From Alphaproteobacteria bacterium (GTDB lineage: Bacteria; Pseudomonadota; Alphaproteobacteria; UBA11073), in assembly GCA_965246945.1 (NCBI GenBank), contig CBDFFW010000001.1, positions 1,645,639 to 1,709,638 of the forward strand: 64,000 nucleotides of DNA. The letters are read 5' to 3'. The position numbers and the translations under genes are program-made. Within the stretch, counting starts at the first letter, position 1, and every line of letters begins with the position of its first letter. Positions 1 through 64,000 of this stretch are shown here, piece after piece. Under the pieces are notes generated by a model. That model was not told the DNA's origin. It ran no database searches and saw only the letters and a program-made list of their open reading frames with translations.

Positions 1-110
1 ATGGCCCAAAAGATACTTTTGATATTTTCTTCCAAGCTAGATTCTGGCTTGCGCTTGCTTTTGGCGCGCGTAATCTCCGGTGATTTTTGCGCGGCCCGCG
101 CGGCGGCCAT
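1..110 (-). CDS. Partial hypothetical protein, N-terminal fragment only; start ATG near 110 (alternative GTG near 146), continues past the window edge.
   Basis: The reverse-complement frame is open from about 146 to position 1 and reads VDNLPPLQDLDDMAAARAAQKSPEITRAKSKRKPESSLEENIKSIFWA. It lies downstream of the DsbA-like gene on the same strand. No recognisable motif. Confidence 0.25.
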   Translation of the reverse strand, partial: MAAARAAQKSPEITRAKSKRKPESSLEENIKSIFWA

Positions 111-190
111 ATCATCCAGATCTTGAAGAGGGGGTAAATTATCCACGTGTCTTTTGATAAAGTGATCCGGTTAATGAAACAAGCTTCTGC

Positions 191-769
191 TTATTTTTTG
201 CTGAGCTGATTGACCAGATCAGTAAATTTCTCCACCGATTGTTCGCCTTGCAAGGTGGCGGCACCTTTATTGAAGATAAAGGTTGGGGTGGCTTTCACAT
301 CGCGATGCTGCGTGGCCTCTAACCGCTGAGCTGCAATGGCATCGGCCAAAGCTTTATCTTTTAAACAGCTATCCGCTTCTTGCGTGGTTAACCCGGCCAA
401 TACGGCATAATTTTTGACCACTTGCTGCGGGTCTTTGGCCAGCGCCCATTGCTGAAAATTTTGATAGAGCAACTCGATAAACGGATAAAACTGCGCTTCC
501 GGCACGCAGTAACTCAATTGCGCTGCTTCCAATGCCGGCCGGTCCATCGGGAAATGATGAAAAACAAAACGCGCTTTGCCGGTATCCACCAGCTGCTTCT
601 TCACCTCCGGCCAGGTTTTATTCGTGAAATCCGCACAATGCGTGCAGGTGAGAGAGGCGTATTCATCAATCACCACCGGCGCATCCGGTTTTCCGATTGA
701 CCGTTCAGGCAGTTCTTTGGCAATAGCCGGTAAAGCAAATAATAAAGCGAGAAATGCGTAACGAAGCAT
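191..769 (-). CDS. DsbA-family thiol:disulfide oxidoreductase, periplasmic with a signal peptide
   Basis: N-terminal hydrophobic signal MLRYAFLALLFALPAIA. Thioredoxin-fold CxxC active site (CTHC) in the context YASLTCTHCADF. Confidence 0.8.
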   Translation of the reverse strand: MLRYAFLALLFALPAIAKELPERSIGKPDAPVVIDEYASLTCTHCADFTNKTWPEVKKQLVDTGKARFVFHHFPMDRPALEAAQLSYCVPEAQFYPFIELLYQNFQQWALAKDPQQVVKNYAVLAGLTTQEADSCLKDKALADAIAAQRLEATQHRDVKATPTFIFNKGAATLQGEQSVEKFTDLVNQLSKK

Positions 770-824
770 AGCCGCAGCATAAACCGATTTTATTTCCGCT
801 CAAGTTAAACGCGTGTAATTACTT

Positions 825-1631
825 TTATTTCTGGCACTTTGCACAGAAAAATGTGCTGCGGCCGGCCTGGCGGATTTGATGGATGGGCTGGCCGCATTTG
901 ACACAAGGTTCGCCCGTACGGCCGTAAACCTTGAATTGTTTTTGAAACCAGCCGAGTTCACCGGTGGTGTGCACATAATCCCGCAAGCTGCTGCCACCGG
1001 CATCGATGGAGGCATTTAGTACTTGTTTAATCGCTGGCACCAGCCGTTTGGCTTCCGGCAAGGTGAGCGACTTGGCCGGCCGTTCGGGATGAATGCGCGC
1101 GGTAAATAGCGCTTCGCACACATAAATATTGCCCAAGCCCGCAATACGATTTTGATCAAGCAGTGCACTTTTGATGGGCTGACCGGTCTGCATCACTTGC
1201 TGCAACGCGACTGATGTTAAATCATCACCCAAAGGCTCCAACCCCAATTTGGCAAAGCGCGGGGCATTGGGGCTAACTATCGTTGCTTCCCCAAATTTAC
1301 GTGGGTCGTGCAAGACAATAACCGAACCCGCACTGGTATAAAGCAACAAATGATCATGTTTTTGCGGGATGTAATCGGCTGGAAAATGGCAGAGCCGCCC
1401 GCTCATCCCCAAATGCAAACAGAGATTTTGGCCATTTTTAAAGGTCAGCCAGATGTATTTGGCGCGCCGTTCCACGGCAGTGATTTTATGCCCCGTCAAC
1501 CTCTGCAAGGCCGGTATGTCCAAAACCCAGCGCAATTTGTGCGTATTAACCACCACACGCTTCAGTATTTTATGCAGCAAAAACGGCCGCACCCCGCGCA
1601 CCGTGGTTTCAACTTCCGGTAATTCTGGCAT
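825..1631 (-). CDS. mutM: Formamidopyrimidine-DNA glycosylase (Fpg/MutM)
   Basis: N-terminus MPELPEVE with catalytic Pro2 and Glu3. Central H2TH region. C-terminal zinc finger CVKCGQPIHQIRQAGRSTFFCAKCQK. Confidence 0.95.
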   Translation of the reverse strand: MPELPEVETTVRGVRPFLLHKILKRVVVNTHKLRWVLDIPALQRLTGHKITAVERRAKYIWLTFKNGQNLCLHLGMSGRLCHFPADYIPQKHDHLLLYTSAGSVIVLHDPRKFGEATIVSPNAPRFAKLGLEPLGDDLTSVALQQVMQTGQPIKSALLDQNRIAGLGNIYVCEALFTARIHPERPAKSLTLPEAKRLVPAIKQVLNASIDAGGSSLRDYVHTTGELGWFQKQFKVYGRTGEPCVKCGQPIHQIRQAGRSTFFCAKCQK

Positions 1632-1695
1632 GTAACTATTGCCTTAAGTGTTTGTGCGTTATAGATCTAGGTAAGACTTACTTAAGAGGATAACA

Positions 1696-2355
1696 ATGAC
1701 TATTAGATTTAAACCTACCCAACGTGTCTCTGCGTTTCTTCTAATAGGTGGTTTTGTCTTAGCCGGTTGCAGTAAAGATACCAGTTTTAAGGCCGAAGCA
1801 GGCGATCAAACCGGCAAAGCGGGCATTACTGTTAATACTGGAGCAGCGGCCAATCCGGTACCGCAAGCAACCCCTACATCGCAAATTATTTATGTTCCTG
1901 TGCCAGCTGCCTCAGCGGTGACGGTCGCAGCAACACCAGAACTATCTACTGCACCTTCCGTTATAACAGCATCACCAACGCCACGCGTTGCCGCAAGTAC
2001 AGCACCAACCAAATTACCGGTTGTTATTGTTGATGTAAAAAGCGATTTTGATCGATTATTTCAAGGACAAGAAAGGCGCGATATTGGATTTCCAGGCCCA
2101 GAAAGTTACCGCTATAATCGTATTGTTAACGAACTGTTAAACTTGAAAGAAAACCGTGTTAAATTAGTTAAATTGGCACAAACAAATCCAACATTGTATC
2201 GGCAAACTTTAGAAGGTTTAAAAGATTCTGTTTTTTGTGGCGGCCTAGGTTGTTTTGATCCAAAAGCCAATGACACCGTATCGAAAGCTGGCTTCGATGA
2301 ACATACTTTTAAGCCAACTGGCCCTAGTTTTTTTGGCACAAGTCCTTCCCAATAA
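1696..2355 (+). CDS. Hypothetical lipoprotein
   Basis: Signal peptide with lipobox LAGC. Pro/Ala/Thr-rich linker, then a C-terminal globular part. No recognisable catalytic motif. Confidence 0.5.
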   Translation: MTIRFKPTQRVSAFLLIGGFVLAGCSKDTSFKAEAGDQTGKAGITVNTGAAANPVPQATPTSQIIYVPVPAASAVTVAATPELSTAPSVITASPTPRVAASTAPTKLPVVIVDVKSDFDRLFQGQERRDIGFPGPESYRYNRIVNELLNLKENRVKLVKLAQTNPTLYRQTLEGLKDSVFCGGLGCFDPKANDTVSKAGFDEHTFKPTGPSFFGTSPSQ

Positions 2356-2380
2356 TTAGTGATTAAATTATTCTAATTTT

Positions 2381-3148
2381 GTGAAAGAATCTATTCAAAA
2401 TATCGCTCAAAATCACGCACAAGCGTTTGGCGAAAAGCACGTCACGCCAGCTGAAAAAACGGCTGGTGTACGGGCGGTTTTTAACCGCGTGGCGGGTAAA
2501 TATGATGTGATGAATGATGCAATGTCGCTTGGAGCGCATCGTATCTGGAAACAGTTATTTGTGTATGATGTCGCCCCGAAAAGTGACGAACAGATTCTGG
2601 ATGTGGCAGGCGGCACTGGCGATATCAGCCGCTTGCTGTATAGCAGTACCCGCGGGCAAGCGAAAATAACAGTCTGCGATCCCAGTTTGGCGATGATGAA
2701 AATCGGCCGCCAGCGCAGCCTGGCCCGCGGCATCACTGTCATTGATTGGGTAGAAGGCATGGCTGAAAAATTGCCATTTAGCGACGCGCAATTTGATGCC
2801 TACACCATTTCATTCGGCCTGCGGAATGTGACTGATTTAGCGGTCGGCTTGCGCGAGGCTTACCGTGTATTAAAACCAGGCGGCCGCTTTTTCTGTATGG
2901 AATTCACGCAGGTCGAAACGCCATGGCTGGCGGCGCTTTACCGCGCCTACAACCGCTATGCCCTGCCCGCGTTGGGTCAGCTATTGGCGCAAGATGCAGA
3001 AAGTTATCAATATCTGGCCGAAAGCATTGCGCGTTTTCCCAACGCCGACGCACTTACTACATTAATCGCACAGGCTGGCTTCACCAATACTCGGCATCAT
3101 TTTTTAAGCGGCGGGATTGTGGCAATTCATTCTGCATACAAAAAATGA
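2381..3148 (+). CDS. ubiE: Ubiquinone/menaquinone biosynthesis C-methyltransferase UbiE; GTG start
   Basis: Class I SAM-methyltransferase motif I LDVAGGTGD. The whole protein reads as UbiE/MenG family (YDVMNDAMSLGAHRIWK, PGGRFFCMEF). Confidence 0.9.
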   Translation: MKESIQNIAQNHAQAFGEKHVTPAEKTAGVRAVFNRVAGKYDVMNDAMSLGAHRIWKQLFVYDVAPKSDEQILDVAGGTGDISRLLYSSTRGQAKITVCDPSLAMMKIGRQRSLARGITVIDWVEGMAEKLPFSDAQFDAYTISFGLRNVTDLAVGLREAYRVLKPGGRFFCMEFTQVETPWLAALYRAYNRYALPALGQLLAQDAESYQYLAESIARFPNADALTTLIAQAGFTNTRHHFLSGGIVAIHSAYKK

Positions 3149-3194
3149 TTGCTTTAAAAATAGTTGCATACAAATCTATTTATGGAAGGTCGAT

Positions 3195-3707
3195 ATGACA
3201 GAAGATACAGCTAAAACACGCATTATTTTTGTAGGTGTGGAACGCCATAAATCATTATATGGTCAGGGTTTAAAAGCTCCCCACACGGAATTTATGTGTT
3301 ATGTGCAATTACCACAATCAGAATCTTATGAACAAGTATCTGGGCAAGGATTGCGTCTAATGATAACGGCTAATGTTACTAAATTGGATGGAACAAAATT
3401 ATTTGATGGCAAAAATCCAATTTTAGTTGTTTCAGCTGCTAAAGCTTTAATTTCAGCGCCAACTAGAGAACATCAAATTCAAATCGCTAGCCGAATTCAA
3501 AATATTGAATTTCAAATGAGTTTACCTTACTTGAAATTTGAAAAAGGTATCAATCCTGAAGAATTTTATGTTCGCGCTGATGCAGTAGAGCAATATGTAG
3601 GAGCCAGTCATAAACTTAATATTCCAGGTACGCACGATTATGCTCGAGGTATTATTGCGACTAGAGGCTATGATTTTGATGGTATTCCAATTCCTGCATC
3701 ATTTTAG
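3195..3707 (+). CDS. Hypothetical protein in an AT-rich inserted islet
   Basis: Uninterrupted 170-aa frame with RBS-like GGAAGG 4 nt upstream of ATG 3195. The longer ORF from 3117 seems unlikely to be real. Composition is visibly AT-richer than the flanking ubiE and coaBC. No motif recognised. Confidence 0.45.
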   Translation: MTEDTAKTRIIFVGVERHKSLYGQGLKAPHTEFMCYVQLPQSESYEQVSGQGLRLMITANVTKLDGTKLFDGKNPILVVSAAKALISAPTREHQIQIASRIQNIEFQMSLPYLKFEKGINPEEFYVRADAVEQYVGASHKLNIPGTHDYARGIIATRGYDFDGIPIPASF

Positions 3708-3744
3708 TATTTATGTAAAATGATCATGTGCTAATATGTAATTA

Positions 3745-4977
3745 TTGAAAATTCTTCTTATCATCACTGGCGGGGTGGCGGCTTATAAGGCGCTTGAGCT
3801 GATCCGCCGGTTGCGTGATGCTGGCTGCGAAGTTGTGCCGGTCTTAACCGCAGGGGCCAAGCAGTTTATTACGCCGCTGTCAGTGGCCAGTTTGGCGCAG
3901 CATAAAGTTTACGATGATTTATGGTCGCTGACCGACGAAGCAGAAATGGGCCATATTCGCCTGGCCCGCGAAACCGATCTGGTTTTAGTCACCCCAGCGA
4001 CAGCGCATTTCATGGCCAAAATGGCCCTTGGCTTGGCCGATGATTTGGCGAGCACATTATGCCTAGCTACCGATAAGCCCATTTTCATTGCTCCCGCCAT
4101 GAACCCGGTGATGTGGGCCGCACCGGCCACGCAAGCGAATGTGCAAACCCTGCAAGCGCGGGGTGTGCAGTTTATAGGTCCAACCGGCGGCGATATGGCT
4201 TGCGGTGAAAATGGTGAAGGCCGTTTGGCGGAAATTGATGCAATTGTCACAGCTGTGTTGTCATCCTCAACGCGCAGCGTGAGGGATCTCAGTAACAAAA
4301 TGGCTCCCCGTGCCGATGGCGCGAAGATGACAACAATTTTGCAAGGCAAACATGTGCTGGTCACCACTGGCCCGACGCAAGAGGCCATTGATCCCGTGCG
4401 TTATCTTACCAATCATTCCAGCGGCAAACAGGGTGTGGCTATTGCCGTGGCTTTGGAGACTGCGGGTGCGCAGGTTACTCTGGTGCACGGCCCGCTGCAA
4501 ATCGCTGTGCCCAATGGTATTAAATCCATACCTGTAACCACCGCCAAAGAAATGCTGGCTGCTTGCGAGACTGCCTTGCCCGCCGATATCGCCATTTGCG
4601 CAGCGGCAGTGAGCGATTGGCAGGCCGAAGTCGCGCCGCAAAAATTGAAAAAGCGCAACGGCGAAAATACCTTAACCATGCAATTGCAGCAAACGCCTGA
4701 TATTCTCGCCGCGCTTAGCCAGCACCCAACACTGCGCCCCAAAATCGTGATCGGCTTTGCGGCGGAAACCGATGATTTGCTGGCCAATGCCCAAGGTAAA
4801 CTGATGCGTAAAGGCTGTGATGCGCTTATCGCCAATCAGGCTGGCGCGGTTTTTGGCAGTGATGATAATGAGATCTGGTTTTTAACCCCTCATGCCGCAC
4901 CCCAACACTGGCCTCGCCAAAGCAAACAGGCAATTGCCGAACGCTTGGTCGCCGCCATTATTCAACAGCTTGCTTGA
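3745..4977 (+). CDS. coaBC: Bifunctional phosphopantothenoylcysteine decarboxylase / phosphopantothenate-cysteine ligase (CoaBC/Dfp); TTG start
   Basis: N-terminal flavoprotein domain KILLIITGGVAAYKALELIRRL. C-terminal CoaB domain (HVLVTTGPTQEAIDPVRYLTNHSSGKQG). Confidence 0.9.
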   Translation: MKILLIITGGVAAYKALELIRRLRDAGCEVVPVLTAGAKQFITPLSVASLAQHKVYDDLWSLTDEAEMGHIRLARETDLVLVTPATAHFMAKMALGLADDLASTLCLATDKPIFIAPAMNPVMWAAPATQANVQTLQARGVQFIGPTGGDMACGENGEGRLAEIDAIVTAVLSSSTRSVRDLSNKMAPRADGAKMTTILQGKHVLVTTGPTQEAIDPVRYLTNHSSGKQGVAIAVALETAGAQVTLVHGPLQIAVPNGIKSIPVTTAKEMLAACETALPADIAICAAAVSDWQAEVAPQKLKKRNGENTLTMQLQQTPDILAALSQHPTLRPKIVIGFAAETDDLLANAQGKLMRKGCDALIANQAGAVFGSDDNEIWFLTPHAAPQHWPRQSKQAIAERLVAAIIQQLA

Positions 4978-4992
4978 TCTTGAGCGCGGCAA

Positions 4993-5550
4993 TTGCCACA
5001 TTCAAAGCAAATGAATACTGAAACCATGCATTCCACCACGGTGATCGCCGTGAAAAAAGACGGGCAGACGGTGATTGCGGCCGATGGGCAGGTATCGCTG
5101 GGCCCGACCATCATCAAAGATAATGCGCGCAAGGTGCGCCGCCTGGCTGGTGATAAAGTGATTGCCGGTTTTGCCGGAGCAACCGCCGATGCATTTACGC
5201 TATTTGAACGCTTGGAAAAAAAGCTGGAGCAATATCCCACCCAGCTGCTGCGTGCCTGTGTGGAGCTGGCCAAAGACTGGCGGACCGACCGTTATTTGCG
5301 CAAACTGGAAGCATTATTACTGGTCGCCGATAAAGAAACGCTGCTGATGATCACCGGCAATGGCGATGTGATTGAACCCAGCGATGGGTTGATGGCCATC
5401 GGCAGTGGCGGCAACTACGCGCTATCCGCTGGCCGCGCATTATATGATCTGGAAGGCCACACCGCCGAAGCCATCGCCCGCCGCGCCCTCAAAATCGCAG
5501 GTGAGATTTGCGTATATACCAACCATAATGTGACGCTGGAGGAAATTTGA
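4993..5550 (+). CDS. hslV: ATP-dependent protease subunit HslV; alternative starts at 5011 or 5026, with the N-terminal propeptide typical of alphaproteobacteria
   Basis: The [23 protein letters not shown] motif places the catalytic Thr after a short leader. Ntn-hydrolase family. Confidence 0.9.
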
Positions 5551-5594
5551 TTCTTAGCACGCAGAATTTGTAATCGGAAACAAAGGTTAATACA

Positions 5595-6920
5595 TTGCAT
5601 CTAATGCAATCCTTAACGCCCAAACACATCGTCGCGGAATTAGACCGGTTTATTGTCGGGCAAAATGCGGCCAAAAAAGCGGTGGCGCTAGCGCTGCGTA
5701 ATCGCTGGCGGCGGATGAGCCTGCCGGAAGATCTGCGCGCGGAGGTAACGCCGAAAAATATTTTGATGATTGGACCGACAGGTGTAGGGAAAACGGAAAT
5801 TGCGCGCCGTTTGGCCAAACTGGCCGATGCACCGTTTATTAAAGTGGAAGCGACAAAATTTACCGAAGTGGGTTATGTGGGCCGCGATGTGGATAGCATT
5901 ATCCGCGATTTGCTCGATAACGCGATTATTCAAAAGCGTGCACAACAACGCCGCAGTGTCGAAGAACAGGCCAAGGAAGCAACCCTTAACCGCATTATTG
6001 AGGCACTGGTTGGCGCGCAGGCCAGCCCAGCCACGCGGGACAGCTTTCGCAAAAAACTGGATGCCGGCGAATTGGAAGATACCGAAATTGAAGTAGAAGT
6101 GAATGATAATGGCAGTTCGGCCCTGCCCACTTTTGATATTCCTGGGATGCCAGGCGCGCAAATGGGCATGCTAAATATCGGTGATATGCTGGGCAAGGCG
6201 CTCGGCACCCGCACGCGCCGCCGCAAGCTAACCGTAGCGCAAGCGCGTGAAGTATTGGCGACCGAAGAAGCCGATAAATTGTTGGATGAAGAAAAACTAA
6301 TTAGCGAAGCCAAAACCCTGGTTGAACAAAACGGCATTGTGTTTTTGGATGAGGTCGACAAAATTGCCGCGCGCAGCGAAGGCCGCAGTGGCGGCGGTGA
6401 TGTCTCCCGCGAAGGCGTACAGCGCGATTTACTGCCGCTGATTGAAGGCACGACCGTGAGCACCAAGCACGGCCCGGTGCAAACTGATCATATTTTATTC
6501 ATCGCTTCCGGCGCATTTCATGTGTCTAAACCATCCGACTTATTGCCGGAATTGCAAGGCCGCCTGCCAATCCGTGTGGAATTAGAAGCCTTGAAGGTGG
6601 ACGATTTTAAACGCATTTTGATTGAGCCTGAACATAGCCTGCTGAAGCAATATATCGCGTTGTTAGATGTAGAGGGCGTGACGTTGACGGTGGAACCGGC
6701 CGCCGTGGACGCGCTGGCGCAACTGGCATTTGATATCAATAACAGCGTCGAAAATATTGGGGCGCGGCGTTTGCATACGGTGCTGGAAAAATTGCTGGAA
6801 GATATCAGCTTTAATGCCAGCGAACGCGGCGGCGAAGCGATTACGATTGATGAGCCATATGTGCAAGAACGCCTGGCCGAACTGGCGAAAAACACCGATT
6901 TAAGCCGGTATGTTTTGTGA
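5595..6920 (+). CDS. hslU: ATP-dependent protease ATPase subunit HslU; the start may be ATG 5604
   Basis: AAA+ Walker [16 protein letters not shown], Walker [11 protein letters not shown], sensor and I-domain. Adjacent to hslV. Confidence 0.95.
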
Positions 6921-6937
6921 TTGCACTGGCGCGCTAA

Positions 6938-7076
6938 CCCTCCCCTTGCGGGAGGGTCGAAAAAATGTTTTGCATTTTTTCGGGGTGGGGGCTGGGCTAA
7001 CGGCCCCCCACACACCAAGTTTTTCTAAATTCACTATGTTCATTAAGAAAAACTATCCTCTCCCGCAAAGGGAGAG
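6938..7076. repeat. Cluster of four stem-loops in the hslU-tsaE spacer
   Basis: Four hairpins read by eye: CCCTCCCCTTGCGGGAGGG, CGAAAAAATGTTTTGCATTTTTTCG, TGGGGGCTGGGCTAACGGCCCCC (approximate) and CCTCTCCCGCAAAGGGAGAGG. The first and last are near-identical in design. Confidence 0.5.
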
Positions 7077-7079
7077 GTA

Positions 7080-7505
7080 GTGGTCGCTCTAATAGCTACC
7101 AATGGCGAAGCAGAAACGTGTAGCTGGGCAGCAGCTTTTGCGGCTGGTTTGCACGCGCCATCGTTAGTTTTTCTACATGGTGAATTAGGGATGGGTAAAA
7201 GCGTGATTGCCCGCACCATTATTCAAACATTAAACGGTGCGCCGGATTTAATTGTGCCAAGCCCGACTTTCACATTGGTACAATCTTACGATACCGCACA
7301 AGGGACAATCTGGCATTACGATCTATATCGTTTAAGTGACAGCGATGAAATTTGGGAATTGGCATGGGAGGAAGCATTGCAGGGCATCACCCTGGTCGAA
7401 TGGTCGGAGCGCCTGGCGGGCCGTTTCAACCCTGATTATGATATAACTTTAACGCTTGGCGACACCGCAGACGAACGTATAATTGAATCACTTCGCCATG
7501 GCTGA
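7080..7505 (+). CDS. tsaE: tRNA threonylcarbamoyladenosine biosynthesis protein TsaE (YjeE ATPase)
   Basis: P-loop LHGELGMGKSVIARTI. Its small size and conserved position are typical of TsaE. Confidence 0.8.
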   Translation: MVALIATNGEAETCSWAAAFAAGLHAPSLVFLHGELGMGKSVIARTIIQTLNGAPDLIVPSPTFTLVQSYDTAQGTIWHYDLYRLSDSDEIWELAWEEALQGITLVEWSERLAGRFNPDYDITLTLGDTADERIIESLRHG

Positions 7506-8265
7506 ACACATAACCCAGGCAGTGGTGCTGGCCGCCGGTAAAGGCGAACGCATGCGCCCGCTGACCGATCACACGCCCAAGCCGTTGTTGCCAGTGCTTG
7601 GTATTACACCGCTGGCCCGCTGCATCAATGCCTTGGTGCAGGCAGACATCACCACTATTATTGTAAATTATCATCATCTCGGCGCCCAAATAAGCAACGC
7701 CGTTGGGATGCTGGCCAAAGATTACCCGAATGTTACATTTCATCTGCAGGATGAAACAGCACAATTATTAGATACCGGTGGCACCATGCGGCGTGCGCTG
7801 CCGTTACTGGGCCAAGCACCTTTTTTCACGGTAAATGCAGCCGATTTTTGGGAAGATGGCGATAGTCCGGCCCTGCAGCGGATGCAAAATACCTGGGACG
7901 CTGAAAAAATGGATGCGTTGCTCCTGTTGCATGCCGCCGCCAATATTCGCGGCGATATGCAAAATGGTAATTTTGTATTTGATCCATTATCGTTATCCGA
8001 TCATGCAACACGGGCTGACGATGATAATTCAATCAGCGGACCCATCCAATTCAAATTGGCCAGCGTGCAACAGGCCTATATGTTCGGCAGCGTCACGCTT
8101 ATCAAACCGGAATTATTTGCGGCCTATCCGCTTAATCACATTTTCTCCCAGCGCCTGATATGGGAAGAATTAGCGGCACGGCAGCGCTTATATGGCCTGT
8201 TACACGATAATTTGTGGTATCATTTAACCAGCCCCGCCGATTATACCGCGCTTAATCCGGCTTGA
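7498..8265 (+). CDS. Sugar-phosphate nucleotidyltransferase, MurU-like NTP-transferase family
   Basis: N-terminal VVLAAGKGERMRPLTDHTPKPLLPV motif (GxGxR nucleotidyltransferase fold). ATG 7498 overlaps the tsaE stop (ATGGCTGA). In many alphaproteobacteria a tsaE-nucleotidyltransferase block includes MurU. Confidence 0.65.
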   Translation: MAEHITQAVVLAAGKGERMRPLTDHTPKPLLPVLGITPLARCINALVQADITTIIVNYHHLGAQISNAVGMLAKDYPNVTFHLQDETAQLLDTGGTMRRALPLLGQAPFFTVNAADFWEDGDSPALQRMQNTWDAEKMDALLLLHAAANIRGDMQNGNFVFDPLSLSDHATRADDDNSISGPIQFKLASVQQAYMFGSVTLIKPELFAAYPLNHIFSQRLIWEELAARQRLYGLLHDNLWYHLTSPADYTALNPA

Positions 8266-8290
8266 CTTTTCGTACGCAATATCGTACGCT
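8262..8290 (+). promoter_or_regulatory. Putative yefM-yoeB promoter with overlapping operator repeats; predicted near-leaderless transcript
   Basis: TTGACT, then a 17-nt spacer, then TACGCT. This ends 7 nt before ATG 8298. The spacer and -10 contain two CGTACG cores spaced 12 bp centre to centre. Confidence 0.45.
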
Positions 8291-8297
8291 ATGTCTT

Positions 8298-8543
8298 ATG
8301 AACGTTATCACCGTTAGCAATGCTCGTGCCAATTTATACCGCTTGGTGGATGAGGTCAGCGAAAATTCTGAACCCACAATGCTAGTTGGCAAGCGGCATA
8401 ATGCCGTGCTGATTTCCGAAGAGGAATGGCGCGGTATTCAAGAGACCTTATATTTATCTTCTATTCCCGGCATGGTGGAATCGATTAAGGCGGCAGCGGC
8501 TGAGCCTTTAAGTGAAGGTTCTAAAACATTGGAGTGGGAATAA
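8298..8543 (+). CDS. yefM: Type II antitoxin YefM (Phd/YefM family)
   Basis: MNVITVSNARANLYRLVDEV...LISEEEWRGIQETLYLSSIPGM aligns along its length with E. coli YefM. Overlaps the toxin gene by TAATG. Confidence 0.85.
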   Translation: MNVITVSNARANLYRLVDEVSENSEPTMLVGKRHNAVLISEEEWRGIQETLYLSSIPGMVESIKAAAAEPLSEGSKTLEWE

Positions 8544-8800
8544 TGATTTGGGAAATCATCTATTCGAAACAAGCCCAAAAAGATGCAAAAAAAATTGGCC
8601 GTTCAAATCTAAAAAGTAAAGTTCAAGAAATTTTAGATGTATTGAAGAATGATCCGTTACAACCACCTTATGAAAAATTGATTGGCGATTTAGAAGATTA
8701 TTATTCCCGCCGTATCAATCGCCAACACCGTTTGGTTTATGAAGTTATTCGAAGTGAGAAAACGGTCCACATCCTTAAAATGTGGACGCATTACGAATAA
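8543..8800 (+). CDS. yoeB: Type II toxin YoeB (mRNA interferase, RelE/ParE superfamily)
   Basis: MIWEIIYSKQAQKD...YYSRRINRQHRLVYEV...HILKMWTHYE is the YoeB signature. C-terminal catalytic His and Tyr are present. Confidence 0.85.
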   Translation: MIWEIIYSKQAQKDAKKIGRSNLKSKVQEILDVLKNDPLQPPYEKLIGDLEDYYSRRINRQHRLVYEVIRSEKTVHILKMWTHYE

Positions 8801-8802
8801 AA

Positions 8803-9408
8803 CTAAGCCGTCTTATCAATCTTGGCCGCAGCAACATCACCTTTGGCCACCGCCACGCGGGCTGGGCGCAACAAACGATCATGCAGCATGTAACCGGCCT
8901 GGACAACTTGGGTAATGGTGCCGGCTGGCTTGCCGGTATTTTCCTGTTCCAACATCACTTCATGCTTGTTCGGATCAAAACTTTGATCTTTGGCTTCAAA
9001 GCGGCGCACGCCGAAACGTTCCAGCACTTGCTGCATTTGCCGCTCGGTTGCTTCAATGCCCACAAACAGGCTTTTGACATTGTCATCCATTTTATCACGC
9101 GCTTCGGGCGGCAAGGCATTTAATGCCAAAGTAAAATTATCGGCGACTTGTAACATATCCCGCGCCATTTCGGTGACACCGAATTTCATGGCTTCTTCCC
9201 GGTCTTTGGCGGCGCGGCGACGGGTGTTTTCAGCTTCTGCCATCGCACGTAAAGCTTTGTCTTTTAGTGCATTAATTTCGGTTTCCAGCGCACTGAGACG
9301 GGCCAAGGGATCATCGCTGTCCAAATCGCTAAGCGCCGATAGGACCTCAGCATCTATTATTTCATGGTCATCTTGCGGCGCTTCGGCGGCGTTTGCTTGG
9401 TCGTTCAT
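8803..9408 (-). CDS. grpE: Nucleotide exchange factor GrpE
   Basis: Coiled-coil N-terminus plus C-terminal GrpE domain (FDPNKHEVMLEQEN...VVQAGYMLHDRLLRPARVAV). Immediately downstream of hrcA. Confidence 0.9.
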   Translation of the reverse strand: MNDQANAAEAPQDDHEIIDAEVLSALSDLDSDDPLARLSALETEINALKDKALRAMAEAENTRRRAAKDREEAMKFGVTEMARDMLQVADNFTLALNALPPEARDKMDDNVKSLFVGIEATERQMQQVLERFGVRRFEAKDQSFDPNKHEVMLEQENTGKPAGTITQVVQAGYMLHDRLLRPARVAVAKGDVAAAKIDKTA

Positions 9409-9462
9409 TTGTTATAATCATGGGGTGTAAGATCACAGAATTCAAGGGTATTTGTTGCTTAG

Positions 9463-10500
9463 CTACATCTTCACTTTCGGCAAACCACCAGCCGTCAGCC
9501 AATTGCTGACTAAACTGGCGGTATAATCCACCATGGGAATGATACGGCCATAATTTAAGCGGGTGGGACCAATCACTCCAACTGCACCCACCACTTGCTG
9601 CTGCGTATCCTGCAATGGGGCAATGATTAGGCTGCAACCCGTATAATCGAATAAGGTATTTTCGCTGCCGATAAAAATTTGAATACCTTCTGCTTGCTGG
9701 GTGAGTTCAAGCAAACGCAGCATGGTTTCTTCCTGTTCTAAAATACCGAACAAACTTTTGATGCGGTCCAAATCATCCAACGAGCGCACACTATCCAACA
9801 GATGGGTTTGCCCACGCACAATCAGTTGATTACCGCCGCCGCCGCCCCAAGCCGCCAACCCTTCACTAATCATCTGCGCCGTGATGGTATCCAGCGCGCT
9901 GCGGTGGTTTTGAATATCCTGTTGCAGCGTTAAACGCACATGATCCATTTGCTGACCGATTAACCGCGTGGCCAGATGATGCGCGGCTTGCTGTAAAGTC
10001 GCCAGTGGCACACCAAGCGGCACATCAATTAACCGATTTTCAATCCGATCATCGCTATCCACCAGAATGACCAGCGCCCGTTGTCCGGCCAGCGGCACAA
10101 TTTCTAAATGTTTTAAAGTTGCGTTGGTTTTGGGGACGGCAATCATACCGGCACAGGCGGCCAAACCGGCCAGGCGTTCAGTAGCCAAGCGCAACGGGTC
10201 CTGAGCCGGTTGCTGCAGCGCAGTCAGCGCGGCTTCTTCTTCCAGATTAAGTGGCCGTTTTTCGAGTAAGCCATCCACAAAAAAGCGCAGGCCAGCTTCG
10301 GTGGGCAGCCGCCCAGCCGAGGTATGCGGCGCATAAAGCAAACCTGCGGTTTCTAAATCAGCCAATAAATTACGCACAGTGGCCGGTGATAATTTCAACG
10401 CCATCTGCTCGACCAAGGTTTTTGAGCCAATGGGCGCACCGGTCGTTAAATAAGCTTCAACCAGTAAACGCATAATTTGTTGAAGGCGATCTGGGAGCAT
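9463..10500 (-). CDS. hrcA: Heat-inducible transcription repressor HrcA
   Basis: N-terminal winged-helix LLVEAYLTTGAPIGSKTL. HrcA C-terminal domain. hrcA-grpE synteny. Confidence 0.9.
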   Translation of the reverse strand: MLPDRLQQIMRLLVEAYLTTGAPIGSKTLVEQMALKLSPATVRNLLADLETAGLLYAPHTSAGRLPTEAGLRFFVDGLLEKRPLNLEEEAALTALQQPAQDPLRLATERLAGLAACAGMIAVPKTNATLKHLEIVPLAGQRALVILVDSDDRIENRLIDVPLGVPLATLQQAAHHLATRLIGQQMDHVRLTLQQDIQNHRSALDTITAQMISEGLAAWGGGGGNQLIVRGQTHLLDSVRSLDDLDRIKSLFGILEQEETMLRLLELTQQAEGIQIFIGSENTLFDYTGCSLIIAPLQDTQQQVVGAVGVIGPTRLNYGRIIPMVDYTASLVSNWLTAGGLPKVKM

Positions 10501-10534
10501 GAAGCGATTAAAGCATAAAAAATGTTAGCAATCT

Positions 10535-10576
10535 AAATATTAAAAAAGCACGCTGGCCGAAACCAACGTGCTTTCT
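10535..10576 (-). terminator. Rho-independent terminator downstream of the lysine-rich gene
   Basis: On the minus strand: stem GAAAGCACG, a 14-nt loop, stem CGTGCTTTT, followed by TTTAATATTT. This is a GC-containing stem plus a U-tract. Confidence 0.55.
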
Positions 10577-10605
10577 AAAACTAAATCTGGCGAACCAGCG
10601 TTAAG

Positions 10606-11016
10606 TTACTTGGTTACTGCTGGAGCAACTTGTTCTTTGGTATCAACAACAGTTTTGCCGTTAACAACTTTTTTGGTTTCTTTAACGTTCTTACCATCTT
10701 CAACTTTGGTTTTCACTTCAGTTTTGGTTTTCTGTTCGTTGAACAAACCTTTAGGGTCAGTTACTTCTTCTTTAACCGCTTTGGTTTCGACGTTACCTTT
10801 GCTGTCAACATTTACATCGGTTTTCTTTTCAGCAGACATGGTGGTGCCAGCAGAATCTTTCTGCACGTCTTTAGACGTTTGGGTGTAGCTACCGTTGTCG
10901 TCTTTAACTTCAACTTTTGCTTCGTGTTTAGCAGCTGGTTTGTCAGCAGCGAAAGCAGCAGGTGCCGCAGCGATGGCAGCAACAGCAGCAAGGGTCAAAA
11001 GAGATTTCATGTTCAT
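10606..11016 (-). CDS. Secreted lysine/threonine/valine-rich low-complexity protein of unknown function
   Basis: Signal peptide MNMKSLLTLAAVAAIAAAPAAFA. The mature part is highly charged with degenerate repeats (KxExKxxV, TKTEVKTKVEDGKNVKETKKVVNGKTVVDTKEQ). The antisense Phe-rich ORF is an artefact. Confidence 0.6.
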   Translation of the reverse strand: MNMKSLLTLAAVAAIAAAPAAFAADKPAAKHEAKVEVKDDNGSYTQTSKDVQKDSAGTTMSAEKKTDVNVDSKGNVETKAVKEEVTDPKGLFNEQKTKTEVKTKVEDGKNVKETKKVVNGKTVVDTKEQVAPAVTK

Positions 11017-11169
11017 AGTAATTTGCCTTGGTTGGAAGGTAGGACTTAAAGATACCGCATTTGAAAAATTTTTGAAGTTAATTTTCGGTAATCGGCTGCC
11101 ATAACGCGTTACGATTTTTTAATCTAAAACAATTTATGCTTATTATTAAATAAACTGTTTGCAGATAAA

Positions 11170-11198
11170 TTGACTAGACCAGTCGAATACGCTATTAT
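11170..11198 (+). promoter_or_regulatory. Sigma70-like promoter of the phd-vapC module, predicting a leaderless mRNA
   Basis: TTGACT, a 17-nt spacer, TATTAT. The -10 ends 6 nt before ATG 11205, so the transcription start would coincide with the start codon. Confidence 0.5.
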
Positions 11199-11204
11199 CT
11201 TTAA

Positions 11205-11471
<267 letters not shown>

Positions 11472-11472
11472 C

Positions 11473-11895
11473 ATGAATTTTGTTTTAGACAATTCATTTT
11501 TGGTGAGTGGTCTAGTGCCCGACGAAGCACATGCTGACACCGAGTCATTATTCGAAATGTTTGAGAAAGAAAAACATAAAATTTATGTGCCTGCTGTTTT
11601 TTGGCCTGAATATTTAAATGTTATGCTGAATGCCTTAAAGAAAAATCGGATCACCATTAACCATCTAGAAAATTTCTCGGCCATTATAAATGGGTTCAAT
11701 ATTACAGTTTATATACCTTCTAATGATTTGAATTGGCACATACAAAAAGTATTGCCATTGGCCCAAAAATATAAGTTAACCGCTTATGATGCCAGTTATC
11801 TGGCAGTTGCATTGGAAACCAAAGCAACATTGGCAACGTTTGATAAAGCGTTAATGACCGCTGCAAAAGCTGCCAAAATCCCGCTTTTTATTTAA
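11473..11895 (+). CDS. vapC: VapC-like PIN-domain toxin (ribonuclease)
   Basis: Starts MNFVLDNSFLV with the first PIN acidic residue in VLDNS. Further acidic residues fit the PIN spacing (E in WPEYLN, D in TAYDASYL, D in TFDKAL). The longer ORF from 11425 seems unlikely to be real. Confidence 0.8.
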   Translation: MNFVLDNSFLVSGLVPDEAHADTESLFEMFEKEKHKIYVPAVFWPEYLNVMLNALKKNRITINHLENFSAIINGFNITVYIPSNDLNWHIQKVLPLAQKYKLTAYDASYLAVALETKATLATFDKALMTAAKAAKIPLFI

Positions 11896-11937
11896 TTTTG
11901 GTATTTCTTTTAATCATTAAATTAATGAATTTAGTAG

Positions 11938-12501
11938 TTACCAAATATTAGGATTTTCAGCAGTGTTACCAGTTGTCATAGGTACAACATTGGCAAAATT
12001 AGGTGTGTCTTTTCTTATTAAAAATATTTTTAAGGCAACATGAACTAAATCAGAAAATGCGTCTTGGGCGGCTATAACTGTTGGATCGGCAAAATCATTT
12101 ACTTTTTGAACATGCAAGCTTCCATCAACATTTGGCAATACGATATGACTAATAAAGCATGGAGCAACATATTCTTTTTCTAGCAAATGTTCAGGCACGT
12201 CACCCGCAAGTTGCGGTTTATCAACTGTCAACCTATCCAATACACGATGTATGCTAACAGGAACATCTATAATGATTCCAATCACACCCACTTTGAAAAG
12301 CATTCCTATAGCTGGGGGCACTTCTTTTGATTTTACCAAATATGCCAGTACCTGTTCGTTTGTCGCAAAACCGTGCGTTGTCTGGCTGATATGGGCGTTA
12401 AAAAGTAAGCCATATTTTTTAATGCTAGGCGCTAAAAAATGATGGGTAAGATGCACCAATCTAGCATGCCCATCAGGGATATCAGTTAAAATTGTATCCA
12501 T
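11938..12501 (-). CDS. Hypothetical protein in the AT-rich islet
   Basis: Uninterrupted 187-aa frame, convergent with vapC. No motif recognised. Confidence 0.4.
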   Translation of the reverse strand: MDTILTDIPDGHARLVHLTHHFLAPSIKKYGLLFNAHISQTTHGFATNEQVLAYLVKSKEVPPAIGMLFKVGVIGIIIDVPVSIHRVLDRLTVDKPQLAGDVPEHLLEKEYVAPCFISHIVLPNVDGSLHVQKVNDFADPTVIAAQDAFSDLVHVALKIFLIRKDTPNFANVVPMTTGNTAENPNIW

Positions 12502-12602
12502 TATATTTTTTTTGGATATAGCTTGACATTATTTTATTAAGATAAAGTTAATTCATAGTGAAAGCTTTTAAAATTTCGCTTTTTGCCTAATATAACGGCC
12601 AA

Positions 12603-15260
12603 ATGTCTGACAGCCGTTATAATATCAAAACCACCGAAGCCAAATGGCAGCAACGGTGGACTGAAGCCAAAAGCTTTGAGACACCGCTGGCGCCCGATCA
12701 CAGCAAAAAGAAATATTATGTGCTGGAAATGTTCCCCTACCCATCGGGCAATATTCATATGGGGCATGTGCGCAATTATACGTTGGGCGATGTGATTGCG
12801 CGGTGGAAGCGCGCCGAAGGGTATAATGTGCTGCATCCGATGGGCTGGGATGCGTTTGGCCTACCCGCCGAAAATGCCGCGTTTGATAATAAAATGCATC
12901 CGGCGGCGTGGACGAAACAGAATATCGCGCATATGCGGGACCAGTTGCAGGGCATGGGCTTAGCGCTTGATTGGGCACGCGAGGTCGCAACTTGTGATGC
13001 GGATTATTACCAGCACGAACAAAAAATGTTTTTGGATTTTTTGAAAGAAGGTTTGGCCTATCGCAAAGAGAGCTGGGTGAATTGGGACCCAGTGGAAAAC
13101 ACCGTTTTGGCCAATGAGCAAGTGGTGGATGGTAAAGGCTGGCGCAGTGCCGCGCCGGTTGAACGACGCAAGCTGAATCAATGGGTGCTGAAAATTACGG
13201 AATATGCGGATGATTTATTATCCGCGCTGGCCACCCTGCCCCGCTGGCCGGAAAAAGTGCGGCTGATGCAGGAAAACTGGATCGGTAAATCGCGCGGTTT
13301 GCAATTCAAATGGGATGTGGTGGGCAGCGATCAGCAAATTGATGTGTATACCACGCGGCCCGATACGTTATTTGGTGCATCATTCTTGGCCTTGGCAGTT
13401 GATCACCCATTGGCGCAGCAATTATGCGCAGACAAACCAGGCTTTGCCGAATTTGTGCAGCAATGCCGCGCGCAAGGCACTTCGGAAGCCGCCATTGAAC
13501 AAGCCGAAAAACTGGGCTTTAATACCAGTTTTACTGCCAGCACGCCATTATTGCCGGGCAAGCAGTTCCCCATTTATATCGCCAATTTCGTGTTGATGGA
13601 ATACGGCACCGGCGCGATATTTGCTGTGCCCGCGCATGACCAGCGCGATTTGGATTTTGCCAACAAATATGGCCTGCCCGTCACGCCCGTGGTATTACCG
13701 CCCGATGCCGAACCGGCCGATGTTAAAATCGGCAAAGATGCCTATTTAGGCACCGGTAAAATTTTTAATTCTGATTTCTTGAATGGTTTGGCAATTGAAG
13801 AAGCGAAAGCCGTGTGTATTGCCAAAGCCGAAGAAGTAGGTTGCGGCGCTGGCACCACGCAATATCGCCTGCGTGATTGGGGCGTAAGCCGCCAACGCTA
13901 TTGGGGTTGCCCGATCCCGATTATGTACCGCGTATCGGACGGTAAAATGATTCCCGTGCCGGCCGAGCAATTACCGGTGAAGCTGCCGGAAGATGTAAAT
14001 TTTGACGAACCTGGCAACCCGCTCGATCGCCACCCCACTTGGAAATACACTATTTGCCCCGAAACGGGCGAACCCGCCATTCGCGAAACCGATACGTTTG
14101 ATACGTTTTTTGAAAGCAGCTGGTATTTCGCGCGCTTTACCGATCCGCACAATGCGGCCAAACCGTTTGATAAAAACATCGCCAATTATTGGCTGCCGGT
14201 CGATCAATATATCGGCGGCGTGGAACATGCCGTGCTGCATTTGCTCTATGCCCGTTTCTTCACGCGCGCGATGCAGCAATGCGGGTATTTGGATGTCGCC
14301 GAACCTTTTGCCGGCTTGTTTACGCAAGGGATGATTGCGCATGAGACGTATCAAAACGATAAAGGCGAATGGGTTTTCCCTGATAAAGTGGTGAAGGACG
14401 AAAAAGGCAATTTCGTACTGATTGACAGTGGTGCACCGGTGAAGGTTGGCCCCTCCATCAAAATGTCAAAATCCAAAAAAAATGTGATTGACCCCGCCGC
14501 GATGATTGAGCTGTATGGCGCGGATGCGATCCGTCTGTTCATTCTGTCCGACAGCCCGCCCGAGCGTGATCTGGAATGGACCATCACTGGGGTGGATGGC
14601 GCGTGGCGCTATGTCAACCGCCTGCACCGGTTGGTGCATGATGCTTTGGAAAAATTGCCCGTCGCTGGCACATCAATGCCGAATGAATTCGGTGTCGCTG
14701 CCCAGGAACTCCGCATCAAAGCGCATCAAACCATCGCCGCGTTGACCAAAAATTTGGAAGATTTCCACATCAACAAAGCCGTCGCCCGCCTGCGCGAATT
14801 AAGTAATGCCGCCGAAGAATTTGCCAAACTTTGTCATCCTCGCGGTAGCGCCGCGGGGATCCAAAATAACGTAGATGGATCCCCAGCGCAGTGCGCTGAG
14901 TATGACACTGTGAGTAACGCATGGACCCTGCGCGAGGCTTTGGAAATTATCGTGCGTTTGGCACAACCGATGATGCCGCATTTGGCCGAAGAATTATGGG
15001 AAATGCTGAGTCACAGCAATTGGCTGACTGAAGCGCCTTGGCCAGTGGCTGATGCCAGCCTGCTGGTTAGTGACACCGTCAACATCACCGTGCAAATCAA
15101 CGGTAAAGTGCGAGCCACATTAATTATGCCGAAAGGCACGGATAAATCAGCTTTGGAAATCACTGCATTGGCCGATAGCAATGTGCAAAAATATTTGGCC
15201 GGTGCCATCCCCAAAAAAATTATCGTGGTGCCCGATAAAGTAGTGAATTTTGTGGTTTAA
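12603..15260 (+). CDS. leuS: Leucyl-tRNA synthetase
   Basis: HIGH motif [16 protein letters not shown] motif, CP1 editing domain. At 885 aa it is a typical bacterial LeuRS. Confidence 0.95.
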
Positions 15261-15331
15261 GCTGCAATTATTTGACTTAAAATAATAGTTACTTACTTAT
15301 GGCATTATGAACTTACCAATTTATAACGCTA

Positions 15332-15997
15332 ATGAAATTTTTTTATCAAATAGTGACTGCGAATAAACCCATTTGCATACGCAATGCAGTGCCATTTTTA
15401 TTTCGCCTTAAAAAGCCTTTGAAATATTGGGATGGCAAGAAAGTGCATGTTTTTGCCGCTGGCAAAATAATGGTTATTCAACCAGATAAGGATAACGGTT
15501 TGCATACGACTGATCCCGCCTTGCATGAATTAAAAGGGAAATGGAACGGCCATTTCAATCCACTCAATTTTTTTAGTGCCGCCCGAGCAGCCCGCCGAAC
15601 CCATGCGGCAATTACTTCACAAGAAAAAATAAAACGGGTTTTTAGCAAATTAGAACAACAATACCATAAACTAGATGCCGAAATAATTGGCTGGGCACCA
15701 TCAACCAGTCAAATGGTGATTATGCGCATTCCTGAAACCATGGCTGGCGCAACGCTTTTGCAGCCGAATTGGGGAACCAATGAAAAGCAAATCATTGATC
15801 CTGCGAAGCAGGTATTCGCAGTTGTTCTAGGTGAAAAACCAGATTGTTACGTTTTTGATATAGAGAAATTGGTAACCTGGTCTATTAAAGGAAAATCTGA
15901 ATTAACAATTAAGCAAATGCTGGCGCAACTGCCCATATTGGATAGCAGTATTTTAACGCCTGTTGCGCCAAGTATGCTGCCAGTGCAGGCACCGTAA
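15332..15997 (+). CDS. Hypothetical protein
   Basis: Uninterrupted 221-aa frame with no recognisable motif. The start is uncertain. It overlaps the 5' region of the next gene only in the long-ORF interpretation. Confidence 0.35.
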   Translation: MKFFYQIVTANKPICIRNAVPFLFRLKKPLKYWDGKKVHVFAAGKIMVIQPDKDNGLHTTDPALHELKGKWNGHFNPLNFFSAARAARRTHAAITSQEKIKRVFSKLEQQYHKLDAEIIGWAPSTSQMVIMRIPETMAGATLLQPNWGTNEKQIIDPAKQVFAVVLGEKPDCYVFDIEKLVTWSIKGKSELTIKQMLAQLPILDSSILTPVAPSMLPVQAP

Positions 15998-16049
15998 AAA
16001 TTTTATTTGGTCACAAACATCGCTAGAATTTTGTGCTATAATATCGTGT

Positions 16050-17021
16050 ATGGATGCAAAACTGCCGCTGGAGCTGACCCTTGCAAATGTGGCGGCAGCG
16101 CTAGCGCGGTTGCAGCCTTATATTCGGCAAACGCCAGCTTTTGATTGGCCGTCAGCTTTTTTAGCAGATCATAATATTAGCATTTCGGTAAAGTTTGAGC
16201 TGTGGCAGATTACGCATACGTTCAAACCGCGCGGTGCGATTAATGTATTATTGAACACGCCGCCTGAACAATTGCAAAACGGCATTGTGGCGCAAAGCCG
16301 TGGTAATCACGCCATTGCGGTGGCTTATGCGGCGAAAACTTTGGGCTATCACGCCAAAGTGGTGATTCCCGAAACGGCACCTTTATTGCGCCGCCAACGG
16401 TGTGAGGCTTATGGTGCGGAAGTTGTTTTGGTGCCGGATATGCCCGCTGCCTTTGCAAAGGCGGATGAGATTATCGCGCAGGAAGTTCGTCTCCGCATTC
16501 ACCCCTATGAAGGCATTTACACCAGCCAGGGCACGGCGACGATTGCTTTCGAATGGGCGCAGCAAGCGGGCAATTTCGATGCGGTAATAATTCCAATGGG
16601 TGGCGGTGGTTTGATTTCCGGCATGGCGGCGGTGTTTCAACAGTTGAATCCCAATTGCAAAATTTACGGGATTGAAGCAGCTGGCGCACCGTTACTTTAT
16701 GAAGCGCGGCAAACCAATTCACTGGTGCGCTTAAATGAACTGAACACTATCGCCGATTCCATCGCCGTGCCGCAAACCACGCCGATTACTTTCAGTCTAA
16801 TCCAAGATTATGTGGATGAGATTGTGCTGGTGAGTGATGCGGAACTCAAAACCGCTATGCGGTTGATCTGGGAAGAATGGCAATTGGCGGTTGAGCCCGC
16901 TTGCGCGGCCGCCACGGCTGGATTGCTGCAGTTAAAAGAAAAATTACGCGACCAACGCGTCGGCATTATTTTCTGCGGCAGCAATATGGATCCCGCCAAT
17001 TGGCTGAGGTTAACTTTTTAG
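16050..17021 (+). CDS. PLP-dependent threonine/serine dehydratase family enzyme (PALP fold)
   Basis: PLP-lysine motif FKPRGA, glycine-rich loop GGGGLISG, typical length. Start chosen at MDAKLPLE; an extended -10 TGTGCTATAAT lies 9-10 nt upstream. Confidence 0.8.
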   Translation: MDAKLPLELTLANVAAALARLQPYIRQTPAFDWPSAFLADHNISISVKFELWQITHTFKPRGAINVLLNTPPEQLQNGIVAQSRGNHAIAVAYAAKTLGYHAKVVIPETAPLLRRQRCEAYGAEVVLVPDMPAAFAKADEIIAQEVRLRIHPYEGIYTSQGTATIAFEWAQQAGNFDAVIIPMGGGGLISGMAAVFQQLNPNCKIYGIEAAGAPLLYEARQTNSLVRLNELNTIADSIAVPQTTPITFSLIQDYVDEIVLVSDAELKTAMRLIWEEWQLAVEPACAAATAGLLQLKEKLRDQRVGIIFCGSNMDPANWLRLTF

Positions 17022-17079
17022 CTCCGTGTAAATTAGCTTTGTTTCTGCACAGGCATTGGTTTTAAGACGCATGCACCCA

Positions 17080-17853
17080 CTAGTCATGCCAGCGGTAAAC
17101 CAAGCCGCCTACCCATTCTTTCCAAGCACTTTCGAAATGCAGCCAATTAATGGCGATATCCAGTTGATAATTAGCCAGGGGCGGATTGGCAGTTTGGTAA
17201 TCACAGGCATAGGGCAATACCGGCCACCCCACCCGTTGAAATTCCGCATAAGCCCGCGGCATATGATAGGCCGAGGTTAACAACACCCATTGCGCCCCAG
17301 CTGCCGGCCGGATTAACTGGTAACTGTCATATGCATTTTCAGCCGTATTGCGGGATTGGGTTTCCAGCTGCAAACGCTGCGGATCACCGCCCATGGCCGC
17401 CCATAACTGGGCAAAAGCCGTTGCTTCACTGGTGGTTTGCCCCAGCAGCTGGCTGGAGCCACCGGTAAACAGCAATTTGGCTTTTGGATAGCGGCGGCTA
17501 AGTGCCACAAAACAGCGCAAGCGGTCTGGGTGTTCACTTAACACCGGTTCATGATAGCTATTGTAAATCGCACTGCGGATCATGCCGCCCAACACGATAA
17601 TCCCATCGACCTGGGCGGGCAGAGCGGCGCGCGGCACCTGGTGTTCAATAGCCTGCAACCAATAATCGCCGATGGGCAGTAAGCCAATCATCAAGGTTAC
17701 CGTAACCGCCAGCAGGCTTACAATTTGGCCAACTTTCTTGACCCGTTCAACATTTGTTAATGCCAGTAAACCGCCCAACCAGGTTAAAACCAGCAAGATA
17801 TGCAATGGATTGCCGAAAACCCGCAAAATTTTAATTGTCAGAAAAAAACTCAT
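17080..17853 (-). CDS. DUF218 / YdcF-ElyC family membrane-anchored protein
   Basis: N-terminal TM helix followed by a DUF218-like core (IIVLGG...LLFTGG...NTAENA...LLTSAYHMPRA). Confidence 0.65.
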   Translation of the reverse strand: MSFFLTIKILRVFGNPLHILLVLTWLGGLLALTNVERVKKVGQIVSLLAVTVTLMIGLLPIGDYWLQAIEHQVPRAALPAQVDGIIVLGGMIRSAIYNSYHEPVLSEHPDRLRCFVALSRRYPKAKLLFTGGSSQLLGQTTSEATAFAQLWAAMGGDPQRLQLETQSRNTAENAYDSYQLIRPAAGAQWVLLTSAYHMPRAYAEFQRVGWPVLPYACDYQTANPPLANYQLDIAINWLHFESAWKEWVGGLVYRWHD

Positions 17854-18000
17854 AATCTTTACAAATCAGATATTTGCCAAATGGTCACGGCAAAAGATTA
17901 CGAATTTTTTATGAACATTTAAAATTTTAGATAAATTCATGCCAGCTTTAATTTTTTGTTCAAACTAATGCGGTACATTAGAAATATAAGAGGCATTTCG

Positions 18001-18852
18001 ATGACAAAAAGTTATATAACCACACTTGCCGAAAAGCTTGCTGAAGCTTGGCACGAAAGCAAAATAAAAGGCGATTTAACCAAAGGCCCATGGGCTGAAC
18101 TTGTTAAAATTGCTCATGCCCAAAAAGGTAAATTTGATGATCGCCTAACTGCCTATCTTGGCGATATAAATGCAAAATTAACCGACAAATTTAATGGTCA
18201 AGGTAAATCAGTAAATGTGACTAAAGTTACTGCGGTAATAGCAGCTATCTTAGCCACTCACAATAATACAAATTTAACTGACATCGGAAATGTTGTTGCA
18301 GGACAGAGATTTGATCAAAGTGTCAAAAGCCGAACAACCAAAATGGATGCAGCATTACAAGCTAAAATTAAAGCTGAACTAAATTTAACTGCTTCAACAC
18401 AACCGGAAAATTCAGGCACTGGTTTCAAAATACCTAAAAAGCCTATCGAGATAATAAAAGTCTCGTCTTTACCCGAAAGAAACATGCAACCTGGAATTCC
18501 AGCTTTACCTGATGTGGGCATGTCTTCGACACGAAGCTTACCATCAAGGCTAACATCATTACCAACTTCGGATATGCCCTCAAGATCTTCGTCAGCTGAA
18601 ATTGCAGGCCTTCCTGGAGAAGTAGGTGTTTTTGCGCAATCAGAAGTGTCACTTGCAGCTCAAAAAGTATCATTGTATCCAAAACACCCCGCTTTGGAAG
18701 ATACTCGAAGAGCTGATTTTAATCAGACCAATCCGTCAGTATTTCCAAGTGGCAGAACTTGGATTGGTGAGATTTTAGATAAACAAATATCTTTGGCACC
18801 AAAAACTCCTCAACCACAACAAGTGGCCGTTGGTCCTCACTCAAAACCATAA
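18001..18852 (+). CDS. Hypothetical protein; helical N-terminal half, Ser/Pro-rich C-terminal half
   Basis: RBS AAGAGG 7 nt upstream of ATG 18001. The C-terminal third is low-complexity S/P/L-rich (SLPSRLTSLPTSDMPSRSSS). No signal peptide. AT-rich. Confidence 0.45.
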   Translation: MTKSYITTLAEKLAEAWHESKIKGDLTKGPWAELVKIAHAQKGKFDDRLTAYLGDINAKLTDKFNGQGKSVNVTKVTAVIAAILATHNNTNLTDIGNVVAGQRFDQSVKSRTTKMDAALQAKIKAELNLTASTQPENSGTGFKIPKKPIEIIKVSSLPERNMQPGIPALPDVGMSSTRSLPSRLTSLPTSDMPSRSSSAEIAGLPGEVGVFAQSEVSLAAQKVSLYPKHPALEDTRRADFNQTNPSVFPSGRTWIGEILDKQISLAPKTPQPQQVAVGPHSKP

Positions 18853-18945
18853 TTCACACTGATAGCAGCGATTATTAATTGGTTATTGTCATAGTGTGAC
18901 GAAAAGTTGCGTAAATGGCGGCAGGCGGGGTAGTCTGCCGGTTAA

Positions 18946-19815
18946 ATGAACTGGATTACCAATTTTGTCCGCCCGAAAATCCGGGCGCTGGTCGGCGCGC
19001 CGAAAAAAGACACACCGGATCATTTATGGACACGCTGCCCCAGTTGCGGCGCGATGCTGCATCACCGCGAGCTGACCGGTAATTTAAATGTCTGCATCCA
19101 TTGCGGGCACCATTTCCGCATCAATGCCAAGCAGCGACTCGCCGTACTTTTCGATAACGGCCAATATGAGTTGCTTGAATTGCCGAAAGTAGCGGTCGAC
19201 CCGTTAAAATTTCGCGACCGCAAACGCTATGCCGAGCGCTTGAAAGACGCGCAAACCACCACCAAATTGCCGGACGCCATTTTGGTAGGTGCAGGCACGA
19301 TTGACGGGCAACCGGCCGTGGTTGCCGCCTTCGCGTTCGAATTCATGGGCGGTTCCATGGGCATGGCGGTGGGTGAAGCCATTGTCACTGCCGCCGAAGC
19401 AGCCGTGAAGCGCGGTGCGGCGCTGATTACAGTACCATCATCCGGCGGGGCGCGTATGCAGGAAGGAATCTTATCGCTCATGCAAATGCCGCGTACCACA
19501 GTCGCCGTGGAAACCGTGAAAGATGCTGGCCTGCCCTATATCGTGTTGCTGACCGACCCCACCACCGGCGGCGTGACCGCCAGTTTTGCCATGCTGGGTG
19601 ATATCCACATTGCCGAACCTGGCTCCGTCATTGGTTTCGCGGGCGCGCGTGTGATTGAAGAAACCATCCGCGCCAAACTCCCTGACGGCTTTCAACGCGC
19701 GGAATATCTCCAGGAACATGGCATGGTCGATCTGGTAGTGCCGCGTGCAGACCTGCAAACGACGATTGGCCGGTTGTTGAGATGCTTTAATGGCAATACT
19801 GCCAAAGCTGCTTAA
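18946..19815 (+). CDS. accD: Acetyl-CoA carboxylase carboxyltransferase beta subunit
   Basis: N-terminal Zn ribbon [26 protein letters not shown]. Carboxyltransferase domain with GGARMQEG. Confidence 0.95.
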
Positions 19816-19891
19816 CCGCACTTAAAAACTATTAACACTAATATGTGAAATAATTGCGGTAAGGGTGACGAGCCGTTATAGCTAAGGCCAG

Positions 19892-21361
19892 ATGTTTCCG
19901 CCTGCTGATCCCACCACAGATCAAGACGATAAATTCCATGAAGAATGTGGGGTGTTTGCTGTGTGGCGGCACCCAGATGCGGCAGCGTTGACCGCATTGG
20001 GGCTGCATGCATTGCAGCACCGGGGGCAAGAAGCGTGCGGGATTATTACGCATGACCCCGCCAATCATTTACGTAAATTCCACATGCATCGTGCACTTGG
20101 CCTGGTCGGCGACAATTTCAATAAACCCAATGTGATTGCCACCCTGCCCGGCACATCTGCCATCGGTCATAACCGTTATGCCACCACGGGCGAAACCGCC
20201 TTGCGCAATGTGCAGCCGCTTTATGCCGATTTTGATTTTGGCGGCTTCGCACTCGCCCATAACGGCAATCTGACCAATGCGCTGACTTTGCGCAAAGAAT
20301 TGGTGCAAGCCGGTGCCTTATTTCAATCCTCCAGCGATACTGAAACGATTATTCAATTGATGGCGCGCAGCAAGGGCGAAGTGCCAGAGCGGTTGATTGC
20401 CGCATTGCAGGGCGTGCAAGGTGCATATTCGATTGTCGCGTTGCATGCCGGCGGCATTATCGGCGTGCGCGATCCCAACGGCGTGCGGCCGCTGGTGTTG
20501 GGCATGTTAAACGATACCTATATTATGGCATCCGAAACCTGCGCGCTCGATATCGTGGGCGCGACCTATCTACGTGATATTGAACCCGGCGAAATGGTCA
20601 CTATTAGCGAAGCTGGTTTGCAAAGCTTCAAACCTTTCCGTCCGCGCGCCAGCCGGTTTTGTATTTTCGAATATGTTTATTTCGCGCGACCCGATACGCA
20701 GCTGGAAGGGCAATCGGTTTATAACACCCGCAAACAAATCGGCGTCGTGCTCGCCGCCGAAGCGCCGGTGGATGCGGATGTGATTGTACCCGTGCCGGAT
20801 AGCGGCGTGCCGGCCGCTTTAGGCTTTGCACAGGCCGCCGGTATTCCCTTTGAATATGGCATTATTCGCAACCATTATGTCGGCCGCACTTTTATCGAAC
20901 CCACCTCGCAAATCCGCCATTTGGGCGTGAAATTGAAGCACAATGCCAATCCGATTATCATTAATGGAAAGCGCGTGGTGCTGGTGGATGACAGCATTGT
21001 ACGCGGCACCACCAGCCGCAAAATTGTCGATATGGTGCGCGCCGCTGGCGCCACCGAAGTGCATATGCGCATCACCGCCCCGCCGATCAAGCATAGCTGT
21101 TACTACGGCATCGACACGCCGGAAGAATTTGACTTGCTCGCCCATAAAATGAGCGTGGCGGAGATGACGGAATATCTGAATTTAGATAGCCTAGCCTTTA
21201 TTTCCTTAGACGGCCTGCACCGCGCCGTCACCGGTGTGCGGCGCGATATCGTCACCATGCGCCATTGCGATGCGTGCTTCAGCGGCGATTACGCCATCCC
21301 CCTGGTCGACCGCGATGTAACGAATGCCAGCGAAACGCAGTTGCGCGCTGCGCATGGGTAA
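19892..21361 (+). CDS. purF: Amidophosphoribosyltransferase
   Basis: Ntn Cys in ECGVFAV after a propeptide, PRTase motif VVLVDDSIVRGTT, and C-terminal Cys ligands for the Fe-S cluster. Confidence 0.95.
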   Translation: MFPPADPTTDQDDKFHEECGVFAVWRHPDAAALTALGLHALQHRGQEACGIITHDPANHLRKFHMHRALGLVGDNFNKPNVIATLPGTSAIGHNRYATTGETALRNVQPLYADFDFGGFALAHNGNLTNALTLRKELVQAGALFQSSSDTETIIQLMARSKGEVPERLIAALQGVQGAYSIVALHAGGIIGVRDPNGVRPLVLGMLNDTYIMASETCALDIVGATYLRDIEPGEMVTISEAGLQSFKPFRPRASRFCIFEYVYFARPDTQLEGQSVYNTRKQIGVVLAAEAPVDADVIVPVPDSGVPAALGFAQAAGIPFEYGIIRNHYVGRTFIEPTSQIRHLGVKLKHNANPIIINGKRVVLVDDSIVRGTTSRKIVDMVRAAGATEVHMRITAPPIKHSCYYGIDTPEEFDLLAHKMSVAEMTEYLNLDSLAFISLDGLHRAVTGVRRDIVTMRHCDACFSGDYAIPLVDRDVTNASETQLRAAHG

Positions 21362-21371
21362 AAGATATAAA

Positions 21372-22532
21372 ATGCCTTTTAATTTTAATGAAACCGATCT
21401 AATTGGTACGCCTTTCACATTAGGTCAACTTTATGAAGCTCAGCATATCCTAGAATATCATTTAAATGAAGTTGGCCCTGAATGGTTAAAATATCCTACA
21501 GGAGTAGTTGGTGATTATTGGAGAAAAGGAGGCACCGAGGCCATCTGCTTTTTCATCGGAATATCGTTACAGTTAAAAACTTTATTAAAAAAAACTTCAG
21601 ATGATACAAGATATTTAATTAATGAAAAATTACTCAATTTATTTAAGCAAAGAAAAAATAATCAGTTTTATGAAGCTCACATAGAATGGTCCGTATTAGA
21701 TATGATTGCTTTAAGAGCTATATCAATTGATATTGAACCTTTAAGTTTTGGCCCAGATTGTCGTGTATGCACACCATTTGGAAATTATTTTGCAGAGATA
21801 ACAGTATGTACCCCAAAAAAATTTATCTTACTAAATAACTCTTCCAAAATTTTAATAGACAGTTTTGTAGACCAAGCTAATAAAACTTTGTTTAATTCAG
21901 AAATTTTTCGTGAAATTCAGGTTACAAAATTAGGTATTTCTCAATTAATTAGTTTAAAATATAACGATGTAAAAAATATCCTTTATCAAGTTACTTTTAA
22001 TTCTACAGGTGAAATTAAAATTCCTGTAACTGACAGGACGGTTCATATTTTTTGGAATTCAGTGACTAGTTTGAAAAAAAAATTATTTTATTGGCCTGAT
22101 TCCATATTATCTTCGTCACATCATATTAAAGCGTTACAACCTCCCTTTATTTCAGAGACAAAAAAATACATTCCATTAATAGCTGTTTACACAAGTTTAG
22201 AGATTGAGCAATATTCAAACGAAATAATTAAAGCTTTATATAAAAAATTTAAAGATAAGAAATATCAACGCCAAAGTAATGAACCTTTTTACTTGATAAT
22301 GCATATGAATATTGGCAACCAAGTTAATCCTGAAGTAATTCTGAATTTGATAGACCGAAGAATTTGGCCCAATCCGACATATGATTGGATTAGTGGTATT
22401 GGACTTTATTTTCCTTCTTTTGCTTCCGAAGCCTACAAAGCACCTCCTATAATGTTTCACTCTAATAACTTTAATGCAAAACATCCTATACCTCCTGGCT
22501 GTATAGAATATTTTAATAATATGCATAATTAA
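21372..22532 (+). CDS. Hypothetical Asn/Lys/Ile-rich protein in an AT-rich islet beside the tRNA
   Basis: About 387-aa frame starting MPFNFNETDL just after the purF stop. Codon composition is strongly AT-biased relative to neighbours. No motif recognised. Confidence 0.5.
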   Translation: MPFNFNETDLIGTPFTLGQLYEAQHILEYHLNEVGPEWLKYPTGVVGDYWRKGGTEAICFFIGISLQLKTLLKKTSDDTRYLINEKLLNLFKQRKNNQFYEAHIEWSVLDMIALRAISIDIEPLSFGPDCRVCTPFGNYFAEITVCTPKKFILLNNSSKILIDSFVDQANKTLFNSEIFREIQVTKLGISQLISLKYNDVKNILYQVTFNSTGEIKIPVTDRTVHIFWNSVTSLKKKLFYWPDSILSSSHHIKALQPPFISETKKYIPLIAVYTSLEIEQYSNEIIKALYKKFKDKKYQRQSNEPFYLIMHMNIGNQVNPEVILNLIDRRIWPNPTYDWISGIGLYFPSFASEAYKAPPIMFHSNNFNAKHPIPPGCIEYFNNMHN

Positions 22533-22593
22533 TATTATTCATTTTTCATTTAGATTTTGCAGTCATGCTTGGCATTCGGTAGATTGATATTAT

Positions 22594-22670
22594 AGGCCTG
22601 TAGCTCAGTTGGTTAGAGCGGACCGCTCATAACGGTTTGGTCGGGGGTTCAAGTCCCTCCGGGCCTACCA
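22594..22670 (+). tRNA. tRNA with CAT anticodon, either elongator Met or Ile2 (lysidine); CCA is encoded
   Basis: Manual cloverleaf: acceptor AGGCCTG/CGGGCCT, D-arm GCTC-AGTTGGTTA-GAGC, anticodon stem GACCG/CGGTT with loop CTCATAA, T-arm GGGGG-TTCAAGT-CCCTC, discriminator A, CCA. Pos1-pos72 are paired, so it is not an initiator. Confidence 0.85.
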
Positions 22671-22720
22671 TCATTTAAAATCGGTTGTTTAAGCGTTCTG
22701 CTTTTTGACGTTTCCAAATA

Positions 22721-22888
22721 TTAGGCGGCAATCCCCAGGCCGTTATCGGCGAAGGCCAATGCGGCGATACTGCTTTGAATCATGCGTGCTTTCAGCAGTG
22801 TTTCCAGACGTTCGACATCAAGATCGCCTTTGGCATCATTAATCAGCGCTTCAATTGCCGAGGTTTGGTCAAACCAAGAATTTTCCAT
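22721..22888 (-). CDS. Possible small protein (55 aa), not in the supplied ORF track
   Basis: Reverse-strand frame MENSWFDQTSAIEALINDAKGDLDVERLETLLKARMIQSSIAALAFADNGLGIAA. GGGAG lies 7 nt upstream of the ATG. Balanced amino-acid composition. Confidence 0.3.
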   Translation of the reverse strand: MENSWFDQTSAIEALINDAKGDLDVERLETLLKARMIQSSIAALAFADNGLGIAA

Positions 22889-23064
22889 TTTTTGCTCCCG
22901 TTTAAAACTGGCGCTTGGCCATTATGGTTGGTGATGCAAAGCAGATGCCAAATAATTTCATAAATGCAGCCATTAAGTTTTCGGCAAGCTTTGCCCAACC
23001 ACAGGTTGCACACTTTAAATGATACGTGTTTCCTTCATGCTAAGAATGCCGTTAAACAGTGTGA

Positions 23065-24456
23065 GTGCAAAAAATTAAACTACCTATCTGGTTGCTGGTG
23101 CTGTGTCTTGCGGCGCTATCTTTAAGCTGGCAGACCGCGCATTTAAAAACCCGCACGATTAAAGATTATGATCAATTACTGTATCTGCCGATTGCGCATG
23201 ATCTAGCCACTACAGGCATATTTACCGATGGCCGGTTCACCGATTTAACCCAAAATAATGCAGGCCGTGCCGGTATGTTTATCGCCCCGCTTTATCCCGC
23301 TCTCATTGCGGGCTTAAGCAAAATGGATACTCGGCTGGCAGCCACGCTGGTCTGTTCCGCGACCAAAAGCGATCCGGCGATTGCGGAATGCCCACTTGAT
23401 TTAGGGATTTTGCGGCCGGTTCAATTAATTTTCGCAATGGTAACCTTATTGCTCCTCTGGCAAACCGTTTTTTTTATTACCAGCAGTCCTGTTGCGGCAT
23501 GGAGCGGGCTGTTCATTGCCTGTTTACTATGCCGTGACTATGCCGAATTTGCCAATGTGGCGATGACGGAGGCAATTGTTCTGCCACTGTTTGCGGCGTT
23601 TAGCTGGTCGCTGATTAAAACCATTCAACAGCAAAAATTATCGCTGGCGGCTATCACCGGCTTGCTGCTGGGTTTCAGTAGCCTCGCGCGGCCGGAATAT
23701 ATTTATTTGGCCGATGGTTTTGTGGCGCTGACACTTCTCGCCTTTATTTGCCGCCGCCCCAACTATGCCAAGTTAGCGGCCATAATTGGGCTGACTGGTT
23801 TGCTGGTTACCGCGCCCTGGCTGCTGCGTAATTGGTTATTGTTTCATACGGCGGCGATGACCGAAAGCTATGCCGGTTTTAATCTGGCCCAGCGCGTGAC
23901 CTATGAAATGATGACCTGGCGTGAATGGTGCGCTGGCTGGCTGTTTTATCTGCCGGATTTTGGCGACCGGCTGGCGCATTGGTTGTTCAATCCAGCCGAT
24001 TTCACGCGGCTGGATTATGACGGGCGGCCGGATACATTTTATCAAATTGGGTTTAAAATTACCGCGCCGGAAAGTTTGGCGGCTGCTGGCGGCGCAGCGC
24101 ACCAAGTTGGTTATTTGCTTCGCCATTATGCCCTGCCGGATCCGGTGAAATATTTGGCGGTAACGCTGCTGCTCAGCTGGCGCGGGTTATGGATTGGGAA
24201 ATATTTCAGTTTATTAACCGCCCCTTTTCTTTTGTGGTTTGGCGTGCGCAGTATTAATCGCAAAGATGCAGCAGCATTGGCCTTGTTAATCCCACCCTTG
24301 CTGTTATTAGGCTTGCATGGTGCAGTCTCCAATAATATGCCGCGTTATAATCTGATCCTGGTGCCTGCGCTGGCTACTGCCATCGGTGCTTTGCTCGGGC
24401 CATGGTTGCAAAAGCTATGGCAAAACCGGCGTAACCGTTCTAAATTAACACCATGA
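23065..24456 (+). CDS. Polytopic membrane glycosyltransferase, GT39/ArnT-like (PMT_2 type); GTG start
   Basis: About 11 predicted TM helices with an N-terminal periplasmic loop, the typical ArnT/PMT-like architecture. Family assignment comes from topology and pattern only. Confidence 0.55.
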   Translation: MQKIKLPIWLLVLCLAALSLSWQTAHLKTRTIKDYDQLLYLPIAHDLATTGIFTDGRFTDLTQNNAGRAGMFIAPLYPALIAGLSKMDTRLAATLVCSATKSDPAIAECPLDLGILRPVQLIFAMVTLLLLWQTVFFITSSPVAAWSGLFIACLLCRDYAEFANVAMTEAIVLPLFAAFSWSLIKTIQQQKLSLAAITGLLLGFSSLARPEYIYLADGFVALTLLAFICRRPNYAKLAAIIGLTGLLVTAPWLLRNWLLFHTAAMTESYAGFNLAQRVTYEMMTWREWCAGWLFYLPDFGDRLAHWLFNPADFTRLDYDGRPDTFYQIGFKITAPESLAAAGGAAHQVGYLLRHYALPDPVKYLAVTLLLSWRGLWIGKYFSLLTAPFLLWFGVRSINRKDAAALALLIPPLLLLGLHGAVSNNMPRYNLILVPALATAIGALLGPWLQKLWQNRRNRSKLTP

Positions 24457-24902
24457 TCGCTGACCCGCAAATTTCGAATATCCTGGCCCAATTATTGGCC
24501 GATACCTATGTGCTGCAGATTAAAACGCAGAATTATCACTGGAATGTGCAGGGTGTGGATTTTGCTGGCCACCACGCGTTTTTTGAACAGCAATATACCG
24601 AATTGCAAGCAGCGGTCGATGAAATTGCTGAACGGCTGCGCATGATTGGCAGCCCTGCCCCGGGCAGTATGCAGCAGTTTTTAAACTTAAAGCGTTTGCC
24701 GGAAGCCGATGGCAATGCCCGCGATGCGCAATCGATGATGGGTTTGCTGTTTATCGATCATTCAACCCTGATCGAATTTTTGCGCGCGGCGATCAAAACG
24801 TTTGAAGAAAAGAACGATCCGGGCACGGTTGATTTATTCACCGTGCGCCTCCGCGCCCATGAAAAATTCGCCTGGATGCTGCATGCAAGTATTAATCCGT
24901 AA
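24453..24902 (+). CDS. dps: DNA-binding ferritin-like protein Dps
   Basis: Ferroxidase-site residues in NYHWNVQGVDFAGHHAFFEQQYTELQAAVDEIAERL. Confidence 0.85.
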   Translation: MIADPQISNILAQLLADTYVLQIKTQNYHWNVQGVDFAGHHAFFEQQYTELQAAVDEIAERLRMIGSPAPGSMQQFLNLKRLPEADGNARDAQSMMGLLFIDHSTLIEFLRAAIKTFEEKNDPGTVDLFTVRLRAHEKFAWMLHASINP

Positions 24903-24910
24903 AACTTAAA

Positions 24911-25735
24911 ATGCGGATATTATTTTTAGGCGATTTAATGGGCCGACCGGCGCGGGAATTGGCGGCCAAAATGGTTAGGCAGTGGCGTGGGGATTGGCAG
25001 CTGGATTGTGTGATTGTTAATGGTGAAAATGCCGTCAATGGCTCCGGTATTAATAAGGAAGTGATCGACTTGTTATTGGCCGCTGGCGTGGATGTCATCA
25101 CCACCGGCAACCATGTCTGGGGGGAGCGCAGTTTGGCCACCATCATTCCGCAATATCCGCGCGTGCTGCGCCCTCTGAATTACCGTTCAGACACACCTGG
25201 CAAAGGTTCAGTATTGATTGAGACAACCAAAGGGCAGCGTGTATTGATCGCCAATCCTATTGGTCAGCGCGGCATGGATCAACCTGTGGCCAGCCCATTT
25301 AACGCGGTGGATGAGTTGTTAAAGCAATATCCACTCGGTAAAGACGTAAAGGCGATTATCATCGATTATCACGCTGAAACCACTTCTGAAAAAATCGCGA
25401 TGGGCTGGCTGTGCGATGGCCGGGCGAGTTTGGTAGTGGGTACGCATACCCATGTGCCAACCGCCGATACCCGCATTTTAACCGGCGGCACGGCTTACCA
25501 GACCGATGTCGGCATGTGCGGCGATTATGACAGTGTGTTGGGGTTAGAGTATAAACCCGTTCTCAAACGCTTTATGCATGATTTGCCGCGTGAAAAAAAA
25601 CCACCGGTGGCGAGCGGCACGCCAACTCTATGCGGGGTATATCTGGAAACAGATGACCGCAGCGGGCTGGCGAAACATGTTCAGCGTATTTGTTATGGCC
25701 CGCATTTTACAAATGCGCTGCCATCGTTTACATAA
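24911..25735 (+). CDS. ymdB: YmdB-family metallophosphoesterase (2',3'-cNMP phosphodiesterase, TIGR00282-like)
   Basis: MRILFLGDLMGRPARE, GENAVNG, TTGNHVWG motifs of the YmdB calcineurin-like family. Confidence 0.85.
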   Translation: MRILFLGDLMGRPARELAAKMVRQWRGDWQLDCVIVNGENAVNGSGINKEVIDLLLAAGVDVITTGNHVWGERSLATIIPQYPRVLRPLNYRSDTPGKGSVLIETTKGQRVLIANPIGQRGMDQPVASPFNAVDELLKQYPLGKDVKAIIIDYHAETTSEKIAMGWLCDGRASLVVGTHTHVPTADTRILTGGTAYQTDVGMCGDYDSVLGLEYKPVLKRFMHDLPREKKPPVASGTPTLCGVYLETDDRSGLAKHVQRICYGPHFTNALPSFT

Positions 25736-25741
25736 AATAGC

Positions 25742-26143
25742 ATGCCCCGCCCTATTGTCTTCACCCCGCCGCAAATTAAAGTGAAAGCCGTCAACGGCAA
25801 AGGCCGGGGCGTGTTTGCCACGCGGGATTATGCGAGTGGTGAATTGATCGAAACCTGCCCTGTGCTGTTATTCGATGCAGCGCAAACCGAGCATTTCGAG
25901 AACACGGATTTATGGCATTATTTGTTCAACTGGGATGAAGAAACCGGCCAGCTGGCACTGCTATTCGGTTATGGTATGCTGTATAATCACAGCTTCAAAC
26001 CCAATGCCCGCATGGTGCACGACCACGCCAATGAGCGGACCGAGGTGTATGCCGAAACGGATATTAAAATGAGTAAAGAAATTATGTTAAATTATTTAGG
26101 CGAACCGGATGCTACCGGTGAGCTGTGGTTTGAAATGGCTTAA
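25742..26143 (+). CDS. SET-domain protein (putative protein-lysine methyltransferase)
   Basis: GKGRGVFAT (SET-N GxG), YNHSFKPN (NHS/C motif), and a C-terminal ELWFEMA-type post-SET tyrosine/aromatic region. At 133 aa it is a minimal SET domain. Confidence 0.75.
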   Translation: MPRPIVFTPPQIKVKAVNGKGRGVFATRDYASGELIETCPVLLFDAAQTEHFENTDLWHYLFNWDEETGQLALLFGYGMLYNHSFKPNARMVHDHANERTEVYAETDIKMSKEIMLNYLGEPDATGELWFEMA

Positions 26144-26710
26144 TTATAGTATTAAATCTTTTGCTTGATGTCTTTTCAAATATGTTCCCCGCATGCGCAT
26201 AATTGCTATTAGCGCTATATAACCTGCCAGATGGGCAACTATATCTTTAGGATCAAAAGAGCCATTATCTAGGTTATATTTCTGCGCGAATTCTAGAATG
26301 ATACAACCAATTAAATATGGGGATTTTTTAACTGGCATTTTAGGTTCTGTGTATTCTTCTATATCTGTTCGACAAAAAATTTTTTCATTAATTATCTTAG
26401 AAGTGTTTAATTTCGCACGCGACAGCTCCCAAACTTTTCCGATTGTAATAGCACTAAAGGGCAAAGCAATAATTGCCGAGAAATCAGCTAAATAATTGCC
26501 AGTTAAATTTACATCTAAGCCAATTCCTTCGTGCTGTAAAAAATTAAAGATAACCTCATTACAATGACGCGCTAACTGCTGTTCAAGTATATTGCCCATG
26601 CGGCAACCACATAACCGACCAAATATAGTTAACGCACAAAACGTGCTTGCTATGCTGGCCTCAAAGCCAATAACATCATTTGTAAACTTCAAAGAACTTT
26701 GTTTCTTCAC
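26144..26710 (-). CDS. Hypothetical protein (AT-rich gene)
   Basis: Uninterrupted 188-aa frame, no motif recognised, AT-richer than ligA next to it. Confidence 0.4.
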   Translation of the reverse strand: MKKQSSLKFTNDVIGFEASIASTFCALTIFGRLCGCRMGNILEQQLARHCNEVIFNFLQHEGIGLDVNLTGNYLADFSAIIALPFSAITIGKVWELSRAKLNTSKIINEKIFCRTDIEEYTEPKMPVKKSPYLIGCIILEFAQKYNLDNGSFDPKDIVAHLAGYIALIAIMRMRGTYLKRHQAKDLIL

Positions 26711-26771
26711 CTATTTATTATCAATTTGATCAGCCGTTAAGGCAAATACTTGCAAACAAATACCTTTAATT

Positions 26772-28841
<2,070 letters not shown>

Positions 28842-28851
28842 TTAACACCTT

Positions 28852-28959
28852 ACCTCATCCTGAGGAGCATCGTAGATGCGTCTCGAAAGATGCTCCAGCG
28901 GAATCTCCTTTAAGTATCCTTCGAGACACCCTGTATTACCGCTCATCAAAATGAGGTAA
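28852..28959. repeat. MITE-like palindromic repeat, family A, copy 1 (right end degenerate)
   Basis: Reads ACCTCATCCTGAGGAG...GCGTCTCGAAAGATGCTCCA...GTATCCTTCGAGAC...ATGAGGT. It shares the 16-bp terminal inverted repeat and inner inverted repeat with copies at 49455 and 49903. It fills the ligA-kinase spacer. Confidence 0.7.
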
Positions 28960-28963
28960 GATT

Positions 28964-30364
28964 TCAAGGAATACTAAACCGTAAAGTAATAATCAGGCCT
29001 TGAGGTTGTTGAGTAGAAAGTTGCATTTCTGCGCCATGCAATTTGGCGATGGCGCTGACGAGGCTTAACCCTAACCCATTCCCTTGGCTGGTGCGGGCGG
29101 TATCAAGCCGCACGAATTGTTCAAGCACGCGGGCTTGATCGCTTTCGGCAATACCAGGACCGGTATCGGTGACGCGTAGGATCACATCCTCTGCTTCCTG
29201 GGCCACGGTGACCATAATTTCACCAGTTTCAGTATATTTAATCGCGTTATCAACTAGATTGAGCAGGGCTTGGAACAGCAATTGCCGGTGGCCTTTCACC
29301 ATCAAACCAGGGGTGGCCGCAAGCCATAATTTCAGGCCTTTGTCTTCAGCGATCGGTTCATACAGTTCGACCACATCTTGGGCCAGGAAACCAAGATCGA
29401 CCGGCCCCATAGAAGCTTTGGCCGTGCCGGCTTCGGCTTCGGCAATCGATAGCAATGCGGAGAAAGTTTTGAGTAGTTGATCGCATTCGGTAATTGCAAA
29501 ACCGATAGCCTCGCGGTGTTGTTTTTCCGGCTCAGGTGCCGCTTGCGCATTATGCAGGGTAATTTCTAATTTGGATTTAATCCGTGTCAGCGGACTACGC
29601 AAATCATGCGCCAGATTGGTAGTGACATTGCGAATGGTTTGGATCAGCCGTTCGATTTCCGCCAGCATTGCATTCAGCGTTAAGGCCAGCCGGTCAAATT
29701 CATCATCTGTGCCCAGCACCGGCATTCGCAGGCCGACCCCGCCGCGCATAATGCGTTCTGCCCCGCGCGTCATTAAATCCAAGCGGCCGAGCATTAATCG
29801 GCTCATCACATAACCGCCGCCGATACCAAGCGCCAGGGTAAGCGCCGCTGCCCAGACCACGGCATGCCAGATGGTGAGTTTAAAATGTTCCTGATCGCGC
29901 AAATCCCGCCCGACCATTAGCACGCTGCCATCGGGCAGGCTAAGCGCCAGCGCCCGCACGGCTTGCTGTCCCAACCCACCGCCTGCCTCACGCTTGGGCA
30001 AGTTAAAGCTTAGCCACCGGCCGTCTAAGGTAGCAGCCAAAGGCCATTCCGGCACATTGCCGACCAAAGGGCGAAACGCTTGATCGGCCAATAAATAAAC
30101 CGCGCTGTTGACGCGGTTAACGTTTAAACGATCGGCCAAAAGCTCTTTTAATTGCTTTACGCCGCCGTCTTTGAATTGATCGGCAAGTTCACTAACCTCA
30201 ACCTCAATCGCGTTATCATTTAATTCGCGTAAATTTTGGGCGGTGGTCCAATAGACGAAAAATAGCATCGCCAGCATGGAAAGACCGAACAAGCTGATAT
30301 ACAGCAGCAGCAACCGAAAGGTTGAAGTGCGGTAAAAAATATTATGCCGTGGGTGCGGGACCAC
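28964..30364 (-). CDS. Sensor histidine kinase (two TM helices, HAMP, HisKA, HATPase_c); GTG start
   Basis: H-box LAHDLRSPLT. N, G1 and G2 boxes (LLNLVDNAIKY, DTGPGI, GLGLSL). Downstream of an OmpR-type regulator. Confidence 0.85.
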   Translation of the reverse strand: MVPHPRHNIFYRTSTFRLLLLYISLFGLSMLAMLFFVYWTTAQNLRELNDNAIEVEVSELADQFKDGGVKQLKELLADRLNVNRVNSAVYLLADQAFRPLVGNVPEWPLAATLDGRWLSFNLPKREAGGGLGQQAVRALALSLPDGSVLMVGRDLRDQEHFKLTIWHAVVWAAALTLALGIGGGYVMSRLMLGRLDLMTRGAERIMRGGVGLRMPVLGTDDEFDRLALTLNAMLAEIERLIQTIRNVTTNLAHDLRSPLTRIKSKLEITLHNAQAAPEPEKQHREAIGFAITECDQLLKTFSALLSIAEAEAGTAKASMGPVDLGFLAQDVVELYEPIAEDKGLKLWLAATPGLMVKGHRQLLFQALLNLVDNAIKYTETGEIMVTVAQEAEDVILRVTDTGPGIAESDQARVLEQFVRLDTARTSQGNGLGLSLVSAIAKLHGAEMQLSTQQPQGLIITLRFSIP

Positions 30365-30414
30365 AGAGGGTTTATGGCATGAAAGTCATAAACTGGGGAA
30401 AGAATTTTTTTGCC

Positions 30415-30546
30415 GTCATCCCGACGAAAGTCGGAATATAGTGAATTAAAAGCATGATGTATGAGCATTATCCTATAGTAAAATTATTTTTGAGCGCCCT
30501 TGGCGCACATTATTGCCACTGGATCCCGACTTTCGTCGGGAAGACG
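30415..30546. repeat. Hairpin-bounded non-coding element (family B, GTCATCCCG-type) in the regulator-kinase spacer
   Basis: Left end GTCATCCCGACGAAAGTCGGAAT. Right end GGATCCCGACTTTCGTCGGGAAGACG, which is the inverted complement. The ~85-bp AT-rich core contains a GCGCCCTTGGCGC hairpin. Confidence 0.55.
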
Positions 30547-30550
30547 CTAG

Positions 30551-31243
30551 CTAAACCAGCCCATCCGCTTTCACCGTATACCCGGCGCCGCGGATAGTGT
30601 GGAGTAAAGCGGGGGTGAAACCTTTATCCAGTTTTTGGCGCAGGCGCGAGATATGCACATCGATCACATTGGTTTGCGGATCAAAATGAATATCCCACAC
30701 ATTTTCCAGCAGCATCATGCGCGTGACCACCTGCCCGGCATGGCGGACTAAATATTCTAACAGACGGAATTCGCGCGGCTGCAAATCCAGTTCCTTGCCG
30801 CTGCGTTTGACCACGCGGGCGATTAAATCCATTTCCAGATCAGCCAAGCGCAGGGTGGTGGCCGGCGCATCATTGCTGCGGCGGCGGATCAGCGCTTCAA
30901 GCCGCGCCAATAATTCGGTAAAAGCAAAGGGTTTGGGCAGATAATCATCCCCGCCCGCTTTCAGGCCCATCACGCGGTCATCCACCTGATCCAAAGCACT
31001 TAGAATTAAAACAGGAGTAGCGTGGCCGGTTTTGCGCAATTCGGCAATGATACTTAGCCCATCTAAATTCGGCAGCATGCGATCGATAATCATCGCCTGG
31101 TATTTGCCTTCTTTGGCGCGCTGCAGGCCGGCTTTGCCATCGGCCACATGTTCAACGCGGTAGCCACTATCATGCAGGCCCTTTACCAGATTTTTGGCAA
31201 CCTCTTGATCGTCTTCAATCAAAAGTAAGTTGGGTGCACGCAT
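30551..31243 (-). CDS. OmpR/PhoB-family response regulator
   Basis: Receiver domain (DD, D in MIIDRMLP, K in LPKPF) plus a winged-helix trans-regulator C-terminus. Confidence 0.9.
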   Translation of the reverse strand: MRAPNLLLIEDDQEVAKNLVKGLHDSGYRVEHVADGKAGLQRAKEGKYQAMIIDRMLPNLDGLSIIAELRKTGHATPVLILSALDQVDDRVMGLKAGGDDYLPKPFAFTELLARLEALIRRRSNDAPATTLRLADLEMDLIARVVKRSGKELDLQPREFRLLEYLVRHAGQVVTRMMLLENVWDIHFDPQTNVIDVHISRLRQKLDKGFTPALLHTIRGAGYTVKADGLV

Positions 31244-31342
31244 AAAATGATCTTAGCGCAAACCCGTCCAAAACAGAAATGACATTTCCGTTAGGATAAA
31301 GTTAGCCTTTTTCCCACAGGGGAGAGAATTGTCCAGTTTAAC

Positions 31343-33904
31343 TTATATTTCCTGATTTTTGACATTGGGCATAATCACACGGTGCGCGGGCAGCCAGAAC
31401 ATGGCGTCAGTCCCCTTGCCAAATACTGATTCCAGTTTGAATTCACCGCCATGCAGTTCGATGAGTGATTTGACCAGGGTTAGGCCCAAACCGGTACCGG
31501 CATAACGACGGGACATGGCACTGCCCACCTGGACAAATGGCACCATTACCTTGGTAATATCATCCGGTTTAATCCCGATACCGGTATCGCTGACGATGAT
31601 TTGCAGGCGGCCATCGGCACCTAAATAAGCATTGATCCGCACCGTACCGCCTTCAGGTGTAAATTTTACGGCATTGGACAACAAGTTTAAAATCGACTGC
31701 TTAATTGCCAATTCCTCGCCCATAATATTGGGCAGATTGGGCGGCATATCGTTGATCAGGGTAAGCTTACCACTATCGGCGCGTGGTTTGACCAACCGCA
31801 AGGCCGCATTGGCCACGCGCGAGAGATCGAAAATGCTTTCATTCAATTCTTTTTTACCGGATTCAATTTTGGACACATCCAAAATGTCGTTAATCAATTC
31901 CAGCAAATGATTACCGGATTCATGAATATCTTTCGAATATTCGACATATTCAGACCGGCCAACGGGACCGAACATTTCGTCCTTAATAATTTCCGAAAAC
32001 CCAATCACCGCATTAAGCGGGGTGCGCAATTCATGGCTCATATTGGCCAAGAATTCGGATTTGGCGCGGTTGGCCAGATCGGCATTTTCCTTGGCAATCC
32101 GCAGGGCGTTTTCGGCTTCTTTCCGGCGGGTAATATCCTCAATAATGCCTTCGAAATGCTGTACTTCGTTATCTTCATTACGCGCCAAGCGGCCACTAAA
32201 ACTGACCCAAATCACCCCGCTGCCATGCCGGCGCATTTGCAATTCAAAACTGTTGATACTGCCCGATAGCTGCAGCCCATCAATCAACTGTTCCCATTGG
32301 CCGGACTCAATGCATAAATCGCGGCCGATATGACTGACTTCGGTAATCACCGTATTGGGGCTGTCATAGCCTAAAATATGTGCCACCGTTGGATTGGCAC
32401 GCAGGAACCGCCCATCGAGTGTTGACCAAAATAAACCGGCAACTGAATCTTCGACCATCGCGCGGTAACGCTGTTCTTTTTCACGCAATTCGGCTTCTTG
32501 GCGTTTGGCATCGGTAATATCCCGCAAGGTGCCAACAATGCGGACAGAGGCAATACCCGAATGGCGCATGCTGCGCAACGCAACCTCGGCCAGTTTAAAA
32601 CCGCCGCTTTTGCATAATAATTTTATTTCATACCGCTTGTTATTTTCTTCGCCGCTGAGCGCCAAATTAAACTGGTTTTGCAGCATTTGCCGGTCGGCTT
32701 CATGAATAAAATCGAACAGAGTTTTGGTGAGGGTATCCCGCCGGTCGAACCCTGTGAGATAAGTCCACGCATCGTTGATAAAGGTGATGGAGCCCAAGGC
32801 ATTAGTTTGAAACACCGCGTCATTAATATGATCAACCACTTCACGGAATTCGCGTTCGCGGTTACGCAAGGTTTCGGAAATTTGATCCCGTTCCACCACC
32901 CGCTCTTTTAACTGGCGGTTGGTGCGTTGCAGCGATTCCGCCAGGCTGGCAACTTCCAAAGCGCGCCGGTGGTTATCAAACAGAAAATTCGTTAATGAAA
33001 TGGTGAAGCCCAGACCTGCCAGAAAAATTACCAGCGGCATAAAAAATAAGGTGGCGTTAACCCCATAATTATAAACTAAAAATGAAATTTCATATAAATT
33101 TTCACCCACCAAAAAATTGCTGCGCAAGGTTTTCTTCGGCAACCAACCCGCAAATTTCTGCCCGTTAGCAAATTCAATTTGATTGGGAATACCACTAAGT
33201 ACCAATGGCTTCACTTCCGCTGAAATGATACTTGGCTGATCAATCCGGATATCTAAGCGGTTAACATTAGCGACCAACATCATGAATTGCGCTTCCGCGC
33301 CGCCTTCACCCAATCGCGCGATATAGACCAGATTACCATCATTCTGTTCATGCCATAATTGCGGTGACGTTTTTAATAACAGCATTCCACGCCCGCGTTC
33401 AGCCAAGGCCAAGGCGGCATGGATGGGTGTATCCGAATTTAAAATGTAATTATAGTTAATGTTATTTTTAGGCAAAGATGTATGCACATATTCAACATTA
33501 TAAGTGCCATCCATACTGCGTTTGATTTGCAGGATACTTTGGAAAATAGGATCTTTTCTGATGATATTATCCAGAACCGGTTGAATGATACTGGAGTCGC
33601 CTTCCTGGAAATTGCTCGGGCCGACCAAAACATTAAACATTTCGATTGTTTGATCAATTAGCTGAAAACGTTGCTGGATTTTATTGGTAACGGCCGCAAC
33701 TTCGGCTTCCATATTATTGCGGTTGATTTCCAGAATGGCAAAAAGGGTATAGGCGGCAATTAGCAGCGCTAATAACACGCCAATCACCGGCACCAAATAA
33801 AACCACTGTTTCTGTTTTTGTAAGGCATTCGGCCGTCCAGCCGGTATCGGTACCGCTGATTTCAGCGGTCCTTCCACGGTTGCGACGCGAACGGTTGTGC
33901 TCAC
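31343..33904 (-). CDS. Sensor histidine kinase with periplasmic sensor domain, tandem PAS, HisKA and HATPase_c
   Basis: TM1, a ~230-aa periplasmic region, TM2, two PAS-like segments, H-box MSHELRTPLNAV, and ATPase boxes (NAVKFT, DTGIGI, GTGLGL). No receiver domain. Confidence 0.85.
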   Translation of the reverse strand: MSTTVRVATVEGPLKSAVPIPAGRPNALQKQKQWFYLVPVIGVLLALLIAAYTLFAILEINRNNMEAEVAAVTNKIQQRFQLIDQTIEMFNVLVGPSNFQEGDSSIIQPVLDNIIRKDPIFQSILQIKRSMDGTYNVEYVHTSLPKNNINYNYILNSDTPIHAALALAERGRGMLLLKTSPQLWHEQNDGNLVYIARLGEGGAEAQFMMLVANVNRLDIRIDQPSIISAEVKPLVLSGIPNQIEFANGQKFAGWLPKKTLRSNFLVGENLYEISFLVYNYGVNATLFFMPLVIFLAGLGFTISLTNFLFDNHRRALEVASLAESLQRTNRQLKERVVERDQISETLRNREREFREVVDHINDAVFQTNALGSITFINDAWTYLTGFDRRDTLTKTLFDFIHEADRQMLQNQFNLALSGEENNKRYEIKLLCKSGGFKLAEVALRSMRHSGIASVRIVGTLRDITDAKRQEAELREKEQRYRAMVEDSVAGLFWSTLDGRFLRANPTVAHILGYDSPNTVITEVSHIGRDLCIESGQWEQLIDGLQLSGSINSFELQMRRHGSGVIWVSFSGRLARNEDNEVQHFEGIIEDITRRKEAENALRIAKENADLANRAKSEFLANMSHELRTPLNAVIGFSEIIKDEMFGPVGRSEYVEYSKDIHESGNHLLELINDILDVSKIESGKKELNESIFDLSRVANAALRLVKPRADSGKLTLINDMPPNLPNIMGEELAIKQSILNLLSNAVKFTPEGGTVRINAYLGADGRLQIIVSDTGIGIKPDDITKVMVPFVQVGSAMSRRYAGTGLGLTLVKSLIELHGGEFKLESVFGKGTDAMFWLPAHRVIMPNVKNQEI

Positions 33905-33998
33905 AATGACCCTTTTATCGTATGTAATTTGATTCTAGAAGACAGCTTAATTGCACAATACACTTGCCGCTTTTGAATACAAATGGGAAAAAGGATCC

Positions 33999-34778
33999 AT
34001 GACGCGTTATCGTACGCTTTGGGTTTCGGATATCCATTTGGGTTGGCGTAGCAGCCAGGCCAAAGCGCTATTGGCGTTTTTGGACATGGTTGAAGCAGAA
34101 ACCATTTATTTGGTAGGTGATATTATCGATTTCTGGAAATTGCGCCGCCGCTGGTATTGGCCGCAATTGCATATGGATGTGATTCAAAGAATTATGGTGA
34201 TGGCCAAAAGCGGCAGCAAAGTGATTTATTTGCCCGGCAACCACGATGAAGTATTACGCGATTTTCTTGGCATTAAGTTCGGTGAAATTGAAATTGTGGA
34301 TGAAGCCATTCACACCTGCGTCGATGGCCGCCGCCTGCTTGTGCTGCATGGCGACCAGTTTGATGGGGTGATCAAGCACATGAAATGGTTAGCCTATTTA
34401 GGTGATTATGCTTACTCAACCGCCTTATTCACTAATCGGCTGATCAATTTTATTCGCCGTAAAATGGGATTTTCTTATTGGTCTTTATCCGCTTATTTAA
34501 AAAATACGGTTAAAAAAGCGGTGGCGCATTTATCCGATTACCGCAATCTGCTGATCCAAGCGGCCCGCGAACAGCAAGTGGACGGCGTGGTCTGCGGGCA
34601 TGTGCATCATCCGGAAACCGCTATCATCGACGGTGTTGCTTATTATAATGATGGCGATTGGGTGGAAAGCTGCACCGCTTTGGTTGAGCATTTTGATGGG
34701 CGTATGGAAATTATCCACCATGAATTATTTAAAAAAGTGCGGTTGCCGCGCGGCAATTTATTGACCGGTGCCGCTTAA
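33999..34778 (+). CDS. lpxH: LpxH-family UDP-2,3-diacylglucosamine pyrophosphatase-like metallophosphoesterase
   Basis: SDIHLG, GDIIDFW, GNHD, HGDQFD, GHVHHP is the calcineurin-like motif set in LpxH order and spacing. Sits in a block with a glycosyltransferase and waaA. RBS AAAGGA upstream of ATG 33999. Confidence 0.7.
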   Translation: MTRYRTLWVSDIHLGWRSSQAKALLAFLDMVEAETIYLVGDIIDFWKLRRRWYWPQLHMDVIQRIMVMAKSGSKVIYLPGNHDEVLRDFLGIKFGEIEIVDEAIHTCVDGRRLLVLHGDQFDGVIKHMKWLAYLGDYAYSTALFTNRLINFIRRKMGFSYWSLSAYLKNTVKKAVAHLSDYRNLLIQAAREQQVDGVVCGHVHHPETAIIDGVAYYNDGDWVESCTALVEHFDGRMEIIHHELFKKVRLPRGNLLTGAA

Positions 34779-35827
34779 TGAAAATTTTAATTGTGACGGA
34801 TGCGTGGCATCCCCAAATCAATGGCGTGGTGCGTACGCTGTCGATTACGGCGGAGGAATTACAACGCCGCGGGCATGAGGTGGTGATTTTGGGGCCAGAT
34901 CAATTCCGCACCTATCCCCTGCCCACCTATAAAGAAATTCGCGTGGCCTGGTGGGCGGGCGGCGAATTGCTCAACCAGATTGATGAGCATCAACCAGATG
35001 CCATTCATATTGCCACCGAAGGACCGATTGGGATTGCTGCGCGCAATTACTGTGTGCGGCGCGGGTTGCATTTTACGACTTCTTATCATACCAAGTTCCC
35101 CGAATATATCGCAAAGCGCTTTCCCATTCCAATTGGTTGGATTTATAAATTTCTGCGCTGGTTCCACGAACCCTCTTCGGCCGTCATGGTCGCCACGCCA
35201 ACCGTGCAAGCGGAGTTGGAACGGCATGGTTTCAAGCGCCTGGTGCGTTGGACGCGCGGAGTGCATACGGATTTATTTTATCCCCGGCCGGAATTGCCGC
35301 CATTGCCCTATCCCAAACCCATTCAACTATATGTAGGCCGTGTGGCGGTTGAAAAAAATCTGCCGGCGTTTTTGAACACCAAACAACCTGGCACCAAAAT
35401 TGTGGTGGGCAGCGGCCCGCAATTGAAACAGTTTGAAAAAAACTATCCCACTGTGGTGTTTACCGGCCCCAAACAGGGGGAAGAGCTGGCCAAACTATAT
35501 GCGTCTGCGGATATTTTCGTTTTTCCATCGCTCACCGATACGTTCGGCTTGGTGCTGCTCGAAGCATTGGCGAGCGGGTTACCGGTTGCCGCTTATCCGG
35601 TGGCTGGTCCGTTGGATGTGATTAATGATCCGACTGTGGGCTGTTTGGATCGTGATCTCAATCAAGCAATTGCCACGGCTCTAAGCTTAGATGGCAATAC
35701 CTGCCGCGCATTTGCTTTGCGTTATTCCTGGGCAGCCGCCACCCAGCAATTTCTCGACAATTTATATGTGCTGCAACCCGATGAATTTGGCCAACCCAGC
35801 ACCAGCAGTACCGGAATTTTTGGTTAA
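34778..35827 (+). CDS. GT4-family glycosyltransferase (GT-B fold)
   Basis: N-terminal ILIVTDAWHPQINGV. C-terminal E-x7-E-like region (FVFPSLTDTFGLVLLEALASGLPV). Start overlaps the upstream stop (TAATG). Confidence 0.8.
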   Translation: MKILIVTDAWHPQINGVVRTLSITAEELQRRGHEVVILGPDQFRTYPLPTYKEIRVAWWAGGELLNQIDEHQPDAIHIATEGPIGIAARNYCVRRGLHFTTSYHTKFPEYIAKRFPIPIGWIYKFLRWFHEPSSAVMVATPTVQAELERHGFKRLVRWTRGVHTDLFYPRPELPPLPYPKPIQLYVGRVAVEKNLPAFLNTKQPGTKIVVGSGPQLKQFEKNYPTVVFTGPKQGEELAKLYASADIFVFPSLTDTFGLVLLEALASGLPVAAYPVAGPLDVINDPTVGCLDRDLNQAIATALSLDGNTCRAFALRYSWAAATQQFLDNLYVLQPDEFGQPSTSSTGIFG

Positions 35828-35829
35828 GC

Positions 35830-37098
35830 ATGTGGACGGCTTGGCTTTATGCCCTGATCAGTTGGCTAACAGTACCGTTATGGCCGCTGATGATTTGGCT
35901 GCGCCTGCGCAGAAATAAGGAAGATCCCCAACGCTGGTTGGAACGTTGGGGGATTTACCGGCGTGTTTTACCCTATGGCAGCATTTGGCTGCATGCCGCC
36001 AGTGTGGGCGAATGGCGCTCGCTGCAACCGTTGCTGCAAACATTTTGGCAGCAGGATGAAGCGCAGCAATTTGTGATTACCACGCAAACCCGCACGGCGG
36101 CACAACTAATTGCGCAGACCGGCGATTCCCGTTTGCATCATCTATTCGCGCCCTGGGACCATCCCCTAACGGTGCGCGCTTTTTTAAAATGGGTGCAACC
36201 GCGCGCCGCAATTTTTGTCGAAAGTGAAATTTGGCCGCAGCTGCTCACTGCCCTTAAACAGCATAACATTCCGGCCATTTTATTGAATGCGCAATTATCC
36301 GAAAAAGCGGTGAAACGCTGGCAGCCTTTGCGCGGTTGGTTACAATCTTTACTCAGCACCTTTCAAACCATCATCACCCCTAATGCGGCTGAAACACAGC
36401 GCTTTCGACAATTAAATATCGACCAAACGCAAACCGGTATTTCGCTAAAATATGCTTCAGCGCCATTGGGTTGCGATATTGAAGCGTTATTTGAATGGCG
36501 CGATCTATTGCAGGCACGACCGATATGGTTGGCTGCCAGCACACATGCCGGCGAAGAAGAAATTATTCTGGCCGCGCATCAGCAATTGCAAAAACAATTT
36601 CCCAATTTATTAACCGTAATTGCACCGCGCCATCCAGAACGTTGCATTAATTTGTTTAATGCGTGGCAAGCGCAATACCGCGTGCAAAAACGCAGCGATC
36701 AACAGCAATTACAAGATGATACTGAAATTTTGCTGGTCGATCAATTGGGCGAATTGGGTTTGTGGTTTCGGCTATGCCCAATTACATTTTTGGGTGGTTC
36801 ACTGGTGCCGATTGGCGGCCATAATTTGATTGAGCCGGCCCAGCTGAGTTGCGCCATTCTGCATGGCCCCTATATGCAAAGCTGCCAGGATGTAGCTGAT
36901 TTATTACAGGCCGCCAGCGCCACGCAAACAGTACAAACAGCGGATGAACTGGCTCAAGCAATTGCTAACTTGCTGACCGACCCTAATTGTCTGCAGTTAC
37001 GCGGCCGCGCCGCCCAACAAGTGGTTTTCGGCCAAAGAAACGCGGCACAGCAAATGATTGAAAAAGCCATCGCTGCTTTATTACCCGAGGCTGCATGA
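35830..37098 (+). CDS. waaA: 3-deoxy-D-manno-octulosonic acid (Kdo) transferase
   Basis: WLHAASVGEW motif, GT30 architecture, 422 aa. Confidence 0.9.
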   Translation: MWTAWLYALISWLTVPLWPLMIWLRLRRNKEDPQRWLERWGIYRRVLPYGSIWLHAASVGEWRSLQPLLQTFWQQDEAQQFVITTQTRTAAQLIAQTGDSRLHHLFAPWDHPLTVRAFLKWVQPRAAIFVESEIWPQLLTALKQHNIPAILLNAQLSEKAVKRWQPLRGWLQSLLSTFQTIITPNAAETQRFRQLNIDQTQTGISLKYASAPLGCDIEALFEWRDLLQARPIWLAASTHAGEEEIILAAHQQLQKQFPNLLTVIAPRHPERCINLFNAWQAQYRVQKRSDQQQLQDDTEILLVDQLGELGLWFRLCPITFLGGSLVPIGGHNLIEPAQLSCAILHGPYMQSCQDVADLLQAASATQTVQTADELAQAIANLLTDPNCLQLRGRAAQQVVFGQRNAAQQMIEKAIAALLPEAA

Positions 37099-37802
37099 TC
37101 ATCATTTTGGTACAGCCACAAATGGCGGAGAATATCGGCATGGTGGCGCGGGCGATGATGAATTGCGGGCTGGCTGAATTACGTTTGGTTGTGCCGCGAG
37201 ATGGCTGGCCGAATGCCGCCGCCCTGCCCGCGGCCAGTGGTGCCAGCGTTATTTTGGAACAAGCAAAAGCATATGAAACAGTCGCTGCGGCCGTGGCCGA
37301 CTGCCACTACATTTATGCCAGCACAGCGCGTTTGCGCGATCAGCATAAACCGCTATTGGAACCAACCGCCGCGATGCAGGATATGCAACAGCGCCAAACG
37401 CAAGGCCAGCAAGTGGCACTGCTATTCGGTCCCGAACGCACGGGTTTAAGCAATGATGATTTAGCCTTTGCCAATGCGCTGACCACCGTGCCGCTTAACC
37501 CAGCTTATACCTCGCTGAATATTGCTCAGGCGGTGTTATTATTCGGGTGGGAATGGTGGCGGCAACAACCGGCGGCGGTGTTGCCAGCACCGCCAGCAAC
37601 ACCGCAGGCCACCGCGCAAGAACTCGATCATTTCCTTAACCGTTTCATTACGGTTTTGGATACCAGCGGGTTTTTTACGACCGTCCACCAAAAACCGGCC
37701 ATGGTGCAAAACCTACGGAATATTTTTCTGCGCAACGATTTAACCGCCCAAGAATTGCGCAGCCTGCAAGGCGTGTTAACCGCTTTGCAAACGCGAAATT
37801 AA
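37095..37802 (+). CDS. SpoU/TrmH-family RNA 2'-O-methyltransferase (TrmJ-like)
   Basis: SPOUT motifs: AENIGMVARAMMNCG, LLFGPERTGLS, LNIAQAV. ATGA overlap with waaA. Confidence 0.75.
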   Translation: MIIILVQPQMAENIGMVARAMMNCGLAELRLVVPRDGWPNAAALPAASGASVILEQAKAYETVAAAVADCHYIYASTARLRDQHKPLLEPTAAMQDMQQRQTQGQQVALLFGPERTGLSNDDLAFANALTTVPLNPAYTSLNIAQAVLLFGWEWWRQQPAAVLPAPPATPQATAQELDHFLNRFITVLDTSGFFTTVHQKPAMVQNLRNIFLRNDLTAQELRSLQGVLTALQTRN

Positions 37803-37816
37803 TGCTATAATTAAGC

Positions 37817-38212
37817 ATGTTCAAAGCAGCTGCCACCATCATTCTATTGTCTTCCCTCGCCATGCCGGCCTTGGCCCAGGAAGCAACCGATAAAGCCACC
37901 GCTGAATGTGTGAAAGCGCTGCAAACGCTCAATAAAATTACCACTACAACCACGGAATATGCTAAGGCCCAGGCAATAGATAGCCAGTTGATTCAACTGA
38001 CAAATCAGCCGCATGTGACCTATAAAGAAATTGGCCTCACCAATTATTTAGCATTACGGTTATTGGAAGCGCGTGCGCGCCTGGATCAACTTGTTGGTTT
38101 GGCTGATGCCGATGCCAATCGGCCAGGTGATTGGCGCACCTCGGTCAAAGCACTGAAAACCAAACTGACCACGTTTGAGCCTGAATTTGTGCAAGCCTGC
38201 TTGCCGAGTTAA
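37817..38212 (+). CDS. Small secreted hypothetical protein
   Basis: Signal peptide MFKAAATIILLSSLAMPALA. 131 aa with two Cys. No motif recognised. Confidence 0.45.
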   Translation: MFKAAATIILLSSLAMPALAQEATDKATAECVKALQTLNKITTTTTEYAKAQAIDSQLIQLTNQPHVTYKEIGLTNYLALRLLEARARLDQLVGLADADANRPGDWRTSVKALKTKLTTFEPEFVQACLPS

Positions 38213-38275
38213 TTCGCATTTTATTGCAGCTATTTTTTGACGAATTTGACGGTAGGCAGTATGGATAGCTAATCC

Positions 38276-39589
38276 ATGACCCTTGCTGCGCTCAAAACCG
38301 CTCCCTCATCTTACCAAACACATATGGACGGCTTTTTTAGCCGTAGCTTGGCGGAAACCGATCCAGTGTTGTTTGCCGCTATGGAAAACGAGCTGCACCG
38401 CCAGCAAAATTACATCGAACTTATCGCATCTGAAAACATTGTTTCACAAGCGGTGCTGGAAGCGCAAGGCAGCGTATTAACCAATAAATATGCCGAAGGT
38501 TATCCTGGCGCGCGTTATTATGCCGGTAATGAATTCGTGGATATCGCCGAAAATCTAGCAATTGAACGGGCCTGCCAATTATTCAATTGCACTTATGCCA
38601 ATGTGCAGCCGCATTCCGGCAGCCAGGCCAACCAAACCGTTTATATGGCCTTATTGCAGCCTGGCGATACATTGCTGGGGATGACTCTGGCCGATGGCGG
38701 TCACCTCACCCATGGTGCCGCGCCGAACCAATCTGGCAAATGGTTTAATGCCGTGCAATATGGGGTGCGTGCCGATGATGAATTATTGGATTATGAGCAA
38801 ATTGCCCGCTTGGCTGAACAGCATAAACCCAAATTAATTATTGCCGGTGCTACCGCCTATTCACGCGTGATTGATTGGGCGCGTTTCCGCGCCATTGCTG
38901 ATAGCGTTGGTGCTTATTTAATGGCCGATATTGCGCATTACTCCGGTTTAATTGCGGCTGGTGTTTATCCCTCACCATTCCCGCATGCGCATGTTGTGGC
39001 CACCACCACGCATAAAACTTTGCGCGGTCCACGCGGCGGGATGGTGCTGACCAATGATGATGAAATCGCCAAAAAATTAAAGTCAGCGGTTTTCCCAGCT
39101 TTGCAAGGCGGCCCGTTAATGCATGTGATTGCCGCCAAAGCAGCCGCATTTGGTGAAGCATTAAAGCCAGAATTTAAACAATACTGTCAAGACATCATCG
39201 CCAATTCGCGGGCCCTGGCCGATACATTGGTTAAAGGCGGCATACGGGTGGTATCCGGCGGGACCGATTCACATATGCTGCTGGTGGATTTGCAACCCAA
39301 AGGCGTGACTGGCAAACTTGCCGATCTTAGCCTCCATCACGCGCATATCACCTGCAATAAAAACATGGTGCCGAATGATCCCCAAAAACCATTTGTAACT
39401 TCCGGGTTGCGCGTTGGCACACCAGCGGCCACAACCCGCGGTTTCGGCATCAAAGAATTTCAACAAGTCGGCGAAATGATGGTCGAAGTGATCGATGGTT
39501 TATCGGCCAATCAAGAAGATAACAGCGCTGTGGAACAAAAAGTGGCGCAGCGGGCGATTGCCTTGTGCCAGCAATTTCCGATTTATTAG
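38276..39589 (+). CDS. glyA: Serine hydroxymethyltransferase
   Basis: PLP-binding [13 protein letters not shown], full length, typical SHMT. Confidence 0.95.
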
Positions 39590-40482
39590 GCCGCTTTGGA
39601 ATAAGCCATCAGCCATTGGCTTTGTTGCCAAGGTTTTGTTGAATAGATTTGGATAGATGGGCTGAATGCCTGTTCCAAATCGATCGGCGCACGGTATAAT
39701 TTAGGGGCTATTGCTTGTCGCGAGAGCGGTTGCAAATATTTTTGGTGGGTTTCTAGATAATTGGCCAAACGCTGGGCGGTAATGGCTGGTTGATCATAAA
39801 TGGTGCAATTATTGGGTAGAGCGGTTTGAAAATCTTTTAAAGCCAAGGGATAATGGGTGCAGCCCAATAGCGCCGCAGTGGGCGGTTGCAGGCAGCGTTG
39901 CATCGCCTGCTTCACCGCTTGCCGCACCACGGCTTGGCGCTGAGCGGCGGGTGCATTGCTTTCAATCAGCGTGACCAATTGCGAAACGGCTTCGGAGACC
40001 AGTTGGATATGCGGGGCGCGTTTGTGCAATTCGGTTTCAAAAACCTGGCTGGCCACCGTGCGCGGCGTGGCAAATAACATAATGGTTTGCGGCGGGGCGG
40101 CGGCGGCATTTGCAATCGTTTGGTGTTGATACCAATCCTGATCCGTAATCGCTTCCACCAGCGGCACAATAATCCCCAGCACGTTATGCGTGCCCGCATA
40201 GCTTGAGTGCGGCAGCCATTCACGCTGCAGCCATTGCAGCGCCACGGCGGTCGCAGTGTTGCAGGCCAAAATTACCAGACGGCAACCTTGCTGGAATAAT
40301 GCTTCTGCCGCCTGCTGGGTTAATTGCTTAATTTCATCCCGTGCCAAATTGCCATATGGCAAATGGGCGTGGTCGCCATAATAGATGAAGGGTTGGGCTG
40401 GCATGGCAGCAGTTAGCGCACGCAGCACGGTCAGCCCGCCGCTGCCACTGTCAAACACGCCGATTGGGGCTAGATCGCTCAC
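39586..40482 (-). CDS. murI: Glutamate racemase
   Basis: DSGSGGL, ACNTA, GCTHYP motifs. 4-nt convergent overlap with glyA. Confidence 0.9.
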
Positions 40483-40526
40483 AATGTTTGAATTCTACAC
40501 ATTATGCGCGTAATTCAATAGTTAAG

Positions 40527-41288
40527 ATGTTGAAAATTGAAAACCTGCATGCGCAGGTGGGTGAAGCCGATGAAATAAAACCTATTTTAAATGGTTTATC
40601 GCTGGATATCGCGCCTGGCCAGGTGCATGCGATTATGGGGCCGAATGGCTCGGGTAAATCTACTTTATCCTATGTGCTGTCTGGCCGCGATGGTTACACC
40701 GTGACGCAAGGCAGCGCGCATTTAGATGGTCAAGATCTGCTCGCCTTGGCACCGGAAGAACGTGCCCAGGCGGGTTTATTCTTGGCTTTTCAATATCCGG
40801 TGGAAATTCCTGGCGTGCCAGCCAATACATTTTTGCGCACCGCGATCAACGCACAACGCATTGTGCGCGGCGAAGCGGAATTGGATGCCGCGAGTTTTTT
40901 ACGCCTGCAACGCGAAGCGGCCAACAAACTGGGTATCAAACCCGAAATGTTAAAACGCGCTGTGAATGTCGGTTTTTCGGGTGGTGAAAAGAAACGGTTC
41001 GAAGCGTTGCAAATGGCGTTGATGCAGCCACGTATGGTGATTATGGATGAAACGGATTCCGGCTTAGATATCGATGCGTTAAAAGTGGTGGCCGATAGTG
41101 TGAATGCGCTGCGCGATCCCAACCGCAGTTTTTTAATCATCACACATTACCAGCGTTTGCTGGATTACATTACGCCCGATGTGGTGCATATCATGGTGGG
41201 CGGCCAGATTATTAAAAGTGGCGGCGCGGAATTGGCCAAGGAATTGGAAGCGCAAGGTTATGCCGCGTATCAAGGCGTGGCCGCTTAA
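40527..41288 (+). CDS. sufC: Fe-S cluster assembly ATPase SufC
   Basis: Walker A GPNGSGKST, ABC signature FSGGEKKR, Walker B VIMDETDSGLD. Start at MLKIENL. Confidence 0.95.
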   Translation: MLKIENLHAQVGEADEIKPILNGLSLDIAPGQVHAIMGPNGSGKSTLSYVLSGRDGYTVTQGSAHLDGQDLLALAPEERAQAGLFLAFQYPVEIPGVPANTFLRTAINAQRIVRGEAELDAASFLRLQREAANKLGIKPEMLKRAVNVGFSGGEKKRFEALQMALMQPRMVIMDETDSGLDIDALKVVADSVNALRDPNRSFLIITHYQRLLDYITPDVVHIMVGGQIIKSGGAELAKELEAQGYAAYQGVAA

Positions 41289-42436
41289 TGGCTGCACCTG
41301 CATCCATGCCGGTACCTTCAGCCTGGCAAAATTACCAAACTGCCGCGCAAACCCGCTGGCAGCAATCAGCGGTACCAACGGTGAAGGACGAAGCCTGGCG
41401 CTATACCTCGCTGGCGGCAGTCCCTGTTGAAGCCTGGGCCCGTATACCGGTGCCGAGCGAAACCATTCATGACTTGCCGGATGGTGTCACCATCACACCT
41501 TTGCCCAGTTTGAGCGAAACTGAATTTGCCGCACTGGATTTGCCAGCGCCAGCACATTTAAACGCGCTAGTTGCCCTGAACGCGGCCCAAACGCAGGAAG
41601 CATTTTTATTGCGGATAGCAGCCAACACCCATTTAACCGATCCACTATTATTGCATCTGCAAAACCCAGTTAAAGCGACCAATCAAATTTTATGGGTGAT
41701 TGAGCTTGGTGCGAATAGCAATGCCACTATTCTGCAGCAGCATGAAAGCGGTGCCGAAAATCTGACCAATTTGGTTATGCATATTCGCATTAATGATAAT
41801 GCCCATTTACAGCATTATCGCTGGCTGAATGATGATAAAACCGCCATGCAGCACCATCATTTGCAAGTACAAGTTGGCCGCGATGCCAGTTATGACACAC
41901 TCGCTTTCACCACCGGCGGGCAGATTAACCGCAATGAAGTGCATGTGATATTAGGCGGCACTGGCGCGCATGCTACCGTCAATGCCGCCTATATTGCTGG
42001 AAAAAATCAGCTGGTTGATAACACCTCCATCATTCGCCACGCTGCCCCGCATGGCACATCGCGGCAAACCGTTAAAGCCGTGATTGGCGCGCAAGGTAAA
42101 GGCGTATTTCAAGGCCGAATTGAAGTGGCGCGTGAGGCGCAAAAAACCGATGGTTACCAACTAAACCAAGCGCTGCTGCTCGCCGATAATGCCGAAAGCA
42201 ACTCTAAACCTGAACTGGAAATTTTCGCCGATGATGTGAAGTGTTCGCATGGCGCAACCATCGGCCAGCTGGATGCCAAAGCGTTATTTTACCTACGCTC
42301 CCGCGGTATTCCAGAAGCGCAAGCCCGCGAACTGCTGATCCACGCTTTCATCGCCGATGTGTTTGATGAAGTGCGCGATGAAACCATCCGCCACGCCATG
42401 CTGGCGCAAATGCAAAAGGTTTTGGCGCAGCTTTAA
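41288..42436 (+). CDS. sufD: Fe-S cluster assembly protein SufD
   Basis: The C-terminal beta-helix region resembles SufB/SufD. Coupled to sufC by TAATG. Confidence 0.85.
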   Translation: MAAPASMPVPSAWQNYQTAAQTRWQQSAVPTVKDEAWRYTSLAAVPVEAWARIPVPSETIHDLPDGVTITPLPSLSETEFAALDLPAPAHLNALVALNAAQTQEAFLLRIAANTHLTDPLLLHLQNPVKATNQILWVIELGANSNATILQQHESGAENLTNLVMHIRINDNAHLQHYRWLNDDKTAMQHHHLQVQVGRDASYDTLAFTTGGQINRNEVHVILGGTGAHATVNAAYIAGKNQLVDNTSIIRHAAPHGTSRQTVKAVIGAQGKGVFQGRIEVAREAQKTDGYQLNQALLLADNAESNSKPELEIFADDVKCSHGATIGQLDAKALFYLRSRGIPEAQARELLIHAFIADVFDEVRDETIRHAMLAQMQKVLAQL

Positions 42437-42486
42437 TCTCTGGCAATTCTTAAAAATCCCTGCTAACACCTGTTCGGAAGCACAGG

Positions 42487-43581
42487 TTGTCAGATCGTTT
42501 TTTATTGCCTGTCGGCTTTGCCGATCGTTTAGGGATGGATGCCCAGCAATTGGCACAAGCCCAATATCAAGGCCTGCAAACCGCCAGCCGCTTTGGTTAC
42601 AAACAAGTCCAACCCGCGCTTTGTGAATTTGAAGAAACATTATTAGCCGGCACCGGCAGCGCGTTGAAGCGCGAAACCTTTCGGCTAATGGACCCTGTTT
42701 CGCAGCGCATGATGGGTTTGCGCGCGGATCTGACCACCCAAATTACCCGCATTGCCAATGTCGCCTTGCGCGAGACCCCGCGGCCCTTGCGCTTATGTTA
42801 TGCAGGCACTGCCATTCGGCAAATTGCCAAACCGCTGCAACCGCACCGGCAAATTGAACAATTGGGCGCTGAATTAATTGGTGCTAGCGGCGTTTATGCC
42901 GATCTGGAAATTATTACCGTGGCGCTGCACATTTTGGCTGGTCTTGGTATTGGTAAAATTGTTGTGGATTTAAATGTGCCGCGTTTGCGCAATATTTTAT
43001 TTGCGCATTATGGTGTGCCGACTGCTGCCCAAAATACGCTAACCCAGGCTATCGCCCAGCGGCAGTTTGATGCCATCCCACCGCATTATGAATTGATCCA
43101 TGCTTTATTGAATCTGGCTGGCCCGCGCGATGTAGTTTTAGCAAAATTACGGACACTTGCCTTACCGGCAGAAGCAAAAATTTTGTGCGATGATTTATGT
43201 GCCGTTGCGACTGCATTGAGCGATGTAAATGTGTATATCGACCCGCTCGGTGCGCAGGGTTTTGATTACTACACGGGTTTATGTTTTACGCTGCTGAGTG
43301 CAGATAATCAGCAACTCTTAGGCCGCGGTGGGCGTTATCAAAGTCAGATTGAGGATGAAGCAGGCGCAGATGCCACAGGCTTCACCATCGATCTGGATTT
43401 GCTGCAAGCACTGCTGCCCGCACCAAGTGAGGCAGAGTATATTTACCTGCCAATTGGCACACCGGCAGCCGTTGAAAAAAAATTACAGTCTGAAGGTTTA
43501 ATTACCATCCGCGCCTTACAAAAAGGCAATGAAAATCAAATTGCAGCACAACTGGGTTGCGCCAAAGTTTGGCAGAATTAG
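42487..43581 (+). CDS. hisZ: ATP phosphoribosyltransferase regulatory subunit HisZ (HisRS paralogue); TTG start
   Basis: Class II aaRS-like core without an anticodon-binding domain. N-terminal LPVGFADRL resembles HisZ/HisS motif 1. hisZ-purA synteny is common. Confidence 0.8.
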
Positions 43582-43591
43582 AGAGCATAAA

Positions 43592-44884
43592 ATGACCAAT
43601 GTTGTTGTTGTTGGGGCCCAATGGGGCGATGAGGGGAAAGGCAAGATTGTCGATTGGCTATCGGCGCGCGCCGATGTCGTTGTCCGCTTTCAGGGCGGGC
43701 ATAATGCTGGCCACACGCTGGTGGTGGATGGCAAGGTATATAAATTACATCTGCTGCCATCCGGCATCGTGCGCGGCGGCAAAATGTCTTATATCGGGAA
43801 TGGCGTGGTGCTCGACCCGTGGGCCTTGCTGCAGGAAATCGACAATGTGCGTACGCAAGGTTTGGATGTTAATCCCAGTAATTTGCGTATCGCTGAAAAC
43901 ACGCCGTTGATTTTACCGGTGCACGCCGCTGTGGATAAAGCCCGCGAAGCCGCGCGCAAGGGCGGCGGGATTGGCACGACCGGCCGCGGGATTGGCCCCG
44001 CCTATGAAGACAAGGTTGCCCGCCGCGCGATTCGGCTATGCGATTTAAACACGCCGGATTTATTGGCCGAAAAGGTGCAGGATTTATTGGTAGTGCATAA
44101 TGCCACTTTGCGCGGGTTTGGCGAAGCGGAATTGGATGCGGCGCAAATGACTGCCAATTTATTGGCCCTCGCCCCGCGCATTCTGCCGTTCCAAGCGCGC
44201 GTGTGGGAATTACTGCAAACCGCCATTAACGCCAAACAAACGATTTTGTTTGAAGGCGCACAGGGCGCGTTGCTGGATGTGGACCATGGCACCTATCCAT
44301 TTGTCACTGCTTCCAATACTGTAGCAGCCTCGGCTTCGATTGGCGCCGGTATTGGGCCGCAGCATTTGGGTTATATTTTGGGCTTGGTCAAAGCTTACAC
44401 CACACGGGTCGGCGCTGGCCCTTTCCCTACCGAACTTAAAGACGAGATCGGCGAACATATCGGCCAACGCGGGCATGAATTCGGCACTACTACCGGCCGC
44501 AAACGCCGCTGCGGCTGGTTCGATGCGGTGCTGGTAAAACAAAGTATTCAGCTGAATGGCATCAACGGTATCGCCTTCACCAAACTGGATGTACTGGATG
44601 AATTGCCGGAGCTAAAAATTTGTGTTGCCTATGAATTAAACGGCCAACGGATCGATTACTTGCCCGCCAATGCAGCCGAACAAGCCGCTGTGAAACCAAT
44701 TTACGAAACTATGCCGGGCTGGCAAACTATTACAGCCGGAATGCGGCAATGGGACCAACTGCCAGAAAATGCGCTTAAATACATTGCGCGGATTGAAGAA
44801 CTGATCGGCGCGCCAGTCGCCCTGCATTCCACCAGCCCCGAACGCGAAGACACAATTTTGCGCATCGATCCATTCACGGCTTAA
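43592..44884 (+). CDS. purA: Adenylosuccinate synthetase
   Basis: P-loop [31 protein letters not shown] motifs. Confidence 0.95.
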
Positions 44885-44902
44885 TAAAAATGCGGGTTTT
44901 GT

Positions 44903-45535
44903 TTACACGGCATGCGATCGCTGGGTTGAAGACATAGCTGAATTGAAAGTCACTTTCAGTTTCAGCCGCAACCGGTCTAAGCCATTCGTGCCAAGTTTGG
45001 GGTTATAACGTTTGGTTGGCATTTCAAATGCTTTACTCAAACCGCCAGCAAGTCCGGCTAACAATGATGGCGTTCTGAGAGCAGCTATTCTCGGCAATAA
45101 AGTTTGCTGGCTAGATAGTGATTTTACGCCGTTAGTTTTTACCGGTTGCCCATCGTGCTTGGGAGCAAGTTGATTAATTTGAATGAAAACCGGCTTTGGC
45201 GATTGCCGCATATTTTGCACCACGCGCTGCAACCAAACCCCTAATTCACCAGCCATTTGATTGGCGGTTAGTTCCAACATCAACGGCTGATCGGGTTTCT
45301 GCTGCTGCCAAGTTTGAATCAGCGCGGCTAAATTCTGTTCAAGCCTGCTCAGCCAAATGGCCTCATTGGTTGAAACTGCATTTGGATCGTTATCTAAAAG
45401 ATTATCTGTGGCTTTTATTTGGGTTCGGTAGTGAGAGATATAGGGCAGACCTTGCGCCGTGTAGGCAATAACAGGTTCGCATTCCAGCAACTGATTGCCA
45501 GTATCAGGGATAAGATCGTCTTCTCTTATATCCAT
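44903..45535 (-). CDS. Hypothetical protein, divergent from the pseudokinase gene
   Basis: Uninterrupted 210-aa frame. No signal peptide or motif recognised. Confidence 0.4.
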   Translation of the reverse strand: MDIREDDLIPDTGNQLLECEPVIAYTAQGLPYISHYRTQIKATDNLLDNDPNAVSTNEAIWLSRLEQNLAALIQTWQQQKPDQPLMLELTANQMAGELGVWLQRVVQNMRQSPKPVFIQINQLAPKHDGQPVKTNGVKSLSSQQTLLPRIAALRTPSLLAGLAGGLSKAFEMPTKRYNPKLGTNGLDRLRLKLKVTFNSAMSSTQRSHAV

Positions 45536-45637
45536 GTAACCTTAAACAAATTGTAACATAAAACCGTAAACGATTCACTAAGAATTTTTCTAAAGCTAAC
45601 GGTTCTTTCTTCCGCCCTATTTTTCCGCCATGCTGGC

Positions 45638-47638
45638 GTGATGAGCGACTCGGGCGCCCGTCCACGTGTGCGGCGTTTTCATATTGAGCTGGATAACCCG
45701 CTGCCTGCGTTTAATCAGGGCGGGGCGCAGGCTTATGCGGTCACCAATAACACCGAATACCGCGATACGATTTATGCCTTGTTGTGCCCCAGTAATATGC
45801 CATTGCGTTTGGAAATGGGCATATCCCTGCAAAATACCACCACTCACCATTTTCATAATTTAATCGATTTCGAAATCGTCCATGGCAGTGGTTTGACGGA
45901 AGAATATATGGGGTTGATCCTGCCCAAACCATTGGGCCGGCCGCTAGTGGCCGATCTCAATACCCATTTCATCCCCTGGAAGGAAGAGGAACTGCGGCAA
46001 TATCTGATTAAGCCGATGGTGGAAGTGCTAAATACCTTGCATGACCGTGTTTTATCGCATGGCAGTATTTCGCCGCTGCAAATGTGGCGGGAAGGTGCGG
46101 CACAACCGGTTAAACTAGCGCAATGCTTCACCACGCTGCCTGGGTTAAATCAGCCGGTATTTTTTGAAACCATCGAACGCGCCATTGCCCAACCCTTTGC
46201 CAAAGGGGACGGGCGTACAGAAGACGATTTGTTCAGCTTGGGTGCCACCATTTATTTTTTAGCCGTGGGCCGTAACCCCCTGGCGCATCTATCGCCTGAA
46301 GAATTAATCAGAGCGCGCATGGAAATCAGCACGCCGGTTTTGTTGTTAAACACCGCGCGCGTGCCCAGCAGTTTATCTGAACTGGTAAAGGGTTTGTTAT
46401 CGGATCAACAGCGTTCACGCCTGACGATCCGCGATGTGATGGATTGGTGCGATGGTCAGCGCCTGGTGCCCAAACAACCGGTTTCCGTTGGGAAAGCCAA
46501 ACGCAGTATCATTTTTAACGGGCAGGAATTTCTAAAACCAACATTATTGGCGCAAGCGCTGGCCAGCGCGCCGGAAGAAGCCATTAAATTTGTTTTGGGC
46601 CCTGATTTTCTACGCTGGTGCCAACGCAGCGGCGCCATTGATGTTGCGCTATATCAAAAATTGGCAGAGGTGTTGGGCAGTTCCGAAAATGGTAAATCTC
46701 CGGCGGTGACCTTAACCCAGGTGATTGCCTGTTTAGATCCCGCCGGCCCTTTGCGTTATAAAGAATTTAGTTTTGGCCTGGCTGGTATTGGCACCGCTGC
46801 CATGCTCGCATTTTTACAAAACAACGCAAATTTAAAAAACGCCGTGGCAGAAATTGTGCAGAGCGATTTGCCCAGTTTTTGGGCCGGCCTGCCCGGCAAC
46901 AGTTTTGCGTTTAACACCACCATTGCCCAGGAATTATCGGCGCTGCGCCATTTAATTACGCAAACCCAGCCAGGTTATGGGTTGGAGCGCATGCTGTATA
47001 CGCTGAATCGGCAATTGCCTTGCCAATCCGAAACCTGCCATGGTTTTTATGCCCTGCAATCGCGTGATTTATTACGGGCCTTGGATGGTTACATTCAAAA
47101 AGGCCAGCGCCCACAGGAATTGCTGGACCGGCATAGCGCCGCATTTTTAGGCAGCCGCCATAACAGCCGGTCGGATGAAAATTTGCTGAAATTGCTTAAT
47201 CCCAGCCAGGAATTGGGTGAGCGGCGCATTGGCCTGTTGAAGTTACTGGCGACCCTGCAAGCGCGGTTTAAACTGGGGCCGTTAACCCATTTAACCGGCT
47301 GGCTGGCCGAATTGGTGCGGCCGTCTTTGGATAATTTACACAGCCAAACCATTAAAGAAGACATCGCCAAGTCTTTGCTGCGGGTCGCCAAACATGGTGA
47401 TTTGAACGAATTGCTGGCCTTGCTGGATAGCGGCAGTTTGCAATTGCGCGATCAGCGTTTATTTAAAAGCGCACGCCAAGAATATCAAAATTTGCAAAAG
47501 CAAATTAACGAGATCGATCAATGGGTCGCGCAAAAAGATGCGCTGGGCCATGCCGTCGGCCGGCAAGTGGCCAGTGTTACCGCTGTGGTTCTGGCGCTGT
47601 TAGCCACAGTGGTTATCATGCTGGCACAGAAATTTTAA
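45638..47638 (+). CDS. Tail-anchored membrane protein with an N-terminal degenerate protein-kinase-like (pseudokinase) domain
   Basis: Residues ~20-270 follow the Hanks kinase subdomain order with catalytic residues replaced. Beta3 RDTIYALL lacks the Lys. The catalytic loop is HGSISPLQM in place of HRDxKPxN. The Mg site is QCF in place of DFG. An activation and P+1 segment FFETIERA is followed by DDLFSLGATIYFLAVGRNPL, the subdomain IX signature. The C-terminal helical region ends in a TM helix VASVTAVVLALLATVVIMLAQKF. Confidence 0.6.
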   Translation: MMSDSGARPRVRRFHIELDNPLPAFNQGGAQAYAVTNNTEYRDTIYALLCPSNMPLRLEMGISLQNTTTHHFHNLIDFEIVHGSGLTEEYMGLILPKPLGRPLVADLNTHFIPWKEEELRQYLIKPMVEVLNTLHDRVLSHGSISPLQMWREGAAQPVKLAQCFTTLPGLNQPVFFETIERAIAQPFAKGDGRTEDDLFSLGATIYFLAVGRNPLAHLSPEELIRARMEISTPVLLLNTARVPSSLSELVKGLLSDQQRSRLTIRDVMDWCDGQRLVPKQPVSVGKAKRSIIFNGQEFLKPTLLAQALASAPEEAIKFVLGPDFLRWCQRSGAIDVALYQKLAEVLGSSENGKSPAVTLTQVIACLDPAGPLRYKEFSFGLAGIGTAAMLAFLQNNANLKNAVAEIVQSDLPSFWAGLPGNSFAFNTTIAQELSALRHLITQTQPGYGLERMLYTLNRQLPCQSETCHGFYALQSRDLLRALDGYIQKGQRPQELLDRHSAAFLGSRHNSRSDENLLKLLNPSQELGERRIGLLKLLATLQARFKLGPLTHLTGWLAELVRPSLDNLHSQTIKEDIAKSLLRVAKHGDLNELLALLDSGSLQLRDQRLFKSARQEYQNLQKQINEIDQWVAQKDALGHAVGRQVASVTAVVLALLATVVIMLAQKF

Positions 47639-47648
47639 GGGACAAATC

Positions 47649-48122
47649 ATGGCCAAAGAAAAAGCCGCAAAACCGGTTAAAGCCGGTGCCGAAAATAAAA
47701 CCGGTATGGCCTGGCTCTTGGTCTGGCCGATTATTTTGGCGATGAGTGCGGTTTTCCCGCCGCTATTTATTTTCGTGGCCGGGGTGATCCCCACTTTGGT
47801 CGCGCGGTTTGTCGATCCCCATCCCGAACGCTCGCTCACCGTTTGTGCCGGCGCAGGCAACGCGGTCGGCTGCGTTTACTGGCTGATCTGGACAGTCACC
47901 CATCAATATTTAAGCTGGCAAAGCATTTTGGGATTAATGTTATTGCCAACCACCTGGTTAGTTTTGCTCGGCGCAACTGGCGCGGGCTGGGTGGTGTGGC
48001 TAATAATACCGTCCATGGTATCCGCCCAGGTAACTCAGCATCAACTGGCCATACGCGCACGGCTGGTCAAAGCCCAAGAGAAAATGAGCAAAGAATGGAA
48101 TCAAGGCATCAATGCGCCTTAA
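47649..48122 (+). CDS. Small polytopic membrane protein (about four TM helices), translationally coupled to the pseudokinase gene
   Basis: Begins 10 nt after the upstream stop. Hydrophobic segments AWLLVWPIILAMSAVFPPLFIFVAGVIPTLVA, VGCVYWLIWTV, ILGLMLLPTTWLVLLGATGAGWVVWLII. Confidence 0.5.
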   Translation: MAKEKAAKPVKAGAENKTGMAWLLVWPIILAMSAVFPPLFIFVAGVIPTLVARFVDPHPERSLTVCAGAGNAVGCVYWLIWTVTHQYLSWQSILGLMLLPTTWLVLLGATGAGWVVWLIIPSMVSAQVTQHQLAIRARLVKAQEKMSKEWNQGINAP

Positions 48123-48170
48123 TAAAGTCGTTTTTCATCTTTAAACAACATTTTTTAGCCTTAATTAAGT

Positions 48171-48198
48171 TGACAATATGGTATTAATTTTTATTATC
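48171..48198 (+). promoter_or_regulatory. Putative sigma70 promoter for the Tat-lipoprotein gene
   Basis: TTGACA, a 16-nt spacer, TATTAT. It lies ~30 nt upstream of RBS AAGGAG and the ATG at ~48229. Confidence 0.4.
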
Positions 48199-48228
48199 TA
48201 TATTAGACAACCATTAAGGAGAAACAAA

Positions 48229-49170
48229 ATGACTAGCGAAAAAATTAATTTAACAAGAAGAAAAGTCTTAGTATTATCAGGCGTCGGCCTTGTATCACTG
48301 CTAACTGGTTGTGGTGGTAGCACAAAAACAGTTAACAATTATCCTCCTGCAACAACAATATCTCCAAATTCAAATAGCAATGCCAATTCGAACCAAGCCC
48401 CCTCTATAGCTTCCATCGATAAAACCAATACCCGTTTGCAAAGCTTAATGGGCCAAAGTTCAACCGACTCCGTTGCGGTGCAAATGCAAGCGCGTGATAC
48501 TGTGATTGCTTATCAAAATGACATTGATGCTGTAATCCGGCCTGCTTTTACCGGCAATGATCCAAATCATAATTTAAGTGCATTGAAAGCGCTCACTACC
48601 ACAAACAAAACATCAATTATTATTACTGTGGAAATAGATCCAACTGATCCATCGGTGACCTTTGACGGTCAGCAAACTGTGCATTTTGCCGCCAGTGCTG
48701 TTCATTATAATATTTCGGCAGATAATGAATTCGCTTCAGGCGCCAAAGATGCCGAAGACTTTACTGACCATGGTTTAGTTGTTCGCATTAATAAGGGATT
48801 CCCAGGCGTAAATTATTATTATGATGATATTTACCAAGATAACCGCACTGGCGATCCGACCGATCGTGTTGAACGGCATACTGCCAATCTTCTTGTGGCA
48901 ACCCCTAATTACATTGAGCAAGGTGCACGCTTTAATAAATATTCGGCGAGCGAACAAAGACAAGCTTTGACTGGGGTAATAAAAATTTTGGAGGCTGTGC
49001 AAAATGGCAAAATCAAGTTGAATGCAGATAACACAGTCACCATGAATGGCCAAACCAGCAGAACACTGACACTTAGCGCCAAAGACGTGGGTGTCGAAAT
49101 CGGCTTTGGCAAAATCAGTGGTACTATTTCTAAAACAATGTCAGCATTGCCGTTATCATTTAACGGGTAA
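48229..49170 (+). CDS. Lipoprotein with a twin-arginine-like signal, Asn/Ser/Thr-rich
   Basis: MTSEKINLTRRKVLVLSGVGLVSLLTGCGGS gives a TRRKVL Tat-like motif plus lipobox LTGC. Low-complexity NSNSNANSN linker, then a globular domain. AT-rich. Confidence 0.55.
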   Translation: MTSEKINLTRRKVLVLSGVGLVSLLTGCGGSTKTVNNYPPATTISPNSNSNANSNQAPSIASIDKTNTRLQSLMGQSSTDSVAVQMQARDTVIAYQNDIDAVIRPAFTGNDPNHNLSALKALTTTNKTSIIITVEIDPTDPSVTFDGQQTVHFAASAVHYNISADNEFASGAKDAEDFTDHGLVVRINKGFPGVNYYYDDIYQDNRTGDPTDRVERHTANLLVATPNYIEQGARFNKYSASEQRQALTGVIKILEAVQNGKIKLNADNTVTMNGQTSRTLTLSAKDVGVEIGFGKISGTISKTMSALPLSFNG

Positions 49171-49187
49171 ACACATAACAATAATAG

Positions 49188-49222
49188 CCGTCAACCGGCG
49201 GCTATTATTTCAAAAAAAGCTT
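49188..49222. terminator. Possible bidirectional terminator hairpin
   Basis: AATAGCCG tcaac CGGCGGCTATT followed by ATTTCAAAAAAA. The stem is good but the U-tract is interrupted. Confidence 0.4.
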
Positions 49223-49454
49223 GACAATTTTGTCTATCATGATTACATTCCTATTAATCTGAATTGGCTGGCCAGCAATTCAGGAAGGTTATGACCTTAA
49301 GGGCGCGGGTCCGGCAAACAGCCTGTGCGAGCAATCAATACATCCCTTAAACGAGCCGGTCGATGTTTGCAAAAATCTCCCGGGAGTGTTTTTAAACCAT
49401 TCAATTAAAAGCAAAATGCATTATCCTTATTCTTAAAATAGCAATTTAGATATT

Positions 49455-49562
49455 ACTTCATCCTGAGGAGTGCCGCAGGCACGTCTCGAAGGGATGCTTA
49501 ACCTGGGTTATCTCACTGGAGTATCCTTCGAGACGCTGCTAAGCAGCTCCTCAGGATGAGGT
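49455..49562. repeat. MITE-like palindromic repeat, family A, copy 2
   Basis: ACTTCATCCTGAGGAG...GTCTCGAAGGGATGCT...AGTATCCTTCGAGAC...CTCCTCAGGATGAGGT. Both 16-bp terminal inverted repeats are intact. It ends 1-2 nt from the GIY-YIG stop codon. Confidence 0.7.
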
Positions 49563-49563
49563 T

Positions 49564-49863
49564 CTATAAGTGTTTCTTTTTATATCTTTCAGCCAGCATT
49601 GGCAGCAATTCATATTCTTTGCGGATCAATGCTTCTTTCTTATCGCGTCGCCAACCTTTAACTTGGCGCTCTGCTGCAATGGCATCCGTTATATTCAGAA
49701 AATTTTCAGCGAATACCAGGCGAACTGGGCGCCGCTTGAATGTATAACACGTTGGATGAAAACCCTGTTCATGCTGGCTCATCCGCAATTCAAATTCGCC
49801 GCGCGTCGTACCTACATAATAACTGTTATCCGCACAATGCAAAATATAGAGCCATGCGGACAT
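49564..49863 (-). CDS. GIY-YIG nuclease family protein (small YhbQ/UPF0213 type), intact
   Basis: MSAWLYILHCADNSYYVGTTRGEFELRMSQHEQG contains the GIY...YVG motifs and an Arg. The C-terminal ...KGWRRDKKEALI is typical of this family. 99 aa. Confidence 0.8.
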   Translation of the reverse strand: MSAWLYILHCADNSYYVGTTRGEFELRMSQHEQGFHPTCYTFKRRPVRLVFAENFLNITDAIAAERQVKGWRRDKKEALIRKEYELLPMLAERYKKKHL

Positions 49864-49902
49864 CCGCTAATCTTATTAAATAACTAGAATGTTTACAACT
49901 TA

Positions 49903-50010
49903 CCTCATCCTGAGGAGCGGCTGAAAGCCGTGTCTCGAAAGATGCTCCAACCAGGTACCTAGGTAAGCATCCTTCGAGACGAACGTTGAGCGTTCTCCTC
50001 AGGATGAGGT
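49903..50010. repeat. MITE-like palindromic repeat, family A, copy 3 (best preserved)
   Basis: ACCTCATCCTGAGGAG cggctgaaagccg TGTCTCGAAAGATGCTCC ... GCATCCTTCGAGAC ... TCCTCAGGATGAGGT. Perfect 16-bp terminal inverted repeats and nested inner inverted repeats. Confidence 0.75.
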
Positions 50011-50077
50011 TGGTGCAACATCATTTGCATCAAAATCCTTGCCTGCTCGCTGCCTTTACCGGTAAGCGTAAGGCAGC

Positions 50078-51286
50078 ATGAACATACACGAATATCAGGG
50101 CAAATCTATTCTGCAGGAATACGGGATTGCCACCCCCACCGGTTATCCAGCGCTGACCGTGGATGAAGCGGTTGCGGCCGCCAAAAAACTTCCAGGTCCG
50201 ATCTATGTGGTGAAGTCGCAAATCCATGCGGGCGGCCGTGGCGCTGGGCATTTCGAAAATGATCCTGAGCGTAAAAATGGTGGCGGCGTGCGCGTGGTTA
50301 AGTCTATTGATGCTGTGAAAGCGGCAGCCGAACAAATGCTCGGTCAAACTTTAGTTACCAAGCAAACCGGTGAAACCGGCAAACAAGTGCAGCGCCTCTA
50401 TATTGAAGCTGGCTGCGACATTAAACGCGAACTTTATCTGTCGATGTTGATCGACCGTGATACCTCACGCGTCACCTTTATCGCCTCAACCGAAGGCGGC
50501 ATGGATATCGAAGAAGTGGCCGAGCATCACCCTGAAAAAATTATGTCGGTGAATGTGGATCCCGCAGCTGGCCTCAGCGGTTTTCATTGCCGGAAATTAG
50601 CCTTTGGTTTGAAGCTGGAAAGCGGCGAGCAGGTTAAATCCTTCACCAAATTCGTCACCGCACTTTACCGCATGTTTGTGGAAAAAGATGCCTCGATGCT
50701 GGAAATCAATCCATTGGTTGTGACCGGCAAAGGCGAAATTATCGCTTTAGACGCGAAAATGGAATTCGACAGCAACGCGCTGTACCGCCACCCCGAAGTA
50801 GTGGCGATGCGCGATGAATCCGAAGAAGATGCGATGGATTTGGAAGCATCGAAAAACGAACTGAACTATGTGCGTTTGGATGGCAATATCGGCTGCATGG
50901 TCAACGGCGCGGGCCTGGCGATGGCGACCATGGACATCATTAAACTATATGGCGCAGAACCGGCTAACTTCTTAGACGTTGGCGGCGGCGCGACCAAAGA
51001 ACGCGTGATTGCAGCGTTTAAACTGATTATGTCAGACAAAAACGTTAAAGGCATTTTGGTCAACATCTTTGGCGGCATCATGCGCTGCGATATCATCGCG
51101 GGCGGCATTATCGAAGCGGTAAAAGAAGTATCGCTGAACGTGCCATTGGTCGTGCGTTTGGAAGGCACCAACGTTGAACTCGGCAAAAAAATGCTGAATG
51201 AAAGCGGTCTGCCAATCGTTGCCGGTGATAACTTGGCCGACGCTGCCGAAAAAATCGTGCACGAAGTACAAAAACGCGCGGCATAA
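50078..51286 (+). CDS. sucC: Succinyl-CoA ligase (ADP-forming) beta subunit
   Basis: [10 protein letters not shown]-terminus, ATP-grasp, CoA-ligase domain. Confidence 0.95.
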
Positions 51287-51289
51287 ACC

Positions 51290-51327
51290 GTCATCCCGGC
51301 GCAGACGCTGCGCGCCGCGCCGGGATC
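51290..51327. repeat. GC-rich hairpin with GTCATCCCG/CGGGATCC ends in the sucC-sucD spacer
   Basis: GTCATCCCGGCGCAGACGCTGCGCGCCGCGCCGGGATCC forms nested palindromes. The ends match the family-B hairpins at 30415, 30521, 59260 and 59671. Confidence 0.45.
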
Positions 51328-51373
51328 CAATAATCAATAAGCGCGCCACAGGCGCACAATGAAGGATTAAAAA

Positions 51374-52264
51374 ATGGCTGTTCTCGTTAACGCACAAACC
51401 AAAGTGATCTGTCAGGGCTTTACTGGCGCGCAGGGCACGTTTCACTCTGAGCAGGCGATTGCTTACGGTACCAAAATGGTCGGCGGCGTGACCCCGGGCA
51501 AAGGCGGCACGCAGCATATCGGCCTGCCGGTGTTTGATACTGTCGCGGAAGCCCGCGCGCGCACCCAATGCGATGCGAGTGTGATCTACGTCCCTGCCCC
51601 GTTTGCGGCGGATGCGATTTTGGAAGCAATTGATGCTGAAGTGCCATTGGTCGTTTGCATCACTGAAGGCATTCCCGTGTTAGACATGGTAAAAGTAAAG
51701 AAAGCTTTGGCAGGCAGCAAGACCCGTTTAATTGGTCCGAATTGCCCAGGTGTGATTACCCCTGGCGAATGTAAAATCGGGATTATGCCTGGCCATATCC
51801 ATATGCGCGGTAAAATTGGCATCGTTTCGCGCTCTGGCACCCTCACTTACGAAGCAGTGGCGCAAACCACTGCCGCTGGTCTTGGCCAAACCACTTGTAT
51901 CGGTATCGGCGGTGATCCAGTGAACGGCACCAACTTCGTGGATGCGTTGGAAATGTTTTTGGCGGATGAAGAGACCCAAGGTATCATCATGATCGGTGAA
52001 ATTGGCGGTTCGGCAGAAGAAGATGGCGCGGCGTTTTACAAAGCCAGCAAAATCAAAAAACCCATTGTTGGTTTCATCGCCGGGGTTACTGCCCCACCGG
52101 GCCGCCGCATGGGCCATGCGGGCGCGATCATCGCGGGCGGTAAAGGCGGCGCGGGCGACAAAATGGATGCGATGCGCGCGGCCGGTTTTGCCGTTTCGCC
52201 ATCACCTGCTGCACTTGGCCAAACGATGTTAGATTTGATGCAAGGCAAAAAAATCGCTGCATAA
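51374..52264 (+). CDS. sucD: Succinyl-CoA ligase alpha subunit
   Basis: Phospho-His loop region SRSGTLTYE and CoA-binding Rossmann N-terminus. Confidence 0.95.
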
Positions 52265-52272
52265 TATTCAGC

Positions 52273-53502
52273 ATGTTTAAAATCATCACCCTGGCAATAG
52301 TAACCCTGTTGCCAGGGTTTGTTTTTGCGGCGGATAATCCAGCCAGTGATACCTGTTCTGAGCTGCAGCACAACATTCAATTACTCGATGATATTGGTAA
52401 GTTACGGCCTAAACAAACGAATAAAGCGGCGATCAATGCCAACAATGATATAACCGATTATATCGGCCAATCCCGTAGCACCTTAACTGCAGCGCTTGAT
52501 GCGGCGCAAAATTGCGAAGATGCCAATCGCGTGGAACGGGCGTTGCAGCATTTAAGCTGGGCGGCTTATTGGCTACATTATGATACGCATGTGCCAAGTG
52601 ACGCGCAAACCATGTTGCGCGCGACCACTGATTATTTGGCCGTGGCCAAGGAAATTATCCAGCATCAACCCGAAGTGTTAACACCCGCATTTTATCACAG
52701 TGATTTCCGACAAAATTTGGATACGGTTTATAAATACCGCACCATTGCATTGCAGGCGCTTGGCCAACCAACGGCAGTGACTGCAATTTTGGCGGAACAG
52801 GCGCAAATGGGCTTTTGTGCCGCCCAATGGCGTTTGGCCGAAAATTATACGCGTGCGCAGCAAAATCAACTGGCAGCGCAAACCTATCAAACCATGCTGC
52901 ATAATCCGGCCTGCCGCAGCAGTGACAGCACCAATCATGATTTTGCCATGCCTGGTTTGCGGCTGGTTTATTTATATGAAAAGATGGGACAGCCGGAAAA
53001 CAGCGCAGCGGCTTTGCAAAAACAATTTGCCATTAATCAGGCCATGACCAAACAGATCGGTTGCGGGAGCGCGGCACCGCCTGGTGAGTTCGAAACCATT
53101 TACCGCTTAGCGGCAATACAAGCAAAAAATAAACCTGAACAGGCGTTTGAGCTTAGCCAATATGGTTTGGCGCGCGCTACTGTCAGCAGTGAATTTGCCG
53201 ATAGCAAACGACAAGCTGTAGATGAAGTGGCGCAACCTTCATGGCAAAAACTGAAAAATATATGGTCTCGCTGGACCCATAAAGCCGAACCTGGCGCTGG
53301 TTATGCGCATGAATATTTGCCAAAGCTGAATAAGCTAAAACAAAATTTAGCCGCCAAATTGCCGCTTGAAACACAAACCCGTTTAACTATACAAGCCACT
53401 GTGAAAGCGTTAAATAGTTGTGCAGATGGTTTAACCGATCCGCAATGGCTGCAGCAATACGATCCGGATTATCAGCCTTTTATTCCAGTTCCAGAAGAAT
53501 GA
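52273..53502 (+). CDS. Secreted hypothetical protein, probably helical-repeat
   Basis: Signal peptide MFKIITLAIVTLLPGFVFA. 409 aa, Ala/Gln-rich helical segments. No catalytic motif recognised. Confidence 0.45.
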   Translation: MFKIITLAIVTLLPGFVFAADNPASDTCSELQHNIQLLDDIGKLRPKQTNKAAINANNDITDYIGQSRSTLTAALDAAQNCEDANRVERALQHLSWAAYWLHYDTHVPSDAQTMLRATTDYLAVAKEIIQHQPEVLTPAFYHSDFRQNLDTVYKYRTIALQALGQPTAVTAILAEQAQMGFCAAQWRLAENYTRAQQNQLAAQTYQTMLHNPACRSSDSTNHDFAMPGLRLVYLYEKMGQPENSAAALQKQFAINQAMTKQIGCGSAAPPGEFETIYRLAAIQAKNKPEQAFELSQYGLARATVSSEFADSKRQAVDEVAQPSWQKLKNIWSRWTHKAEPGAGYAHEYLPKLNKLKQNLAAKLPLETQTRLTIQATVKALNSCADGLTDPQWLQQYDPDYQPFIPVPEE

Positions 53503-54536
53503 TCAAGCTGAGTATTCAGCCAACTTAAAGCTTTTTCCCTGGCCCCGATGCCTAATAATTGCGTGGTGTGTTGGCGCACCAAGGCCAGTAGCCAAGGTTG
53601 CTGCTGCAATGTTAAACGCCAGCTTTTATCTCTCAGCAGGTTACGGCGATAACCGTGATTAAACAGCCAATGTTGTTGCCAGATAGCCCAGGTTTCCGGC
53701 GGTAATTCCGGCAATGCGGTTTGCCAAGCCTGCAACAAACCGGCGATACAGTGCGCCAGTTGCTGGTCGGTTTGGGTCTGGCCCCAAAATGGGATTTTTA
53801 ATTTTTGCGGTGGGCTGGTTTGCGGTTCCGCAATCCGGCGTGGCAGGGTAACAGTTTTGCTGTTTATATTTTCTGAATGTTTAGCGTTAATCAAATCAAT
53901 ATTAGGCGTCCCTACCACTGGCCGCATTGGGGCAAAGGGTAGCAAATGTTCCTGCAAAGCCGCGTGCATGGCCACACCCGCATGCTGGCTGCGGCGCGAT
54001 TTGATATTGGGCATCACCAAGGCTGACGCCACATCCGCCGCCGTAAACCCAAAATCATGCGCCGCCGCTGGCAAGGCATGATCATAAGGATGCGCCAGTG
54101 CTTTCATTTGCGGCTCCCCCTCCATAATCCGCCAGCTGGCCAAATGGAGCGAGCGCCAGCCGATATAATCGGCCAATTCCGGTTGATAATGCAGGCTGGT
54201 GGGACGGCTGTAATGCGCCAGGCTGAGTTGGTTCAGGCGGGAAAAACTATCAATTTCATCCGTTGGCGCACACAGCAAATGCAGCACCGCCTGGTTTTCG
54301 ATCCAGCTGGGCCAATGCAAAATAATTCGCAGCAACCGCTGATCAACCCGCGTAATGCGCGCCAGCGAATGGATTTGCGTGGAGGTAATAATAGCCAGCG
54401 GCGCGCCATCTGGTTTAACCGCCAATAAGACCCCGCGCAAAGTGCCGGTGCCTGCCATGGCTAATTCATATTCCAAACTTTCCCGCTGGGCGAAAGTGAA
54501 ACTTTCTGAAACAGCGAGATGGGTGGGCTTAGGCAC
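53472..54536 (-). CDS. Hypothetical protein; its 3' end overlaps the convergent gene by ~31 nt
   Basis: Uninterrupted 354-aa frame. No motif recognised. Divergent from guaB. Confidence 0.45.
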   Translation of the reverse strand: MPKPTHLAVSESFTFAQRESLEYELAMAGTGTLRGVLLAVKPDGAPLAIITSTQIHSLARITRVDQRLLRIILHWPSWIENQAVLHLLCAPTDEIDSFSRLNQLSLAHYSRPTSLHYQPELADYIGWRSLHLASWRIMEGEPQMKALAHPYDHALPAAAHDFGFTAADVASALVMPNIKSRRSQHAGVAMHAALQEHLLPFAPMRPVVGTPNIDLINAKHSENINSKTVTLPRRIAEPQTSPPQKLKIPFWGQTQTDQQLAHCIAGLLQAWQTALPELPPETWAIWQQHWLFNHGYRRNLLRDKSWRLTLQQQPWLLALVRQHTTQLLGIGAREKALSWLNTQLDHSSGTGIKG

Positions 54537-54553
54537 TTTATTAACCTAATTGA

Positions 54554-56083
<1,530 letters not shown>

Positions 56084-56124
56084 ATTTGCAATTATTTGCC
56101 TTAAGTCAATTACATCTTTAATTT

Positions 56125-57060
56125 TTGCGGATGGATAAGGCAGATTTATTATTAACCGATACGACATTGTACCAAAATACCAATACTGCTGTTCGCCACA
56201 TGCTGGCCAAATTATTGGCAGCTGGTTACGCCGCCGCTGCTAGTGATGAAATTGTGATTAAAGATTATGGCTGCGGCCAAGGTAATTTAGGAAAATTAAT
56301 TGTTGATACATTAAAAGATGCGGGTAAACCCATTCGGTACATGGCTTATGATGCAGAATTGATTTTGTTACATAATACCGCCGAATTATGGACAGGACAT
56401 TCTGATATTCATACTTCATTTGAAAAGGCTGATATTTTTGACCGGTATTTTTTGATGGGACAAGCCAGCGACCCAGCCGATATTATTATTGCTTCGCACG
56501 TATTATATAATTCTGGTAAAGAATTTGCGGCTTTTATCAAAGCTTGTTTGAACGGTTTAAAGCCAAATGGCTTAACGCTATTTATTAATGATAATGTCGA
56601 AGCAGAAATTCAGATGCTTAGAAGAAAATATGGAATAGGTGGCATTCCATCGGCAATCACGCCGTTGGAAAACGTATTTTACCAAAATGGCATTCAATAT
56701 TTTTACGCCGATATTGCCAATGCCAATGAACCATTTGTGATTGATCAAAATAGGTATGTTGCGTGTGCTTCAACAACGCAAAAAGATGCTCCTGCGAATA
56801 CACAAACAGCAGCAATTGTGCAAGAAGTGGTGGATATGATCGCAGCCGGAGAAGTTTCATGCTTGGCTTTGCCTGAACTGATAGAGTTATTTTGTAAAAT
56901 ATATGGTGCCGCGCCGCAACCTGTGCAGCACCGTATTCATCTGGCATTACCGCCTTTGGGCCACCGGAATTTTGCCATGCTTAAAGTGCTGGAAACTGCT
57001 TTTAATTTTGATCACATTCCCGCTGAAAATTTAGGCGTAGCGCCGCCTACACCGCTTTAA
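56125..57060 (+). CDS. Class I SAM-dependent methyltransferase-like protein, substrate unknown
   Basis: Motif I VIKDYGCGQGNLG, an acidic residue after beta2 (YDAE), motif II-like IIIASHVLY. AT-richer than neighbours. Its 3' end overlaps cheR convergently. Confidence 0.5.
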   Translation: MRMDKADLLLTDTTLYQNTNTAVRHMLAKLLAAGYAAAASDEIVIKDYGCGQGNLGKLIVDTLKDAGKPIRYMAYDAELILLHNTAELWTGHSDIHTSFEKADIFDRYFLMGQASDPADIIIASHVLYNSGKEFAAFIKACLNGLKPNGLTLFINDNVEAEIQMLRRKYGIGGIPSAITPLENVFYQNGIQYFYADIANANEPFVIDQNRYVACASTTQKDAPANTQTAAIVQEVVDMIAAGEVSCLALPELIELFCKIYGAAPQPVQHRIHLALPPLGHRNFAMLKVLETAFNFDHIPAENLGVAPPTPL

Positions 57061-57889
57061 ACATCGTAGCGGGTTCTTCGGGTTCCAGCGCATAAATACC
57101 GCGTTGGTTTTCGGCCGGTTTAAAGCGCGTGCCCAGACCCAATACAGTTTCGGCCGCGCCTAAAAATGAGTAACCATGCGGTGCCAGTTGCCGCGCCAGG
57201 CCGTGCAAAACACGGCTTTTGGTGGGTTGATCAAAACTGCTTAAAACATTGCGGCAGAAGATGACATCGAAATTACCTAAGCCAGAAAAATCTTCCAATA
57301 AATTAAGCGGGCGGTATTGCACCATTTGCCGAATATTTTCATTCAACTGCCATTGATCGCCTTGTTGCGTAAAATATTTCAGCAGCAGATGGATAGATAA
57401 ACTGCGCTGCACTTCAAATTGGCTATAAATGCCTTGCTTGGCCCGCTCAATCATCTCGCGGGAAAAATCTGTGCCGATTAGTTCAATTTCCCAACCGGTC
57501 AGATCGGCCGCTGCTGCTTGCAACAGCATCGCCAGTGAATAGGCTTCCTGGCCACTGGCTGTACCAGCCGACCAGATGCGCAAACGTTTTTTGCTGGCAT
57601 GCACTTGCAATAATTTGGGTAAGACAAATTGGCGGAATTGTTCAAATGGTTTGGTATCGCGGAAAAATGCCGTGTCGCCCACCACCATGGTTTCAACCAC
57701 ATCGTCTTTTAATTTGCTGTCCCCTTGGCCGCGTAAGCGCTGGCAAATATCTGCCAACCCATTTAAATCGTGGCGGCGCGCCACGGGCATTAACCGTGCT
57801 TCCAACAAATACAGTTTGTCTTCCGTAATCATTAAACCGGAATGCTGTTTAAGCAAACTGGCCAAGAATTGAAAATCATCGCTACGCAT
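57047..57889 (-). CDS. cheR: Chemotaxis protein methyltransferase CheR
   Basis: CheR N-terminal helical domain plus SAM-MTase core (RIWSAGTASGQEAYSLAML). Confidence 0.9.
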   Translation of the reverse strand: MRSDDFQFLASLLKQHSGLMITEDKLYLLEARLMPVARRHDLNGLADICQRLRGQGDSKLKDDVVETMVVGDTAFFRDTKPFEQFRQFVLPKLLQVHASKKRLRIWSAGTASGQEAYSLAMLLQAAAADLTGWEIELIGTDFSREMIERAKQGIYSQFEVQRSLSIHLLLKYFTQQGDQWQLNENIRQMVQYRPLNLLEDFSGLGNFDVIFCRNVLSSFDQPTKSRVLHGLARQLAPHGYSFLGAAETVLGLGTRFKPAENQRGIYALEPEEPATMFKAV

Positions 57890-57918
57890 GGTTATTCGCT
57901 GTTTCTACATATTATGAT

Positions 57919-58293
57919 TTAATCGATTTGCAGCAAGCCAGTTTGCACAAATTTATTTTTGATCATTTCCGCATCAAACGGTTTCATAATATATTCATTG
58001 GCCCCCTGGGCGACCGCTTGTTGGATATTTTTCATGGCAATATTGGCAGTGCAAAAAATGACCACCGGCGTTGTGCCTTGCGGTAAAACACGCAATGCTT
58101 GCAGAAATTGCAGGCCATCCATGATAGGCATATACCAATCCAGTAAAATAACTGCGGGTAATTTTTGCTGGCAATAAACCAGCGCTTGCTGGCCATTTTC
58201 AGCTTCCTCGCAATGAAAACCCAGTTCTTCAATCATGCGGCGGGCCAGTTTGCGCACCACGCGGCTATCATCAACAATTAAACAAGTGGCCAT
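57919..58293 (-). CDS. cheY: Single-domain response regulator, CheY-like
   Basis: Receiver residues: DD in LIVDDS, phospho-Asp in LLDWYMP, T/S and K in KPF. Start chosen at MATCLIVDD. Confidence 0.85.
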   Translation of the reverse strand: MATCLIVDDSRVVRKLARRMIEELGFHCEEAENGQQALVYCQQKLPAVILLDWYMPIMDGLQFLQALRVLPQGTTPVVIFCTANIAMKNIQQAVAQGANEYIMKPFDAEMIKNKFVQTGLLQID

Positions 58294-58392
58294 GGCTTGC
58301 CTTTCACGCTGCAGACGGCAGCGACGCAAATTGTAAGTTACGAGTATACAAAATAATCAGCAACCGGTGTTTTAACGAAAGCGCATAGAACA

Positions 58393-59259
58393 GTGGCAAC
58401 CAAGTGCAAAGCTACCCATATTGTGCTTATGGTGAATCGCACAGATGTGCTGGCATATTTGCAGCAATGGCATAATCAGCCCGATGAGGCATTGCCATTG
58501 GCAGAAATTGCGCTGCAGCTTGGTTTGCTGGATGTGCCGGATGGTAATCTCGCCCAATATAAAACGCAGTTGGTGCAGTTACAAAATGATACTCGGCAAG
58601 CGTTTAGCGATGATGGGCATATACCTGCACAAGCTGATGCCTTGCGCCAGGCCATTGTGGGCCGGCATCATTTTACCGGCGATAACGATACCTATGATGA
58701 TTTGCAAAATGCGAATTTGATGCGGGTTCTGGACCGGCGGCGCGGTCTGCCGATTACGCTCGGCATTGTGTATTTGGAAACCGCCCGCGCCTTGGGTTGG
58801 GAAGCAGATGGTTTAAACTTCCCGGGACATTTTCTGGTGCGGCTGACGGGTGAACGTGAACGCGTGATTATTGATCCCTTTCATGGCGGCCAGGAAATGG
58901 ATGCAGTGCGGCTGCGGCAAATGTTGAAAGCCGCCGCCGGTATGGCCGCCGAATTAACGCCGGATCATTATCTGCCCATGGGCAACCGGCAAGTGCTGCT
59001 GCGCCTGCAAAATAATATCAAATTGCGGCAGGTACAAAGTGGGCGGCTGCGGGAAGCTTTAAGCACTGTCGGCGTGATGCAGGCTCTGGCCCCCAATGAA
59101 GCAACCTTGTGGCGCGAAATGGGATTATTATATGCCGCGCTCGGTGAATTAAATGACGCGGTGAAAAATATTCAAACTTTTTATGAAAATTCCGTTGATG
59201 CCCGCAGCAAACAACAAGCACAAATGCTGCTGCAGGAATTGAAAGCCCGTTTAAATTAA
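58393..59259 (+). CDS. SirB1/UPF0162-family transglutaminase-like protein with C-terminal TPR-like helices
   Basis: LGIVYLETARALGWEADGLNFPGHFLVRL resembles the transglutaminase-like core of YchA/SirB1. C-terminal helical repeats. Confidence 0.6.
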   Translation: MATKCKATHIVLMVNRTDVLAYLQQWHNQPDEALPLAEIALQLGLLDVPDGNLAQYKTQLVQLQNDTRQAFSDDGHIPAQADALRQAIVGRHHFTGDNDTYDDLQNANLMRVLDRRRGLPITLGIVYLETARALGWEADGLNFPGHFLVRLTGERERVIIDPFHGGQEMDAVRLRQMLKAAAGMAAELTPDHYLPMGNRQVLLRLQNNIKLRQVQSGRLREALSTVGVMQALAPNEATLWREMGLLYAALGELNDAVKNIQTFYENSVDARSKQQAQMLLQELKARLN

Positions 59260-59700
59260 CTGTCATTCCCGCGCATGCGGGAATCTAGGATCAAAAATGC
59301 CGTTGTGCACAGCACAACGCCTAAATATAATCACTATATGCCTAAAGGCGGCTTTCTTTATATTTTAGCCAGTGGCCGCAACGGCACTTTATACATTGGC
59401 GTTATTAGCAACTTGCCACGCCGCTTGTATGAACATCAGAATGGTTTAATCAAAGGTTTTGCCTGGCGGCATGGCGTTGGGAAACTTGTTTATTACGAAG
59501 AATACAGCACCATTTGAAGCCACTGCCCGCGAAAAAGCGATGAAGAAATGGTATCGTTTATGGAAATTAAATACGATTGAAGCATTTAACCCAGAATGGC
59601 AGGATTTATCAGAATTACTGAATATGTAATTGTTTTTGCCATTGCGCTAACGCGTAATGTCTTCAGTATTCCTAGATTCCCGCATACGCGGGAATGACGA
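59260..59700. mobile_element. Small cassette: 30-bp hairpin terminal inverted repeats (family B) bracketing a frameshifted GIY-YIG gene
   Basis: Left end CTGTCATTCCCGCGCATGCGGGAATCTAGG. Right end CCTAGATTCCCGCATACGCGGGAATGACGA. The ends are inverted complements and each is itself a hairpin. The cassette abuts the fliL stop and the upstream gene's stop within 1-2 nt. Confidence 0.5.
59338..59629 (+). pseudogene. GIY-YIG nuclease family gene interrupted by a +1/-1 frameshift near 59515
   Basis: Frame A: MPKGGFLYILASGRNGTLYIGVISNLPRRLYEHQNG...YYEEYSTI then a stop. The next frame continues FEATAREKAMKKWYRLWKLNTIEAFNPEWQDLSELLNM, the conserved C-terminal half. The break is next to a short homopolymer (CCATTT). 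Confidence 0.6.
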
Positions 59701-59702
59701 GA

Positions 59703-60431
59703 TTACTGAATCAAAAATTCGCGGAACAGCACATCTTTCACTTCGATCGGTTCCACCGCTGGACGGATGCGGGCGAGGAGTTCTTGGCGCAGGCGGTAAA
59801 TGCCGGCCGAGCCTTTGAGATCTTCCACGCGCAATTCGCGCAAATAGGTTTGGAACTGATCCATAATCCGCGGCAATAAACCTTCCAAGGTTTTCTTGTC
59901 CTCGGCACTATCGATTTCCAGGGTGATGCCCAATTTTAGCAACGTCGCTTTGCGGCCCTGGCGGGTATCTAGGTTAACTAAAATATCCTGCATATCGAAA
60001 TAAACGGGGCCGGTGGCTTCGCCTTCTTTACTATCCTTGCCCTCTTTGCCGCCTTCTTTTTTATCTGCTTTGGCATCTTTGCCATGCTCGGCGGATTTGG
60101 CTTTATCGGCTTTATCGGTTTTTTCTTTTTTGGCGTCTTTCTTATCGGCTTTATCGTGTTTTTCGTCGGCGGGTTTATCGCCATCTGCGCTTGCTTCATC
60201 TTGTTTGGCATCTTTGCTGCCGCCCAAAATACCGGCAGCGAATAATCCGCCGACAATGCCGCCAATCAACAATATGGGAACAACAATCATTAAAATGAGT
60301 TTGATCGGCGGGCCTTTTTTCTTCGGCGCTGTTTCGGCCCCTTCCACCACTACGGCTTCGCCGCCTTCAACGGCGGGCACTTCCGGCGCTGCATGGCCTT
60401 TGTCTTTTTTCTTGTCCTTTTTATCGGCCAT
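59703..60431 (-). CDS. fliL: Flagellar basal-body-associated protein FliL with a long Lys/Asp/Ala-rich low-complexity insert
   Basis: N-terminal TM helix ILMIVVPILLIGGIVGGLFAAGIL. C-terminal FliL domain (YFDMQDILVNLD...ATLLKLGITLEIDS...LPRIMDQF...IEVKDVLFREFLIQ). Neighbours cheY and cheR. Confidence 0.7.
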   Translation of the reverse strand: MADKKDKKKDKGHAAPEVPAVEGGEAVVVEGAETAPKKKGPPIKLILMIVVPILLIGGIVGGLFAAGILGGSKDAKQDEASADGDKPADEKHDKADKKDAKKEKTDKADKAKSAEHGKDAKADKKEGGKEGKDSKEGEATGPVYFDMQDILVNLDTRQGRKATLLKLGITLEIDSAEDKKTLEGLLPRIMDQFQTYLRELRVEDLKGSAGIYRLRQELLARIRPAVEPIEVKDVLFREFLIQ

Positions 60432-60516
60432 TTGATTCTCGCAGCAGCTAGTTTAACAGTTTATCTGGTAATGGCGAGTACCTAACCAAACACTTGGAAG
60501 GATCAGGTTGCTGTTA

Positions 60517-63500
60517 TTATCTCCGCTCGCTGATATACCCACGCAGGCGGCGATTGGCGACAGCGAGAACGGCGACATCCAATTGCGGCGTGGCGCGCAA
60601 TTCCTGTTCCAGTTTCGACAGCCGTTTGGCCACCACCGGATATTCCGCGCGCCAGGTTTTGATGGCTTGGGCAACATTGCTGCTTTTATTTGCGCCTTGC
60701 AAAATTTGGCTGGTTAGCGCGGCTTGTTGCAACAAAATATCATCATGAATGGCGGCCAAGGCTTGGCGCTGCCAGTAATCCTGCCCCGCCTTGGGCTGGG
60801 TTTGTTCGCGCATCCAGGCCAAGCCCATTTCCTCACCAATCAGGAAATATGTATTGGCTACCAAAGCCAGGGGCAGTTTCAATTTCTGCTGAATTTGCCA
60901 AATATCAAACATATTGGCGATAATGGGTAACTGCGCTAGATTTTGCGTAATTGCTTTTGGTGCCCCTGCTTCCATATATACCGCTTCGCGGGCATGCAGC
61001 GCTGCTTTCTTTTTGGGGCCTAACCACTGCGTTAAATTCTCCCGCAATTCTTTTAAAACAGGTTGGCTTTGTTTGACCAGTTGCGGCAATTGCGTGTGGT
61101 CGGCATTGGCCAATAACCAGGCCGTGGTTTGTTCTTGCAGTTTGATCAAGGTATTGAACATTTGCAGCTGCACATCGTTGCGAATTTTACCGGTCAGCGC
61201 CACGAGCTGATGCCACATGGCGGGAATATCAAATAACTCATGTGCATACCACCAGGCTTGCACGATATCGGCATGTTCCTGGCCCGTGCGGTCAATCAGC
61301 CATTTGACAAAAGTGGGCTCGGTATAATTGATGATATGGTTGGACAGCATCATCGCGGTGATGTTGCGGGCCAGCCGATGATTTTCCAAAGACTTGCCAT
61401 ATTTATCGACCATTTTCGCTGGGAAATATTGTTCCAGCAAAACTTTTTGAATGGCTTGGTTATCAGGCAAAGCAGACTCGCCGATATAATGCACCAACGA
61501 CAATTTGGCATATGATAATAACACGGCAATTTCCGGCCGTGTTAAGCCCTGTTGCTGCTGCATGCGTTCGGCAATGGCCGCATCATCCGGCAAAAATTCA
61601 ACAGTGCGGTCGAGCAAACCAAAGTGTTCCAGCTCGCGGATATAACGCGCATGATGTTCGATCAGTGGGGCAGCCAAATGCGTGCTAATACTCAGCGTTA
61701 GCGATTGCGCGCGGTTATTGGCCAGCACCAATTCGGCCACTTCACCGGTCATTGTTTCCAAGAATTTATTGCGTTCCGGCAGTTTGATTTTGCCATTGCG
61801 CAGCATTTCATTGAAAAATATTTTGATATTTACTTCGTAATCCGAGCTATTTACGCCGGCGGAGTTATCAATAAAATCGGTGTTGAGTTTCACGCCGCTA
61901 TGCGCCGCTTCGATACGGCTCAATTGGGTCATGCCCAAATTCGCGCCTTCGCCAATGACCTGGCAATGCAATTCATTGGCATTAATGCGAATGGCATCAT
62001 TGGCCTTATCGCGCACATCCCCATGCACTTCGTTATGTGCTTTAACATAAGTACCAATACCGCCAAACCATAATAATTCTGTTTGCGCTTTTAAAATCGC
62101 ATGCATCAATTGTTCAGGCGTTAACACCGCATCGGTAATGCCTAAAGAGGCTTGAATTTCTGGCGTCAATTGGCATTGTTTTAAATTACGCGGAAAAATT
62201 TGGCCGCCTTTGGATAGCAATTTGGTATTGTATTGATCCCAATTGCCGACCGCTTTGAACAAGCGCAATCGTTCGTCATAACTGGCTTTGATATCGGGGT
62301 TGGGATCACAAAAAATATGGGTATGGTTAAATGCGGCGGTTAAGCGAATTTGTTTGGAAAGCAACATGCCGTTCCCAAACACATCGCCGCCCATATCACC
62401 AACCCCGATGACATTGAATGGTTCTTTTTGAATATCTTTACCCAATTCAGCGAAATGGCGTTTCACACATTCCCACGCGCCGCGCGCGGTAATGCCCATT
62501 TTTTTATGGTCGTAACCGGCTGACCCGCCCGAGGCAAACGCATCGCCCAGCCAAAAATCATATTCGGCGGCCAAGCCATTGGCGATATCGGAAAATGTCG
62601 CCGTGCCCTTATCGGCGGCGACGACGATATAGGGATCGTTATCATCGTGGCAGACCACATTTATTGGTTTAATGATATCGCTGCCTTTATAATTATCGGC
62701 AATATCCAATAAGCCGCGCACGAATAACTGGTAACAGGCAATACCTTCAGCCTGCTGCGCCTGACGGTCCGCGCCGATTGGCGATTGCTTCACGTAGAAA
62801 CCGCCCTTGGCACCACTGGGTACAATGACCGCGTTTTTGACTTTTTGCGCTTTCATCAAACCTAAAACTTCATCGCGGTAATCTTCGCGCCGGTCGGACC
62901 AGCGAATGCCGCCCCGCGCAATTTTGCTGGACCGCAAATGAATGGCTTCCACGCGCTGGCTATAAACGAAGGTTTCATAAAGCGGGCGCGGGGCGGGCAA
63001 GCCCAACACATCCGCACTTTTTAATTTCAAACTTAAATAGGGTTTGGGTTCGCTATTGCCAGACAGTTGATAATAATTGGTCCGCAATATGGCCATCACC
63101 ACATTCAGCATTCGGCGTAAAATCGTATCCTCATCCGGTGATTTAACTTGGCTTACTTGTTCCAAATAAGCATCGGCCAATGCTTGCGCAGCCTTGCGGC
63201 GTTTTTCCAGCGTTTCTTTGCGTTTGGGATCAAATAAAATGTGGAAAATTTCAATCAATTGCTGCATCAGCGCGGGATAATGCTGCGCGGTTTGCATCAC
63301 ATATAATTGGCTGTATGGTAGGCGGGCTTGCTGCAGATAACGCGCACAGGCGCGCACCACGCGCACTTCGGCCCAAGTGAGTTGGGCTAACACCACCAGG
63401 CTGTTTAACGGATCATTGCCTGTGGCTTTGGCCCAGATATGTTCGAAGCTATCACGGACATTGGCGGCTTCATCTAATAATTGCTGCTCAGGCACCAAAG

Positions 63501-64000
63501 CTTCAATGGTGAATTCGTGAATCCACAATTCTTTGATCGTTGAGGTTGGCACAGGTGCAGTGAAATGGCATGGCAATGGCGTTTCGGCCAATACGCGCAA
63601 ACCCATATTTTCCAGCGTGCTTAACGCATAGGCCAAGGGGACAGGCCCGCCGACATGAAATAGCCGCAGCCGCAACCGGCCATCTTCATAGGCATCGGGC
63701 ACAAAGCGCAGATCAACTTGCGGGCCATCTTGCAGCATATCCACAATCACTTGGATATCGGCGACCGCCGCTTCCGGCGTGGTTTGTTCGCGGTAGGCAA
63801 CACCGAAAATCCGGCCATATTCATCGAAAAACTGGCGGCCTTCGGCCGTGCCATATTGCGCGAATAAGGCATGTCTCAACCTAGCATACCAGGACTGGCC
63901 AATCTGGGCCAATTGCGCTTCGATATCCGTCAAATCCGGTTGCAATAATTCATGATCGCTGTCACGTGCAATGCGGATATGCACACGCACCAATGGGCTT
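60517..64000 (-). CDS. gdh: NAD-specific glutamate dehydrogenase, large (~1600 aa) type; C-terminal ~1160 aa present, N-terminus beyond the window
   Basis: Large GDH central catalytic domain (GGIRWSDRREDYRDEVLGLMKAQKVKNAVIVPSGAKGGF; GDMGGDVFGNGMLL) with long flanking helical regions. The frame is open to the window edge. Confidence 0.9.
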   Translation of the reverse strand, partial: SPLVRVHIRIARDSDHELLQPDLTDIEAQLAQIGQSWYARLRHALFAQYGTAEGRQFFDEYGRIFGVAYREQTTPEAAVADIQVIVDMLQDGPQVDLRFVPDAYEDGRLRLRLFHVGGPVPLAYALSTLENMGLRVLAETPLPCHFTAPVPTSTIKELWIHEFTIEALVPEQQLLDEAANVRDSFEHIWAKATGNDPLNSLVVLAQLTWAEVRVVRACARYLQQARLPYSQLYVMQTAQHYPALMQQLIEIFHILFDPKRKETLEKRRKAAQALADAYLEQVSQVKSPDEDTILRRMLNVVMAILRTNYYQLSGNSEPKPYLSLKLKSADVLGLPAPRPLYETFVYSQRVEAIHLRSSKIARGGIRWSDRREDYRDEVLGLMKAQKVKNAVIVPSGAKGGFYVKQSPIGADRQAQQAEGIACYQLFVRGLLDIADNYKGSDIIKPINVVCHDDNDPYIVVAADKGTATFSDIANGLAAEYDFWLGDAFASGGSAGYDHKKMGITARGAWECVKRHFAELGKDIQKEPFNVIGVGDMGGDVFGNGMLLSKQIRLTAAFNHTHIFCDPNPDIKASYDERLRLFKAVGNWDQYNTKLLSKGGQIFPRNLKQCQLTPEIQASLGITDAVLTPEQLMHAILKAQTELLWFGGIGTYVKAHNEVHGDVRDKANDAIRINANELHCQVIGEGANLGMTQLSRIEAAHSGVKLNTDFIDNSAGVNSSDYEVNIKIFFNEMLRNGKIKLPERNKFLETMTGEVAELVLANNRAQSLTLSISTHLAAPLIEHHARYIRELEHFGLLDRTVEFLPDDAAIAERMQQQQGLTRPEIAVLLSYAKLSLVHYIGESALPDNQAIQKVLLEQYFPAKMVDKYGKSLENHRLARNITAMMLSNHIINYTEPTFVKWLIDRTGQEHADIVQAWWYAHELFDIPAMWHQLVALTGKIRNDVQLQMFNTLIKLQEQTTAWLLANADHTQLPQLVKQSQPVLKELRENLTQWLGPKKKAALHAREAVYMEAGAPKAITQNLAQLPIIANMFDIWQIQQKLKLPLALVANTYFLIGEEMGLAWMREQTQPKAGQDYWQRQALAAIHDDILLQQAALTSQILQGANKSSNVAQAIKTWRAEYPVVAKRLSKLEQELRATPQLDVAVLAVANRRLRGYISERR

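Follow-up and report, generated by a model that had tools for sequence, protein, structure and literature searches.

Analysis of a 64-kb stretch of alphaproteobacterial DNA (64,000 nucleotides, here called the window) revealed an intact gene for a 99-amino-acid GIY-YIG nuclease lying between two copies of a hairpin-forming repeat, and comparison with homologous loci identified gene and repeats as a real, conserved composite. The kind of system, a small GIY-YIG nuclease combined with hairpin repeats, is known; new are the nuclease clade and the repeat (here named H), neither of which we could find described. The locus is probably a cassette of a nuclease and its cognate hairpin repeat of the Ssn-NTS kind, with a nuclease of a different clade and an unrelated, larger repeat.

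The nuclease gene and its flanking repeats

The nuclease gene (Table 1) was found intact where the preliminary description had placed it. Its product matches Pfam family PF01541 (GIY-YIG) over residues 4 to 76 (E = 2.8e-12), which is its sole Pfam domain, and all invariant columns of the family, including Y6, Y16, G18, R27, H31, and E65, are kept in the window protein. No NCBIfam model matches the 99-amino-acid sequence. An AlphaFold model predicted one compact domain (pLDDT of 90.8), for which the closest folds were UPF0213 structures, followed by Slx1, with I-TevI being far weaker at rank 43. The best solved relatives of the nuclease are the UPF0213 structures 1ZG2 and 1YWL, and the earlier label "YhbQ-like" is fair. 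Both matched the window protein alone with an E value of about 1e-7 and a profile of its clade with E ~ 1e-16; this profile scored the UPF0213 structures at 62 to 63 bits versus 163 to 176 bits for clade members. The clade also shares an N-terminal motif of the YIL-C-DGS-Y-G-T type with UPF0213/YhbQ/YazA proteins, whereas Slx1 differs from the window protein in having an extra zinc-finger domain and the partner Slx4.

Table 1. Features of the nuclease locus and related elements in the window (H> and <H, half-sites in the two orientations)
Feature	Position	Strand	Description
Left repeat doublet, convergent "type A"	49455..49562	.	108 nt; H> about 49454-49498, <H about 49518-49563
GIY-YIG nuclease gene	49564..49863	-	Intact, 99 aa, single-domain; by sequence, UPF0213/YhbQ-like clade distinct from cd10448-type Ssn proteins
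Spacer, nuclease start codon to right doublet	49864..49901	-	38 nt; read from sequence
Right repeat doublet, type A	49902..50010	.	109 nt; H> about 49901-49948, <H about 49964-50011
Solo doublet of H repeat, right half decayed	28852..28958	.	Fills ligA/histidine-kinase spacer
Canonical SRM-ssnA-SRM cassette, ssnA frameshifted	59261..59699		SRM consensus matches and Ssn-type GIY-YIG gene

The repeat is built from half-sites of ~46 nt, each comprising box O (CCTCATCCTGAGGAG), a small G+C-rich hairpin of variable sequence, and box I (CGTCTCGAAGGATGC). Half-sites pair in inverted orientation, either convergently, as in the window, or divergently. A profile search (nhmmer) with the half-site found exactly six of them in the 64-kb window, forming three doublets: the left one (E = 4.3e-6 on the plus strand and 4.3e-9 on the minus strand), the right one (4e-11 and 4e-12), and a solo doublet (5e-8 and 0.023) that has no GIY-YIG gene nearby and lies between co-directional genes. 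The O and I boxes are common to all window copies, and the hairpin tips and loops differ among all of them. Furthermore, the 14-mer CTCATCCTGAGGAG occurs five times in the window at up to two mismatches versus 0.07 expected occurrences, and fold z-scores were strongly negative for the left (-7.1 to -8.4) and the right doublet (-9.1 to -9.8). This indicates that the repeats did not arise by chance.

Each copy had been described as one long hairpin with 16-bp outer arms and a nested inner inverted repeat. The inner repeat, GTCTCGAA(A/G)GATGC / GCATCCTTCGAGAC, is present in the left and right copies. The outer arms are complementary at 16 of 16 positions in the right copy (ACCTCATCCTGAGGAG / CTCCTCAGGATGAGGT), and those of the left copy contain a single mismatch (ACTTCATCC...). 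The predicted fold is branched rather than one plain long hairpin; it combines an outer and an inner stem with two small side hairpins, and the ~46-nt halves of a doublet are predicted to be able to fold alone. The left copy lies 1 nt from the stop codon, in line with the preliminary description, and the distance from the right copy to the start codon had to be corrected from 40 to 38 nt. This spacer probably serves the nuclease gene as promoter or 5' untranslated region; a promoter consensus scan of its 38 nt gave nothing at threshold. The right doublet separates the nuclease gene from the divergently oriented sucC (start at 50078). Of the two genes named as neighbors, sucC was confirmed by Pfam (ATP-grasp_2, E = 5e-74; Ligase_CoA), and the upstream 330-amino-acid open reading frame, named as a lipoprotein, has the lipobox LLTGC in its translation and no Pfam match.

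Conservation of the repeat and its association with the gene

We examined 85 nonredundant loci in all, with the gene-side sample consisting of the best 80 loci of 513 metagenomic relatives. At least one H half-site was present within 260 nt of the gene in 84 of the 85 homologous loci, and 54 of the 85 had H on both sides. The density of H was 6.0 per kb near the gene versus 0.10 per kb beyond 600 nt, i.e., a 60-fold enrichment, which bears out the suspected adjoining of these repeats and GIY-YIG genes. For the half-sites nearest the gene, the order was "H> gene <H" at 42 loci; the opposite order, "<H gene H>", was seen at 7, including the window. In three loci (L005, L029, and L119), the palindrome loop is precisely where the gene is located, and Methylobacterium bullatum has the same layout as the window. 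In Sphingomonas (locus L209), a diverged relative carries a diverged repeat. The genomic neighborhood of the gene varies between lineages, its position is stable between orthologous loci at 78 to 96% nucleotide identity, and no locus contained a second gene copy within 2.5-kb flanks. On the related contig L207, the orthologous copy of the left doublet is kept at 5318-5423, the right doublet is absent, and the gene is truncated.

The repeat was also expected to have copies beyond the nuclease locus, and these were found both in the third doublet of the window and as solo copies across the Alphaproteobacteria. H is present in at least 120 species-level genome loci, including Reyranella, Bradyrhizobium, Bosea, Methylocystis, Devosia, Asaia, Parvibaculum, and others. 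Among the matches listed, the nuclease gene occurred at 2 of these 120 repeat-selected genome loci, and their doublets, again among the matches listed, were convergent in 44 cases and divergent in 25. In IMG/VR, 75 viral contigs carry H, with the nuclease gene in none of the 75. Plasmids contained the gene in just six records (38 to 54% identity), two of which, with sizes of 1.6 and 2.8 Mb, are replicons of Methylobacterium, and no close homolog of the nuclease was found in cultured phages. Long stop-free frames contain 58% of H midpoints compared with 90% of bases, which is a depletion of H.

The hairpin of H is maintained by compensatory change. A total of 370 distinct half-sites contained 294 different hairpin-tip sequences. 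The covariation score of the hairpin was 0.253 versus 0.074 in shuffles (reached in 0 of 500) and 0.03 to 0.06 with slid partners, and four pairs of the hairpin tip had both sides changed in 23 to 35 of 81 sequences each. Boxes O and I covary as pairs as well (CATCCT/AGGATG, CATGCT/AGCATG, and CACCCT/AGGGTG), and they are near-invariant in orthologous pairs with diverged flanks. In the orthologous copies of the window and L207, the hairpin tips are entirely different, with pairing kept. Covariation in a DNA palindrome alone looks the same for an ssDNA hairpin, a cruciform, and an RNA structure. As a side observation, a wobble G15-T33 is conserved in 80 of 81 sequences and the pair 7-43 is nonstandard in 34 of 81, which we do not take as strand evidence.

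Given the presence of H at 84 of 85 loci, its density of 6.0 versus 0.10 per kb, the solo copies, and the hairpin covariation, the association of the gene with the repeat cannot be put down to local chance. Since the gene and the half-sites on either side of it are physically linked, part of the association is heritable rather than functional. Short and long subtypes of the half-site partly cluster with protein clades (mean identity of 62% within and 58% between), a weak signal that is confounded by linkage.

Relation to Ssn systems and proposed mode of action

In 2025, Chenal et al. (Nat Commun; PMC11893778) described Ssn proteins as single-domain GIY-YIG ssDNA nucleases flanked by NTS/SRM hairpin repeats; the co-occurrence reported for Ssn is 81%. 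The view that an association of repeats with small GIY-YIG genes had not been described therefore no longer holds for the kind of system, which has been known since 2025 as Ssn with NTS/SRM (PMC11893778). In the full-text literature, we found no description of the H repeat or of this nuclease clade.

The window locus shares several properties with Ssn systems. Its 99-amino-acid protein is a single-domain GIY-YIG protein in the range of about 90 to 100 amino acids, and the gene lies between inverted hairpin-forming repeats that are also dispersed in the genome and abundant in Alphaproteobacteria; here, these are the two flanking doublets and the further copy at 28852-28958. The proteins are homologous, with an hhalign probability of 99.4% between the nuclease clade and Ssn-type proteins, and a canonical Ssn example is located 10 kb away in the window. 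Around this second GIY-YIG gene are the only two window matches (59261-59288 and 59672-59699) to the SRM consensus, HGTCWYN(0-2)YYVSBRHN(0-5)WNVSBRGN(0-2)RNCYNB (PMC11893778).

In contrast, the three H doublets gave 0 matches to this consensus. H is unrelated to SRM in sequence, larger (~46 nt per half-site, usually as a ~108-nt doublet), and composite, with a hairpin of free sequence enclosed by two conserved boxes. The protein belongs to another clade as well, and its cleavage activity is postulated by analogy. Judged by sequence, the nuclease is a separate clade with 26 to 36% identity to Ssn-type proteins and is equally close to UPF0213/YhbQ; identity was 26% to the product of the window's own SRM-flanked Ssn-type gene (E = 1e-5) and 36% to a Neisseriaceae (Alysiella) homolog (pairwise E = 9e-12). 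An Ssn-type profile scored the window protein at 44 bits and its clade at 44 to 56 bits versus 140 to 144 bits for Ssn-type members. Membership in Ssn has been defined by cd10448 or by blastp E < 1e-10 at ≥75% coverage against SsnA of N. meningitidis, CAX49033.1 (PMC11893778), and the window protein is an Ssn homolog that probably falls at the margin of the family so defined or beyond it.

SsnA enzymes cleave ssDNA only, beside their own flanking hairpin repeat, and have no RNA activity (PMC11893778). By analogy, hairpin-specific cutting of single-stranded DNA is the likely mechanism at the window locus as well. In the loci analyzed, the gene family is almost always embedded between inverted H half-sites, and numerous solo doublets lie scattered over alphaproteobacterial genomes. 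As suggested by the SsnA enzymes and the Slx1-like fold, the 99-amino-acid protein would bind H extruded as a hairpin in ssDNA, for which replication, transformation, or conjugation intermediates are candidate sources, and may nick near H in a strand-specific manner, with the dispersed doublets as its putative genomic substrates. Since the gene decays easily, it behaves as dispensable or semi-selfish. The low identity to Ssn together with the equal closeness to UPF0213 means that its activity may differ from that of Ssn.

If this holds, nuclease and repeat would be a new enzyme-and-site pair for site-specific ssDNA cutting, with a recognition element that is longer than NTS/SRM and built unlike it; the authors of the Ssn study consider such nuclease/repeat pairs useful as tools (PMC11893778). 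The principle of a small GIY-YIG nuclease with its own hairpin repeat would extend past cd10448 towards the UPF0213/YhbQ-Slx1 side, which has no assigned bacterial function and would gain a concrete candidate substrate. H itself is a widespread alphaproteobacterial repeat that annotators and assemblers meet in intergenic regions. Furthermore, the presence of two different nuclease/repeat cassettes, one of them decayed, in one small genome provides a natural test of cross-specificity.

Only tentatively do we consider that H doublets and the UPF0213-like nuclease might be an independent second nuclease/hairpin-repeat lineage and not merely a divergent Ssn, a possibility that appears doubtful at present. 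If it were true, all small single-domain GIY-YIG proteins, including the Slx1-related and long uncharacterized UPF0213/YhbQ group, would be ssDNA nucleases specific for hairpins, and each would have a genomic repeat of its own. These repeats would be REPIN-like replicators maintained by a nuclease, not a transposase, and the free-sequence hairpin tip could turn over by gene conversion. A literature search for repeats associated with YhbQ or YazA found no report.

Alternative explanations and comparison with other repeat families

The preliminary description had interpreted the unit as a MITE-nuclease composite. In a mobile element of this type, the arrangement "H> gene <H" would represent a minimal autonomous transposon, and the ~108-bp doublets would be MITE/REPIN-like derivatives mobilized in trans by the GIY-YIG protein, which would serve as the nuclease of transposition. 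The layout is indeed IS-like and REP-RAYT-like, with the gene in the loop of a palindrome that is also found as short solo copies, and bacterial MITEs likewise have terminal inverted symmetry and occur both as short solo copies and in a longer form that bears a gene. The differing gene neighborhoods between lineages also fit, as does a doublet in L047 at a site where the orthologous L106 has a spacer of just ~20 nt; this was the one such filled/short pair found, and its spacers are too diverged for definition of the ends. The same idea, mobility of NTS-ssnA-NTS, has been raised by the Ssn authors (PMC11893778). However, the MITE label is not borne out, since target-site duplications are absent at the flanks of 45 doublets (conservation falls within 1 to 2 nt outside CCTC), the domain is that of a nuclease and not a transposase, and tips differ between copies. 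The copies of a given genome have the boxes in common but entirely different hairpin tips and loops, and hence are not recent products of one master. Two gene copies were found in no locus, orthologous gene positions are stable at 78 to 96% nucleotide identity, and the gene is rare on plasmids and without close homologs in cultured phages. GIY-YIG domains are not known to catalyze strand transfer. Taken together, we regard mobilization of this kind as unlikely.

GIY-YIG homing endonucleases are a known class and share the catalytic domain with the window protein. A homing-type selfish gene would encode a nuclease that cuts between the half-sites of doublets present for other reasons, with repair copying the gene into the spacer. 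Both the position of the gene between two inverted half-sites of either polarity (42 convergent and 7 divergent) and its ready decay, as seen in the truncation in L207 and in the frameshift of the window's canonical ssnA, would be in agreement with this. We nevertheless consider homing very unlikely, since the 99-amino-acid single-domain protein is without the DNA-binding domain used by homing GIY-YIG enzymes, I-TevI matches the structure far less well than UPF0213 or Slx1 do, and there is no intron or conserved target gene here. Many targets would also predict several gene copies, yet there were none within the 2.5-kb flanks, and 195 repeat-selected loci contained two genes among the matches listed. 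Just as improbable is that the repeats serve the host as regulatory or structural elements (terminators, mRNA stabilizers, or nucleoid-protein sites), possibly acting as RNA, with the nuclease gene being merely regulated or insulated by them. Such roles are known for REP-type repeats (PMC3733652), and the left doublet directly after the stop codon, the solo copy filling the spacer of two co-directional genes, the AAGGA that the I box provides 9 to 14 nt before the start codon in some loci, and the depletion of H midpoints in long stop-free frames (58% versus 90%) could all be read in this way. The 60-fold enrichment beside one small gene family across a whole class would be left unexplained, as would the diverged repeat of the diverged relative in Sphingomonas. 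Moreover, the doublets have no T-tract, none of them was called as an intrinsic terminator, and a promoter and terminator consensus scan at the repeats gave nothing specific. Searches of the window and of 15 related loci against Rfam 15 gave no gathering-score match at the repeat, a relaxed search yielded just chance-level microRNA-type matches, and the characterized Ssn enzymes do not act on RNA (PMC11893778).

Besides Ssn, the nuclease/hairpin-repeat cassette favored here resembles REPIN-RAYT systems, in which imperfect hairpins occur as inverted doublets with many solo copies and a gene lies between inverted units, at a position that is stable among close relatives. Unlike these, it contains a GIY-YIG nuclease instead of an HUH (Y1) tyrosine transposase, and H is without a GTAG head. 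A near-invariant CGTC is located in H next to (3' of) the small hairpin. CGTC REPs (Di Nocera et al. 2013) are alphaproteobacterial hairpins that form head-to-head dimers, "lack a dedicated transposase," and have a terminal CGTC, an 8- to 9-bp stem starting with AT, and a CCA tail (PMC3733652). They share with H the CGTC beside a hairpin, although, going by the description in that paper, it is terminal in CGTC REPs and 3' of the small hairpin in H. An identity of H with CGTC REPs was rejected, since the peptides encoded by the latter (VIPAKAGI and similar) correspond to SRM/NTS and not to H.

A nuclease gene between composite hairpin repeats

The preliminary description had proposed an intact GIY-YIG gene between two copies of a palindromic repeat, and the open reading frame, its Pfam match and both repeats were found as described. 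The spacing of the left copy from the stop codon (1 to 2 nt) was likewise borne out. The right copy does lie upstream of the start codon, in the gap that separates the nuclease gene from the divergent sucC (start at 50078), although at 38 nt and not 40 nt. The outer arms (ACCTCATCCTGAGGAG / CTCCTCAGGATGAGGT), described as 16-bp terminal inverted repeats, are fully complementary in the right copy but not in the left (one mismatch), and the nested inner arms (GTCTCGAA(A/G)GATGC / GCATCCTTCGAGAC) are present in both.

Coordinates of the nuclease and repeat features and of neighboring elements in the window
Feature	Position	Strand	Remarks
GIY-YIG nuclease gene, 99 aa	49564-49863	-	Pfam GIY-YIG, E=2.8e-12
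Left H doublet, 108 nt	49455-49562		palindromic repeat; ends 1 nt from nuclease stop codon
Right H doublet, 109 nt	49902-50010		palindromic repeat; starts 38 nt beyond nuclease start codon
Third H doublet	28852-28958		right half decayed; occupies ligA/histidine-kinase spacer
SRM/NTS-type repeat	59261-59288	+	TGTCATTCCCGCGCATGCGGGAATCTAG
Second GIY-YIG gene, classical Ssn type (cd10448-type)	~59340-59628		between the two SRMs; protein GFLYILASGRNGTLYIGV...; split by a frameshift near 59505-59517
SRM/NTS-type repeat	59672-59699	-	CGTCATTCCCGCGTATGCGGGAATCTAG
Conserved non-coding stretch	49220-49440		upstream of left doublet
ORF, 666 aa	45638-48122

Alignment of both strands of both copies revealed the ~108-nt unit to be a pair (doublet) of inverted half-sites of ~46 nt (here named H). 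Each H is made up of two conserved boxes, O (CCTCATCCTGAGGAG) and I (CGTCTCGAAGGATGC), and, between them, a small G+C-rich hairpin of different sequence in every copy. Owing to partial complementarity of the O and I boxes (CATCCT..GAG and CTC..AGGATG), a lone H is able to fold as one long imperfect hairpin; alternatively, two inverted H units can pair with each other, and the fold predicted for the full doublet is then branched, not the one long hairpin suggested for each copy. The repeat units fold far more stably than shuffled sequences (z of about -7 to -9.7, as DNA or RNA). A 14-mer core of the repeat occurs five times in the window (0.07 expected), and a profile search of the 64 kb found exactly six half-sites, i.e., three doublets. 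The search for further copies yielded the third doublet, with the nuclease gene absent from its vicinity, and solo copies in many other genomes.

Among 370 distinct half-sites from all fetched loci, 294 different hairpin-tip sequences were present. In a gapless alignment of 81 equal-length half-sites, the hairpin covariation score was 0.253 versus 0.074 for column shuffles (0/500 reached 0.253), and sliding the partners gave 0.03 to 0.06. Both sides were changed in 23 to 35 sequences for each of four tip pairs, and two O-I pairs covary as well (CATCCT/AGGATG, CATGCT/AGCATG, CACCCT/AGGGTG). This shows that the hairpin is under structural selection and the boxes under sequence selection; in a DNA palindrome, such covariation does not distinguish between a single-stranded DNA (ssDNA) hairpin, a cruciform and an RNA.

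Two further arrangements were observed. Four metagenomic loci (L189, L192, L200 and L203) carry tandem I-box arrays (TCGAAGGA) with periods of ~16 or 33 nt that adjoin a GIY-YIG gene up- or downstream. A Bradyrhizobium MAG contig (L054, 1-2460) has three divergent doublets in three consecutive spacers, ~1.1 to 1.2 kb apart, which are heterodimers, as one half-site of each is of the CATCCT/AGGATG and the other of the CATGCT/AGCATG form.

Linkage of gene and repeat across genomes

Homologues with 60 to 71% identity were found in Stellaceae, Magnetospirillum, Microvirga and many metagenomes, for which a scan with the homologue alignment kept the best 80 loci of 513 relatives. At least one H lies within 260 nt of the gene in 84/85 non-redundant loci, with H on either side of it in 54; gene and repeat are thus nearly always linked. 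Near the gene, H reaches 6.0 copies per kb, compared with 0.10 per kb at distances of more than 600 nt. The nearest half-sites are oriented 'H> gene <H' in 42 loci, where the loop of a convergent doublet thus contains the gene, and '<H gene H>', as in the window, in 7. Three loci (L005, L029 and L119) hold the gene exactly within the palindrome, and Methylobacterium bullatum shares the window's layout of two full doublets. The gene is rare on plasmids (six records, including two Methylobacterium replicons, 1.6 and 2.8 Mb in size), and no close homologue was found in the cultured phages searched.

The enrichment of GIY-YIG genes beside the repeats, for which the preliminary description had suggested a test, holds from the side of the gene, but most repeat loci lack it. 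A scan for the O-hairpin-I pattern, with one genome per species, gave at least 120 loci; of the 120 8-kb loci listed, only 2 contain the gene, and all 75 IMG/VR loci bearing H are without it; the repeat and gene collection scans are biased towards canonical half-sites. H loci were listed from Reyranella, Bradyrhizobium, Bosea, Methylocystis, Rhizobium, Devosia, Microvirga, Asaia, Parvibaculum and unnamed Alphaproteobacteria. Solo doublets are dispersed over these genomes as convergent (44; median length, 107.5 nt) or divergent pairs (25; median spacer, 25 nt), and long stop-free frames are depleted of H midpoints, with 58% of these falling inside such frames versus 90% of all bases. The only listed H locus without an Alphaproteobacteria or Proteobacteria label is a 3.8-kb contig of an Akkermansiaceae MAG (L052), whose assignment to a Verrucomicrobia bin is probably a binning error.

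In orthologous pairs (78 to 96% nucleotide identity), the gene position is constant, the O and I boxes are far better conserved than the spacer around them, and hairpin tips change compensatorily. A contig of a related genome (L207) has kept the left doublet at the orthologous site (flanking genes 83 to 87% identical). In the 5428-5918 region, the nuclease gene is truncated to its final 39 codons; an unrelated 121-aa ORF (5553-5918, minus strand) without Pfam annotation has taken the place of the missing 5' part and of the right doublet. The window's 330-aa lipoprotein gene is also absent from L207.

A distinct counterpart of the Ssn systems

The nuclease has invariant Y6, Y16, G18, R27, H31 and E65 and a C-terminal basic helix, ERQVKGWRRxKKEALI (35 relatives aligned). 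Among solved structures, its closest relatives are two UPF0213 proteins, BH0048 (1ZG2) and EF2693 (1YWL; profile E about 1e-16), followed, for the confident AlphaFold model (pLDDT 90.8), by Slx1 and the plant Slx1-like HIGLE, with I-TevI ranking far lower. Slx1 and HIGLE are structure-selective nucleases. No NCBIfam model matches the protein; among 1.84 billion cluster representatives, 4,594 proteins match the clade profile at E<=1e-10, 84 of them at E<=1e-30.

Small GIY-YIG genes flanked by hairpin repeats have been described as Ssn systems. SsnA of Neisseria meningitidis, a 94-aa single-domain protein of CDD family cd10448, cleaves only ssDNA, beside the hairpin repeat NTS (CGTCATTCCCGCGMAVGCGGGAATCYRG); related SRM repeats lie near 71% of ssnA-homologous genes, and Chenal et al. 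(Nat Commun 2025) likened NTS-ssnA-NTS to an IS or REP-RAYT unit (PMC11893778). SRMs correspond to the CGTC-tagged REPs, found mainly in Alphaproteobacteria and without associated transposase (Di Nocera et al. 2013, PMC3733652). This kind of association, unfamiliar to the preliminary description, is therefore published, but we found no description of the particular nuclease-clade/H-repeat pair.

The SRM consensus has no match in the three H doublets; its only two matches in the window flank the second GIY-YIG gene, and 59261-59699 is a canonical Ssn cassette with a disrupted gene. Relatives of that gene occur in Neisseriaceae (Alysiella, 59% identity), Methylotenera, Roseibium and candidate-phyla bacteria. 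The 99-aa protein is 26% identical to its Ssn-type neighbor and 36% to the Alysiella protein. The H-clade profile (A2) scores 163 to 176 bits with its own clade, 62 to 63 with UPF0213 structures and 38 to 61 with Ssn-type proteins; the Ssn-type profile (A5) gives 140 to 144, 30 to 34 and, with the H clade, 44 to 56. Homology between the two profiles is clear (hhalign probability 99.4%, 28% identity). Together, the SRM mismatch, low identity and profile scores suggest, judged by sequence, that the protein represents a third and separate clade among small GIY-YIG nucleases, with an unrelated repeat of its own. The H cassette is a variant of the Ssn-type system, differing in nuclease clade and in its larger, composite repeat, and is widespread in Alphaproteobacteria. 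Additional nuclease/repeat pairs are hinted at by a Sphingomonas parapaucimobilis plasmid (L209, NZ_CP155752.1, 2850-3330), on which nrdR and an RNA methyltransferase gene enclose a 46%-identical GIY-YIG gene with a diverged palindromic motif (GCTTCGACTTCGCTCAGSC; GGGCTTCGACTTCGCTCAGCCTGAACGG and its inverse) on its flanks.

Possible function, spread and neighboring features

By analogy with the characterized Ssn enzymes and given the Slx1-like fold, the protein may recognize H as a hairpin in ssDNA and nick nearby, and genomic doublets would be its substrates. A purely regulatory or RNA role of the repeats is argued against by the 60-fold enrichment of H beside one gene family and by the diverged repeat flanking the Sphingomonas homologue. 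Candidate routes of spread are nuclease-assisted propagation, gene conversion between copies and homing into doublet spacers. Gene conversion is one reading of the left-doublet side hairpin, GCTGCTAAGCAGC in the window (49536-49548) and GCCATTTCATGGC in L207 (5397-5409): 8/13 positions differ although all stem pairs are retained and the surroundings are ~83% identical, which suggests replacement by conversion or very fast compensatory change. Homing is argued against by the lack of a DNA-binding domain in the protein and by the scarcity of the gene among repeat loci.

The locus had been interpreted as a MITE-nuclease composite. The nuclease-repeat composite is genuine, but a simple MITE model is not supported: no target-site duplication was visible at 45 doublet ends, a transposase is absent, and hairpin tips differ between copies of one genome. 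One doublet (L047) occupies a spacer whose counterpart in the orthologous locus (L106) measures only ~20 nt, with boundaries blurred by divergence.

L207 (5070-5318) shares 83% identity with the window over the non-coding stretch that precedes the left doublet. This stretch is about as conserved as the flanking genes and has a promoter-like TTGACA-17-TACATT (49221-49249) and internal palindromes (e.g., CTGAATTGGCTGGCCAGCAATTCAG). It could be a sucCD leader or a small RNA; Rfam gave no match over 49300-50150. The 666-aa ORF matches the protein-kinase family weakly and below threshold (E=5.6e-4, 19.8 bits versus a cut-off of 31.7) and is followed by a membrane-like 157-aa ORF of no family; both are conserved in L207.

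Follow-up and report, generated by a model that had tools for sequence, protein, structure and literature searches.

A frame-broken GIY-YIG gene between NTS-type hairpins in an alphaproteobacterial genome: a probable decaying module of the Ssn family

A 441-nt unit between a SirB1-like gene and fliL on an alphaproteobacterial contig is best explained, with a probability of about 0.8, as an NTS-ssn-NTS module of an Ssn-family nuclease that arrived at this site and is now a disabled, decaying copy. The window, as the term is used here, is the whole 64,000-nt stretch of DNA that was analyzed. The arrangement itself had been described before, as the Ssn/NTS system (Chenal et al., Nat Commun 2025; PMC11893778), the one paper returned by a full-text literature search for GIY-YIG together with dRS3, and that system, published in 2025, explains the unit; what is new is the net 2-nt lesion in the gene, an empty site in a relative, and the evidence of decay. 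The features of the locus are as follows:

58393..59259, + strand: SirB1-like gene, the left neighbor (Pfam PF13369, Transglut_core2, E=1e-44, and PF13371, TPR_9)
59261..59701, + strand: complete NTS-ssn-NTS module (441 nt), where a syntenic relative has 27 nt of unrelated spacer
59261..59288, + strand: left NTS/SRM-type hairpin TGTCATTCCCGCGCATGCGGGAATCTAG, stem 59265-59272 / 59277-59284; points into the module
59301..59319, no strand assigned: inner 8-bp hairpin CGTTGTGC-ACA-GCACAACG in the leader, adjoining the left NTS; ssDNA fold -8.4 kcal/mol, z=-4.1
59338..59514, + strand: ssn codons 1-59, with Y8 and Y19 (the GIY and YIG tyrosines); the next codon is TGA, 59515-59517
59515..59515, + strand: lesion at codon 60, of which a single base is left; net 2-nt deletion
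59516..59629, + strand: ssn codons 61-97 and stop codon (59627-59629) in the +1 frame, with the catalytic Glu E66 (in REK)
59640..59659, no strand assigned: second inner hairpin, downstream of the gene and ahead of the right NTS; folds as ssDNA at -5.8 kcal/mol (z=-2.7) and is less securely called than the one in the leader
59672..59699, - strand: right NTS/SRM-type hairpin CGTCATTCCCGCGTATGCGGGAATCTAG; points into the module and matches the SRM motif and the dRS3 pattern
59703..60431, - strand: fliL, the right neighbor (Pfam PF03748, E=2.5e-20)

In the Ssn/NTS system, the enzyme of Neisseria meningitidis is SsnA (NMV_0044/NMB0047), described by Chenal et al. (2025). Roughly half of the dRS3 copies sit in a longer oriented motif, the NTS (CGTCATTCCCGCGMAVGCGGGAATCYRG), which is tied across phyla to ssnA, the gene for a 94-aa single-domain GIY-YIG protein (CDD cd10448); a degenerate motif, SRM, is found in at least one copy near 71% of the homologues and with one copy on each side in 42% (PMC11893778). 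Ssn enzymes bind the hairpin in single-stranded DNA only, cutting a few nt 5' of it, and read the hairpin orientation from a conserved GTCAT flank; the SsnA substitutions Y6A, Y17A, and E64A each abolish cutting (PMC11893778). In N. meningitidis, SsnA lowers transformation by NTS-bearing DNA; in Neisseria, the enzyme trims incoming transforming DNA (PMC11893778).

An initial annotation made from the sequence had described a split GIY-YIG gene whose C-terminal half continues in the next frame, and both the ORF coordinates and the Pfam match bear this out. The N-terminal ORF (MPKGGFLYILASGRNGTLYIGV...) comprises 59 residues and matches the Pfam GIY-YIG family PF01541 (E=1.2e-8), the sole Pfam match; the conserved C-terminal part (EATAREKAMKKWYRLWKL..., EATAREKAMKKWYRLWKLNTIEAFNPEWQDLSELLNM) reads on in the +1 frame from 59516 and, taken as an ORF alone, has no Pfam match. 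In the deposited genome, the N-terminal half lies within an 80-aa ORF (P0004) and the C-terminal half is a 52-aa ORF (P0108): the correct label for these two hypothetical ORFs would be halves of one broken Ssn-family nuclease gene. The repaired protein is 97 aa long, with a single GIY-YIG domain, and has 118 homologues (E 3e-44 to 5e-5), mostly of 94-103 aa (about 95); its C-terminal half aligns with the C-terminal halves of all homologues in the multiple alignment, and the part encoded by codons 1-59 is 81% identical, in a translated comparison, to the corresponding part of the intact homologue P0001. The spacing of Y8, Y19, and E66 (11 and 47) is that of Y6, Y17, and E64 in N. meningitidis SsnA; the Tyr-to-Glu spacing of 47 is obtained only with codon 60 restored, and E66 is encoded in a different frame from both tyrosines. 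Between the hairpins, the GIY-YIG gene is the sole ORF with a domain match. NCBIfam had no model above cut-off for either of the two GIY-YIG proteins of the window, and a PDB sequence search with them gave only distant UPF0213 and SLX1 matches.

That the unit is bounded by inverted hairpin repeats had been noted from the outset and holds, with one correction: the right arm lies one base to the left of the implied position, the 30-mers occupying 59260-59289 and 59671-59700. A 29-nt inverted pair, at 59262-59290 and 59670-59698, is 97% complementary. The pattern ATTCCC-N8-GGGAAT, which is the Neisseria dRS3 repeat, a 20-bp palindrome, is fitted exactly by both hairpins and by nothing else in the window (two matches vs 0.01 expected), and the 28-mer, with up to 3 mismatches allowed, occurs at these two places only (0.00 expected). 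The published SRM search motif was coded and scanned across the 64-kb window, with the expectation taken from shuffles: it has exactly two matches, at 59261-59288 (+) and 59672-59699 (-), vs 0.16 expected, and is present within 500 bp on both the 5' and the 3' side of the ssn gene. In our own comparison with the published consensus, each hairpin is two positions off the Neisseria NTS, and both retain the oriented GTCAT flank. Folded as ssDNA, each NTS hairpin reaches -9 kcal/mol with z about -4 (left z=-3.9, right z=-4.2). Judged by these motif matches, the palindromes around the gene are probably the DNA motif that the Ssn family recognizes.

The module and the window hold further hairpins. 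The inner hairpin of the leader is kept in the remnant at L002, the closest intact homologue locus, where in our reading of the alignment the one differing stem position still allows a G-T wobble; it is terminator-like on the minus strand only, and comparable inner hairpins are found at two other homologue loci, L093 and L095. In addition to the two strict SRM copies, the 64-kb window has one diverged hairpin pair at 30414-30546, which is gene-less and inward-facing, with 73 nt between the arms and a diverged stem (ATCCCGAC...). This is the layout of a NIME (an intergenic mosaic element), and the two strict hairpins are of dRS3 type; unlike the dRS3 repeats and NIMEs of Neisseria, they reside in another bacterial class, the stem at 30414-30546 has diverged, and no filamentous-phage integrase context was seen.

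The link between these hairpins and a small GIY-YIG gene, also put forward in the initial annotation, is real and general, not a matter of chance palindromes: a near-identical 28-mer flanks homologues in Neisseria, on metagenome contigs, and on viral contigs. A protein of Alysiella crassa (Neisseriaceae; P0069) is 59% identical to the repaired protein over 88% of the query (E=8e-24); its N. sicca counterpart (P0241) is 75% identical to P0069 and is encoded at a locus flanked on both sides by CGTCATTCCCGCG[TC]AGGCGGGAATCCAT in the same inward orientation. The succession of plus-strand hairpin, gene, and minus-strand hairpin recurs at L002 and L093 and on two viral contigs, L090 and L091; L095 has the same layout by eye, its loop falling outside the search motif.

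Membership of the window unit in the Ssn family is strongly, if indirectly, supported by sequence comparison, and the unit is filed as a pseudogene member, unless the break is an assembly error, because the TGA at 59515-59517 and the net 2-nt deletion interrupt the reading frame. It shares with the Ssn/NTS system the size and architecture of its protein (one GIY-YIG domain, about 95 aa), the Tyr/Tyr/Glu spacing, 28-nt flanking hairpins that match the SRM motif and nearly match the NTS consensus, and the NTS-gene-NTS layout with intergenic hairpins. By contrast, the host is an alphaproteobacterium, apparently uncultured, with a genome of ~1.8 Mb rather than a Neisseria, the window has 2 strict copies in 64 kb vs a hundreds-fold expansion in pathogenic Neisseria, and the window gene is frame-broken.

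The module fills the entire intergenic gap, wedged, as had been described, between the stop codons of the SirB1-like gene (59257-59259) and fliL (59703-59705). These convergent genes are both intact, and each stops at the same codon in the relative described below, whose contig encodes an 83%-identical orthologue (P0120) of the SirB1-like protein. The hairpins are intergenic, one on each side of the gene and facing inward, and the GC content of the module is 42.9% vs 50-51% in the flanking genes. An Rfam scan of the 64-kb window found a tRNA and nothing else.

An empty counterpart of the site is present in an ENA metagenome contig, ERZ26165376 ctg347532_3x_l (loci L003 and L006), at 3x coverage. 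The relative is collinear with the window through sucC, sucD, IMPDH, cheR, cheY, sirB1, fliL, and gdh at 71-87% nucleotide identity; in BLASTN, collinearity runs to 59260 and resumes from 59702. Between these breakpoints, the relative has 27 nt (CATTAGCTGGCACAATTCCTGTAAACA) vs 441 nt in the window, a result that answers to the earlier suggestion that the fliL-side spacer be compared in relatives. Residual homology of the 27-nt spacer with the module was considered and rejected: of 500 shuffled sequences, 227 score equally well or better. Two more distant relatives, L004 (71%) and L005 (58%), were compared as well, and no SRM follows sirB1 in L003, L004, or L005. A protein search of genome contigs with the SirB1-like protein found only a 39%-identical match in a Micavibrio MAG, without synteny. 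The breakpoints fall 0-2 nt outside the outer hairpin ends; they also abut the stop codons, which limits how precisely they can be placed. At the window/L003 junctions, neither a duplicated target site nor a conserved target can be seen.

Since the syntenic relative lacks the module, the module is most likely an insertion that was gained in the window lineage between the convergent sirB1-like gene and fliL, as judged from one syntenic 3x contig and two distant relatives; gain in the window lineage is the most economical reading when set against loss in the relative. The closest intact copy, P0001, is at another locus, beside an ABC-F gene, on a contig that comes from the same sample as the relatives and shares another repeat family with the window. 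Just upstream of P0001 lies the remnant of a further copy, consisting of the leader and six codons and cut off by a hairpin. The comparison of an occupied with an empty site, with breakpoints at the outer hairpin ends, goes slightly beyond the published work and is the type of evidence needed to test whether NTS-ssn-NTS moves as a block.

The break in the gene is larger than it first appeared. Aligned with the gene at L002 (78% nucleotide and 81% amino acid identity), the window sequence ACCAT--TTGAAGCC shows a 2-nt gap against ACAATTGTGGAAGCC, and when 206 homologues are aligned with MAFFT, 205 of them have a residue in the column that simple removal of one base would empty. The lesion is therefore a net 2-nt deletion that reduces codon 60 to a single T at 59515; of the "1-nt frameshift" in the initial annotation, the shift to the next frame stands and the single-base event does not. 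The open frame closes six codons short of the catalytic, metal-binding Glu, which would leave a 59-residue product without the side chain that cleavage requires. Of 47 conserved columns, the window protein deviates in 6, a number within the 90th percentile of the family (7; the median is 3); the deviations include T23I, in a column that is T in 99% of the homologues, and I62T, in a column that is I in 85%. Other split genes were sought in the 64-kb window among five candidate pairs of overlapping same-strand ORFs, and none was found: each ORF matches a separate full-length family or no family, and no pair looks like the two halves of one gene. With no split gene among these five pairs and the coding density of the window at 94%, a general frameshift problem in the assembly was rejected.

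We read the window copy as recently decayed, its hairpins surviving. Real decay is favored over an assembly error by a clear margin of judgment, a small part of the weight being left with neither, because two bases are missing, none of the five candidate pairs in the window is another split gene, and conserved residues have been substituted. An intact gene in the organism, its frame broken only on paper by a mistake of assembly or consensus calling within a short run of T and forming a working Ssn/NTS pair with its hairpins, is the lesser prospect and still a serious one: both halves are otherwise open, at about 81% identity to the intact P0001 and with no second stop, the break lies within such a run (ATTT), the genome, a contig of 1.79 Mb, was assembled from a metagenome, and split genes are present on the relatives' contigs, which have 2-3x coverage and all come from a single ENA metagenome sample. 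Against it, the missing bases are two rather than one, the five candidate pairs in the 94%-coding window gave no further split gene, and T23I and I62T affect strongly conserved positions. Programmed +1 ribosomal frameshifting at AUU-UGA, which as in prfB would give the full-length nuclease, draws on the UGA that stands in frame right behind the final sense codon and on the continuation in the +1 frame. It is nevertheless very improbable, as the initial annotation had already judged, and was rejected: the slip product would fall one residue short of 205 of the 206 homologues, the closest homologues use a single frame and do not share the shift site, and in our reading of the sequence no Shine-Dalgarno-like stimulator lies upstream and the re-pairing of tRNA-Ile on UUU would be poor.

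The origin of the arrangement invites two further explanations. That an ordinary small gene happens to lie between chance palindromes or generic terminators might be argued from there being only two copies of the 28-mer in the window, and from hairpins directly after convergent genes, where terminators are expected; its probability is negligible. The expectation is only 0.01-0.16 copies, nearly the same 28-mer stands beside homologues in Neisseria, on other metagenome contigs, and on viral contigs, and it is this conservation across genomes that refutes the explanation. As intrinsic terminators of sirB1 or fliL, the NTS hairpins were also rejected: no T run follows either, and the terminator scan reported neither. 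At the other extreme, the unit may be an autonomous mobile element, in which Ssn cuts 5' of both hairpins in ssDNA and excises or copies the unit, the gene-less pairs being its non-autonomous derivatives. This is conceivable but doubtful. Consistent with it are the empty site in the syntenic relative, with breakpoints 0-2 nt from the outer hairpin ends, the closest intact copy at a different locus adjoining an ABC-F gene, the gene-less inward-facing pair at 30414-30546, the low GC of the module relative to its surroundings, and the copies on viral contigs. Weighing against it, neither a target-site duplication nor a conserved target is visible, the relative's spacer is replaced rather than split, the breakpoints sit beside stop codons, where they are hard to place exactly, and uptake of DNA followed by homologous recombination would leave the same pattern. 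In addition, a GIY-YIG nuclease alone has, to our knowledge, no strand-transfer activity. The IS-like layout, on which the published authors remarked when they likened NTS-ssnA-NTS to an insertion sequence and left this as a hypothesis, speaks for mobility; the role documented for Neisseria, which is to restrict incoming DNA, speaks against it (PMC11893778).

The view of the initial annotation that these small nucleases are "cargo or drivers" of mobile cassettes is accordingly a hypothesis, one also raised in PMC11893778; the support for mobility, a relative without the unit and a closest intact copy elsewhere, is circumstantial. Under the preferred reading, that of an Ssn-family module now decaying in place, the once-active enzyme of this copy would have acted on its own hairpins, with one cut on each strand at the two outer ends of the module, close to where the neighboring genes stop. 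The module would have arrived as a block between fliL and the sirB1-like gene; loss of a net 2 nt at 59515 would then have disabled the nuclease gene while the hairpins remained. That the arrival was self-catalyzed rather than a product of ordinary recombination after DNA uptake seems rather unlikely. A broader proposal, equally tentative, is that GIY-YIG nucleases of the small, single-domain kind make up, together with their hairpins, a self-mobilizing class in which at least two unrelated hairpin families are each tied to their own nuclease lineage. Two observations are consistent with such a class, namely that the breakpoints against the empty site coincide with the expected Ssn cut positions and that homologues of the second gene of the window sit between the halves of a different palindrome; the class, if it exists, would explain the gene-less hairpin pairs as miniature derivatives and also the origin of the palindrome that accompanies the second GIY-YIG gene of the window.

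Several known systems resemble the module in part. IS200/IS605 and REP/RAYT systems use hairpins: in these (the latter known as REPtrons), as in the window, a nuclease gene lies between inverted hairpins recognized as ssDNA, with gene-less clusters elsewhere. The window enzyme differs in being a GIY-YIG nuclease, not a Y1 HUH transposase, and is not a member of these families; we know of no transposition chemistry for an Ssn-type GIY-YIG nuclease. UPF0213 or YhbQ-type proteins (PDB 1ywl, 1zg2) share the small single-domain GIY-YIG fold and are the only solved relatives by sequence, but they match the window ssn protein weakly (E=0.001). Homing endonucleases of the I-TevI type have the catalytic domain in common with it, whereas the window protein lacks a DNA-binding domain and is encoded in neither an intron nor a phage context; membership in this group was rejected, TIGR01453 scoring 16.2 bits against a cut-off of 56 and no second domain being present.

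The window encodes a second GIY-YIG protein, from an intact minus-strand gene at 49564-49863 (99 aa). An alignment of the two proteins, proposed as a check in the initial annotation, shows them to be only 27% identical; the second matches UPF0213 (PDB 1ywl) with E=1e-7, and this stronger match places its gene in a different lineage. In the relative, at L006, truncation has left only about the final 37 codons of this second (family-A) gene. Fast turnover of small GIY-YIG genes, with the hairpins persisting, is suggested by the two loci together, because in the window ssn is decaying but the second unit is intact, while the relative carries a truncated family-A gene and a different contig of that metagenome carries an intact ssn.

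The second gene sits between two nested palindromes of roughly 105 nt, a solo copy of which lies at 28852-28957. Among 80 metagenome loci encoding 47-65%-identical homologues of the second gene, 51 were non-redundant, and 22 of these 51 have CAT[CG]CTGAG within 150 nt upstream and its complement within 150 nt downstream; in control windows 850-1000 nt away, the motif or its complement was present in 0 of 35 on each side. The usual layout at the homologues is left half, gene, right half of the palindrome, so that the palindromes in the window look like two halves joined without the gene. The published SRM motif has no match to the second-lineage palindromes, and a literature search for GIY-YIG with REP, MITE, or UPF0213 returned nothing that links the second lineage to its palindrome; as a lead, this lineage and its palindrome may be more novel than the broken ssn module. 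The second palindrome contains a CATCCTGAG...GTCGAAGGA motif, which translates to LILSLSKD.

The second GIY-YIG gene of the window, which with its palindromes (family A) spans 49457-50010, belongs to a lineage with a repeat setting of its own:

49564-49863, minus strand, second GIY-YIG gene, intact, closer to UPF0213

Its homologues sit between the halves of a palindrome different from the NTS, the Neisseria hairpin recognised by Ssn nucleases; in the metagenome loci that encode them (L010-L089), the usual order is CCTCATCCTGAG...GTC(TC)GAAGGA, the gene, and the reverse complement. Of 51 non-redundant metagenome loci, 22 carry both palindrome halves at most 150 nt from the gene; among control windows the figure is 0 of 35. 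The published SRM, a degenerate search motif for the NTS (PMC11893778), does not match the family-A palindromes, and our literature search found no publication connecting this palindrome with the GIY-YIG lineage of 49564-49863. In the window, the ~105-nt palindromes resemble a left and a right half put together, with the gene absent between them. A solo nested palindrome of this family occupies 28852-28957, where two minus-strand genes leave a gap of 128 nt, and shares ~80% identity with the copies at 49457-50010.

The two GIY-YIG genes are found in opposite states. The family-A gene, intact in the window, is broken in a syntenic relative, where (L006 2345-2564, corresponding to window 49457-49677) it is reduced to its last ~37 codons; that locus retains one palindrome, on whose far side there is an unrelated ORF of 121 aa. 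For ssn it is the other way round: the window has the broken gene, and a different contig from the same metagenome carries an intact one. Gene lengths on the relatives' contigs, which have 2x and 3x coverage, are unreliable: the ABC-F gene at L002 737-2697 is in four pieces and fliL at L003 5864-6564 in two, a pattern of genes in pieces that is not seen in the window.

On the contig with the closest intact ssn homologue (L002), a remnant of a further ssn copy lies upstream of that homologue, at 1-96. It comprises a variant hairpin, a leader that shares ~78% identity with window 59263-59345, and the six codons MLKGGY, after which an NTS hairpin ends it. At several ssn loci, each NTS is accompanied on its gene side by a further, inner hairpin whose sequence varies:

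59301-59319 and 59640-59659, window, inner hairpins of the frame-broken ssn module
1302-1319, inner hairpin of ssn-type locus L093
965-984 and 1304-1317, inner hairpins of ssn-type locus L095

The upstream hairpin at 59301-59319 resembles an intrinsic terminator when read on the minus strand.

Diverged NTS-like hairpins (CGTCATCCCGACGAAAGTCGGAAT...) form an inward-facing pair at window 30414-30546; their arms are separated by 73 nt with no gene inside, a layout resembling that of the Neisseria NIME. The relative has a related NTS-like copy between its sucC and sucD genes (L006 4267-4294), and this one is matched by the SRM. Palindromic repeats of another family, of CCCTCCCCTTGCGGGAGGG and CCTCTCCCGCAAAGGGAGAGG types, lie at window 6936-7080 within a 159-nt intergenic gap and recur at ~80% identity at 3441-3605 of L002, the contig that also carries the closest ssn homologue.

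A 311-aa ORF (56125-57060), a possible methyltransferase from the look of its sequence alone, lies in a low-GC region between IMPDH and cheR, genes separated by only ~14 nt in the relative. At 11205-11895, the overlapping ORFs of a PhdYeFM antitoxin and a PIN toxin form a pair.
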